DNA of 64,000 nucleotides. Origin: Macrostomum hystrix. Its lineage: Eukaryota > Animalia > Platyhelminthes. Shown in pieces: positions 1 to 64,000 of this stretch. Within the stretch, counting starts at the first letter, position 1, and every line of letters starts with the position of its first letter. Both the position numbers and the translations under genes were made by a program. Below the pieces are notes generated by a model. That model made no database searches and was not told the origin of the DNA. It saw only the letters and a list, made by a program, of their open reading frames with translations. The stretch is from the NCBI GenBank assembly GCA_950097015.1, contig CATNEN010000041.1:310001-374000 (forward strand), read 5' to 3'.

Positions 1-191
1 TCACAGGAGAATCTCAGCAACTGGCTTCATTTGTAGCAGAGTGAATCTAGGAAATTTCGCGATTTGTCTGAGGTGGTTAGCCCTGGGTCCCTGTTTGAAA
101 TCAAAAGTGCACTAACGGAGCATCAGAGAGTACTATAAGATATTGCTGACTGAAACACCGCCTTACAGACTACAGCCTTACTAGACTGACC

Positions 192-1580
192 ATGGCGCTG
201 TTCCAAGATCCGGGCTCCGGGCGACCGTTGGATGGCATCAAATTCGAAATCGACAGCGACAGCGCCAGCGACGAGGACGACGATGTCCCGACGCCATGCC
301 AGACGCCGACTGGCGAAGAGGCAGCAGCTGAACGTCGGCGAGGCCTTCTTAGCCGCATCGCCTTCCTGGAGGCCGAGGCAGAGAAGCTCATGGAGCACAG
401 CCGCGGCTGCCTTGGCCACGCCGCCGAGATGCAGTCTCTGCTGGCCAGGCTGGACGACCAGAAGGCCGCCCTGCAGCGACTGCTCGGCACCGAGAACGCT
501 GGTCCAGAGCTCGATCCCTGGGACGAGCCGTGCGATTTGACGGAGCACACGGCGCGCACCTACCTGCTGTGGCTGCGGCGACTTTTGCATGATCTGTCCC
601 AGGCGGTGGACCAGTCCGCCAGCGGCAGCGCCACCGCCGCCCCATCCTCCTCCGGCGGGTCGCGGCTGAGCGGCCGGCGTCGTCGAGACGCGCCCAATCG
701 AATTTTTCCGAACCTCGAGGCGCTTGACATCGCTGCCGTCGCGAACGACGCTGGCGACGTGTTTTACCGGCCCAGTGAGGAGGGCGACCTAAGAGACTTC
801 GCACCGGTCGAGCCCGGCTGGGAGCCGCTGCCACGCCAGACTCTGTACTGCGTGGTCGGCGACGGCCGTCAGGTAGCCGTCGTCGCGCTCGGCGGCGAGA
901 TTCTGGCGCGGGCGCGACTGACGGGCGGAAGCGAAGCGGACCAGGCGGCCGATAAGGACGCCGGCGTTGGACGCAACCTGGAACGCATTAACTACCTCCG
1001 CTGCTCTGGGCGCCTGCTGTTCTCGGACTACCAGAGCCTCTACATCTGCGACCGCTGCTGCCGCGTAATGCGCAGCCTTCACGGCTTCAGCTGGATGGTC
1101 GGGCACTGCATCGACGAGCCAGCTGACCGGCTGTATATTGTCGACCGCGTCAACGAGTTTGTCTCCGTGTACGGCCTGGCCAGCCTGGAAGAGCGCGGCC
1201 GCCTCGCCCACCGGGACTTTACCGACGGCATCAGCTCGGTGTGCACCCTGGCGCAGACTCTGTTCGTCTCCGACCGCGGTGCCAACGCCATCTTTGCGTT
1301 CAGTGTGGACTCACTCGAACTGGCCTTCCGGGTGCCGCTGCGCAACCCGCTGTTCGTCACTACGGACTGGTCCGCCTGCCTGTACGTGACCGTGGGCGGC
1401 AGGGACAACACCGTCCGGATCCTTGACACTCAGGGTCAGCTGCGCCGGTCACTCTCCGGCGGTCGCGGCTCGCAGCCTGGACAGTTCGGCTCGCCAGGTG
1501 GCCTCACCGTCTCCCTGGACGGCGCCGAGCTATTCGTGTGCGACCTGGACAACCGGCGCGTCCAGGTGTTTCGCCTGTGA
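192..1580 (+). CDS. Coiled-coil + NHL-repeat (beta-propeller) protein, TRIM-NHL-like but without RING/B-box; intronless
   Basis: 462-aa ORF with Kozak context ACCATGG and GC3-rich codons. Heptad-like helix (LLSRIAFLEAEAEKL...LDDQKAALQRLL) followed by NHL-type blades, ending in a textbook NHL repeat GSQPGQFGSPGGLTVSLDGAELFVCDLDNRRVQVF. Confidence 0.8.
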   Translation: MALFQDPGSGRPLDGIKFEIDSDSASDEDDDVPTPCQTPTGEEAAAERRRGLLSRIAFLEAEAEKLMEHSRGCLGHAAEMQSLLARLDDQKAALQRLLGTENAGPELDPWDEPCDLTEHTARTYLLWLRRLLHDLSQAVDQSASGSATAAPSSSGGSRLSGRRRRDAPNRIFPNLEALDIAAVANDAGDVFYRPSEEGDLRDFAPVEPGWEPLPRQTLYCVVGDGRQVAVVALGGEILARARLTGGSEADQAADKDAGVGRNLERINYLRCSGRLLFSDYQSLYICDRCCRVMRSLHGFSWMVGHCIDEPADRLYIVDRVNEFVSVYGLASLEERGRLAHRDFTDGISSVCTLAQTLFVSDRGANAIFAFSVDSLELAFRVPLRNPLFVTTDWSACLYVTVGGRDNTVRILDTQGQLRRSLSGGRGSQPGQFGSPGGLTVSLDGAELFVCDLDNRRVQVFRL

Positions 1581-2084
1581 GCGCGCTCGTGTGCGTCAGA
1601 GTTTGTCTTCGCTGCTGACAGCGCCCATCGCCATCGTCCCGAATCTCTCCGTCACGGAGCGCGCAAGACGAAAGAAATTCACCCAGAGAGTTTCGCGAAC
1701 CTCACTGTCTTAGGACAAAATCCCATGCTGTCTGGACCTAATATTTTTTGAACATTCACATCCAGGATGCCGCCACCGAAGCTCCCCAGAGTTCCACCTC
1801 GTTAGCGAGCTCCGCGTCGTCAGGCGATCCGTCTGTTGGCGAATTTTTAATCCTTCGCTGTTTTCTAATGCACTCACTTTGCCATGCTTATGCGCGTCTA
1901 GCCCGATTTTCTACGCTATCCGCCACGGTTCGGACTCATGAGCTGCTTTTTTGAAGAGATCTCATAATGGTAACCTACGATTCACTCAGCTTTTGCAAAA
2001 TGTCAGGCTGGATAAAATCTAAATTCCGGAGAATCAGCTCTATGAATTAATGTTGTTTGAATTCTTCAACTCGAGATTTTGTAG

Positions 2085-4040
2085 CTTAGGATCCTTGGAA
2101 TTCCATAACTTGGGATTCTTGGAATTCCATAACTTGGGATTCTTGGAATTACATAACTTGGGATCCTTGGAATTACATAACTTGGGATTCTTGGAATTCC
2201 ATAACTTGGGATTCTTGGAATTCCATAACTTGGGATTCTTGGAACTCCATAACTTGGGATTCTTGGAACTCCATAACTTGGGATTCTTGGAATTCCATAA
2301 CTTGGGATTCTTGGAATTACATAACTTGGGATTCTTGGAACTCCATAACTTGGGATTCTTGGAATTACATAACTTGGGATTCTTGGAACTCCATAACTTG
2401 GGATTCTTGGAATTCCATAACTTAGGATCCTTGGAATTCCATAACTTGGGATTCTTGGAATTACATAACTTGGGATTCTTGGAACTCCATAACTTGGGAT
2501 TCTTGGAATTACATAACTTGGGATTCTTGGAACTCCATAACTTGGGATTCTTGGAATTCCATAACTTAGGATCCTTGGAATTCCATAACTTGGGATTCTT
2601 GGAATTACATAACTTGGGATTCTTGGAATTCCATAACTTAGGATCCTTGGAATTCCATAACTTGGGATTCTTGGAATTACATAACTTGGGATTCTTGGAA
2701 CTCCATAACTTGGGATTCTTGGAATTACATAACTTGGGATTCTTGGAACTCCATAACTTGGGATTCTTGGAATTCCATAACTTGGGATTCTTGGAATTAC
2801 ATAACTTGGGATTCTTGGAATTACATAACTTGGGATTCTTGGAACTCCATAACTTGGGATTCTTGGAACTCCATAACTTGGGATTCTTGGAATTCCATAA
2901 CTTGGGATTCTTGGAATTACATAACTTGGGATTCTTGGAATTCAATAACTTGGGATTCTTGGAACTCCATAACTTGGGATTCTTGGAATTCCATAACTTG
3001 GGATTCTTGGAATTCAATAACTTGGGATTCTTGGAACTCCATAACTTGGGATTCTTGGAACTCCATAACTTGGGATTCTTGGAATTCAATAACTTGGGAT
3101 TCTTGGAACTCCATAACTTGGGATTCTTGGAATTCCATAACTTGGGATTCTTGGAACTCCATAACTTGGGATTCTTGGAATTACATAACTTGGGATTCTT
3201 GGAACTCCATAACTTGGGATTCTTGGAATTCCATAACTTGGGATTCTTGGAACTCCATAACTTGGGATTCTTGGAACTCCATAACTTGGGATTCTTGGAA
3301 TTACATAACTTGGGATTCTTGGAATTCCATAACTTGGGATTCTTGGAATTCCATAACTTGGGATTCTTGGAATTTCATAACCTTGGGATTTTGACCGTTA
3401 AAATTCCACGGGATTCTTGGAATTTCATAACCTTGGGATTTTGACCGTTAAAATTCCACGGGATTCTTAGAATTCCATGACTTGGGATTCTTGGAACTCC
3501 ATAACTTGGGATTCTTGGAATTCCATAACTTGGGATTCTTGGAATTACATAACTTGGGATTCTTGGAATTCCATAACTTGGGATTCTTGGAATTTCATAA
3601 CCTTGGGATTTTGACCGTTAAAATTCCACGGGATTCTTGGAATTTCATGACTTGGGATTCTTGGAACTCCATAACTTGGGATTCTTGGAATTCCATAACT
3701 TGGGATTCTTGGAATTCCATAACTTGGGATTCTTGGAATTCCATAACTTGGGATTCTTGGAATTTCATAACCTTGGGATTTTGACCGTTAAAATTCCACG
3801 GGATTCTTGGAATTTCATAACCTTGGGATTTTGACCGTTAAAATTCCACGGGATTCTTAGAATTCCATGACTTGGGATTCTTGGAACTCCATAACTTGGG
3901 ATTCTTGGAATTCCATAACTTGGGATTCTTGGAATTACATAACTTGGGATTCTTGGAATTCCATAACTTGGGATTCTTGGAATTTCATAACCTTGGGATT
4001 TTGACCGTTAAAATTCCACGGGATTCTTAGAATTCCATGA
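2085..4040. repeat. 24-bp tandem satellite (TTGGAATTCCATAACTTGGGATTC) with interspersed 50-bp variant units
   Basis: Direct inspection. The 8-aa periodicity (LGFLEFHN) in the ORF track confirms 24 bp. 50-bp units (..TTGACCGTTAAAATTCCACG) start at 3361. Confidence 0.97.
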
Positions 4041-6167
4041 CTTGGGGTTTTGACTGTTAATATTCCATAAATATAGAGTTTGAAGCTTGGGATTACCCGA
4101 GCCGGGATTTTTTAGTTTAGGATTTTTCACGTCGAGCTATTATACGTAAGATTCCTAGAATCGGGATTTCGTTTTTTAATTATCTTAGCTTGCGATTTTG
4201 TAGCTCGGGATTTCCCAAATCGGGATCCTGCAGTTCATCCTTCGCCACAATGGGTTAGACTTCTCGGTTGCCTGTTAGATTTCAGCAATCCGTTACTGAT
4301 TTTACTGGCACCTGCTCGACAATCCCGGCAGCCTCGCAGCCGTAAGGGCTCGCCGCCGTGCCATCTACCTAGTATTAGGAATTGTAAATGCGTAGAGCCC
4401 TTATGAATATGTACAGATCACTATTGATTCACCAGCCAGTGCTTGGACCTATGCCTGTTGCTTTTGTTGCCATGTTGTAGCGCTAAAATACAGCGAGCGA
4501 GCCTTCTGGCAAGCATTGCGCCCGATTCCTTCTGTCTCCGTGCACTAATGAACACAGTATAGAGCGAGATATTCTGTAACAGGCTAAAATTCCACTATAC
4601 ACAGTTCTGAGACATTGCGCTTTGGTCATTTCTTTGGGATTTTGACCGTTAAAATTCCACGGGATTCTTGGAATTCCATAACTTGGGATTCTTGGAATTA
4701 CATAACTTGGGATTCTTGGAATTCAATAACTTGGGATTCTTGGAACTCCATAACTTGGGATTCTTGGAATTCCATAACTTGGGATTCTTGGAATTCAATA
4801 ACTTGGGATTCTTGGAACTCCATAACTTGGGATTCTTGGAACTCCATAACTTGGGATTCTTGGAATTCAATAACTTGGGATTCTTGGAACTCCATAACTT
4901 GGGATTCTTGGAATTCCATAACTTGGGATTCTTGGAATTCAATAACTTGGGATTCTTGGAACTCCATAACTTGGGATTCTTGGAACTCCATAACTTGGGA
5001 TTCTTGGAATTCAATAACTTGGGATTCTTGGAACTCCATAACTTGGGATTCTTGGAATTCCATAACTTGGGATTCTTGGAACTCCATAACTTGGGATTCT
5101 TGGAATTCCATAACTTGGGATTCTTGGAACTCCATAACTTGGGATTCTTGGAATTCCATAACTTGGGATTCTTGGAACTCCATAACTTGGGATTCTTGGA
5201 ACTCCATAACTTGGGATTCTTGGAATTACATAACTTGGGATTCTTGGAATTCCATAACTTGGGATTCTTGGAATTCCATAACTTGGGATTCTTGGAATTT
5301 CATAACCTTGGGATTTTGACCGTTAAAATTCCACGGGATTCTTGGAATTTCATAACCTTGGGATTTTGACCGTTAAAATTCCACGGGATTCTTAGAATTC
5401 CATGACTTGGGATTCTTGGAACTCCATAACTTGGGATTCTTGGAATTCCATAACTTGGGATTCTTGGAATTACATAACTTGGGATTCTTGGAATTCCATA
5501 ACTTGGGATTCTTGGAATTTCATAACCTTGGGATTTTGACCGTTAAAATTCCACGGGATTCTTAGAATTCCATGACTTGGGGTTTTGACTGTTAATATTC
5601 CATAAATATAGAGTTTGAAGCTTGGGATTACCCGAGCCGGGATTTTTTAGTTTAGGATTTTTCACGTCGAGCTATTATACGTAAGATTCCTAGAATCGGG
5701 ATTTCGTTTTTTAATTATCTTAGCTTGCGATTTTGTAGCTCGGGATTTCCCAAATCGGGATCCTGCAGTTCATCCTTCGCCACAATGGGTTAGACTTCTC
5801 GGTTGCCTGTTAGATTTCAGCAATCCGTTACTGATTTTACTGGCACCTGCTCGACAATCCCGGCAGCCTCGCAGCCGTAAGGGCTCGCCGCCGTGCCATC
5901 TACCTAGTATTAGGAATTGTAAATGCGTAGAGCCCTTATGAATATGTACAGATCACTATTGATTCACCAGCCAGTGCTTGGACCTATGCCTGTTGCTTTT
6001 GTTGCCATGTTGTAGCGCTAAAATACAGCGAGCGAGCCTTCTGGCAAGCATTGCGCCCGATTCCTTCTGTCTCCGTGCACTAATGAACACAGTATAGAGC
6101 GAGATATTCTGTAACAGGCTAAAATTCCACTATACACAGTTCTGAGACATTGCGCTTTGGTCATTTC
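4041..6167. repeat. Direct duplication of a ~590-bp unique spacer (4041-4632 = 5576-6167)
   Basis: Both copies run from CTTGGGGTTTTGACTG to GCTTTGGTCATTTC; constant offset 1535 bp. Confidence 0.92.
4633..5578. repeat. Second block of the same 24-bp satellite (part of a local duplication)
   Basis: Same units as 2085-4040. The 3' end of the block and the following unique sequence match the first copy at offset 1535. Confidence 0.95.
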
Positions 6168-6729
6168 AAGTCAGGGCTGTGTGTACTTTTGTAATACGTG
6201 TGGACTACTTCCATCTCAGAGTTTGAGTTCGTCTCGGTAATTCGCTTGAGGCTTCAAGTTGAAAACTTTGAGATTTTAAACGCTTAAAAGAAAGTTCTGA
6301 AGTTCTCACACAACGGGAGGCCGGGCATTGTTTCATTGTGATTGCGTGCACCCGCGAGCCAGGGCCGCTGCTGCTGTTTGCATTTAGGCGCCGAGCTTAT
6401 CAGCGAAGGCAAACCAGTCCATTCAGGTCGGCGTTGGTCGCGATTGCATATTCTTATTTTGCTCAGTTTCGGCGAAAATAACCTGACAGGTGGACGAGGC
6501 GAGCGGGCTGAATGTAGTTTTATTTTTAGAACCGCGCCACCTACTGACAGCTTGAGCCGGATTCGCTCTCCTTGCTGGAAGCTTCGCGGCATACTACTCA
6601 CAACCAGTTTGCAAGTAGTGTGGTAAGGTTTCTGTACTTTTTAGCTTTCCAAAGAACCTTAGAGTACACATGGAAAATATAAACCGCTTCAAATTTTATG
6701 TTGACTCACATTCTCCAACTCTTCTGCTG

Positions 6730-7050
6730 CTGACCCACTGACCATCTGACTGTATTGATGACACTGACCATCTGACTGTATTGATGACACTGACCATCTG
6801 ACTGTATTGATGACACTGACCATCTGACTGTATTGATGACCCACTGACCATCTGACTGTATTGATGACACTGACCATCTGACTGTATTGATGACACTGAC
6901 CATCTGACTGTATTGATGACACTGACCATCTGACTGTATTGATGACACTGACCATCTGACTGTATTGATGACGCACTGACCATCTGACTGTATTGATGAC
7001 ACTGACCATCTGACTGTATTGATGACGCACTGACCATCTGACTGTATTGA
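6730..7050. repeat. 26-bp minisatellite (CTGACCATCTGACTGTATTGATGACA)
   Basis: Direct inspection, ~12 copies. Confidence 0.95.
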
Positions 7051-7671
7051 TAATTTGAGATCAAGTGAGCTATGCATATTCACGAAAACGAAGGAAACAA
7101 AAGCATGTTTTCGCTGCAAAAGTTGGTTTATTTGATGTAAGGAAAAGTAGAGGGAGGGCTCTTTAGACAATTTCAAAGCCTAAATGAACTCCAGTGTTTT
7201 TCTTCAGAAGTGCTTAGCGAAAAGTGGTCTGCATCAGAGTGCACTTTGGGAAGGCAGGTTTTGGCCTAGTAGAGATTAGGAACCCAGAACACGATAAAAG
7301 CCAGCAGAAATAGCTAGTACTCACAGAGATTTGCATCGTCAAGTTTGCGCAATGAATAGAGATTGCAAGTGAAGTCAAAGCCACTGTGCTTCAAATACAG
7401 GGAGCGGGATTCGAGAAATGTGGCAAGGAGCGAGCGATAAATGACACAAATATCCCTTGTTGGGATTAAGGACAGGCGTAACAGGTGCGAATGTGAGTGA
7501 AGATTCAGCTTGCAGACTTCTGATCCGCAAAACTTTGACAATGGCGGCCGGCGACTGTGCTTTTATAGTAGGTAAAATGTGATCCACAAGAGTATCTTTC
7601 ATCCCAGCTGCCAGTGATTCCATCAGCCCCAGCTTAACATTGGCACCCGGCCTGCGGCATCGCCAAGCTGC

Positions 7672-13095
<5,424 letters not shown>

Positions 13096-13234
13096 CTGTG
13101 AATTCCGGAATTGACCGACGTGTGAGACACTTGTGGGATGGTCATGAGATAAAAATAATAAATACTTGTTTTACACCTGCCCCAATCGGGCCAGATGTGC
13201 AGCCGCAGCACAGTGGCGCATCTGAAGGCTGCGT

Positions 13235-13440
13235 ACGGCTGTTCAGTCCATGGACTGGGGGTGGACGCCACACCCATCCTCAGTTACCCCAGCTGATGCT
13301 GGCACCCATTTACCAGCTGGGTGAACTGAAGCAGTGCACAGTTAAGTGTCTTGCTAAAGGACACAAATTGTTCCAGTGGAGTCTGGAATCGAACTCCCGA
13401 CCTTCAAGTCGTGAACTCTAACCACTAGGCTACAATCTCT
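13235..13440 (-). mobile_element. tRNA-derived CORE-type SINE
   Basis: Minus strand has an A box (TAGCCTAGTGGTTAGA, 13417-13432) and a B box (GAGTTCGATTCC, 13385-13396), then GTGTCCTTTAGCAAGACACTTAAC...TCAGTTCACCCAGCTGGTAAATGG (13304-13366), which aligns by eye with the MIR/CORE domain consensus. 3' boundary approximate. Confidence 0.75.
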
Positions 13441-13449
13441 TTGAGCATA

Positions 13450-13933
13450 TCGTGAGATCCTCGTGACATGCTCGTGAGATGCTCCTGAGAGACCCTCGTG
13501 ACATGCTCGTGAGATGCTCCTGGGAGACTCGTGAGATGCTCCTGAGAGATGCTCCTGAGAGACTCGTGAGATGCTCCTGAGAGATGCTCCTGAGAGACTC
13601 GTGAGATGCTCCTGAGAGATGCTCCTGAGAGATGCTCCTGAGAGACTCGTGAGATGCTCCTGAGAGATGCTCCTGAGAGATGCTCCTGAGAGACTCGTGA
13701 GATGCTCCTGAGAGATGCTCCTGAGAGACTCATGAGATGCTCCTGAGAGACTCGTGAGATGCTCCTGAGAGACTCGTGAGATGCTCCTGAGAGACTCGTG
13801 AGATGCTCCTGAGAGACTCGTGAGATGCTCCTGAGAGACTCGTGAGATGCTCCTGAGAGACTCGTGAGATGCTCCTGAGAGACTCGTGAGATGCTCCTGA
13901 GAGACTCGTGAGATGCTCCTGAGAGACTCGTGA
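13450..13933. repeat. 22-bp/14-bp compound minisatellite (CTCGTGAGATGCTCCTGAGAGA)
   Basis: Direct inspection. Confidence 0.95.
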
Positions 13934-14744
13934 GAAAATTGACGATATTCCACCTACAGATTTATTGCATTTTCCGGAGACCGCTCTTGGAATTATTTTC
14001 CCACTCGTTCGGAAAATAATTAGGGGATTTTCCAAGGAACAGCCAAGCTGCCAGCTAAACTCAGTGGTAAAGAGAATTTACCACAGCCTATAAATGTCTG
14101 ACAATCCAAGCAGCAGTTCTATTTTTCCTTATCCCAATTTTAATAATTGCCGAGTTTGGAATCGGCCCATATTGCTGGGTTCTATCTCAGGTGGGATGCA
14201 GTGGACCCAGGCCATGATGAGGCAGAGTGAAAGCTGCGGCATTCAGCCGTTTATGAAATGGGGCTGCAGGGAGGCAAGTAGGCAGGCTGGAGAGCATGAG
14301 GGAATCTGTTATTTATGGATCGATTGAGGCGCAGTCTCGCACTAGTCCGGGGCACGGAGGCGAATTCCAGGGGCGGGACTGAGCAGGTTAATGGGGGGAT
14401 TAGTTGAGAATGGAATGCGCGTGTGAGGAGCAGCGAGATGCAGGACTGCACGACTGCACTTTTCTGGCTGCAGTATCAGAAGGCAAGATACCAGTGACGC
14501 CGCATAATGTGCGGTCTCCGCTACCTGTTGACGCTCCGGAACGAACGAAATGGCGGATGCCAGTGGTGACTCCAGGTCGCTGGCGAACTCAGGCAGACTG
14601 CCAGCTGCTTCGGGACTGGCAGCTTCCGCGTCCGCTGAGAACCTGCGGGTTCGTTGCAGCCAATAAAAGAGAATGTATAGGAGGCCTCAATATTCCTGCC
14701 AATAAGACAGGAGACTTCTACCAGACAGCCACTGAGGTGGAGAC

Positions 14745-14915
14745 GATTCTGCCAGCCAGCCGATCAGAGAGGTGGGGTGTAATTCTACCAGCCAACCAAT
14801 CATAGAGGTGGGGTGTAATTCTACCAGCCAACCAATCATAGAGGTGGGGTGTAATTCTACCAGCCAACCAATCATAAAGGTGAGATGTAATTCTACCAGC
14901 CAGCCGATCAGAGAG
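14745..14915. repeat. 36-bp minisatellite (AGAGGTGGGGTGTAATTCTACCAGCCAACCAATCAT), ~4-5 copies
   Basis: Direct inspection. Confidence 0.85.
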
Positions 14916-15526
14916 GTGGGGGCGATAATACTTCTGAAGGACCGTGGAGACATTCTAAGTGGAGAGACTTCCGTCAGCAAATCAGAGAATAGAGTGGTGA
15001 ATCTTACTACCCAAGAGCCAATAAGAGAGATTTGGTCCATGAGCCAATCAGAGAGGCAGTGACTCACACTTCTACGTGGATAGTCTGCCTCTCCTCGAAT
15101 CTGTAGCCGCTGATGAGGGAGACTCCGAACACGGGGCTCACAGTGTCGCTGACAGTCTCAGTGGCCACAGACTGAAACACAGTGAATGAAAGAGGAGCGG
15201 CGTAGTTCACAAGCTAATTGTTTTCTCCTCGACATTGGGAACTCAGTTAATGGGAGAATTTTCCCAGTCATCAAGGCCGAAAGCCGAGAGGCTGAGCCTG
15301 AGAAAGGGATATTTTCCTAGCGCATCCCTTATCTCTTACTACGCGCCCGTTGAGGACAAGAGCGGTTCTGAATTATTAATGCTGCCGTCGGGACCGCGGC
15401 AGGGGCAGCGAGGAGGTGGGGGTTGAAGAGCTGCGTGTAATCAAAGCCGCTGCGACCCCTTGGAAGTGCCCTTCTGAGAGGCTTCTTACAAGAGCGACAG
15501 AGACAGAGAGGAGAACAGAGGAACAG

Positions 15527-15583
15527 GCTGTGTGAGTGTGTGTGTGTGTGAGTGTGTGTGTGTGTGTGTGAGTGTGTCTGTGT
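15527..15583. repeat. (GT)n microsatellite, interrupted
   Basis: Direct inspection. Confidence 0.9.
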
Positions 15584-16145
15584 GCAGCCGGTCTCATCCC
15601 ACTGAGAGCAGCCACAGCTGGGGGTGGTGAGGAAGCGCGCATTCGAGCATCGGTGATGAAGCTGAAGCCGCAGATTGTGCTCGGAGCCCGCGAAATGAGT
15701 ACCGGCCAGCAGCCGGGGGACAAAAGGCCGGCCTCTGCAGGGCTGCAACGCCCGGCCGAGGGTGAAATTCTGAGCAGGTGAATGAAGTCCACCGCCCACC
15801 TTGTTCCCCCATTGTGAGCTCATCGCGTTGGTGCCATGCTTCATTTGCAGCATCTGCAGCAGCATTCATTGCTGCGAATTCGGAAGCCCTCGGTTCCTCC
15901 CCCAGTCCTCCCATGGGGGCAGAGCGGCAATGAGGGAGCAGCTTCGCCCAGCCTAGCGAGTCCGGGTCGGCTTGCAAGGCCCAGCAGGGGTGGCTGCACT
16001 CGAGAGGCCCTTGGCCACTGAACAGGTCCGCGGCCCGCCATCGATCCAGCCCCGATGACAGCTCCTGGAGCTGCTGATGCGGTGACCCGCCTGCCACCCA
16101 CCCAGTATTGACTGGCCAGCAAAATATATTTCAAGCAGGTCAAGC

Positions 16146-18316
16146 ATCCGTTGGATAGACTAGCAATCCATTCTTTTCTAGCATCCATGGGCTAGACTAG
16201 CAATCCATTCTTTTCTAGCATCCATGGGCTAGACTAGCAATCCATTCTTTTCTAGCATCGATGGGCTAGACTAGCAATCCATTCTTTTCTAGCATCGATG
16301 GGCTAGACTAGCAATCCATTCTTTTCTAGCATCCATGGGCTAGACTAGCAATCCATTCTTTTCTAGCATCGATGGGCTAGACTAGCAATCCATTCTTTTC
16401 TAGCATCCATGGGCTAGACTAGCAATCCATTCTTTTCTAGCATCCATGGGCTAGACTAGCAATCCATTCTTTTCTAGCATCGATGGGCTAGACTAGCAAT
16501 CCATTCTTTTCTAGCATCCATGGGATAGACTAGCAATCCATTCTTTTCTAGCATCCATGGGCTAGACTAGCAATCCATTCTTTTCTAGCATCCATGGGCT
16601 AGACTAGCAATCCATTCTTTTCTAGCATCCGTTGGATAGACTAGCAATCCATTCTTTTCTAGCATGCATGGGCTAGACTAGCAATCCATTCTTTTCTAGC
16701 ATCCGTTGGATAGACTAGCAATCCATTCTTTTCTAGCATGCATGGGCTAGACTAGCAATCCATTCTTTTCTAGCATCCATGGGCTAGACTAGCAATCCAT
16801 TCTTTTCTAGCATGCATGGGCTAGACTAGCAATCCATTCTTTTCTAGCATCCATGGGATAGACTAGCAATCCATTCTTTTCTAGCATGCATGGGCTAGAC
16901 TAGCAATCCATTCTTTTCTAGCATCCATGGGATAGACTAGCAATCCATTCTTTTCTAGCATCCATGGGCTAGACTAGCAATCCATTATTTTCTAGCATCC
17001 ATGGGCTAGACTAGCAATCCATTCTTTTCTAGCATGCATGGGCTAGACTAGCAATCCATTCTTTTCTAGCATCCATGGGCTAGACTAGCAATCCATTCTT
17101 TTCTAGCATGCATGGGCTAGACTAGCAATCCATTCTTTTCTAGCATCCGTTGGATAGACTAGCAATCCATTCTTTTCTAGCATGCATGGGCTAGACTAGC
17201 AATCCATTCTTTTCTAGCATCCGTTGGATAGACTAGCAATCCATTCTTTTCTAGCATCCATGGGCTAGACTAGCAATCCATTCTTTTCTAGCATGCATGG
17301 GCTAGACTAGCAATCCATTCTTTTCTAGCATCCGTTGGATAGACTAGCAATCCATTCTTTTCTAGCATCCATGTGCTAGACTAGCAATCCATTCTTTTCT
17401 AGCATCCGTTGGATAGACTAGCAATCCATTCTTTTCTAGCATCCATGGGCTAGACTAGCAATCCATTCTTTTCTAGCATCCATGGGCTAGACTAGCAATC
17501 CATTCTTTTCTAGCATCCGTTGGATAGACTAGCAATCCATTCTTTTCTAGCATCCATGGGCTAGACTAGCAATCCATTCTTTTCTAGCATCCATGGGCTA
17601 GACTAGCAATCCATTCTTTTCTAGCATGCATGGGCTAGACTAGCAATCCATTCTTTTCTAGCATCCATGGGCTAGACTAGCAATCCATTCTTTTCTAGCA
17701 TCCATGGGCTAGACTAGCAATCCATTCTTTTCTAGCATCCGTTGGATAGACTAGCAATCCATTCTTTTCTAGCATCCGTTGGATAGACTAGCAATCCATT
17801 CTTTTCTAGCATCCATGGGCTAGACTAGCAATCCATTCTTTTCTAGCATCCATGGGCTAGACTAGCAATCCATTCTTTTCTAGCATCCGTTGGATAGACT
17901 AGCAATCCATTCTTTTCTAGCATCCATGGGCTAGACTAGCAATCCATTCTTTTCTAGCATCCGTTGGATAGACTAGCAATCCATTCTTTTCTAGCATCCA
18001 TGGGCTAGACTAGCAATCCATTCTTTTCTAGCATCCATGGGCTAGACTAGCAATCCATTCTTTTCTAGCATCCATGGGATAGACTAGCAATCCATTCTTT
18101 TCTAGCATCCATGGGCTAGACTAGCAATCCATTCTTTTCTAGCATCCGTTGGATAGACTAGCAATCCATTCTTTTCTAGCATCCGTTGGATAGACTAGCA
18201 ATCCATTCTTTTCTAGCATCCATGGGCTAGACTAGCAATCCATTCTTTTCTAGCATCCATGGGATAGACTAGCAATCCATTCTTTTCTAGCATCCATGGG
18301 CTAGACTAGCAATCCA
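16146..18316. repeat. 37-bp minisatellite (GGCTAGACTAGCAATCCATTCTTTTCTAGCATCCATG), ~58 copies
   Basis: CAATCC recurs at 16201 and 16238 (period 37); head-to-tail with no spacers. Confidence 0.97.
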
Positions 18317-19974
18317 CCTAGAAACCACCGGGAAACTGGCTCATTGCTTTGGCATTCAAGTGTTCAGTTGTTTCGCGCCGTCTTTCCAGGCACTCACCGA
18401 CTTCTCTGTCACGAAGCTGCTGCCGTGCAGTGAGATCACGGCGAAGACTCCTGAGCACGGCAGGTCGCTGCGAAAGTCAGGAAGAGGTTGAAGTCAGACA
18501 GTTCCGGTTAAGAATTATTCTTGAGTAACCGAGTATTCAGAATCGAACCCATGACTCTCCCGCCCCTTCCCAGTTGTCCCTGGCATCCGTGTGGAATCCT
18601 GGCACCCGAAGCATTGATTGCTGGGGGCGGGAGCCGAAGGGATGGCGGAGCAGGAGGGCCTCTTGGCGAGCACTGAAGTATGCGTTGATGATGATTCTGA
18701 ATTCGCACAGGCCAGCAAAGAGGCGGCTCTCCTGTTCCGAGGGTCATTTCCAAGTCAATAAATGTCCGCCCCAGGACTCGAGCGGAGGGAGGGGCGGCTT
18801 GACGAAACCCGACTCCAGGATGTCCGAAGGATCCCTCTGCTGCCGGCAAGGAGGCCGCGGCTGCCTCGGGGTCAGATTTCGAAAATCGCGCCTGCCACAG
18901 AAGGCGGACCAACAAAAAATATGGCGCCGATGGGAGGAAAAGGGGATAAAAGGCGGGGAGACAAAGCCGCGCGCCAATGCCAATCTCACGTGCGAACCCA
19001 AGGACGAGTTTTTCCCCTCACAGCTTCGCCACGGATTTATCCCCACCGCCAAGTCGAGACAAAATGGGATTACAGGAGAGAGAGAAAATGGGAAATAAAG
19101 GAACTCGGAGAGACGGGCCGACGGGTTGGCCCCGGCAGGTCCCAGGAGGACTGGAAACTGGAAAACTGGGAAACGGGAATCGAGAGCGAGGGGAGGATCT
19201 GGGGATGCCTGGCAGTTCCAGCCGCTCCAGCGGAAACGAGTTGCTAGCAAGCAGCCCCGGCCCTTCTATACTTCTGGCTTTTGTTGCCAGGGCGCAGCCG
19301 AGGGGGGAATGAGCTGCTGATTTCTCATCCTAAACTGCAGCACCGGCCTCTGAGTATGGCTCCTCGGGTGCGCCTGAGGGAGAGCTCTGTGAGTGTGCTC
19401 AGTGTCGAGTTGCAGGTAGCGCGGGCTGGCACTTTGAGCAGTTTTTACGGAATTCGTCAGCAGGACCTCATCAATTATAGAATATGTTCGAACAGTTTAG
19501 GTGCCAGATCCATCATCAGCTAGTGTCAGAACAATCATCAGCTAGTGTCAGAGAAGTTGTCAGCTAGTGTCAGAGGAATAGTCAGCTAGTTTCATAACAT
19601 TTTCAAGCAATGCAACTTGCCAGCAGGTTACGCTGATGACCACCTTCGTGACCTCTCTCTCCGCCCAGGCTTTGGTGGCGGCTACCGCGGCCGCTGCTGC
19701 GGCACCATCGTCCTGACGTCGGGGCGATCTGCGGCACAGACTGCCGCTGTGCGGCACCCTCTTGTCGATGGCCAACAGATTTGGCAGCATCGGAGACGCC
19801 GCCGCGGCCGCAGAGCCGCACGCGCTTGCCTGCCGCTTGATGGCCGCGGGCATCGACTGCGAGGCACGGACCGGCATTCGCAGCCTGCGGCTGGCGGCTG
19901 CTGCCGCCGTCAGTGCCTTGCCTTCGATTGTGCTGTCCGCCCGCGCTCCGCTGCTGCAACCCGGCCTGCCCCGC

Positions 19975-20210
19975 CTGCCTGTCCTACCTGTTCTGCCTGT
20001 CCTGCCTGTCCTGCCTGTCCTGTATGTCCTGCCTGTCCTGCCTGTCTTGTCCTACCTGTCTTGTCTTAGCTGTCTTGTCCTACCTGTCTTGTACTACCCG
20101 TCTTGTTCTGCCTGTCTTGTCCTACCCGTCTTGTTCTGCCTGTCTTGTCCTACCTGTCTTGTCCTGCCTGTCTTGTCCTACCTGTCTTGTCCTACCTGTC
20201 TTGTCCTACC
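19975..20210. repeat. Pyrimidine-rich 9-14-bp repeat (CCTGTCTTGTCCTA)
   Basis: Direct inspection. Confidence 0.9.
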
Positions 20211-20828
20211 TATTCAGCTGACTCACTCTACTAGTCGTGCCCAGGCTTGTGTGTCCTGACCTGCCAGCTCGCAGCAGCTGCTGCCTCACGCTGGCCGTCC
20301 GCTCTATTTGGCCAATTTTATCCCCAACCGTCCTGCTTCTCAGCTGCCATTGGCTGGCTCGAGGCTCTGCTCTCCATCCCCCCAGCCGGAGCTACCAGAA
20401 ATCTGTTAAACTGTCAGCAGGCTTGCAGTGGGTGTCTGTATTGCCAGATTAAGCACTCCGCTAATCTGTGCACTTGCTGCTGCTGCTCCGAGGAACATTA
20501 GCCAAGACTCAAGATAGTCGCTGGGATTCCGTTCTTAAAAGTACAACAGGAGATTTTATAGAGAAAACTCACAATCCATCAGGCCGGCTGTTTGGGGGCT
20601 GCCCGGGATCGATAAATGGCGGAATCCTTCCCTCTCCGACGGGCACCCGAACAGGGGGTCGGATGGCTCCCCTCCTGCCATTGTCGTGGAGGCACTGAGG
20701 CTCGGCAACAATGCCCTGGAGGCGGATGGGAGAAATCCCCATTCAGTCGCTCCACTGTGACTGCCGCCGCCCACGCACTGCAAATCCTCCCGTGCCAATT
20801 TCCGGCTGCGAGCTTCTCAAGCTGCTCA

Positions 20829-20870
<42 letters not shown>
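20829..20870. repeat. (GCT)14 trinucleotide microsatellite
   Basis: Direct count. Confidence 0.95.
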
Positions 20871-20873
<3 letters not shown>

Positions 20874-21012
20874 TTAGGCACTGCATCAATCCTCTATCCA
20901 CTTCTCCGTATACCTGTGGCTTCTGAACTTTCCAAATGTTTTGTCCGTCTCTGGATTAAAGCTGGATTGAATGAGAGCTCATCTGGGCTGCTGCAACAGC
21001 TTCTGCTTCAGC

Positions 21013-21460
21013 CTGCCTCACCTGTTCTGTGTGCCTCACCTGTTCTGTGTGCCTCACCTGTTCTGTGTGCCTCACCTGTTCTGTGTGCCTCACCTGTTCT
21101 GTGTGCCTCACCTGTTCTGTGTGCCTCACCTGTTCTGTGTGCCTCACCTGTTCTGTGTGCCTCACCTGTTCTGTGTGCCTCACCTGTTATACCTGTTAAT
21201 ATATCTTTATTCCAAGACAGTACAATCGGGTCAGACAGCTAAGATAAGTACAAGCGAGGAAACAGAAAACAATAAAAGAACTAATTGCGTGGCTGAACAG
21301 ACATGAATTTGCTCGAAAATTTCTGTGGGCTGTTTCAGAATGTGTTAGAATGTGTCAGAATGTGTCAGAATGTGTTGGAATGTGTTGGAATGTGTTGGAA
21401 TGTGTTGGAATGTGTTAAAATATGTTAGAATGCGTGAGAAAGTGTCAGAATGTGTCAGAA
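21013..21460. repeat. 18-bp array (CCTCACCTGTTCTGTGTG, 21013-21190) and 10-bp array (GAATGTGTTG-like, 21335-21460)
   Basis: Direct inspection. Confidence 0.9.
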
Positions 21461-21677
21461 GTATACAAATTTCTTCAAAGAAGTAAAAGGTCAGAAAAAC
21501 TTTTAATGCTGGATTTTGATTTATTTACAAAAATATTGAGCCCCAAAGAGAGTATCAAGTACTCTCCTTTTAAAGGACTTTAAAAGGTAAAACCAATTAA
21601 CCAGAAAACTAGATAAGAGAGCCTACCATTGGAGGAAAAATACAAATGGCGCCCTGACAGTTTGAACTTCACGAAAC

Positions 21678-23198
21678 TGCCAGCAGTGACTGTCAATCCT
21701 TCACTCCCTGTCAGCAGTGACTGTCAATCCTTCACTCCCCTGCCAGCAGTGACTGTCAGGCCTTCACTCCCCTGTCAGCAGTGACTGTCAATCCTTCACT
21801 CCCTGTCAGCAGTGACTGTCAATCCTTCACTCCCCTGCCAGCAGTGACTGTCAGGCCTTCACTCCCCTGTCAGCAGTGACTGTCAATCCTTCACTCCCTG
21901 TCAGCAGTGACTGTCAATCCTTCACTCCCTGTCAGCAGTAACTGTCAGGCCTTCACTCCCCTGTCAGCAGTGACTGTCAATCCTTCACTCCCCTGCCAGC
22001 AGTGACTGTCAGGCCTTCACTCCCCTGTCAGCAGTGACTGTCAATCCTTCACTCCCTGTCAGCAGTGACTGTCAGGCCTTCACTCCCCTGTCAGCAGTGA
22101 CTGTCAATCCTTCACTCCCCTGCCAGCAGTGACTGTCAGGCCTTCACTCCCCTGTCAGCAGTGACTGTCAATCCTTCACTCCCTGTCAGCAGTGACTGTC
22201 AATCCTTCACTCCCTGTCAGCAGTGACTGTCAATCCTTCACTCTCCTGTCAGCAGTGACTGTCAATCCTTCACTCCCTGTCAGCAGTGACTGTCAATCCT
22301 TCACTCCCCTGTCAGCAGTGACTGTCAATCCTTCACTCCCCTGTCAGCAGTGACTGTCAGGCCTTCACTCCCCTGTCAGCAGTGACTGTCAATCCTTCAC
22401 TCCCTGTCAGCAGTGACTGTCAATCCTTCACTCTCCTGTCAGCAGTGACTGTCAATCCTTCACTCTCCTGTCAGCAGTGACTGTCAATCCTTCACTCCCT
22501 GTCAGCAGTGACTGTCAATCCTTCACTCCCTGTCAGCAGTGACTGTCAATCCTTCACTCTCCTGTCAGCAGTGACTGTCAATCCTTCACTCCCTGTCAGC
22601 AGTGACTGTCAATCCTTCACTCCCCTGTCAGCAGTGACTGTCAGGCCTTCACTCCCCTGTCAGCAGTGACTGTCAATCCTTCACTCCCTGTCAGCAGTGA
22701 CTGTCAGCCCTTCACTACCCTCTCAGCAGTGACTGTCAATCCTTCACTCCCTGTCAGCAGTGACTGTCAATCCTTCACTCTCCTGTCAGCAGTGACTGTC
22801 AATCCTTCACTCCCTGTCAGCAGTGACTGTCAATCCTTCACTCCCTGTCAGCAGTGACTGTCAGCCCTTCACTACCCTCTCAGCAGTGACTGTCAATCCT
22901 TCACTCCCTGTCAGCAGTGACTGTCAATCCTTCACTCTCCTGTCAGCAGTGACTGTCAATCCTTCACTCTCCTGTCAGCAGTGACTGTCAATCCTTCACT
23001 CCCCTGTCAGCAGTGACTGTCAGGCCTTCACTCTCCTGTCAGCAGTGACTGTCAAGCCTTCACTCTCCTGTCAGCAGTGACTGTCAATCCTTCACTCCCC
23101 TGTCAGCAGTGACTGTCAGGCCTTCACTACCCTGTCAGCAGTGACTGTCAGCCCTTCACTACCCTCTCAGCAGTGACTGTCAGGCCTTCACTACCCTG
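21678..23198. repeat. 31/32-bp minisatellite (CAGCAGTGACTGTCAATCCTTCACTCCCTGT)
   Basis: Direct inspection; the terminal unit overlaps the TRP stop codon at 23180-23182. Confidence 0.96.
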
Positions 23199-26100
23199 TC
23201 AGAAACGACAGTCGGCCGGTCGCCCTCGCCTCCAGCAGCCTTTGCGGCGCCTTCATCACCGGCCAACAGGCGCATGCGGAGTCTCTGCCTGGCAGTTCTG
23301 AGCACAGAGCCGTAGTCGAGCTGGCTTCTCTCCCTCAGGTAGCTGACGGGAGTATCGATGGGCGCGTCCCGCATGGCCCGGCTGATTCTGTCCCACAGCA
23401 TCAGGGTCAGCAGGTGCAGCGGCCACAGCAAGTTGAAAGGAACAGGGAGGTCCGGCCCCAGCTGCAGGTATTTGATCTTGGTCAGCGAGGCCTGGTAGAG
23501 CCAGTCAGATTCGCGCACCGCGGACAGCTGGGCAAAGGTCTCTGACATCATAGCCACCAGCAGGTTGATCAGCACCACGGCGCAAATCACCACGAAGGAT
23601 ACATGGGCCAGCAGGCCAAGCAGCTCCAGTGTCCGCAGGGTCGGGTGCTGGGCTGCGCCCGGCTGCAGCAGGTGGTCGTCCCGGTCCGACATTGTCAGCA
23701 GCGACCACACCAGTGTCTGGAATACGGAGCCGTCGGCCTGGAAGTAGGCACTGGCGCAGGACACAACTCGGTACAGGGCGATCAGCAGGCAGGTCCAGGC
23801 GCTCAGCAACACCAGAATCAACGCGCCAAAGTTCAGCACGTTCTTAAGCACCCGTCTCAGCGACACGACTAGAGTGCCCACGTGTCTGCGGCGTGGACAG
23901 CGAGGAGTCTCATATGGAATCTCATTGGTAGAGTCATTTGGAGAGTCTCATTGAAAGACTTATTGGGAGAGAGTCTCATTGGGAGAGAGTCTCATTGGGA
24001 GAGAGTCTCATTGGGAGAGAGTATCATTGGAAGATTTTCTTTAAATCCAGGACGTTTTTAGAAGTCAAAATTTACAGTTGTTACTATAAAAGTTCTGTAG
24101 GAATATAAAACTATTAGCGAAAATGTGTCAATCGGGAGAGCAAGGCAGAGAATCACTCAGGGGGAGATTCACTCAGGGGGAGATTCACTCAGGAGGAGAT
24201 TCACTCAGGAGGAGATTCACTCAGGAGGAGATTCACTCAGGGGGAGATTCACTCAGGGGGAGATTCAATCAGGGGGAGATTCACTCAGGAGGAGATTCAC
24301 TCAGGAGGAGATTCACTCAGGGGGAGATTCAATCAGGGGGAGATTCACTCAGGAGGAGATTCACTCAGGAGGAGATTCACTCAGGGGGAGATTCAATCAG
24401 GGGGAGATTCCCTCAGGGGGAGATTTCCTCTGGGGGAGATTCTCTCTGAGGGAGATTCCCTCTGGGGGAGATTCACTCAGGGGGAGATTCACTCAGAGGG
24501 AGATTCCCTCAAGGGGGATATTCCCTCTGGGGGAGATTCTCTCTGGGGGGAGAACCACTTCGTAGTAGAGTCAGTCTGGAGGGAGATTCACTCAGGAAGA
24601 AATTGATTCAGGTGGAAAGACACTGGTGGGGGAAATTCAATCTTGGAGAGTCAATCTGGGAAAGAATCACTCTGGGGAGAGTAACTCACTTCTGCAGCGC
24701 AGCCGTGGAGAAGACTGACAGCAGCGAGAGCGCGTGCCCGCAGCCCATAGCGAGGCTGGCAGCCAGCTGAGGCTCAAGGCTGTCCAGCAGCAAGCTGGAA
24801 TACATGCTGGTGAAGTTGCCGAGGCTCCCGCAGGCCAGGTTTGCCGGCTGCGAGCAGAGCAAGGCGGACACGTTGAGGTTGGCGCAGACGCAGTTCCTGA
24901 TGTCGGTGGCGTTGGCCAAACCGGTCAGGAGTTGTTCGCTGGCGGAGCGCAGGCGGGCCGCCCAGACGAGGCTGAGTGGCAGACCGACCAGGTAGCAGCC
25001 TAGCGCCAGGTGGTGCAACAGGCCGAAGAAGCCGGTGACGCGGGCGAGCCGCCGCGGGCCCAGGAGGAACAGGTGGTGCGCGTTCTTCACCGCGTAAGCG
25101 AGCACGAAAATGATGAAGAGAACCTGCACCGCCAACTGCCCGCTGCCGATGAAGGCGGAGCCGGCTGAGCCGCAGACGGCCGCCCTGGCAAGGTTGTCGT
25201 TGAGTTCCCGGGAGGAGGCGACCCAGGCGGCCAGGAGGGCCAGGGAGGCGGCGAAGGCGACGGTGTCCAGCGCGTGGCCAAGCCGGGCGCTCTGGCAGAG
25301 CGGGCGCAGGCGCGGGTGCGGGCAGAGTACGTACACCGGGGTCAGCGCGTAGCCCGCCACAGCTGCCAGTGCCAGGACGCAGCCGGAGGCTCCTGAGAGG
25401 ATGGAGCGGGCTGATGGGTCGCTTTGAAACCGTCAGCTGAGCCCTTGACTGGCCGCCACCTACGAGGCTTATCAGTATCGGCAAATCCGATCCTTAGATG
25501 AGCCTCAACCCTGAGCCAGATCCTTAGATGAGCCTCAACCCTGAGCCAGATCCTTAGATGAGCCTCAACCCTGAGCCAGATCCTTAGATGAGCCTCAACC
25601 CTGAGCCAGATCCTTAGATGAGCCTCAACCCTGAGCCAGATCCTTAGATGAGCCTCAACCCTGAGCCAGATCCTTAGATGAGCCTCAACCCTGAGCCAGA
25701 TCCTTAGATGAGCCTCAACCCTGAGCCAGATCCTTAGATGAGCCTCAACCCTGAGCCAGATCCTTTGATGTGCCGCCACCCCAGCCAGATCCATTAAAAC
25801 CGCACCTGAAGCCGCCAGCGGCAGGCGCTCCTCCGGCCAGCGGCAGCCTTGTCTCCAGGCGCTGTCCAGCACCAGCTGGGCGGCCTGATGCGCCAGCGGC
25901 TCCCTCAGAGCCAGGTCGGTCAGGTGGCCCAGCCGACCCAGCCGGTCCCAGGGCGACGCGGAGTCCAACAGCAGGGCGAATGCCTCCTCGCTGGTCCAGC
26001 AGCCGTCCAGCAGCATGGCCAGGGAGCAGGCGCCGCGCTGCCGCACCGGAAACAGAAGCTCCGGCGCCAGGACGTCACCCAGTTGGTCCAGCCGGCGCAT

Positions 26101-26517
26101 CAGGTTCAGGCCCTGCTGAAGGACGTCCTCGCCGCTGGCGCGGAAGGCCTGGTAGAGCGGTGAGGCCAGCGCCGGCAGCAGCCGCTCGGCGTACAGCCGG
26201 CTCAGGCGCGGGTCGTTGCGCAGAGCGCGGCAGAGCGAGCAGGCGCAGTCGGCCAGCTGGTGCGGGAAGGGGATCCGCTCGCTGCGCTCCCGCATCAGGA
26301 AGCGGACCAGGCGGGCGTGACCGCCAAGCACCGCCCAAACCAGTGGCGACTGCACCACGAGGGCGGGCGGCAGCGAGTCCACGTGCTGCGCCGCGCACCA
26401 GGGCGACTCGTAGGAGGCCCGCAGGGTGGCCAGGTCGCCCCGCTGCACCGCCTCCAGCTGCTTCTCGCGCCACCGCTCCACGGCCAACGTGGAAAGGTCG
26501 ATGCCTTCGCCCGACAT
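23180..26517 (-). CDS. TRPC-like: Divergent TRPC-like cation channel (706 aa predicted)
   Basis: Three phase-compatible exons: 25806-26517, 24690-25392, 23180-23885 (2121 nt). Ankyrin-like SPLVWAVLGGHARLVRFL; TRP_2 zinc-binding-like PHQLADCACSLC...ALASP; LAHQAAQLVL..W (cf. FVAHPNCQQLL..W); S4-S5 linker VGTLVVSLRRVLKNVLNF; pore helix FQTLVWSLL; S6 VVLINLLVAMMSETF; TRP domain DWLYQA...LPVPFNLL. Confidence 0.85.
23962..24560. repeat. Two 16-bp arrays (TCATTGGGAGAGAGTC at 23962-24030; GATTCACTCAGGGGGA at 24150-24560) in TRP intron 2
   Basis: Direct inspection. Confidence 0.9.
25488..25765. repeat. 30-bp minisatellite (GATCCTTAGATGAGCCTCAACCCTGAGCCA) in TRP intron 1
   Basis: ~9 copies; produces the RIWLRVEAHL repeat in ORF 25342-26517. 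Confidence 0.95.
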
Positions 26518-27178
26518 GAGTTTCGGTGAGCTGCCAGCGGTTGTACCCGGCTGTCTCTAATCCCTATACTTTGGGAACATCTTCAGCAGCCGATCAGTTT
26601 GGTAAAGGAAGCTCAGAAGCCTTGACCAGCAATAAAAGCAGAGCTTATCAGAGAATATCCAATTATTGCATTGTGTTTCAGCAGTAGCAGCGTGGCTCAA
26701 TAAGGCACAGACGCGGTCCTCGCCCATTCGCTCCGGTCCCACCCCACAATGTCCAGGGCTGCACTATCTGTGCCATTGCAGCTGACAGGTCTGACAGATC
26801 AATACCAGAGCGGGAGTGACTCAGCAGCGGCAGCTGTTGGATTCTCTAAACTCGGAGAGCGCATGGCCAGAGGGCGAACAGCTGATTGGACAAATTTTCC
26901 TGTCCATATAGAAGTCAATATAGAAGAGTTGAAATTTTTCAGCGCATCAATGCGTCTATGGACATCTATAGAATCTGATATATACGATGCTATATATAGA
27001 TGTCCTTAGCAATCGCCTGTGAAACCTTAGCTTGGCCCATAGACAATCAGACCATCCAACACTTTGGCAAGCTTTTGGCAGCCTCACCTACTCACAGTCT
27101 CTAAGTCAGCGCGAAACTGATCAAAGCAAAGCCATCCAACGTGCTATTTTCTCGAGCAGAACTAATTCTTCACGGATC

Positions 27179-29249
27179 ATGCTCAAGCAGCAGCGACTCG
27201 TCCAGTGGATGAGCATCGCTCTGCAGCTACTGCTGGCGCTGCGGCTGGCAGCTGGTGAGCACCACACCGAACTCATCTCAGCAGCCCACATTGAGAAATC
27301 CTATCAATTCCCAGAATCCCAACTACTTCATCCAGAAATCCAATCAATCCCCAGAATCCCAACTACTTCATCCAGAAATCACATCAATCCCCAGAATCCC
27401 AACTACTTCATCCAGAAATCCCATCAATCCCCAGAATCCCAACTACTTCATCCAGAAATCCAATCAATCCCCAGAATCCCAACTACTTCATCCAGAAATC
27501 CCATCAATCCCCAGAATCCCAACTACTTCATCCAGAAATCCCATCAATCCCCAGAATCCCAACTACTTCATCCAGAAATCACATCAATCCCCAGAATCCC
27601 AACTACTTCATCCAGAAATCCCATCAATCCCCAGAATCCCAACTACTTCATCCAGAAATCCCATCAATCCCCAGAATCCCAACTACTTCATCCAGAAATC
27701 ACATCAATCCCCAGAATCCCAACTACTTCATCCAGAAATCCCATCAATCCCCAGAATCCCAACTACTTCATCCAGAAATCCCATCAATCCCCAGAATCCC
27801 AACTACTTCATCCAGAAATCACATCAATCCCCAGAATCCCAACTACTTCATCCAGAAATCCCATCAATCCCCAGAATCCCAACTACTTCATCCAGAAATC
27901 CCATCAATCCCCAGAATCCCAACTACTTCATCCAGAAATCCCATCAATCCCCAGAATCCCAACTATTTCATCCAGAAATCCCATCAATCCCCAGAATCCA
28001 AACTATTTCATCCAGAAATCCCATCAATCCCCAGAATCCAAACTATTTCATCCAGAAATCCCATCAATCCCCAGAATCCAAACTATTTCATCCAGAAATC
28101 CCATCAATCCCCAGAATCCCAACTACTTCATCCAGAAATCCCATCAATCCCCAGAATCCCAACTACTTCATCCAGAAATCCCATCAATCCCCAGAATCCC
28201 AACTACTTCATCCAGAAATCACATCAATCCCCAGAATCCCAACTACTTCATCCAGAAATCACATCAATCCCCAGAATCCCAACTACTTCATCCAGAAATC
28301 CCATCAATCCCCAGAATCCCAACTACTTCATCCAGAAATCCCATCAATCCCCAGAATCCCAACTACTTCATCCAGAAATCCTATCAATCCCCAGAATCCC
28401 AACTATTTCATCCAGAAATCCCATCAATCCCCAGAATCCCAACTACTTCATCCAGAAATCCCATCAATCCCCAGAATCCCAACTACTTCATCCAGAAATC
28501 CCATCAATCCCCAGAATCCCAACTACTTCATCCAGAAATCCCATCAATCCCCAGAATCCCAACTACTTCATCCAGAAATCCCATCAATCCCCAGAATCCC
28601 AACTACTTCATCCAGAAATCACATCAATCCCCAGAATCCCAACTACTTCATCCAGAAATCCCATCAATCCCCAGAATCCCAACTACTTCATCCAGAAATC
28701 CCATCAATCCCCAGAATCCCAACTACTTCATCCAGAAATCCCATCAATCCCCAGAATCCAAACTATTTCATCCAGAAATCCCATCAATCCCCAGAATCCA
28801 AACTATTTCATCCAGAAATCTCATCAGTCCACAGAATCCCGAATCCTTCATCAAGAAATCCTTCAGCTCAGAGCAGTCGATAGCTCAGTCTAGAAATTCT
28901 CCAACAATTTCGCTGCTCTCGCAATTCGCCAGGCCAAAACATTCCGTGCGCCAGCGTGGACACAGAGAGACTGACAATGAGCTACGCAAGCCTCTCTCGG
29001 CTCTGCCCGTCCAAACAGTTCTGCTGCTACCCGCTCGGCGGCAGCGACATTGCCACATGCTGCGACGACTGCAGCCGTGATTTGGACTTCAACCCGCTGA
29101 TGCAGCCGGATGTCTGTCTGGCAGACAATCGCAAATGGTCCTTGATCGTCATCGTCCTCATGCCGCTCTTCACCGCCCTTCTGCCCGCCATCATCGCAGT
29201 GACTGCCGTCATCATACTCAGCATCGTCAGCAGGAACAGGGAACTGTGA
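27179..29249 (+). CDS. Small Cys-rich single-pass membrane protein, Shisa-like (130 aa predicted)
   Basis: Exon 1 (27179-27254) encodes a signal peptide MLKQQRLVQWMSIALQLLLALRLAAG and ends at G|GTGAGC. Exon 2 (28933-29249) follows TTCGCCAG in matching phase. Ectodomain C-x18-C-x5-CC-x10-CC-x2-C-x14-C, then a C-terminal hydrophobic helix. Confidence 0.7.
27290..28855. repeat. 40-bp minisatellite (CCAGAAATCCCATCAATCCCCAGAATCCCAACTACTTCAT) filling the intron of the Cys-rich gene
   Basis: ~39 copies; explains ORFs 27032-29080 and 27255-28883. Confidence 0.97.
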
Positions 29250-29269
29250 TGGGATCAGGGAAATTGGGA

Positions 29270-29960
29270 TCCGTAGGATGGGATCTGATGAGTTAGGATC
29301 TGTAGGATGGGATCTGATGAGTTATGATCTGTAGGATGGGATCTGGGGAGTTAGGATCTGTAGGATGGGATCTGGGGAGTTAGGATCTGTAGGATGGGAT
29401 CTGGGGAGTTAGGATCTGTAGGATGGGATCTGGGGAGCTAGGATCTGTAGGATGGGATCTGGGGAGTTAGGATCTGTAGGATGGGATCTGGGGAGCTAGG
29501 ATCTGTAGGATGGGATCTGGAGAGTTAGGATCTGTAGGATGGGATCTGATGAGTTAAGATCTGTAGGATGGGATCTGATGAGTTAAGATCTGTAGGATGG
29601 GATCTGGAGAGTTAGGATCTGTAGGATGGGATCTGGAGAGTTAGGATCTGTAGGATGGGATCTGATGAGTTAAGATCTGTAGGATGGGATCTGGAGAGTT
29701 AGGATCTGTAGGATGGGATCTGATGAGTTAGGATCTGTAGGATGGGATCTGGAGAGTTAGGATCTGTAGGATGGGATCTGGGGAGTTAGGATCTGTAGGA
29801 TGGGATCTGGAGAGTTAGGATCTGTAGGATGGGATCTGGAGAGTTAGGATCTGTAGGATGGGATCTGGAGAGTTAGGATCTGTAGGATGGGATCTGGAGA
29901 GTTAGGATCTGTAGGATGGGATCTGATGAGTTATGATTTGTAGGATGGGATCTGGGGAGT
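29270..29960. repeat. 29-bp G-rich minisatellite (GGATGGGATCTGGAGAGTTAGGATCTGTA)
   Basis: Direct inspection; starts just after the stop codon at 29249. Confidence 0.95.
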
Positions 29961-30885
29961 CTGTAGTCCTACTTTATAATCGGTCGGATTAATAGAATTG
30001 GGTTCTTTAGTTGTTTAAACAGAGGTTGTTTTTTAACTAAGTCGATTAACAGTTGGGCTGTCCAAAAATTGACAGTTTGAAAAATGAATTACTGTTAACG
30101 ACGGCTTGCATTTAATGTCGAATGTTTAAAACTGCTTTTTAACCTGGAAAGGAATTTATCTTGCATTTTTATTCAAAGTCACGAAATGCGGAAAGTTATC
30201 ATAAGTTAAAATGATTCGGCCAGAATGAAAAGTATGACGCGAAATAAATTGTCAGTTCTACTATAAGTAGAGCAGTTTGGTGCAAATTATTTATTTTCAC
30301 ATGCAGCGGTCCCGCATGCATAGTCATGTGTATCGTAATGCATATTCCGTATGGCTTGACAAATTTGCAAATGAGCTGCGAATGCAAATTTAGCAAGTTC
30401 TCACATTCGCAACAGCTACGGAAATGCACATCATTAATAATTAGCGAGTCTATAATTAGCAGCACGGCCTGTGTTTCTGCCCGCCCCGAATATGCTTCGC
30501 GTGAATCGACAATTGCCTCGGACGGCGAAACAGGCGCGCCTGATGAGCAATTAGTGACAGGATTCCAATTCGCATGGGAGCAGCGACTGCAGTACTGTGC
30601 AGGGCCTCATTAATTGCAACACTGAATGCACACAATGGCACTGCATTTCAGGTGTCAGACATGCGGCCAACGCTTTGCATCGAATGGCTGGTGGATTTGC
30701 TCGCATGTGGCAAGTATCGATCCAAGTACATATGGTACTTCTGATAGATTGCAAGGCGCAATCGTGACTAGATCCTTGCCGCACTCAGCGTGTAATATGT
30801 AATATGTAATATGTAATATGTAATATGCAATGTAATATATTAGCATTGCCTGAATGATTTTAGGCCATAGAAAAAAGTTTGGATT

Positions 30886-31833
30886 TACTCTTAATATAGC
30901 TTTTTGGAGCCCATTTGGTCTTACAAGCATTTAATTTAATCCAAGATCTGCCTGGTATGTATTTCAGCTTAGCGGCATTTAATTTGGTCCAACCAGCATC
31001 AATTAGGTCCGTATCAGCTGTGAAGCCCGAGAAAGAGTTAAAGATAAGTGAAATTGCTTGCAGTACATTAATGACCTCGCTGAGAATAGACAGTGCTGGC
31101 CGTGACAACCACGACCCTGTATTCTTTGAGTCCAAATGTTGAATCCAGCTTCGCCTACATAAATTAGATGAACTCCGGGGTCAAGAGCCGTCAGCCATTC
31201 AGCAAACTCCTGCCTTGTCGCAACCGTCTGCTAGCTGTTGCGTACCGTTGGAATATCAGAGCCGAGATGCTGACAACCAACTAGAACTGTTCGACCAGCT
31301 TCTGCTGCAGTTGCTGCAACGTCAACAGAGGGTTTCTTTCGATTTCATTGAGTAGAGTTGGACCTGAGACTCAAGCAACTTGTTTTGGCGATTGCCACCC
31401 CTTCGCAGACGATCTCTTCTGCCCGTGGTTTCAACGCACAGAGCGATGCTGTATTTTATTTAACATTCAACAACCTTGCAGTTTCTTTTGGGTGTTTACT
31501 TCTGCCGAGCGCTTTGATCACTAGCCCATGGCGCTCGTTCGAAAGTCTAGCATATGGGTCCACAATTCTGTTGCTGATCTGGCTCTTCCGCAGCAGTTGC
31601 AAATGAGGAATTGCTTCCATCCTCGTGTCAGTGTTAGTCATGTCTGAATTAGTATATAGAAAGGCAACTAAGAAATCACTATGCACCAAATTGATGCTTG
31701 TTGGACCAAACTAAATGCCGCTATGGCATCCTTGTGACCATAGACTAAATCTGAAATACCCTGGCAGGCAGATCTTGGATTAATTAAATGCATGTAACAC
31801 CAAATGGGCTGCAGAAAGCTATAGTAAAGAGTG
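30886..31833. mobile_element. MITE-like / decayed non-autonomous DNA element with ~120-bp imperfect terminal inverted repeats
   Basis: 30886-31010 is the reverse complement of 31686-31833 (AATTGATGC..GGACCAAA..AAATGCCGCTA; GGCAGATCTTGGATTAA; ACCAAATGGGCT..AAAGCTATA), with one ~27-bp indel. No TSD identified. Confidence 0.55.
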
Positions 31834-31874
31834 CCTATTTTATCCCCTGGGGATATTTCAAATACCCACTGCCT

Positions 31875-32385
31875 ACTATACCCACTAGCTACCCACTAGC
31901 TACCCACTAGCTACCCACTAGCTACCCACTAGCTACCCACTAGATAACCACTAGCTACCCACTAGCTATCCCCACTAGCTACCCACTAGCTACCCACTAG
32001 CTATCCCCACTAGCTATCCCCACTAGCTACCCACTAGCTACCCACTAGCTACCCACTAGCTACTCACTAGCTAACCACTAGCTACTCACTAGCTAACCAC
32101 TAGCTACTCACTAGCTACCCACTAGCTACCCACTAGCTATCCCCACTAGCTACCCACTAGCTACCCACTAGCTATCCCCACTAGCTATCCCCACTAGCTA
32201 CCCACTAGCTACCCACTAGCTACCCACTAGCTACTCACTAGCTAACCACTAGCTACTCACTAGCTAACCACTAGCTACTCACTAGCTAACCACTAGCTAC
32301 TCACTAGCTAACCACTAGCTACTCACTAGCTAACCACTAGCTACTCACTAGCTACCCACTAGCTACTCACTAGCTAACCACTAGC
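31875..32385. repeat. 11/13-bp minisatellite (CCACTAGCTAC)
   Basis: Direct inspection. Confidence 0.95.
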
Positions 32386-34408
32386 TTCTAAATCGAATGA
32401 CCGATTTTGCTGAAAGAGTCATATATGGGTCAATTTTCCGCCCTTTACGATGAGCCAACTTTCAAAGCTGTACGAGTCAGCAGCGTCGAGATATTCAGCG
32501 ATTGTTGTCGGAGTCCCTGGTGGCAAGCAACTAACATTGCTCTGCGTAAGCCTCTATAGCGAATCCGTATTTAGTTTAAAAAATTAAAAAGATTGGCAAG
32601 ATTAATGAGTACAAAATACGAGTAATCAACAATAACAGCCGACAAAGGAAATTTGTCAGCTGAAAAACGATGCCGATGTTGGCGCTTTTCGCCACCAGAC
32701 ACCCCGACGAGAATTGTTGAGTATCGTTGAATAATTAAAAATGCTTATGATTAGCGATTCTGGGAGTTGTTTCATCGGATAAAATGGAAAATCTCTGCCC
32801 ATAAATAATAAACAATATGAGCAATACAAAATAATCAACAATTGCATCATGCAGTTTTTGGAAGCAGAATAATTATGCCTTATTGTTGGTTTTAGCCACC
32901 AGGCACCCTTGACACAGCTGAATTACTTTGTGATTATGGATACTGTTTTATCGGATAGAGCGGAGAATTTCATACGAACCGTGACGGCACAGCAAATGCA
33001 TGTACATGAGCAGGTAGCTGAAGGTAACTAAGCTTAGACGTCACAGAATGCTTCCACACAGCTCAGAGCCACTTCACCGATATTCGGAGTAGCTGAGCTC
33101 GGGCTAATCTAATCTGGGTCGAGAACTCGCGACTACCGCCCGGCAGAGGAGCAATAAAAAAAGCAGCCAAGGTGATACAAAAGAAGCAAGCGGAGTTTCT
33201 GGCAGTATCAATCGGCCAATAAAAGATATTATGATGGCCCTGCAGGTAGGTTGTTTTGCTTGATTCTAATAAGACTCGCCACAGTCGCCTATGCTTTATT
33301 TGCTTATTCAATTCTTTCATTTTTTGGTTTTTGCAAAGAAAAAAAGGCTCATCTTCAAGAAACACGTGCAAAGAAAAAAGTAAATATATAAAATTCCATT
33401 GCTGTTTGCTGATTACAGAGGTTGCATAATTATGTAGGTTGGGTGTTAAAGAGCTAGCTAAGTTATTGCGGCTAATAGTCTGTCTGAAATGTTTAGCTTT
33501 GCGCTACCAGTGAGCAGTTTTCATTGATGAGGCCGTGTGCTCGGGCAGAGCACGCAAGCACTCGGAGCCGCGCGCCACCAGACTACTCGCGAGTAGTTGA
33601 CTGCCCGACTGTCCTGGCCAGCGGTCTCAGGCGGGCCGGGAGAATGTTTGAGTTAGCGCGCACAGCTCCCAGATGGCAGATGGGATTCCACTAAGTAGAC
33701 AAAAAACCAGGCGAAAGAAACACATACAAGAGAATCTAAAACAAAACAGAAGATGGACTAAAAATAATAAATATATGTATATATTGCGAATAGATACGAC
33801 TGGGTGGACCAAATTGCACAGGAGATCTGGGCAGACCAGAGTGTGAGCTGATCAACTACTGATAAGATTAATAAAAATAGAGGATGCGGCAATGCCGTTG
33901 CCGAATTAGAAAAAAGTCTAAGCGATTTCTGAGTCCTAGGCATGAGGCAACACTTGCTAGTCGAGGGCCGGGAAAGGCGAATATTGGATCTAAAAATCTG
34001 CAATGACCGCACAGGAGGATGCGGCGGGATCTAAAGCTCAAACGGATGTTGAATTGAAATGTGTAAACACGGCAGCGAATGGCATCATGATGATGGGGCA
34101 GACACTAACATCAAGCAAGGCTGACAACACAGACAGAGAAAACAGCGGAACACAACAGAACTGATGCAACGGGCGGGCACTGCCAGGAGGGGGGATAAAA
34201 AACAAATTACAAAGTTCGTGAATGCGACAGCTAAGGAACAATAAAACACAGTCCTCAGAGTAGGGTTCGCCCGCCCGACAAGTACATAGGGTTAAAAGAT
34301 AAACGGCTAAAGTGCAGCGATAGTAATTGCAGTGCGTGACTCGCATTCCTAATTGGAGTTGTTGCACGAATTCTACACACGATTTCCCAGGCCACCGCGG
34401 TCAGCTGC

Positions 34409-37400
34409 TCAGTAATAGGTCTCCCGCTCCAGCCAGTTGCCGGGTGGCAGGCGGCGCAGCAGGTACTTGCGAATCTCATCGTACAGGAAGATGACAATGG
34501 AGAATGGCAGGGCCGGCAGCCACCAGGTGAAGCGCAAGGGCTGCATGCGCAGGGCCTTGTCCAGGCCGGGACAGTAGGACATGAAGGCGGCCAGGGTGGT
34601 CTCAAAGAACAGGCCGAAGGTCATATGGTGATTCCACATGCCCTGCTGGAAGATGGAGTTCTTGCGGGTCTTGCAGATCAGCAGGTCTGTCCACTGCACG
34701 ATCACGATGCTGGCGAAGAAGGCCGTGTGGCAGGTGTACTCCAGGCGCTTGCGCTGGGCGTAGGTCTGCGGGGTGGGCGGCAGCGCGACTGAGATGTTTG
34801 CATTAGCTGTTAACTGCTCATCATCGAGATCTGGGAAACTGACTGCTCAGCATGGAGATCTGGGAAACTGACTGCTCAGCATGGAGATCTGGGAAACTGA
34901 CTGCTCAGCATGGAGATCTGGGAAACTGACTGCTCAGCATGGAGATCTGGGAAACTGACTGCTCAGCATGGAGATCTGGGAAACTGACTGCTCAGCATGT
35001 GGATCTAGGAAACTGACTGCTCAGCATGTGGATCTAGGAAACTGACTGCTCAGCATGGGGATCTGGGAAACTGACTGCTCAGCATGGGGATCTAGGAAAC
35101 TGACTGCTCACCATGGGCATCTGGGAAACTGACTGCTCAGCCTAGGGGTCTGGTTTTCGGCAGGAATTTTAGGATCTAGGAAGCCGGGCTCGCACTCACC
35201 CATTCCTGTCCATAGCTGTCCTCCAGGTCATTGACGCCCTCGCTGTCCCACTCCTTGCGCAGGCCGAGCAGCCGACGCGGCAGGAAGCCGTTCTCGGCCA
35301 GGATGACAAAGTAGACGAAGAAGCCGCCGCTGGCCTGGATCATGCCGATTTGGCCGTACGCCATGCTGATGAGGCGCTCGTTCACCAGGTTGTCGCGCTG
35401 CGGGTCGCGCGGCTTCCGCTTCATGATGTCGCTCTCGGCCTCCTCGTAGGCCAGGGAGATGGCGGGGACCATGTCGGTGCCGAGGTCGATGCACAGGATG
35501 GTAATGGTACCGAGGGGCAGCGGCACGTCGGCCAGGATGAACAGGAGGAAGGGCGAGATCTCCGGGATGTTGGAGGTCAGGGTATAGGCGATGGATTTCT
35601 TCAGGTTGTCGAAGATAATGCGGCCCTCCTCGACGCCGGTAACAATGGACGCGAAGTTGTCGTCAAGAAGGATCATGTCAGCGGCCTGCTTGCTGACGTC
35701 GCTGCCAGCGATGCCCATAGCGACGCCGATGTCGGCCTTCTTCAGCGCAGGCGAGTCGTTGACGCCGTCGCCGGTGACGGCCACGATGGCGCCCTGGCGC
35801 TGGCAGCCCTCCACAATGATGAGCTTCTGCTGTGGGCTGGTGCGGGCGAACACGATCTCCGGGTGGTGGCGCAGGATGTCGTCGATCTGGGCGGGTGTCA
35901 TGTCGCGCAGGTCGCTGCCGTGCACCACGCAGGCGATGGCGTCGCGCGGGTTCACCATAGACGGGTCCACGTTGCGGTCCTTGGCGATGTCCTCGACGGT
36001 CTTGCTGGTGGGGCTAATAATGCCGACTCCCTTGGCGATGGCCTTGGCTGTGATCGGGTGGTCGCCAGTCACCATAATGACCTGCAATCAACGGATAGGT
36101 CAGGACTGTGGATAACAATCTACGGATAGGTCAGGACTGTGGATCAGAAATAAGTTAGTCAGAAAGCGGGACATATGGGTTCAGCAAACAGGTCAAGCGT
36201 GTCTGGCCTACCTTGATGCCAGCGGAGCGGCACTTCTCCACGGCGTCGGGCACGGCAGCGCGGGGCGGGTCGATCATGGACATGAGGCCGACAAAGCGCA
36301 GGTTCATCAGCGAGAAGTTCTGCTCCTCCGGGTCGAAGGCGTAGCCGTCCGGGTACTCCTCAACGGGCATACGGAAGTCGCAGAAGCCGAGCACCCGCTC
36401 GCCCATGCCGCCCAGCTCCTCGTAGGCGGTGTTGAAGGCGGTCTTCCATTCCTCGTCCATGATGACGTCCTTGCCGTTAATGAGGATGTGGGAGCAGCGG
36501 TCCAGGATGCGCTCCGGTGCGCCCTTCATCACCAGCAGGTAGCGCTTATCACCATCGTCAGTGCGGTGGATGGACAGCTGGTACTTGTTGGTGCTGTTGA
36601 AGGGCACCTCGCACACCTTGGCGTTCTTCTTACGGTACTCGTTGACGCCGCCGATGCTGAGCTCAACGCACTTGAGCAGGGCGCTCTCCGAGGCGTCGCC
36701 GTTGCACTCGCGCTTGAGCACAGGCTTGCTCTCCTCGCCGGTCTTGAACTCGGCGCGGTTGCACAGCATGGCACAGCGGCCGAGGGCCATCCACTCGGGC
36801 GAGGACTTGTTGTACTCGGCCGTGTTCTGCTCCTCGGAGGTGTCGGCCTCCAGGATGCGGTTGTTGCACCACATGTGGGCCACGGTCATGCGGTTCTGCG
36901 TCAGGGTGCCTGGCGAAGGAGCGAGGGGGTTCGAATTCTTGCCAGGGCCAAGAGGAAGAATCCCACTCGCTGTCAGTCACAATTACCAGAGGCAGGCCTG
37001 TCAGCTGCGCTAAAAACAGAACATTTCCCGTCCTTCCCATCACAGCTCAGCTCGTTCGTACCCAGCTGTTGGTTTTCTCTTAGCTATATTTTGCTAATGA
37101 TTTACACTACTCGCAGTAGGCAGGGGGCTGTGCCCAGCAGTAGAATTGAAAGCAATCAACCAACTAATGAAACTATAAATGAGGTTATATATATAGCGCA
37201 TCTGGCGTTAATCCCACGGACGAAAAAAGCTTCCCTTCTGGCCAGCGGAGCGCCCATTATCGCCTGCAATCGATAGCGAGCTTGGGGCTGGCCTGACTGG
37301 CGGGCCCAAATTGGCGCGAACAACACAACTCACCGGTCTTGTCCGAGCAGATGGTGCTGGTGGAGCCCAGGGTCTCCACAGCTTCCAGGTTCTTCACCAG

Positions 37401-40400
37401 GCAGTTCTTGGAGGCCATTCGCTTGGCGGTGAGGGTCAGGCAGACGGTGACAGTGGCCAGGAGGCCTTCGGGCACGTTGGCCACGATGATGCCGATGAGG
37501 AAGATGACGGCCTCCAGCCAGTTGTACTGCAGGATGAAGGCGATGACGAAGAATGAGACGCCGAGGAACACGGCAACACCGGTGATGATGTGGATGAAGT
37601 GCTGGATCTCCCTGGCAATGGGAGTCTCTCCCATCTCCAGGCCAGAGGCCAGGTTGGCGATGCGGCCCATGACGGTGTGGTCGCCGGTGCAGATCACAAT
37701 GCCCGTGCAGGCGCCTGGGGTATAAAAAATGATCTAGAAACTACCGACAGATCATGGGGTAATGATCGATTGATCACGGGGCAATGACCGATTGATAACG
37801 GGGTAATGACCGATTGATAACGGGGTAATGACCGATTGATAACGGGGTAATGACCGATTGATAACGGGGTAATTACTGATTGATAATGGGTCAATGACCG
37901 ATTGAAAATGGGGAAATGAACGATTGATAATCGGACAATGACCACTGGTGATGAGGATAAAGTTTGATCAGAGACGGGGGTAACGGCTGGGAAAGCCTAA
38001 AGCAAGATAGACCGCAACACCGTGATATATCTTGCTTATGCTTATTATGGCTTATGCTGAGAAATGGACACATTGGTATTATTCGAGTGGCAATCCCATT
38101 TTCCTATCAGGTCAGATTTGAGAGCCAGGCTACAGCGCTGACATTTCCAACTGGCTTGAGCAGCTCACTAGTCACTTAGGCCGATTGCATGCCTTCAGTT
38201 GTATGAGCTCACAAATAAGAATGAGCACGATAGGTGAGCAGCATCCGCCCTCCAAGTGTCGGGGGCCCACTCTGCGTGATTACTTCCAGCCTTGCCACAC
38301 CGCCTGAAAGCATTGTTGTCAGAAGAAAAGGAGCAGACGAGGCTGAGAGGCTGCACAATGGCTAAAGGATGCAGCTTGTTGGCTCTGCCCGGGCCTCATG
38401 CAGCACTAGTGAGACATTAAGCGCCTGAACTGTGAGACGATGCAGTTGGGGCTTACAGCCTCAACCCCCAGCTCCCGCATCTGATGAAGACCAGACTCAA
38501 ACTCTATATTCCCTCCCTTCTCAAGCCGGAGCACGGAGGCCTGGCGGCAGGGCAGGGCGGAATCGATTGAATTGTGGAGCACAAATGTGCATATACCAAG
38601 TGTACCCCACCCAGCCATTGATCAATTTACATTTTCGACTGGCATCAGAAGAGAAGAGAGGAGAGGTAGAGCAGCCGGAGTCGATGGAGACTGGAGTAAT
38701 CTCTTGCAGCAGCCCGCCCAAGTACATCCATTTTTCTCGGGCGGGGCCGTCAAACCCACCCTCAGTGACTGCCCGCTCTCCTCTGCCCAAACACTGCCAC
38801 AGCTCCCCTAACACGCCTCTCCTCATGCAGGCGGTGGGAGGATTCCTAAACCCTTCACCCTAAATTCTCCCCAGCCCCGCTCGGTTCCCCAACTTCCCAG
38901 GCCACACGCCCCACACCCTCCCAGGCAGACACAACACAGCCGCGAGCCTCAGCCCTCCCTAGAATCGATACCGTCCTCCCTGTCCCCATCCCCCTTCCTT
39001 TCTTTCCCTCTCCCCACTGCCCTTAAAGCGGGCGCGACCTTGGGCCTGGGCAGCACAAAGGGACAGAGAAGAAGGAAGGGTGGCTAAAAATAAACTGCGA
39101 ATCGCGCTGGGCCACTCAAAGCAACCGCCAGGCCGCGTCTCCCTTCCCACCCTGGGAGCCTCCTTGGCTGTCGGACCTCCTCTTCCTCCTACTTTGCCCT
39201 CCCTGCCCGCGCGGTGCCAACTGCCAACACGCAGTTGCCGCGCCGCGCACAACACTCTGGGTTGAAGGCAGAAGAGAAGGCTTAGAAGAGACTCTTCCCT
39301 CATTTCTCCCAGTCCGAAAGCCCAAAATCCCTCCCAGTCTAAGCCCGACCCATTCTCGGTGACACCCGGGCCCTTTCCTTTGCAAATCCCGATTCCGAGG
39401 GGACATTGCGGCCAGGCAAGCCCTAATTTTACTCGGGCCACTAAAGCTAGAGCCGCAGTTGCTGCTCTGCTGCAGACAGCCGAGTTGAAGATTGTAAAAG
39501 CTGCAATCAGGACAGGACTAAACAGTGCAGAGGAGGCACCAGCCAGCTAGTAGTAGCAGGCAGAGCAAAAAAGCAAAAAAAACGCAGGGCGGAGCGGTTC
39601 GAGATAAAGCGAAACACGATACCCGCCGCTACACGGGGAGATATCGCTAACTGCTCAAGGCTCCCAGTGCACTGATAAAGGCTTTGTTTATCGCTCAAAT
39701 CAGAGCTTGGAAACCTGACTAATAAAGGCCTCAAAGGCATTGCAGGGCCGCTAGGAACTGAACTCGGTGCCTGGCGGGTCTTTTTACACCGAGCTGTAAG
39801 AGCCAAGCCAGTGTGACGCAGGGTCGCACGTAATAAACCTGAATGCGCTGAATGAATATGCAAAACAAGCAGCAGCCCCAAAGCCACGAATGCATGCCTG
39901 CAGAAGCAGCTAATTTCCATTGAGCATGAGAGCCCAGTGCCCACTCTAACAGTGCTAGCCAACTTTCCAACTAAGCCACACACTGAGAGGCGCAGGGCAC
40001 GCGGCCGCCGCGTGACAGATTTCAGATTCAGCTATGCCGTTAGCGACCAAGGTCGAACAGGCACGCATGCGCACTCTCAGCCTCCACTCACCTAAGATGC
40101 GTACTTTGCTTCCACTTCACAATACCCAAGCACAATTGGGGCGCACTAATATTAGCTGAACAGCTGGAATTTTCCTGAACTGGAACCAGCCTTCACTCAC
40201 CTAGCCAAGTCTTGGCAAGTCGAAACGCAGTTTTTTTTCTGTCACATCATCAAATTAACGAATCATAAATCAGGTCGCGCTTGAGCTACCTACAAGAACG
40301 AGCAATTCAGAGCAGAAGAAGACTAGCGGTGCAGGAAATTGCAGAAAGGCTTGGGGCGCAGGAAGTTTTAGCAAGAGCAACAATCAACAAGCAGCGAGGT

Positions 40401-43400
40401 CGAGGCAGGAAATGGACGTGGCTGATCCAAATGAATTATGCAGGCAGGGTGGGCAGCCGTGCACAGCGGCAAAGGGAAACAGAGACTTGGCTGTCCAGGC
40501 TCCAGCCCCTGGCCTGGAAGCCCAAGACACAGAAAACTGGTCTAGGCCAGTTCAATAGCAGAGGGGGGAGGCCAGGTAGCTCTCTAGGAAACCAGTTCTG
40601 TTCCCCGATCGGCCTGGCTTAACAAAGAGAGCACAGCACAGCACAGCGTGACGACTTGTTGCGACCTGATTGAAATTCGGCTAGCCAAGAGACCGAAAGT
40701 AAGCAGTGTCACATTTACCCAACACTAAAATTTATGCAGTGTTTTCTATAGGCAAGAAATTTTCCGCTTCCACTCCGCCGGATACATGCACGACAGCTGC
40801 GCCTTCGAGTTTGGCTAAGACTACTAACCATATTGGCAAGCCTCAACTCGGTACAGCTAAATTAAAAACACTTCAACCCTTTGAGGCTTGTCCCGCACTC
40901 TAGACTGGCGCCAAATGATTAACTCGACTCTGGGAGTGGAAGCAATCACAGCTTTTATCTGTTTCGTGTGTCTGCCAAAGGCCCCGGCCCCCGAAGTATG
41001 TCGAAAGCAACAGTGGAAGGACTAGCAGCCAATCTGGGATCCTGGGTAGGGAACTCATGAGCGTCAGAAACTCACCCTCAACAGCGTTGGTTGAGAAGAA
41101 AGCCAGGTTCTTGGTCTCGAGTGGGTTCTGGTTGGTGTACTCGGGAGTGCGCGACTGCGGCTCGGACTCGCCAGTCAGACAGGAGTTGTCCACCTTAAAG
41201 CCGTGCGACGTGATGATGCGAATGTCGGCAGGGATTCGGTCGCCCATCCGGACTTCGACAATGTCGCCGATCACAAGCTCCTCGGAGGGCACGTTGAGCT
41301 TCTGGCTGCCGCGGATGACCATGGCGTGCTGCGGCACCATCTTCTTGAAGCTCTCCATGATCTTGGCGGACTTGGCCTCTTGATAGTAGGAGAAGATGCC
41401 AGTCACCACCACCACGAAGGTGAGCACAATGCCCAAGTAAAGGTTGTCACCAGGTGGGTTCTCGTAGGCTCCGGTCTGCACAGTGAATGAGCAGTTAATA
41501 AGAAGGCTTTAAGTGTGTGGCAAAAGTACAAAATGAAAGGCACAAAATTCAGGACCAAGCCTATGGGGCAGTGACAAATCCTTGAAGGACCAAGTATGAG
41601 GTATGGTTAGCACTGCAGCAATGAAGCACAACTAGCCTGAATGCCGTAGGCCACAAAGCAGAGGATGGCTCCAATCCACAGCAGCAGGGAGAAGCCGCCA
41701 AACAGTGTCTTGCAGAACTTCACCCACTCTGGCGTTGTCTTGGGCGGTGTCAGCTCATTGCGGCCATACTTGATCAGCCTCTGAGCCGCATCTGCCACAG
41801 TGAGGCCGGAGGTGGGGTTGGTCTCCAGGCGACTATACAGCTCTTGGATGTCAACAGAATGCTCGTCCATGTCCAGCTCCTGCTTCAGGTCCTCAAGCTT
41901 GGCCTTACCGGCCTTCTTCTTGTCCGCCTTGCTCATCTAAGAAGTGAGTAATGTTGTTTTGTGTAGGTGGATTGCATATAGAATGACTTACTTGATATAG
42001 GTCTCTATATTTTACATATATAGCAGCTATTTTTACTAATATAATATATGACTTAGAATCAGAATGAACATTTTAGTATAGATAAATTGATATTAAATGT
42101 ACAGCTATACAATAAATATACAATTTATATTTTACTTTTTATCACAGCTCAAAGAAATTCATTGGAGTTTAAAAGAAGTGTTTTAATGTAAATTAATCTA
42201 CAACTTATTGCTAAGATACATTTAGTTACTCACAATAGAAGCACAAATTAATACGAGGGTTGTCCGGCCAAAAATAGGACTGCTCAAATATTACTTCAGC
42301 TATGTGAGATATGAATCTGAAAATCGATAATAATATTTTTCAATGTCTATGGACATAACTCCTCAAAAAACTACAGCAGCGCATTTATGGTTACTTGACA
42401 CTGCTTAAGGCAAGCTTTTGCCTATCGCACACCCCTACGACATTTCCTAGCACTTATCTTACCACTTACGATGGTTAAACAGCGCGAAATCGTTGTTGAC
42501 TGCTTCAAGGCCGGGAGATCGGCCAAGGAGTGCATGCAGCACCTGCAGGCCATCTACGGCAGCGAAGCCTTGTCGCGGAGCCAAGTGTATTACATATTTG
42601 AACAGCTTCGTGAAGGTCACGATGGCTCTGTTGGCAGAGGTAACCATCGTGATCCAACTGTTAGGACGCCAGCGAATGTGGCGATGGTTGAGGAGCTGGT
42701 CAGCGACGACAGGCGTCTCACTGTCAGGGAACTGTCCGACTTGACTGGCATATCGAAGACAACTGTTGACGAGATTCTGACCAAGGATCTGCAGCTCAAG
42801 CATGTGTCAGCAAGATGGGTGCCGCACCTTCTGACTGAGGAGAACCGAGCTGAGCGAGTTCGCTGCGCCAAGAACTTCTATCGCCTGATGCGCAGCAATC
42901 CCGGCTTCCTTGATCGAGTCATCACTGCTGATGAGACATGGCTGCACTATGTGACCCCAGAGACCAAGGTTCAGTCGAAGCAGTGGGTTCCGCGTGCAGC
43001 TGCGGCCCCAACAAAAGCGCGGGTGTCGCGCAGTGCCAAGAAGACCATGGCCATTGTGTTCTTCGACTCGAGCGGGCTGGTGTACACGCATTATGTGCCA
43101 AATGGACTGACGGTCAACAGCCAGTACTACTGTGAGGTCCTGGACACTCTGCAAGATCATATCAGCCGCAAGAGGCCGCAGCTGGCGCGAAGAGGCTGGT
43201 TCCTCCATCATGACAATGCCCGCCCCCACGTGTCAGCGTTGACCCAGCAGTTCCTGGAGAGGCGAGGCATTCAGACTGTGCCACATCCGCCGTACTCCCC
43301 GGACTTGGCCCCATGCAACTTTTGGCTATTTCCTAAAGTCAAAGCCGCGATCGCTGGCGCCCGTTTTGACTCCCTACAGGAGGTCAAGAATGCTTGGGAG

Positions 43401-44791
43401 GGGGTCACGACCCCTATGCCTGCGTCTAGCTTCGCTTAGGCCTTCGACAAGTGGCTGGTGAGGTGGGAGCGGTGTCTGGAGAAAGGTGGCAACTTTGTTG
43501 AGAAGTGACTCAAGTTTCGTTTTGTTTGCATGCATTGTTGCTGAGTTATTAAAGCAGTCCTATTTTTGGCCGGACAACCCTCGTATTTGTCATTTTCTTT
43601 CTTTTCTAAATCACATTTCTTTCTTATTAAAAAAAACTGGTAGTTAGTACAATCTATATTATACTGTGACAAATACATTTTAGTCAACATATGCATATTT
43701 GATGCATACATTTAAATAAATGAAAATTATAAGATTGCAAAGTTTTAGGACAAAAATCTCATGTCTAATAATTAGTAGCAAAATTGTAAATAAACAAATT
43801 TTACTGTTGTTTACACAACTAATAAGCAAATATATAACAGTGTTTTTTTTCAATAATGTTAGAGTCATTATACAATTAGAGACATTTTTGTATAATTTTG
43901 ATAAAACATTATTACCTAAATTTGCTGTGCAAATGACAAAAATACAAAGTCTAGCTACTTATTTATCACATAAATAATTTCCTAATAATGAAGATGACTA
44001 TCAATATGGCAATAATTTTTATTTTAGTCTCTGATTTGACTAAGGGACCCTATTCACATATTTGCTGAAACTATTCACTAAAAAACTAGCAGTAAAAATT
44101 ACAATGGCTAGGCTTTTTTGCATTTTTAATTATTGTATTTATGAAATATAATATTTAAAGGCTACAAAAATAGACTAATTAAAAACCCATAAAGCATGCT
44201 AAGGAAAGTGTTTATTTTAATCAAGACAACATTTCGAGAGCACTCAGTAAATACAAAAAAATAATAAGTATCCCTAATTTATTTTTATGTCAATTAAGTA
44301 GGTTAAAGTTGGTAGTAATACCTTAATATCCTTAAATAGATTTACTGACTCCTCTGACAATGAGAAACATAGACAATAGACATTCATCTTAATAATACAT
44401 CCATTATAGCTATATATAGCCCCAACTAGCATTTATTGACGATAAAATTTGCACTAATTTATGATTTGAGTGTACATATGAGTGAACATATACTGATGAT
44501 AAATAAAGCAAATGTATATCCATTTTTATTTCAAGGTTTATAGAATAAGATACAAAAACAAAGCAGTCCATTCACTACAGCATAGTAATGCAATCGCAGA
44601 TAAAAAAGCGCAAGCAACAAACAAAGAAAGAAATTAGGAAAGACCTGCAATTATTTTCCTAATGATGTTCTATGTTCAGAACTGAGTCTGAGGAACAGTT
44701 AATGTTTAAAATGCAGAATATTAAATTGTAATTTTATAAAATATTTATTTTATACATCATAAATGCTATTTTTACTTACTTGGTCAGCCAT
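34409..44791 (-). CDS. ATP1A: Na+/K+-transporting ATPase alpha subunit (P2C), complete, 1009 aa
   Basis: Seven exons: 44780-44791, 41637-41936, 41076-41475, 37334-37714, 36212-36909, 35200-36081, 34409-34765 (3030 nt, in frame). Motifs: [58 protein letters not shown]-terminal ETYY. Confidence 0.96.
34826..35145. repeat. 29-bp minisatellite (GATCTGGGAAACTGACTGCTCAGCATGGA) in ATPase intron 6
   Basis: Period 29 (34861 to 34890). Confidence 0.95.
37765..37935. repeat. 22-bp minisatellite (GGGGTAATGACCGATTGATAAC) next to the acceptor of ATPase exon 4
   Basis: Direct inspection. Confidence 0.88.
42254..43583 (+). mobile_element. Full-length mariner (Tc1/mariner DD34D family) DNA transposon, TA target duplication
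   Basis: Perfect 31-bp TIRs CGAGGGTTGTCCGGCCAAAAATAGGACTGCT (42254-42284 / 43553-43583) flanked by TA at 42252-53 and 43584-85; 1330 bp; antisense within ATPase intron 1. Confidence 0.96.
42471..43508 (+). pseudogene. Mariner transposase with premature stop and D-to-N at the third catalytic residue
   Basis: [24 protein letters not shown] and [10 protein letters not shown] (normally CDF). TAG at 43437-43439 interrupts a frame that continues [22 protein letters not shown] to TGA at 43506-43508. Confidence 0.9.
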
Positions 44792-47149
44792 GGTGCTGAG
44801 ACGGACAAGTCTGGTTAAACCTTTACTTTGCAGTTATACGTGTAACCCAGTAGAGGTGGACAATCGGGACCGATTTGTTTTTATACGTTTGTAAGGGCGC
44901 CCTTCTTAATAACAACTACCGTGGGAATAGTCGTAATTTCGTGCCATAAAACCCGGAATACGTTTTGAATAAATTGTATACGCTTAGTCTTTTTTGACAG
45001 AGGACTAGAATACGAGAAATCATTTCATCCAACTTATGCATTATCTAACGTATATGAAACACGATTTGTTCTACACAGTTCTGAAATATGTGTTTTTTTG
45101 ATCAATTCAAATATTAAATATAACCCCAGCGTTCAATATAATTGACAGCTTATACCCTCTCGTCTATACATATACAAGCTATATGACTTTGTTTAACACA
45201 GTAATAGTATCAATATAGGATATTATTAACTGTTCTGTAGTACAATATAGTGAGAGTTCTAAATTTCAAGCATTTCATACGAGATAATTATAGTCATAGT
45301 TCATCTCTTACTCGTATTTTAACATTTTTCTCTCCTGAATCTATAGACAAAGATAAGTACAAAAAATATGTAATCAAAATGATCCCCTTTCTCGCGACTA
45401 TAATCGATCACTAACCTAATTAATAGCCTCATCAGCTTTTTCAATATTCATGGCAACAAAAGTTAAGTCATAACAACAATCAAGCATAATATGTTACACT
45501 CCTGGAATGCTAGCTCTGACTTCAATCTTGAAGCCTGCAACCTCATATATGCTACTTTCCATTCCTCAAGTGTGGATCCATCAGTCCACTTTATTTATTT
45601 GTTGAGCTCCTCAGAAAGGCAATTAGAAAAGCGATGAATTCAAAATCCCCACCCATAGCGTGATAGTGTTTCAGAGCTTGGGCTTTTTGTGTGTTTGTAC
45701 TGTAATAATTGGCTATATATGCAAGTCTATTTCTCGATGCCACTTTGCTCATAAAACTTTCTCTGCGCTTGTGTTAGTCTATGCATATAGCGCAATTTTC
45801 AGGCCAGGAGAAGTCGGCTTGATTATCCAAAAATACCGTTTGATAGAGACTCGATGGATAAATCAGTGTGCTGTACGGGATTAATATAGCTTGGTCTCAC
45901 AATGACAACACACAATGACACAATGACAACGACACTAATGTGTTGCTAAATCTTAGTCCTGTTTTTATAACACTTATAGCTATGGTATAGCGTTGAGGTT
46001 AACTAAAAGTATATTAGGACTTGTAAATTAGAACTATAATGGATATTTAACGATGGGCAGCTCATGTAATTTTATACATTATTTGTTTAAAAGAGCAGCA
46101 TTTTGTTCCATCAACAAAAGTTAAAGGCCTTGCATGATTTTTTGCATTGCATAGCTCGGTAAAGTACTTTCCATTTTGCGTGCTAAACAACTTATCTAGA
46201 TGTTAAGTGGCTTTTCTTTGCTGTGGACCGTTGTCGATTGAATAAAACGTCACTGGGACGTTCATTCACATTCCAAGTCCTTCCACCGAGTTGTCCATCT
46301 CAGGCGCTGTCGCATCACGCAACCGCGGGGTTGAATCCGACGCCGTGGTCGGCATTGATCCCCAGTCAGCCGCTCAGAACTGGGATAAATGCCAGACAAT
46401 TTCAAACAGTATCAATTAATTAATGCATTGATTTGTTGCATTCGATGCGACTCGAATTCAATGCTGAGCTCAAGCAGGCTCTCGGGCTCAGAGAACTCGG
46501 AGTCCCTCTCAGCTGGCTAAAAGTGACACCTGAAGTATGATGGACAGCGCATAGAATAGCCTTCGCCATTTCAGAAGCTCACCTTCAACTTGTTTCTAAG
46601 AGGTAGGAAAATACCCCTGCGTGATGGTGCTATGGACACAACAGCATGTAACAATCGACCAGGCTGCGACCAATTAGAGCCACGGCATGCTGGCGTGCCG
46701 ATCGATGGCGCTCCTCAATCCCGAGCTCGAAGGTTGCGAGAGGAAGTCCAGCACGCACCCTGTTGAATTGTTCCATGAGGGAATTTTCTAGCGTCCAGGT
46801 TCTGCAACAATGCATGGTCTCCACCCTCTTGGGCACTAACAAATCGAAAGGTGGCCTGTGGGTGAGTTGTTTGCTTCTCTACCAAGTTCCTTGAGCAGGA
46901 TTACGCGGCGAGGCCGCATTCATTGGTGCTTGCAGCCGCCGAGAGAAGGCTTGGGGGCTTGTCGTGCAATTTATGCCCTTGAGGGCCAACCTCCAAGGCA
47001 CAGGAAAGTGTACACTGCCTGAGGATGAGAAATTCAGGGCAGATGTACACACCAGTGTGAGTGTGTGCCTGCGTACGGAATTCTGCGTGCGTCTGTTTTC
47101 AGGAGCCAGCGAAGTGGGCAGAATTGCCTCCTCGCAGGCTGAGGGTCTA

Positions 47150-47159
47150 GTGACGTCAC
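47150..47159. promoter_or_regulatory. Palindromic CRE/ATF-like site GTGACGTCAC upstream of the ATPase
   Basis: Motif match only; ~2.4 kb upstream of the ATPase start codon. Confidence 0.2.
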
Positions 47160-47827
47160 CAAATAATGTGCCATTGCCCGCAGCCCCCCTGCCATTATTT
47201 TTATTACTTCGTATTCAGGGAATCCCGCAGAAACGACGCAGATCTTTGTGGCCGTCAGTCACATCCGCATCCACATCGTCCTCTGCAGGGAAGGCACTTC
47301 GTTGCACGTAGTCACCAGTATCGTCACCAGCTATCTAATAGATACGAATTGATATTATAGCTTCACCTGTGATAGGTATCTTTAACCTGCCAATTGAAGG
47401 GCTGTAGGTAGCACGAGCACGAATGAAGGTTTCAAGGACGAGCTCACAATAATGCTTTGCTCGCAAACGTCGTGATGTCCATTTGTGCAATTGATTTTGC
47501 TCTGAGTAGTAACATGGGCTGGGGGGAGAATCATATCGCAAGTCATTCAGTGAAGCGCTTTAATCGATCAACTGGACCATATTGGATTGCTAATTAAATG
47601 CAGGGCTCTCGTGTATATTTAAATAACAAAACATTAACAACGTGCTGCGAATGGTGCTTGCTGGCAAAGGGTACAAAATTCGGTCTTGCTCACGTGACAA
47701 ATCTGCCGGCAAGAGTTTCCGTGAGGCTCTGAATGAAGTCAAGAATTTTCATGCCGGGATGCCGCAAAACACTAAACTTGCTCATAGGTTGCACTCTCGG
47801 CATGCCAAAACATGACTCTGACTCAGG

Positions 47828-49791
47828 TCAGGGGAACTGGCACAGCTCTGCCTGCTGGCCGCTCCAACGAGGGCAACCAAAAGCACTTCTGAACTCGGCC
47901 AGGCCGACCACTGCCGCGTTCAACACCTCCCGTTCGGCGGAAAGTACGCCAGAGGTACCATGCGAGCACTGCGACTGCGCCCAGTTGGCGAAGAACAGCC
48001 GCAGTCCACCGTCCAGGCCGGATGGTGAGGCCGAAGGGTCCGAGAAAGCGCCAGTTGACTTCGAAGTCCCATCGCCCAGCACGGCCAGGGCGGCCAGAAG
48101 TCCGGCCCGGCGTGCCACCAAAGCACCAGTGAGGCTGGCAGGGCTGCCTGGTGGCAGGAGGCCGGCGAAGCAGCGGAATGCCTCCTCGGCCATTTGAGCG
48201 CTCTTGGTGGAGTACACGCTGTGCAGGTTGGTCGATGGCTCGATGGCGCCGGCGAACAGAGACTCAGCAATGCGCGCGCCGGCGAAGGAAAGCACGACTT
48301 CCGGAGGGTAGCTGCGGTGCAGCAGAGGTGGCTGCAGGACAGTCAGGGGCACCAGCACGGAGGCATCTGCAGGCCGAAAGCAGATGCACGTGGCTGAAAC
48401 AGCCGGACCGCAGTTGTGAGCGGAGCACTCATGATCTGGGCTGTGGCTGCCGGTGCTCGCTTGTGTCTCAGGCGGCTGGACGATGAGGCGAAGGCTTGCT
48501 AGTCGAGCCAGTATGGCCAGACGGGTGTGGCTGCTCAGCCGGGTCGAAGCGTGCGCTGCAGCTGCCAGCCGGCTAGACACGGCCTCAAAGACGCTGGAGA
48601 GGCGGGCTTGCATTACCCAGGTCGGCGCCTCTGGCTGAAGAGTTGAGCTTGCCTCTCTAGCGGCTGCAGCAGCCATTCTTGACAGGCTGCGCTTACCAAG
48701 ACGGCCGCAGGCGAAGGCATGGAAGTCCTGGCAAGGATCAGCACTGACGTTGGCGAAATTGCGTAGCCGCTCGTCGAGTTGCTGCCGCTCGAGCGAGTAT
48801 GATTCAGCCAGATCGTTCGACGATCCGGCTGCCTCGGAGGTGGCTGCGGAGGCGGCTGCCAATGTGGGCCTGGCGGCAACAGCCGCCCTGGTGCTGGCCG
48901 CCAGGTGCATGCCCAGCAGGACGGCCCCCAACGCCAGGAGCGAGCCAGCCACGCAGCACAGGCCGACACTCAGGCCCACCAGAGGCCAGCAGGCGTTGGT
49001 TGTCGACGCACCGCCTCGGGAGCCTCGACGACGTCGAACGTCACGTCGGCTTGTGAAGTCTTCTGCGATTTCAGTCTCCACCGCAGTCTGACTGAAAGAG
49101 CATTGAAGCTGCATGCCTGGCACCGTGGATGACGCAGCGGTTGAGGAGGTGGCCGAGACGGCTGCGTCCGGGTTGTGAAGAACCAGAGGTGTCTATAAGG
49201 GTTGAGTGCGTTGAGTTTAGATAAAATCTTGCTCAGCAACGCTCGACATATATTCGTTTTCTACCCTTCCTGAACAATTAAACTTGCAATTATTCCTATA
49301 AATACAGCTTATAATCGAAAGGCGACAACCAATCGTACTCAAATGAATTCCATTGCGAAGTGGATGATAGTTAGGACTAGGGGACTCACCGAGCACCGCG
49401 CCTCGTCTGGGAGCTGTCGGTTGGCGTGGGAGCAGGCAACGGTCGGCAGCCCCATCGGCAAGAGCACGTAGGAGTTGCCGCAGCTGCCGCCACCGTTGCC
49501 GCGGGTCACTTGACGCCGCCATCGTTGCGTGGAGCTGCCACCGCCGCAGCTACTTGGCAATGAGCCCACAATTGTCGATGTTGCGGAGGAGCCGATTGGG
49601 GTCGATGGAAATCGCTGCAACGGCAGCTTGGCGACATGGCTCGGAGAGCAATGGCATGAATCGGTTGTGTCAGCTGTGTCCACGACTGCTGCAGTTGCCG
49701 CAGCTGCCATGGCTCGATACTCAGAGCAACGACAGCAGTACATGGAAGACTCCCGGAAGTGCTCCTCGTAGCACTGGCAAGACGTCGACAT
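47828..49791 (-). CDS. Neprilysin/ECE (M13) family homologue, shortened and catalytically dead, type II membrane protein (588 aa predicted)
   Basis: Exon 1 49390-49791 (ends TCG|GTGAGT); exon 2 47828-49192 (after TAG acceptor, phase 0). TM WPLVGLSVGLCCVAGSLLALGAVLLG; DPCQDFHAFACG; LQPP; FFANWAQSQC; VLNAAVVGLAEFRSAFGCP. The HExxH position reads ESLFA. Confidence 0.78.
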
Positions 49792-49867
49792 GGGGACTAT
49801 TGGCGCCTCTGACTTTGCTTCGATTCTTCGATCTAAAATGAGGAGGGCATTTGTGCATTTCAACAGG

Positions 49868-50310
49868 ACTCATCTTGGGCACCGAGACTCAGGACTCATG
49901 GGCACCGAGACTCAGGACTCATGGGCACCGAGACTCAGGACTCATGGGCACCGAGACTCAGGACTCATGGGCACCGAGACTCAGGACTCATGGGCACCGA
50001 GACTCGATTAGGACTCATGGGCACCGAGACTCAGGACTCATGGGCACCGAGACTCAGGACTCATGGGCACCGAGACTCAGGACTCATGGGCACCGAGACT
50101 CAGGACTCATGGGCACCGAGACTCAGGACTCATGGGCACCGAGACTCAGGACTCATGGGCACCGAGACTCAGGACTCATGGGCACCGAGACTCAGGACTC
50201 ATGGGCACCGAGACTCAGGACTCATGGGCACCGAGACTCAGGACTCATGGGCACCGAGACTCAGGACTCATGTGCACCGAGACTCAGGACTCATGGGCAC
50301 CGAGACTCAG
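49868..50310. repeat. 23-bp minisatellite (CTCATGGGCACCGAGACTCAGGA)
   Basis: Direct inspection; 23-aa periodicity in the ORF track. Confidence 0.96.
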
Positions 50311-50896
50311 CAACAGTTTCTAAAATTCAGTTTTTTTAAACGCTGCGTAAAGATTAACTAACTTGTGCGGGCTGTTCAAACCGCATTTAACTGGCTCCTT
50401 GGCATCCATCGATGAAGATTTTCCATTTTCAGCTATCAGCCTTTGACATCTGTGTCAAATCTGAAAGTTCTGTTGACATTCCAATGCGGCTCAAATGTTG
50501 CTCTCTATTTCAGTTTTGCTTTTTTCTAATCCCCTGCTAATCCTCTACAATGGCTTCAACTTGCCCGCCCCATCAGGCCGGCGCTCGCTCAGCCAGCGGA
50601 GGCATGAATTATTTGGTGAAGGCACCACCGCACTGAGCAGGGAGCAAGTGGTTGTGCTGGGGCCGGACCGGAATACTTTTGTTAGTTTAGATTTCACAGC
50701 TTCCCCGCCTCAGCGTGCAACCAATGCGGCAACGCCTTCAGGACATGAGTTTCGACACTTGTAGCCACTCCATCGGACTGGCGCATTAATCATTAATTAG
50801 CTGGGACTCACACCTAGCTAATGAATGGCGGTGAAGGACTTTCGTCCTACAGGGTTTAAACTCGTGCAACTTGCGCCCCCCCGAAGGCTCCACCCG

Positions 50897-51146
50897 GTGT
50901 TCTCAATATCAAGTGTTCTCAATATCAGTGTTCTCAATATCAGTGTTCTCAATATCAGTGTTCTCAATATCAGTGTTCTCAATATCAGTGTTCTCAATAT
51001 CAGTGTTCTCAATATCAAGTGTTCTCAATATCGGTGTTCTCAATATCAGTGTTCTCAATATCAGTGTTCTCAATATCAGTGTTCTCAATATCAGTGTTCT
51101 AAATATCAGTGTTCTCAATATCAGTGTTCCCAATATCAGTGTTCTC
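50897..51146. repeat. 15-bp minisatellite (CAGTGTTCTCAATAT)
   Basis: Direct inspection. Confidence 0.95.
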
Positions 51147-52443
51147 GGGAGTTCGCGGAATTCTCAGTTGCATCATCGGTGGCTTTGACCAGAGAGAGTG
51201 ATTGATCGGGGCTCATATTTATGCTGTTGGTAGCGATTTAAGCAATTCGTGAGTAGAAATACAGGCTCCCTCCTGATCTGGAATTACCTGAAAAAACACA
51301 TTGAGTCACTTACCACAGATGGAGAGCTTTCGCTTTCGCGGGCTAACAAGGACTCAGACTGGCCTCTCATCTGCAGAGGCTCTTTGCTCAGCTCTTCACT
51401 GCCTGCTCGCACCGTGCTGATCCCAGGGCACTGGTTCTCGGCTGTTCAGCCAATCGCGCTGCGTCTGTCCACTTTCGTCTGCCAATTAACGAATTTGCCA
51501 CCCGTTCCGGCCAAAAAGCAGCATCAATAAATCACTGCTATTGGAGGAGCGGGTGAAGCCGCTGCCAGCCGCGCCCTTTATAGCTGACCACAGCAATGGC
51601 AGACTGATGCTCCCAATTCCTAGCTGGGCACAAAACTGCTGCGGCAACCCGCAGTCGTCAAGAAAGCTACTTAAGCGAAGAATGCTTTGTCCCAGGAAAG
51701 TGCAACGTGTCGGTTTGTCACCGCCTAAATGCAGCATGGGCTTCTTGGTACATTTAGTGATGGGCTCAAGCGTTTGGTTTAAGTGAGACGACGGACTCAG
51801 AACTTCTCAGACTTCTTCAATCCTATAGAGAATCAACAAACTCCTTAAAGAGAAGGTTATTTTGCCATCTCACCCATGAGCCGTGTTGAAAATCATGCAA
51901 GCTGTGGGACTTCGATGACTGTTTGTGAGAATCCGTCAGTCTTGAGGTTGTGAGGATTAAACGAATAGGTTTCAAGATTACCAGCAGCTTCCTGTTGATT
52001 GTCCCACGCATTGAAATCCTCAAGGGACACCCCGCAATCCTCGCCTGAACGCCCCGCGTCTCGGTTTCCCATCCGTCCGAAATTGGAGCGCACCGGCGAA
52101 CCCCTTTAATGCATTCGCTGCAGCAATTATTAAACTCTGATGAAGTCACAGGGCTCAGAGATCCCACCTGGAGAGCACGCACGCATGCTCACTTTCCCAC
52201 TGCAGATCTGCATTCTTGCCTGACTGAGAACAGGCTGCAGCGTGCTGAACGCCAGCAACTCTCGTCACTTGAATTGTCTATTGTCTACTCTTAACTCACG
52301 AGTTGAATGGCTTGAGGCCACTAGGGCCGCCCTCCGAGTGCCCACCACCCCAAGGTCTTAACAAAAACAGACGGGCTGGGCTCCTATTTAAATTGCGCAG
52401 GAAGGTGCGAGTCCGAGTGCGCGCCACGTGCAAGGCAATAACG

Positions 52444-55076
52444 ATGAGTCAGGTGAGTTTTGCTCGAGCTCTCAGGCCGAGGCTGCTGCTGCTGATGCTG
52501 CTAGCTAGTCTCCTCGGTTGCAGTCACGGCCTGCTGGCTGCGATCTACAGGGGCGGAGAGGCCGGACGGACCGGCAGCCAGTTCCTCAGCGACCATGCCT
52601 TCTGCGTTCGCCGCAACCGAATCAGTGAGTGAACGGATGGGGCCAGTGAGTGAATGGATGGGGCCAGTGAGTGAACGGATGGGGCCAGTGAGTGAATGGA
52701 TGGGGCCAGTGAGTGAATGGATGGGGCCAGTGAGTGAATGGATGGGGCCAGTGAGTGAATGGATGGGGCCAGTGAGTGAACGGATGGGGCCAGTGAGTGA
52801 ATGGATGGGGCCAGTGAGTGAATGGATGGGGCCAGTGAGTGAATGGATGGGGCCAGTGAGTGAACGGATGGGGCCAGTGAGTGAACGGATGGGGCCAGTG
52901 AGTTAATGGATGGGGCCAGTGAGTGAACGGATAGGGCCAGTGAGTGAGGCTCCAGTGAGTGAATGGATGGGGCCAGTGAGTTAATGGATGGGGCCAGTGA
53001 GTGAATGGATGGGGTCAGTGAGTGAATGGACGGGGCCAGTGAGTGAACGGATTGGGCCAGTGAGTGAGGCTCCAGTGAGTGAATGGATGGGGCCAGTGAG
53101 TGGATGGATGGGGCCAGTGAGTTAATGGATGGGGCCAGTGAGTGAATGGATGGGGCCAGTGAGTGAATGGATGGGGCCAGTGAGTGAATGGATGGGGCCA
53201 GTGAGTTAATGGATGGGGCCAGTGAGTGAATGGATGGGGCCAGTGAGTGAATGGATGGGGCCAGTGAGTGAGGCTCCAGTGAGTGAATGGATGGGGCCAG
53301 TGAGTGAATGGATGGGGCCAGTGAGTGAATGGATGGGGCCAGTGAGTGAATGGATGGGGCCAGTGAGTGAATGGATGGGGCCAGTGAGTTAATGGATGGG
53401 GCCAGTGAGTGAACGGATGGGGCCAGTGAGTGAGGCTCCAGTGAGTGAATGGATGGGGCCAGTGAGTGAATGGATGGGGCCAGTGAGTGAATGGATGTGG
53501 CCAGTGAGTTAATGGATGGGGCCAGTGAGTGAATGGACGGGGCCAGTGAGTGAGGCGCCGGTGAGTGTAAGATGTGACTGGTTGGACACCTATCTTGAAA
53601 GAACCTGTCAAACTCTCAGAAATTTTTTAATTCCGACTCCTATCACCATCGCAAGGAAAATCATGGGATCTGGGAGTTTTCTTGGAGACCAGATTAGCTT
53701 TTTTAGATTGACTTGAGTTTTCTAGTCTAAAACCCGGCCCCAGAAAGCTGCAAGTTGGTTATGCCGAACTTCAGTCCAGTTCGACGAGCAAAATTAGATT
53801 ATTCAGGCTGTTTAATTTAAATCCGCAAAGCTCCCCCGGAGTCAAAAAAAAATCTGTGAAATTGCATACAGTACATGTGGTACGGCAGAGACCATCCTCG
53901 GTATGGTTAGTTTGTCTACATTCCGAGTGCTGGCTGATTCATCCACTGAAGATTCTGATTCTTCCCACAGTTCCATCCGTGATCCTTCAGTACCCAGACC
54001 AGCCCGGACCTGATCACCAGCTGCCGAAAGCGTTCGATGCGACATCCAAGCTTCGCGCTGTCATTCTGCCGGCTGAGGACGAAGCTCTGCTGACTCGCTT
54101 CGCCGAGGTCTTCTCAACCGGCGACCCGGCCATTCGGCGGCGCCTGTTCATCGGCCTGAGCCTGCGTCACTCAGCCGAGAGGTTCACCGGGCCGCGCTTC
54201 CTGCGACTCCTCCAGCTGCTGGGCACCAGCTACCTCGACCTGGTGCTGGTGTCCGGCCGGCCCTGCGGCCACTCCCAGCGTGACCGGCTCGCCTGTGGAC
54301 GCAACCGGCTCACGCCGGCCTTCCTGCGCAACTGGCGCACCCTGCTGCGCCTGGCCAAGAAGAAGCGCATCCTGAACCTGGGCCTCCGCAACTACCCGCT
54401 GCCTGCCGTGCGCCAGCTGCACCGCCTGTCCACGCCTGAGTGCCTCGACTTCCCAGGTCGGCCTGGCTGCAGCACCCTGTTGAAATTCGCACGAAAAGGC
54501 GAAAAGCCCAAAGTGACCGCAGAGGATGCAAAAATTAAAATCAAGACTAAGGCTGATCCCGCGAAGAAGAGGAAGAAGATCGAGCCTGGAGAGCCTGTCA
54601 GTGCCGCAAAGGGCAGGATCAACATGCACAACGCCTACTCCATGCGCCGTGCTGCAGGCAATGTTAATTTCCTGACGGTCGCGCAGGCTGCATTCAATCC
54701 ACACCACCGGCACCAAATGCTGCGTCGCTGGTGTCACAGGCACTCGGTTGTTCTTCTGGCGGACGAGGCCACTGGAGGGCCGCATGCAGACGAGCTCCAA
54801 TCCGATGCCCGAATTGTAGCGGCTGCCGAAGAGGCTCGGCTGCCCGTTCGAGCCGCCATCTTGCACTGGGCGATGAAGAAACGCGTCGCCGTGGCCGTTG
54901 GACCCGAGGAAGGGGCAGAGTTTGTTGGACAGTTGGGCAACCTGGCTGGCGCAACACAGCACCTGCTTGGCATCGACCGGACGGTAGAAAGTGACGTGGA
55001 AGCGCGCTACTTCTTGGCATCGAAGAGAGGCCGCAAGCTTCAAGAGGGGCGCCGATGGGAACATCACGAACTTTGA
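52444..55076 (+). CDS. Signal-peptide-bearing aldo-keto-reductase-fold protein, probably non-catalytic
   Basis: Exon 1 52444-52624 (MSQVSFARALRPRLLLLMLLASLLGCSHG...; A|GTGAGT), exon 2 53971-54456, exon 3 54658-55076 (1086 nt, in frame; 54457-54657 may be retained in frame). AKR-like segments: LLGTSYLDLVLVSGRP, WRTLLRLAKKKRILNLGLRNY, AQAAFNPHHRHQMLRRWCHRHSVVLLA, LQSDARIVAAAEEARLPVRAAILHWAMKKRVAV. Confidence 0.68.
52625..53562. repeat. 21-bp minisatellite (GTGAGTGAATGGATGGGGCCA) beginning exactly at the intron 5' splice site
   Basis: ~44 copies; the first unit starts at the donor GT at 52625. Confidence 0.96.
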
Positions 55077-58000
55077 GAGCAAATTAAATCAGATAATTTA
55101 TTGAATGCCTTCACGTGTACATAATCAAACATGCCCCGCTCAAAAATGTTTGATTAGATTCTAATTAGAAAAGTACAACAATTTAGAACGGATCATCGAT
55201 GTCGATTCGATGGGGTGGTTCAAATGATGAGTCAGCGGCTAGTTCTCTAGTTTTTTTAATTCAATGCTTTTTAAGCAGTACTATGACAAAAACAGGCGTC
55301 ACACGAGGCCTTGTCCTAGGCCTAGTTGTTCTAGCTGATTTATTGATTTGAATTTTTGGGGTGGCCGGGTGCTGAGATATAAGAGGTGCTGAGAGCGAGC
55401 GTACAATTAAGCCCGGTAGCGGGCAGCGAGACGAGGCGCGCGGTCGGGTGGATAGAAAGGATAGAAAAGAGAGCAAGCGAAAAAAAGTTAACAGCCAATC
55501 ACAACGCGCCAGAAACTTAGTTACAAGCCAAGACATGGCCACTGGTCAACTCCGCAAGATGCACTCAAGGACCACTAGAATGAGAAGGACGGGACACTTC
55601 GTTTCTTGGAATATGTATTAAAGGCTGATTTTCACGAAAAAATTCACAAGCGAGATAGGAACTTTTCACTTTTTTTCACACAAAAATGTTGTATCTGGAA
55701 GCAGACACAATGCTGTTCTTTTAATATATCTTGCAAAAACATGTTGCTTCGACGAATTTTATAAAGCTTCATTCGTGAATAATTGATCTTCATTGTAATT
55801 TAGTTTCTTTATCATGAAGCACAAAAACTAGTCAAAAGCTATCTAGTGAAAATCTCAGTTTTACAGTCACTTTTCAATAAAGTATTAGTGTATTACTGAT
55901 GATACTTCAATAAAGTAGTGTATTACGAGAATTACGTAGAAAGTTTTCATTAAATAATCTGAAGGCCAAGATATATGCTAATTTTATTTCTTATTGGTTT
56001 CTGTTGTCCTTCATGGTAAAAAAGCGAAAATAAAGCGAAGACTTATTATTCACGAATGAGTCCGACCAAAGTTTCCTTCTGGTCTCAAATTCGCTCAAAG
56101 AATGTCATAACTTTTACCATTTTTCGGAACTTATCCCTCTTTTACTTTCTGAAGTTCATTTTTCTCGAGAAGCTTTAACGAAATTTATGGAAAACATTTA
56201 ATGCTGCGCCAGCTTTACCTCGCACTAGCTGAGCTGTGCATCACGAGTTCAGCAGCCTGCAATTGCGGGCTATTTTATCTCTTCTGCTTGCGCTTCCGCA
56301 GCGCGCCGTCTGTTGAAATTGTTTTTTTAAAACTCTGATCCGGAGCTGCAAAACTGCCCAACAGCCCAGTGGCGCAAGTTAACGCCAGCTGACAAAACTG
56401 CGCCGTAAAGCGCGGATTTGAGCATCGTGCTTAATTTAAACTTTCGTAATACGCAGGTCCACTTCATATTTTATGCCGCCTTTGTCTTGTTTTTGCACAT
56501 TTCGTTGTTAGTCTGTACTGTTACATGGTGTTGTCTTATTACCCATTACCCATTCATCCAATAACTTTAACTCATTGATGAGAGATATCTGATGTTGTTT
56601 GTTTACCAATTGTTGCGTTTTGCTGTATTAAATCTCTTGTTACTGAAATACAAGCAAACATGCCGATGCCAGTAAAATTTTCTTCCAAAATGTTCCGCTG
56701 AATTAGGGGTATAGCATCAAATGTTCTCCAGAAATGTCCTTGAAGCTGTCTCTGCACAAATCAAACGTTATAGTAGTCCCTGTGTTTTATACAGTGTTCA
56801 AATATCCCAATCTGAAAAAAAATGTTGCAAATTTGAAATCGCTCTTATTTGACTTTGATTTGCCAGTCATAAAATTTAATTACCGCAAATTAATATAATT
56901 TGGGCTCTTTTGCTAGTTTAATTTCTGATTCAAATCTATGGGCAGCAAAAACTACTTTTCAAGAATTATGAAGTTACTAGTGATCCAAGAACACCAAAAC
57001 CATGACACTTTAGTTTTCGGATATAGTTTAGTCTCCCCAATTAAATTTTGTTACTAACTGTAATAAGCCAGTGTACATTTTTCAAGGAACTATTTTGCTG
57101 CATTTCTGCGTACTAAATCTTTAAAATATATTTGAAACTTTCAAATTATCAACAAAACTTTTCTGTTTCAAGAATTAATGTTACTATGTTTATTTTACTT
57201 TAGCCGTTTCGTTAAATTTGACGCCTTCGAAAACGAAAATTTGAACTCTAATTGAAGTCATTTTTCGTGTAATGCGTCGTACTAGAAATCCGAACCGAAA
57301 TGTTATCGCTGTTTTTTTATTACTAAGATCTTACTGTTTTAATTTAAATACGCATTTAAATACACGGTGATTGACATGCCGAATGATTTCCCAAAGTCAA
57401 AATTTAAATTCTGATTAAAATTACATTGCAATCGTAGTTGCAATATTCAGATTCACAATACAATTTTTTGTATTTTGTGTTTGTATTATTTCATGATAAG
57501 AACAGTTTTTGCCTGAAAGTAAAACATTAAAGTCGACGCAAGTTATGTATGTCAAATTAATAATAATAAATATATATATGCCATGCCAATAGTTCAGAAA
57601 TTATCCACATAGTTCTGTGTTAGGGCCTACTAAATGCCTAAGTTTTCTATTTTGACATTTAGGGCAATTTGAATTTAAAATAATTTCAGATGTATGAATG
57701 AATTCCGGTCGTTTCGGCCATATGCAGTTTTGGCCATAGCCACTTTGGCCAAAAGCCATTTTGGCCATAGCTGTTTCAGCCAAAAGCTGAATGAGCATAA
57801 TAATGCTACATTGGACAAACTGAGAAACAGTGGCTGATCTTGTCAGATAGATTTGCCTTCATAGTTAAGAATCATCCAAGGACAAATATTACTTACTGGC
57901 GCTGCTCTAAGCATAATCCAAAGGTAGGTCAGGTTTGCCCAGTAACAGTTAAGGAACAAAATGGAATGTTTATTAGCAATTGAAAAGACCACATTCATGA

Positions 58001-58905
58001 TAGCCTTGGAGAATCAGTTTGTCATGTCAATGAAGGTCCAAATCAAAGACAGGTTTTGTGCCAATCTGTTTGAGCCTACTAGTACCATTGTTGATAATGA
58101 ATTGACAGTTGACAGTTGTCAGTTGACAAAGCTGACAGGCTGCTAGCTGAAGCTCCAAGCTTGCCCAACCCAAGAAATTTGGAGCAGATAGGCTGATACT
58201 ATGAATATTGATAATATTATACTATGAATTTCGTTTTCTATTGTCAAATGTCTACTATTTTGAATCAAATTTTGAATTTTACTTACTAAGTATATGATAT
58301 ATATAATAGTAGTACCAAACTACTTTTTATGAAATTTCCTAATAAATCAACCTCTCTTTATGCTGAGGATGTTGGCCTAAATATGGCAATGCCTGAATAA
58401 GCTTTATTACATAAAATTGTTTTAAGATTTTGGAAGTTGTCATTTTTGTATTAGATAGTCCTATGAAAAGTGTTTTAATTTTTAATTTTAGCATATTTCT
58501 GTATCATTTATGTCAGGCTAGATTTGGTAATATATTATTACTGACTGACATGTAGCTTTCGATTTCAAGACTATCAAGATTTCTATATATATACTTGAAA
58601 TCATATACCCTAGATACTCACAATAGTTCTAGCTAACTGTTAAGTCTAATGTATGTCATGTATGTTTTTTACTAATTGACTGTGAAACGTAAAAGTATCT
58701 TTTTTGCAGCATAAACCTAAAAGCATACCTAAGTTATTAAACTTTCTCAATTAACACAATCTATTTACAAGAGTATCATGCCTTCAGTATCACAGCTTTA
58801 TGAATAGTCCTATTTAGTAGACCTTAAGTATTAGGTAAGCAGTAGTACTTAATTCTAAATCATGTAAATTTAACGATTTCGTTCTCACAACTTCAGCACT
58901 GAACG

Positions 58906-60168
58906 ATGGATCGAGTGCCGATCGACGCGTCCGAGATCCTGATCCTGGCCTGCCCCCAGTGCCAGTTCATGACGCTGAAGGTAGCATCATTGGACGCCCA
59001 CCTGAAGGAGCACGACTGCAAGATCCAGGTGAAGCTGAACAAGTGCAAGCAGTGCGGCATGATCACCAACTCCGAGAAGGTGATTGAGGAACACGTCCAG
59101 ATCTGGCACCCGAGCAAGGACGTGAAGGAGAATGTGACTGTTGTGTTCGACGAGACGTACAACCAGGACAAGCCCGCTCCGACCGCCAAGGCGGCGCCAA
59201 CAGCTGGCGGCGATGTTCAGAGGACGCAGCAGGCACCGAGGTCGAGTGTGGCTGGACTGCCGCAGATAAACCTGCTGCAGCTGATGTACATGGCCCACGG
59301 ACCGGTGGAGATCAACCTGCCCGGCATGTACCAGTTGGATCGTACGAAGAACGGCGTGCACGCTGCGATCTCGTTCATGCCGAGCTTCTTGAACAAGACT
59401 GTCGCAGAAATGTTCATGGATTCTCTGAAGCAGGACCTTTCGTGGAAGCAGCTGACCTCCACTACGAAGGACGGCAAAGAGCGTCAGGAGCCTCGTCTGA
59501 CATGCTACATCGGGCCAGACTTTGAGTACAGTGGCAACAAGTTTGAGAACTGCAACGAGTGGAACCCGAAGCTGAAGGAGCTGAAGGAGCTCGTGGAGAA
59601 GGCGGTTGGTCGCGAGTTCAACGCAGTAATTTGCTACATGTACCGCAACGGCAGGGACAGCCTTGGCTGGCATTCTGAGACTGAGAAGCCTCTGGGTGAT
59701 CACCCTTACATCGCTGCAGTGACCCTCGGTCAGGCCAGGTACGTGGAGTTCTTGAGGAAGGGCCGCGACGATCGCTACGTGAGGTTGCGCTCTGCCCACG
59801 GTGACCTGGTGATCACGGAGGGCGCCATCGAGGAGCTGTGGGTTCATCGCATCCCCAAGGACCCCATGGCTCGTCGCACGAGCTACACCTTCTCGTTCCG
59901 CAACATCAACCCGGTGAAGAAAAAAGCCGAGCCCAACAAGCCCTCCGCAGCCCCCGCCGCTGCTGCCGCCGCCGCCCCCACCGCTGAGGCAGTCGCCAAG
60001 CCCGCAGCTGACACACCCGCCGAGAAACCAAGCGAGGCTCCTGCCTTGAAGGCAGAGCCGGCCGCCGCCGACGACGCCGCCGCCACCCCGGCCGCCGCGG
60101 CCGCCCCGGCTGGTAAGAAGGGCAAGAGTCCCGGCCCGGTGGGCAGCGGCAAGGGAAAGAAGAAGTGA
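58906..60168 (+). CDS. ALKBH3-like: Two C2H2 zinc fingers + ALKBH3/ALKBH2-like 2OG-Fe(II) dioxygenase domain + Ala/Pro/Lys-rich tail (copy 1, 420 aa)
   Basis: CPQC-x12-HLKEH and CKQC-x12-HVQIWH; EPRLTCYIG, FNAVICYMYRNGRDSLGWHSETE, WVHRIPK, terminal FSFR align collinearly with ALKBH3. GC3-rich, uninterrupted ORF. Confidence 0.88.
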   Translation: MDRVPIDASEILILACPQCQFMTLKVASLDAHLKEHDCKIQVKLNKCKQCGMITNSEKVIEEHVQIWHPSKDVKENVTVVFDETYNQDKPAPTAKAAPTAGGDVQRTQQAPRSSVAGLPQINLLQLMYMAHGPVEINLPGMYQLDRTKNGVHAAISFMPSFLNKTVAEMFMDSLKQDLSWKQLTSTTKDGKERQEPRLTCYIGPDFEYSGNKFENCNEWNPKLKELKELVEKAVGREFNAVICYMYRNGRDSLGWHSETEKPLGDHPYIAAVTLGQARYVEFLRKGRDDRYVRLRSAHGDLVITEGAIEELWVHRIPKDPMARRTSYTFSFRNINPVKKKAEPNKPSAAPAAAAAAAPTAEAVAKPAADTPAEKPSEAPALKAEPAAADDAAATPAAAAAPAGKKGKSPGPVGSGKGKKK

Positions 60169-61239
60169 GGCCTCGGGCGTCGAGTTTCGTAGGCGCCGAG
60201 TGTGTCCGCCACCCACTCTGTGTGTTCGCTGCAACTTTGCAGCTGTTGCTGTTTTAAAAAGTGAAATTTTTGTTGAACAAAGACGCGAATAAATCCTCAA
60301 AATTATTAAATATTCAAAGCAATCTTTGTTTTTCTCTTTATACGCTTTTCTACTAGTAGCCCCATTTTTCGATCCGAGTTTATTTATTGTTTACCCACTC
60401 ATAGCCGCATTAGCTAGGTCACACACATTTTGTTGTCTGGCTAGTCAAAAGTGCAGGACTGTTCTCTCGCCACCTATGCGTCGCTGCTGCTACTCCAACG
60501 TACTTCTCTGCGCTAAATAAGAAAACCATATAGTCTCGTTCTGTGTTAGGTATAATACCGCTGCCAGTAGCCCGTGCTCTGGTCTCCAGCTCGGATAGCT
60601 AGTCCCCTAGCGCCCGTGTTGTTCGCTTGGACAGTAATAAATATATTCATAAGTGTAGCACAATAGCAATCCACAGTATAGATGCTTGACCGCATACTGG
60701 GTCAGGCTCCACCTAGCACCCCACTGCGACGGTTTCCTGTTATCACTAAAGTAAACGACTACTAAAGCGCAGTGGCGGTCGCATGTTCTCGGTCGTACGC
60801 GAGTCTGTTTCCCCACATTGTTCTCTAAAACTGATCTGCTGAAGCGTAACCCGGCTTGTGTGAGATCAGCGATGGCACCCTACAGGTTGTCCAGCGCCTA
60901 TCTTTAATCCCTCTTTATCGCGTTGGCAGAATTTTATGGACACGTTGCCTAAAAGCAGTTGGATACAAGCAATAATAAATTCTAACAGTCCTGGTTTATA
61001 TTACGATTTTTCCCTTTTTTCATTTAATTTTGTTTTCTAAAAATGTCAGTAACATAGCCTTCAGTCTTATAAAACTCAGGAATTTAGGTGAATAAAAAAA
61101 GGTTTTTCACGACTAGAGATAGACAGCCGGCTTTTGATGAACTGATGCGGACTTTGCCATCAAAAACGTAAAAATGAATCCCTTTTGCACGAAAATAGTT
61201 TTGTTTTCCGACCGATAATTTTTTCAGAGCAAACAAGAC

Positions 61240-62301
61240 ATGAATCGAGTGCCGATCGACGCGTCCGAGATCCTGATCCTGGCCTGCCCCCAGTGCCAGT
61301 TCATGACGCTGAAGGTAGCATCATTGGACGCCCACCTGAAGGAGCACGACTGCAAGATCCAGGTGAAGCTGAACAAGTGCAAGCAGTGCGGCATGATCAC
61401 CAACTCCGAGAAGGTGATTGAGGAACACGTCCAGATCTGGCACCCGAGCAAGGACGTGAAGGAGAATGTGACTGTTGTGTTCGACGAGACGTACAACCAG
61501 GACAAGCCCGCTCCGACCGCCAAGGCGGCGCCAACAGCTGGCGGCGATGTTCAGAGGACGCAGCAGGCACCGAGGTCGAGTGTGGCTGGACTGCCGCAGA
61601 TAAACCTGCTGCAGCTGATGTACATGGCCCACGGACCGGTGGAGATCAACCTGCCCGGCATGTACCAGTTGGATCGTACGAAGAACGGCGTGCACGCTGC
61701 GATCTCGTTCATGCCGAGCTTCTTGAACAAGACTGTCGCAGAAATGTTCATGGATTCTCTGAAGCAGAACCTTTCGTGGAAGCAGCTGACCTCCACTACG
61801 AAGGACGGCAAAGAGCGTCAGGAGCCTCGTCTGACATGCTACATCGGGCCAGACTTTGAGTACAGTGGCAACAAGTTTGAGAACTGCAACGAGTGGAACC
61901 CGAAGCTGAAGGAGCTGAAGGAGCTCGTGGAGAAGGCGGTTGGTCGCGAGTTCAACGCAGTAATTTGCTACATGTACCGCAACGGCAGGGACAGCCTTGG
62001 CTGGCATTCTGAGACTGAGAAGCCTCTGGGTGATCACCCTTACATCGCTGCAGTGACCCTCGGTCAGGCCAGGTACGTGGAGTTCTTGAGGAAGGGCCGC
62101 GACGATCGCTACGTGAGGTTGCGCTCTGCCCACGGTGACCTGGTGATCACGGAGGGCGCCATCGAGGAGCTGTGGGTTCATCGCATCCCCAAGGACCCCA
62201 TGGCTCGTCGCACGAGCTACACCTTCTCGTTCCGCAACATCAACCCGGTGAAGAAGGAGGAGGCCTCGAAGGGCGCAGCCGGCAGCGGAGATTCCGCTTG
62301 A
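61240..62301 (+). CDS. ALKBH3-like: Two C2H2 zinc fingers + ALKBH3-like dioxygenase domain (copy 2, 353 aa, short tail)
   Basis: Matches copy 1 at offset 2334 from codon 2 to 62255, with differences seen only at 61243 and 61768; different C-terminus. Confidence 0.88.
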   Translation: MNRVPIDASEILILACPQCQFMTLKVASLDAHLKEHDCKIQVKLNKCKQCGMITNSEKVIEEHVQIWHPSKDVKENVTVVFDETYNQDKPAPTAKAAPTAGGDVQRTQQAPRSSVAGLPQINLLQLMYMAHGPVEINLPGMYQLDRTKNGVHAAISFMPSFLNKTVAEMFMDSLKQNLSWKQLTSTTKDGKERQEPRLTCYIGPDFEYSGNKFENCNEWNPKLKELKELVEKAVGREFNAVICYMYRNGRDSLGWHSETEKPLGDHPYIAAVTLGQARYVEFLRKGRDDRYVRLRSAHGDLVITEGAIEELWVHRIPKDPMARRTSYTFSFRNINPVKKEEASKGAAGSGDSA

Positions 62302-63215
62302 AAGCTTGAGCCAGCTTTCCGTTCAGGAACTGAGAGATCTGAGATTGGATTTTTACTAGTTTTTTCCGTTTCGCATATTCCTGCGTTTTTCTAATCCGGT
62401 TATGTTATCCTTCCCCTGCTTCATCGCTGCCTTCCCCTTCGTGTCGGGATTGACTTTGTCCGATTGCTAAGCGCAAGCGGCTTGTGCTCAGAAAATTTAG
62501 CTTTCGCTGCGCATTTTTCGTCAGAATTCTAGCGCCGTAGCTTCAGTTTCACCGGCGTTCAGATCTGCGCTTTGCTATATCGAGTTGGCTAAAGAACATC
62601 TTTTTGAACTCGAATAAACTCGAACTTGAACAGCGTTGTTTCACTTTTGTTACCGATGTTTTCTGTTACTTTTCACAAAAAAATAATATACTTTTTGGAA
62701 TTAATCAAATGTTTGTCACTGAATTGCTCATTTTTTAATTATTTGCTTCAACCACAGGACAATTCAGTTTCATACCAACTGCATGTAAAATGCCAATGAA
62801 AAGTCGGCAGGCTGCGTCAGTAAGCGCAGAAATATTTCCCTGTCTGCACTGTTAATACTTCTACTAGACACTAGACGCCTTCCCAGTGCATGTCGTACCC
62901 TTTATGAGGTAGGGTGTGGTGGGGCGTACAGTCCTGCACTGACAGTAGTCTTTTTTTAAATATCTTTCTGCGCTCTGTTTTTCGGGCTGTTCTGGAGCAG
63001 TTAGAAACTTTGAGTGCTCATTGCAGGCTCTAGCATCGCTCATTGCTCGCTTTAACCATTGTCTCTGACTTATCAGCTGCCGCTGCCTTCGCTTACGATG
63101 ACCCCATAGCGAGGGGCAGGGAGTGTCGCTTCGCGAGCGCGGATTTATACTAAAAAATTAGAAAGAGCTCTGCTCAGGGGCAGTCCTTTCAGAATTATTT
63201 AGCGTTGCTTTTGCG

Positions 63216-64000
63216 ATGGAGCTGGTCATTGGTGACGCTGTCAACGGCAGCAGCTGGCTCCTGAGCTCCACAGCTGCTGCGCCGGCTAAGAATAACGCCG
63301 CGGCGTCGCTCCGGCTGCTGTTGACGACTGTCATCATGGCGGGCGCCGCCCTGTCGGGCCTTGTCGTGGCCCGACTATGCAGACTGTACCTAGCCAGGGC
63401 CCCGCTGCCCAGCGATTCGGACAGCGAAATTAGCGAGCACACCAAGCAGCTGCTGCTCCTGCAGCGGCAGGGCGGCCGGAAGAGTCTTTCCGATGCTGAG
63501 AAGGCCCACTGGCGCGGCTTGGTGCTCGACATGTGGCGCCGACGACCAAGCGCGGAGGTCTTGGACGAAGAGCTTGGACTTGGAGCTTTCGGCGATGGCG
63601 GCGCAGCCTGTCAGGAGCGGAATCTGGACGGAGCGCTGCTCCGGCTGCGGGACGCCTGGAGGCGTCTACGGCCGCTGGACGAGGTCGAAGGCGAGGATGA
63701 CGCAGAACAGGCCAAAGTTGGCGAGGTCGCAGATGCCGAGTCTCAGTCGGCCCAGGAGCAGCAGCAGAGGTGCCGGCGCCTGGCGCATGAAAGCATGACG
63801 GAGCGCCTGGGGGCGGCCTGGCTGGCCCTCAGCCGGCAGATGGCCTCGCTTCCTGACGGAGAGGCGCGAGAGGATGCGAAATCTGAAGAGCCAGCGTCTG
63901 AGGAGAAGTTCCAGGATGCAGTCGAGACTGTTGAACGCTGTGGGTCGACCGATGAAGCTGATTCCGATGGTGTCGGGTCCGCAATGGAGGTAGAGTCCGA
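63216..64000 (+). CDS. Partial gene: N-terminal transmembrane anchor, helical/acidic region with FFAT-like motif
   Basis: The frame is open from ATG 63216 to the window end (so it is absent from the ORF track); GC3-rich. Hydrophobic LRLLLTTVIMAGAALSGLVVARL; EEPASEEKFQDAVE at 63888-63926. Confidence 0.7.
   Translation, partial: MELVIGDAVNGSSWLLSSTAAAPAKNNAAASLRLLLTTVIMAGAALSGLVVARLCRLYLARAPLPSDSDSEISEHTKQLLLLQRQGGRKSLSDAEKAHWRGLVLDMWRRRPSAEVLDEELGLGAFGDGGAACQERNLDGALLRLRDAWRRLRPLDEVEGEDDAEQAKVGEVADAESQSAQEQQQRCRRLAHESMTERLGAAWLALSRQMASLPDGEAREDAKSEEPASEEKFQDAVETVERCGSTDEADSDGVGSAMEVES

What the first reader, a model, noticed from the sequence alone, without database searches (positions are those of the whole stretch)
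58906..62301. C2H2-zinc-finger/AlkB fusion with rewired cofactor site: candidate sequence-targeted modified-base reader or atypical eraser
Seen: both ORFs carry two canonical C2H2 fingers directly N-terminal to an ALKBH3-like fold. Known: canonical ALKBH1-8/FTO lack C2H2 fingers; human ALKBH3 binds Fe via H191/D193/H257 and 2OG via N179, Y181, R269, N271, R275. Aligned by eye without gaps: HSD becomes HSE, the NLY Asn becomes Tyr (CYMY), and RVNLTFR becomes SYTFSFR (first Arg and Asn lost), while both His and the last Arg are kept. Inference: a nucleic-acid-targeted AlkB that uses a different cosubstrate geometry or binds alkylated/methylated bases without turnover. I do not know of a described family with this architecture.
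Basis: partly seen in the sequence, partly recalled or inferred. Interest (0 to 1): 0.78.

Follow-up and report, generated by a model that had tools for sequence, protein, structure and literature searches.

The report
Zinc-finger AlkB enzyme with altered cofactor pocket
A Macrostomum flatworm expresses two tandem genes for an ALKBH3-type nucleic-acid demethylase fused to two zinc fingers; selection has kept its iron site, but the residues that normally hold the 2-oxoglutarate cofactor are replaced, so it is either an unusual enzyme or a non-catalytic binder.

Summary
There are two intronless + strand genes, 58906-60168 (420 aa) and 61240-62301 (353 aa). Each encodes two C2H2 fingers, a roughly 55-aa disordered linker and an ALKBH3-type fold (PDB ALKBH3 E 1.5e-33; AlphaFold/Foldseek TM 0.90-0.95).

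An ungapped mapping shows these changes:
- HxD becomes HxE (E258).
- The 2OG C5-carboxylate Arg becomes Ser326.
- Asn271 becomes Thr328.
- Asn179 becomes Tyr244.
- Both His, Tyr246 and the distal Arg332 are kept.

Among the 90 nearest homologues the canonical residues hold in 83-89.

Both genes are made into spliced-leader trans-spliced mRNAs. Against the syntenic M. lignano locus, dN/dS is about 0.12 for the AlkB domain and 0.09 for the fingers.

The finger-AlkB architecture is not unique to this protein. A small clade shares it with canonical HxD/RxNxTxR sites: one M. lignano paralogue with automatic UniProt names, and two unidentified ENA contigs. The rewiring is therefore a derived change on the Macrostomum branch.

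My best reading (about 0.5) is a still-active Fe(II) oxygenase whose 2OG site was rebuilt, possibly using Arg324. A non-catalytic reader is the main rival. Sequence-specific targeting is untested. The scan also noted this stretch (s1-286261) and similar loci on other pieces (s1-270687, s1-342721).

The parts
58895..58896 (+). Spliced-leader trans-splice acceptor AG of gene 1
   Evidence: RNA-derived contigs of runs X1 and X3 carry the last 24 nt of the Macrostomum SL joined here (SL sequence in PMC8629364; genome sequence). The SL's ATG reads ATG CAC TGA, a 2-codon uORF, so the ORF's own ATG at 58906 is used.
58906..60168 (+). Gene 1 CDS, 420 aa: two C2H2 fingers, linker, ALKBH3-like domain, long Ala/Pro/Lys tail
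   Evidence: ORF. A colinear contig spans 58910-60594 without gaps, so there is no intron.
58951..59109 (+). Gene 1 finger pair (aa 16-36 and 47-68)
   Evidence: Predicted beta-beta-alpha topology, at low confidence.
59293..59919 (+). Gene 1 AlkB/ALKBH3-type double-stranded beta-helix domain (aa 130-338)
59635..59901 (+). Cofactor-site codons of gene 1. Y244 at 59635-7, Y246, H256 at 59671-3, E258 at 59677-9, H314 at 59845-7, R324 at 59875-7, S326 at 59881-3, T328 at 59887-9, S330, R332 at 59899-901. The same residues in gene 2 lie 2334 nt further on.
   Evidence: Residue positions; mapping; column counts.
59929..60165 (+). Gene 1 specific tail (aa 342-420), ending in a basic Gly/Lys-rich motif
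   Evidence: The last 20 aa are identical to the long-tail gene of M. lignano locus L001, with 3 synonymous differences. A role as a nuclear-localisation signal or nucleic-acid tether is inferred only.
60974..60979 (+). AATAAA signal of gene 1; transcript contigs end at 60993-60995
61226..61227 (+). Spliced-leader acceptor AG of gene 2
   Evidence: SL-joined contigs in X1, X2 and X5; sequence. Here the SL's ATG is in frame with no stop, and would add MSKQD before Met1.
61240..62301 (+). Gene 2 CDS, 353 aa: same fingers (61285-61443) and AlkB domain (61627-62253), short acidic tail
   Evidence: Contigs cover 61227-62255 and 62226-62564.
58906..59928 (+). Gene-conversion tract, partner 61240-62262. 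The two copies are nearly identical from the start codon to about aa 341; the flanks and tails are unrelated.
   Evidence: The same pattern occurs independently in M. lignano locus L001.

Best explanation
The two genes are host genes of a Macrostomum flatworm. They belong to a small clade of ALKBH3-derived proteins that gained N-terminal C2H2 fingers once. In the Macrostomum branch the 2-oxoglutarate pocket was rebuilt in steps. First, Asn179 was lost at the base of the clade. Second, an Arg was gained two residues upstream of the canonical C5-binding Arg; this state is seen in the intron-bearing relative L003, which carries both. Third, on the long stem of this subfamily, D->E in the iron triad, R->S, N->T, T->S and I->Y occurred. 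I think the product is most likely still an Fe(II)-dependent oxygenase acting on modified bases in single-stranded DNA or RNA. Iron would be held by H256/E258/H314 and oxygen activation would use R332. The distal carboxylate of 2OG would be held by Y246, a hydroxyl-lined strand (S326/T328/S330) and possibly the relocated R324. The finger pair would tether the enzyme to nucleic acid or to a partner. The two paralogues differ only in their tails (basic versus short acidic), perhaps for different compartments. Shown: anatomy, fold, residue mapping, derived state, transcription, trans-splicing, purifying selection, concerted evolution. Inferred: catalysis, the role of R324, the substrate, and the roles of the fingers and tails.
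For: Fold and family. Residue mapping and rarity: D193-equivalent is D in 89/90, R269-equivalent is R in 83/90 and Y181-equivalent is Y in 90/90 nearest homologues. Of 50 columns that are at least 80% conserved, 32 are kept in all target-type sequences, including both His, Tyr246, Arg332, R197, E260 and R278. Purifying selection: dN/dS is 0.12 (AlkB) and 0.09 (fingers) at dS about 0.65 against syntenic locus L001, Fisher p 5e-21. H-x-E...H, R324, S326 and R332 are also kept in the more diverged L004 copy, whereas a degenerate AlkB-like domain in that same ORF has lost the first His. Dead domains in this genus therefore do decay. Glu is an accepted carboxylate ligand in the general His-X-Asp/Glu-Xn-His motif (PMC10816986). 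Residue roles are taken from PMC3985658. R at position -8 coexists with the canonical R at -6 in L003 and is invariant in all five target-type sequences. The tree places the target clade inside the finger-AlkB clade with canonical sites (SH-aLRT 88/96/96/100; stem length 0.65). Transcripts: SL-joined contigs for both genes in two studies, with no coverage of the flanks.
Against: The Arg on strand beta-VIII is described as required for 2OG binding in nucleic-acid oxygenases (PMC3985658), and it is absent here together with both Asn residues. I know of no active AlkB-family member without it. AlphaFold places R324 in the loop before the strand, and I had no coordinates, so its reach to the 2OG site is unmeasured. 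Eighteen of 50 conserved columns changed, including Q309E at a column that is 100% Gln, so the lineage is generally fast-evolving. Purifying selection is equally compatible with a conserved binding function. No activity data exist.
Confidence: 0.5

Rival explanations
1. Pseudoenzyme or reader. The fold is kept as a metal-stabilised pocket that binds flipped alkylated or methylated bases, or single-stranded nucleic acid, without turnover. The fingers and tail provide localisation.
For: The substrate-side Asp194 equivalent is Thr or Lys and varies between loci. The genus already has canonical ALKBH3-like paralogues that could carry the repair load, as well as a clearly dead AlkB-like domain in L004.
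Against: The full H-x-E...H triad, Tyr246 and the oxygen-activating Arg332 are retained under dN/dS of about 0.12 and across saturated dS in L004. A pure binder has no obvious need for these, and the truly degenerate domain next door lost them.
Confidence: 0.25
2. Active oxygenase or oxidase that uses a different co-substrate (a 2-oxo acid without the distal carboxylate, or none), made possible by a less basic, hydroxyl- and Tyr-lined pocket.
For: One positive charge is lost and Tyr244 is gained in the pocket, while the metal and O2-activation residues are kept.
Against: No precedent in the AlkB family that I know of. Tyr246, which pairs with the Arg at the C5-carboxylate, is kept. R324 offers a simpler route to normal 2OG use.
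Confidence: 0.12
3. Ordinary ALKBH3 repair demethylase, in which the apparent substitutions are alignment artefacts and the 2OG ligands are supplied normally.
For: Very close fold match to ALKBH3.
Against: The mapping is ungapped and fixed by identical spacings (Tyr to His1 = 10; His2 to last Arg = 18) in HMMER, MAFFT and the predicted strand 326-332. RNA contigs confirm the codons.
Confidence: 0.03
4. A transposon-derived or decaying gene pair, for example related to the LINE ORF1-AlkB fusions noted elsewhere in this genome.
For: Both genes are intronless, sit in tandem and have a GC-rich CDS in AT-rich flanks. Earlier scan notes report LINE ORF1-AlkB fusions in the same genome (not checked here).
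Against: The locus is syntenic with its downstream gene in M. lignano. The mRNAs are SL trans-spliced. There is an intron-bearing relative (L003). Purifying selection is strong. No RT or transposase lies next to it.
Confidence: 0.03

Closest known systems
Human ALKBH3 (PDB 2IUW, 8JNK, 8JNR, 9NCZ)
   Same: Same double-stranded beta-helix fold (TMt 0.90-0.95, about 33% identity). Both His, Tyr181, Arg275, Arg131, Tyr143 and Glu195 equivalents are kept.
   Different: It has N-terminal C2H2 fingers and a linker. Asp193 -> Glu, Arg269 -> Ser, Asn271 -> Thr, Asn179 -> Tyr, Asp194 -> Thr/Lys, Gln252 -> Glu.
M. lignano Mlig015948-type proteins (P0007; UniProt A0A267FMZ1 and others) and ENA contigs L002 and L003
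   Same: Same architecture (two or three C2H2 fingers plus an ALKBH3-like domain) and a single clade in the tree. All lack Asn179 (Ile or Thr).
   Different: They keep HSD and R-x-N-x-T-F-R. The target subfamily sits on a long derived branch carrying the E/S/T/Y set.
JmjC and other 2OG oxygenases with an H-x-E...H triad
   Same: A Glu carboxylate ligand is compatible with catalysis (general motif in PMC10816986).
   Different: A different superfamily branch. Those enzymes bind the 2OG C5-carboxylate with a Lys from strand beta-IV (PMC3985658). No equivalent has been identified here.
ALKBH8 (RRM + AlkB + methyltransferase; PDB 3THP)
   Same: A precedent for a nucleic-acid-binding module fused N-terminal to an AlkB domain (one search lists 3THP).
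   Different: It has an RRM rather than C2H2 fingers, a canonical cofactor site and a different AlkB subfamily.
BCL11A fingers 5-6 and CTCF fingers
   Same: Closest solved relatives of the finger pair (E 5e-10 and 4.5e-8). This includes a longer-than-usual inter-finger linker, as in BCL11A.
   Different: No TGEKP linker. The helix positions that usually read bases are small or mixed (K/A/S/A and S/K/V/E, read from the sequence), so DNA sequence specificity is not implied.

Membership tests
AlkB / ALKBH3-like 2OG-Fe(II) dioxygenases (PF13532) | Sequence match above the curated threshold | tested here: met
   51.5-52.1 bits against a cut-off of 31.2. ALKBH3 chains at E 1.5e-33.
AlkB / ALKBH3-like 2OG-Fe(II) dioxygenases (PF13532) | Double-stranded beta-helix fold with an ALKBH3-type nucleotide-recognition lid | tested here: met
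   AlphaFold pLDDT 93-98. Foldseek TMt 0.90-0.95 to ALKBH3 and 0.76-0.86 to ALKBH2.
AlkB / ALKBH3-like 2OG-Fe(II) dioxygenases (PF13532) | H-x-D...H iron triad | tested here: not met
   The triad is H256-S-E258...H314. Asp occupies this column in 89/90 nearest homologues. The broader H-x-D/E...H motif is met.
AlkB / ALKBH3-like 2OG-Fe(II) dioxygenases (PF13532) | Arg on strand beta-VIII binding the 2OG C5-carboxylate (first Arg of RxNxTxR) | tested here: not met
   Ser326 here; Arg in 83/90 homologues. Role from PMC3985658.
AlkB / ALKBH3-like 2OG-Fe(II) dioxygenases (PF13532) | Asn binding the 2OG C1-carboxylate (Asn179 of ALKBH3) | tested here: not met
   Tyr244 here; Asn in 84/90. It is Ile or Thr in the other finger-AlkB proteins.
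AlkB / ALKBH3-like 2OG-Fe(II) dioxygenases (PF13532) | Tyr at the C5-carboxylate and the distal Arg next to iron | tested here: met
   Y246 (90/90) and R332 (86/90) are kept.
AlkB / ALKBH3-like 2OG-Fe(II) dioxygenases (PF13532) | 2OG-dependent oxidative demethylation activity | not testable with these tools
   Needs biochemistry.
Classical C2H2 zinc fingers | C-x2-C-x12-H-x3-5-H ligand pattern, conserved among relatives | tested here: met
   Two fingers; all 8 ligands are invariant in 6 clade sequences.
Classical C2H2 zinc fingers | Significant similarity to known C2H2 fingers | tested here: met
   The clade profile matches BCL11A at E 5e-10 and CTCF at 4.5e-8. A single sequence is below the Pfam cut-offs.
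Classical C2H2 zinc fingers | Sequence-specific DNA binding | not testable with these tools
   No TGEKP linker and few typical base-contact residues. Needs SELEX, EMSA or CLIP.

The most novel reading that the evidence does not exclude
A naturally evolved AlkB-fold protein that has given up canonical 2-oxoglutarate binding but keeps its iron centre. It would either use another co-substrate or act as a zinc-finger-tethered, metal-dependent reader of methylated or alkylated bases. It is maintained as a gene-converted pair whose members differ only in localisation tails.
Probability: 0.3. Interest if true: 0.8.

Novelty: new variant of a known kind. Interest (0 to 1): 0.55.

Why it matters
AlkB-family enzymes (DNA/RNA repair and m6A/m1A erasers) are defined by an invariant HxD...H plus RxNxTxR cofactor site. 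This is an expressed, selected member in which that site was rebuilt stepwise, with the intermediate states still visible in relatives. It offers a natural test of how much of the 2OG site is dispensable or movable, and a possible first pseudo-AlkB reader. The host genus is a transgenic, RNAi-tractable regeneration model that retains DNMT1/3 and ALKB2 (PMC9246332), so function can be tested directly. The finger fusion also suggests recruited rather than diffusive base repair or demethylation.

Tried and rejected
- Word-based protein searches with the single protein and with a clade profile found only M. lignano relatives. An exact look-up of the window protein found nothing.
- The protein-atlas feature search gave only generic 2OG-oxygenase clusters at 0.83-0.85, which is not informative.
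- Paper searches for the finger-AlkB architecture, Macrostomum AlkB, AlkB pseudoenzymes and flatworm ALKBH3 found no description. Wasik 2015 is not held. The 8JNK/8JNR structure paper was not found.
- I could not obtain model coordinates; /data holds FASTA only. The R324-to-2OG distance and the placement of Y244 could therefore not be measured.
- I first thought the changes clustered only at the cofactor site. The count shows 18 of 50 conserved columns changed, many of them conservatively, so I dropped that claim.
- Other homologues lacking the beta-VIII Arg were mostly truncated or mis-spliced gene models, or clearly dead (P0059). They give no precedent.
- The species of the window could not be fixed. 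The nearest public proteins are M. lignano at 84% identity, with dS about 0.65 to the syntenic locus. It is either a congener or an old duplicate locus.
- The organisms behind ENA contigs L002 and L003 remain unidentified.
Full report
**What is there.**
The window holds two + strand ORFs, 58906-60168 (420 aa) and 61240-62301 (353 aa). The only close public relatives are hypothetical proteins of Macrostomum lignano, the best at 84% identity. The species is Macrostomum, either a congener of M. lignano or an old duplicate locus.

The two ORFs are almost identical from the start codon to about residue 341, with two amino-acid differences (D2N and D177N). Their upstream regions, downstream regions and C-terminal tails are unrelated.

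**Domains.**
Pfam finds PF13532 (2OG-FeII_Oxy_2) at 51.5-52.1 bits against a cut-off of 31.2. It finds C2H2 models only below their thresholds.

The fingers have the classical spacing (C16/C19/H32/H36 and C47/C50/H63/H68). All eight ligands are invariant across six sequences of the clade. A profile of that region matches BCL11A fingers 5-6 at E 5e-10 and CTCF fingers at 4.5e-8. They are real C2H2 fingers.

The fingers are not directly adjacent to the catalytic fold. Residues 70-125 form a low-confidence linker.

The catalytic domain matches human ALKBH3 chains at E 1.5e-33 and ALKBH2 at about 4e-9. An AlphaFold model built on 95 sequences has pLDDT 93-98 over residues 140-332. It superposes on ALKBH3 structures with TM 0.90-0.95 (normalised by the target) and rmsd 1.4-2.3 A.

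**The cofactor site.**
The HMMER alignment to ALKBH3 is ungapped around all key motifs, and the spacings are identical in both proteins: Tyr to first His is 10 residues, and second His to last Arg is 18. The predicted strand 326-332 coincides with ALKBH3's 269-275 strand. The mapping is:

| ALKBH3 | This protein |
|---|---|
| N179 | Y244 |
| Y181 | Y246 (kept) |
| H191 | H256 (kept) |
| D193 | E258 |
| D194 | T259 (Lys in the M. lignano copies) |
| H257 | H314 (kept) |
| R269 | S326 |
| N271 | T328 |
| T273 | S330 |
| R275 | R332 (kept) |

According to PMC3985658, in nucleic-acid oxygenases:
- the Arg on strand beta-VIII and the Tyr bind the 2OG C5-carboxylate;
- the Asn binds the C1-carboxylate;
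- the distal Arg sits next to the iron and is thought to act in oxygen activation.

PMC10816986 gives the ALKBH3 triad as H191/D193/H257 within a general His-X-Asp/Glu-Xn-His motif.

Among the 90 nearest homologues, drawn from an exhaustive HMMER search of 1.84 billion representatives (4,427 hits), the canonical residues are nearly fixed: D 89/90, R 83/90, N271 77/90 (Ser in 8), N179 84/90, Y 90/90, distal R 86/90. The few others that lack the Arg are truncated gene models or plainly dead.

**Is the architecture new?**
Not entirely. Only six proteins scored below 1e-30.
- P0007 (M. lignano Mlig015948 type) has the same two fingers and a canonical HSD/RINLTFR site. UniProt names it and its close copies automatically as C2H2-type or Fe2OG dioxygenase domain-containing proteins.
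- Two contigs from ENA assemblies of unknown organisms encode three fingers plus a canonical site. One is L002, whose true ORF starts at base 80 and not at the called Met. The other is L003, which has introns.

A maximum-likelihood tree groups all finger-bearing proteins as (P0007,(L002,(L003, target subfamily))), with SH-aLRT support of 88, 96, 96 and 100. The stem leading to the target subfamily is long, at 0.65. This was the quick method, so it deserves moderate trust.

The finger fusion therefore arose once, with an ordinary active site. The rewiring is a later, derived event on the Macrostomum branch.

The order of changes can be read from the relatives:
1. Asn179 is already Ile or Thr in all finger-AlkB proteins.
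2. L003 has an extra Arg two residues before the canonical Arg (R-C-R-I-N).
3. The target keeps that upstream Arg (R324, invariant in all five target-type sequences) and has lost the canonical one (R-T-S-Y-T).

Residues -8 and -6 of a strand face the same side. This suggests, but does not show, that the 2OG-clamping Arg was relocated rather than simply lost. AlphaFold places R324 in the loop just before the strand. I had no coordinates to measure its reach.

**Is it a living gene?**
Yes. Contigs from four public runs in two studies carry the last 24 nt of the Macrostomum spliced leader joined at 58896 and at 61227. The 35-nt sequence is given in PMC8629364, and its conservation across the genus in PMC10468722. 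The contigs run colinearly through both coding regions and their specific tails. They do not cover the upstream or far downstream flanks. This identifies the runs as RNA and shows two intronless, trans-spliced mRNAs.

Gene 1 transcripts end about 15 nt after an AATAAA at 60974-60979. The leader's own ATG gives a two-codon uORF on gene 1. On gene 2 it is in frame and would add five residues.

**Selection.**
M. lignano contig NIVC01000625.1 (L001) carries a syntenic locus with the same two-gene layout: a 397-aa gene with a long basic tail and a 353-aa gene with a short tail. The same downstream gene follows.

Between the loci, dS is about 0.65. dN/dS is 0.12 for the AlkB domain, 0.09 for the fingers and 0.27 for the linker. 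Fisher's test gives p 5e-21 for the AlkB domain.

All derived residues (Y244, E258, S326, S330), R324 and the retained ligands are identical in L001. They are also identical in a third, more diverged copy inside a chimeric M. lignano gene (L004), except that T328 is Ala there. That same L004 ORF also contains an older AlkB-like domain that has lost the first His. Dead AlkB domains in this genus do lose their metal ligands, and the target has not.

The last 20 residues of the long tail are identical between loci, with three synonymous differences.

**Interpretation.**
The descriptive part is secure. The mechanism is not. I rank the readings as follows.

1. *Retained Fe(II) oxygenase with a rebuilt 2OG pocket (about 0.5).* The whole metal and oxygen-activation apparatus and Tyr246 are conserved under strong constraint. 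Glu is an accepted ligand. A relocated Arg is available.
2. *Non-catalytic reader (about 0.25).* This is the main rival. The canonical carboxylate clamps are gone, the Asp194 equivalent varies, and canonical paralogues exist to do the repair.
3. *A changed co-substrate (about 0.12).*
4. *An ordinary ALKBH3.* The ungapped mapping excludes this.
5. *Transposon origin.* Synteny, trans-splicing and an intron-bearing relative argue against it.

Whether the fingers give sequence-specific targeting is untested. They lack the TGEKP linker, and the usual base-reading helix positions are small or mixed.

**Context and novelty.**
M. lignano keeps DNMT1/3 and ALKB2 (PMC9246332). It has several further ALKBH3-like paralogues. 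Earlier scan notes report LINE ORF1-AlkB fusions in the same genome (not checked here). The genus appears to have an expanded ALKBH3 repertoire.

I found no paper on finger-AlkB fusions or on an AlkB member lacking the beta-VIII Arg. I rate this a new variant of a known kind, of moderate-to-good interest. It is directly testable in a tractable animal.

Noticed in passing
window 58906-59928 vs 61240-62262; L001 4007-5030 vs 7474-8497: Concerted evolution. Within each locus the two cores are nearly identical (dS 0.01-0.02), but they differ by 16% in amino acids between loci. The tails match their counterpart in the other locus rather than their neighbour. The conversion tract starts at the ATG and stops at about aa 341. 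Runs X1-X3 show the same variants (S209C, T273A) in both copies.
   Followed up: partly
L004 5010-9139 (M. lignano NIVC01000499.1): A chimeric gene. One exon encodes two C2H2 fingers, followed by an intron filled with a retroelement (an RNase H-like/LINE-type ORF). A single 543-aa ORF then holds a degenerate AlkB-like domain (first His lost) followed by a target-type AlkB core (HCE, S-Y-A-F-S-F-R).
   Followed up: partly
window 61225-61239 and 58894-58902: The spliced leader's terminal ATG is in frame with gene 2, adding MSKQD. On gene 1 it opens a two-codon uORF (ATG CAC TGA).
   Followed up: partly
L002 80-1390: The public gene call (P0005, 373 aa) starts at an internal Met. The open frame from base 80 gives 436 aa with three C2H2 fingers.
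   Followed up: yes
window 60995-61226: Only about 230 nt separate the 3' end of gene 1 transcripts from the SL acceptor of gene 2. The pair may be transcribed as an operon-like unit.
   Followed up: no
window 42471-43439 (+): A mariner/Mos1-type transposase ORF (Transposase_1 at E 2.5e-19, HTH_48).
   Followed up: no
window 8137-9444 (-) and 192-1580 (+): A Copine-domain ORF (E 3e-33) and an ORF with a weak NHL repeat.
   Followed up: no
window 58987-60300 (-) and 61321-62181 (-): Long antisense ORFs (437 and 286 aa) lie over both genes. They are most likely shadows of the GC-rich codon usage. The SL junctions show that the + strand is the mRNA.
   Followed up: no
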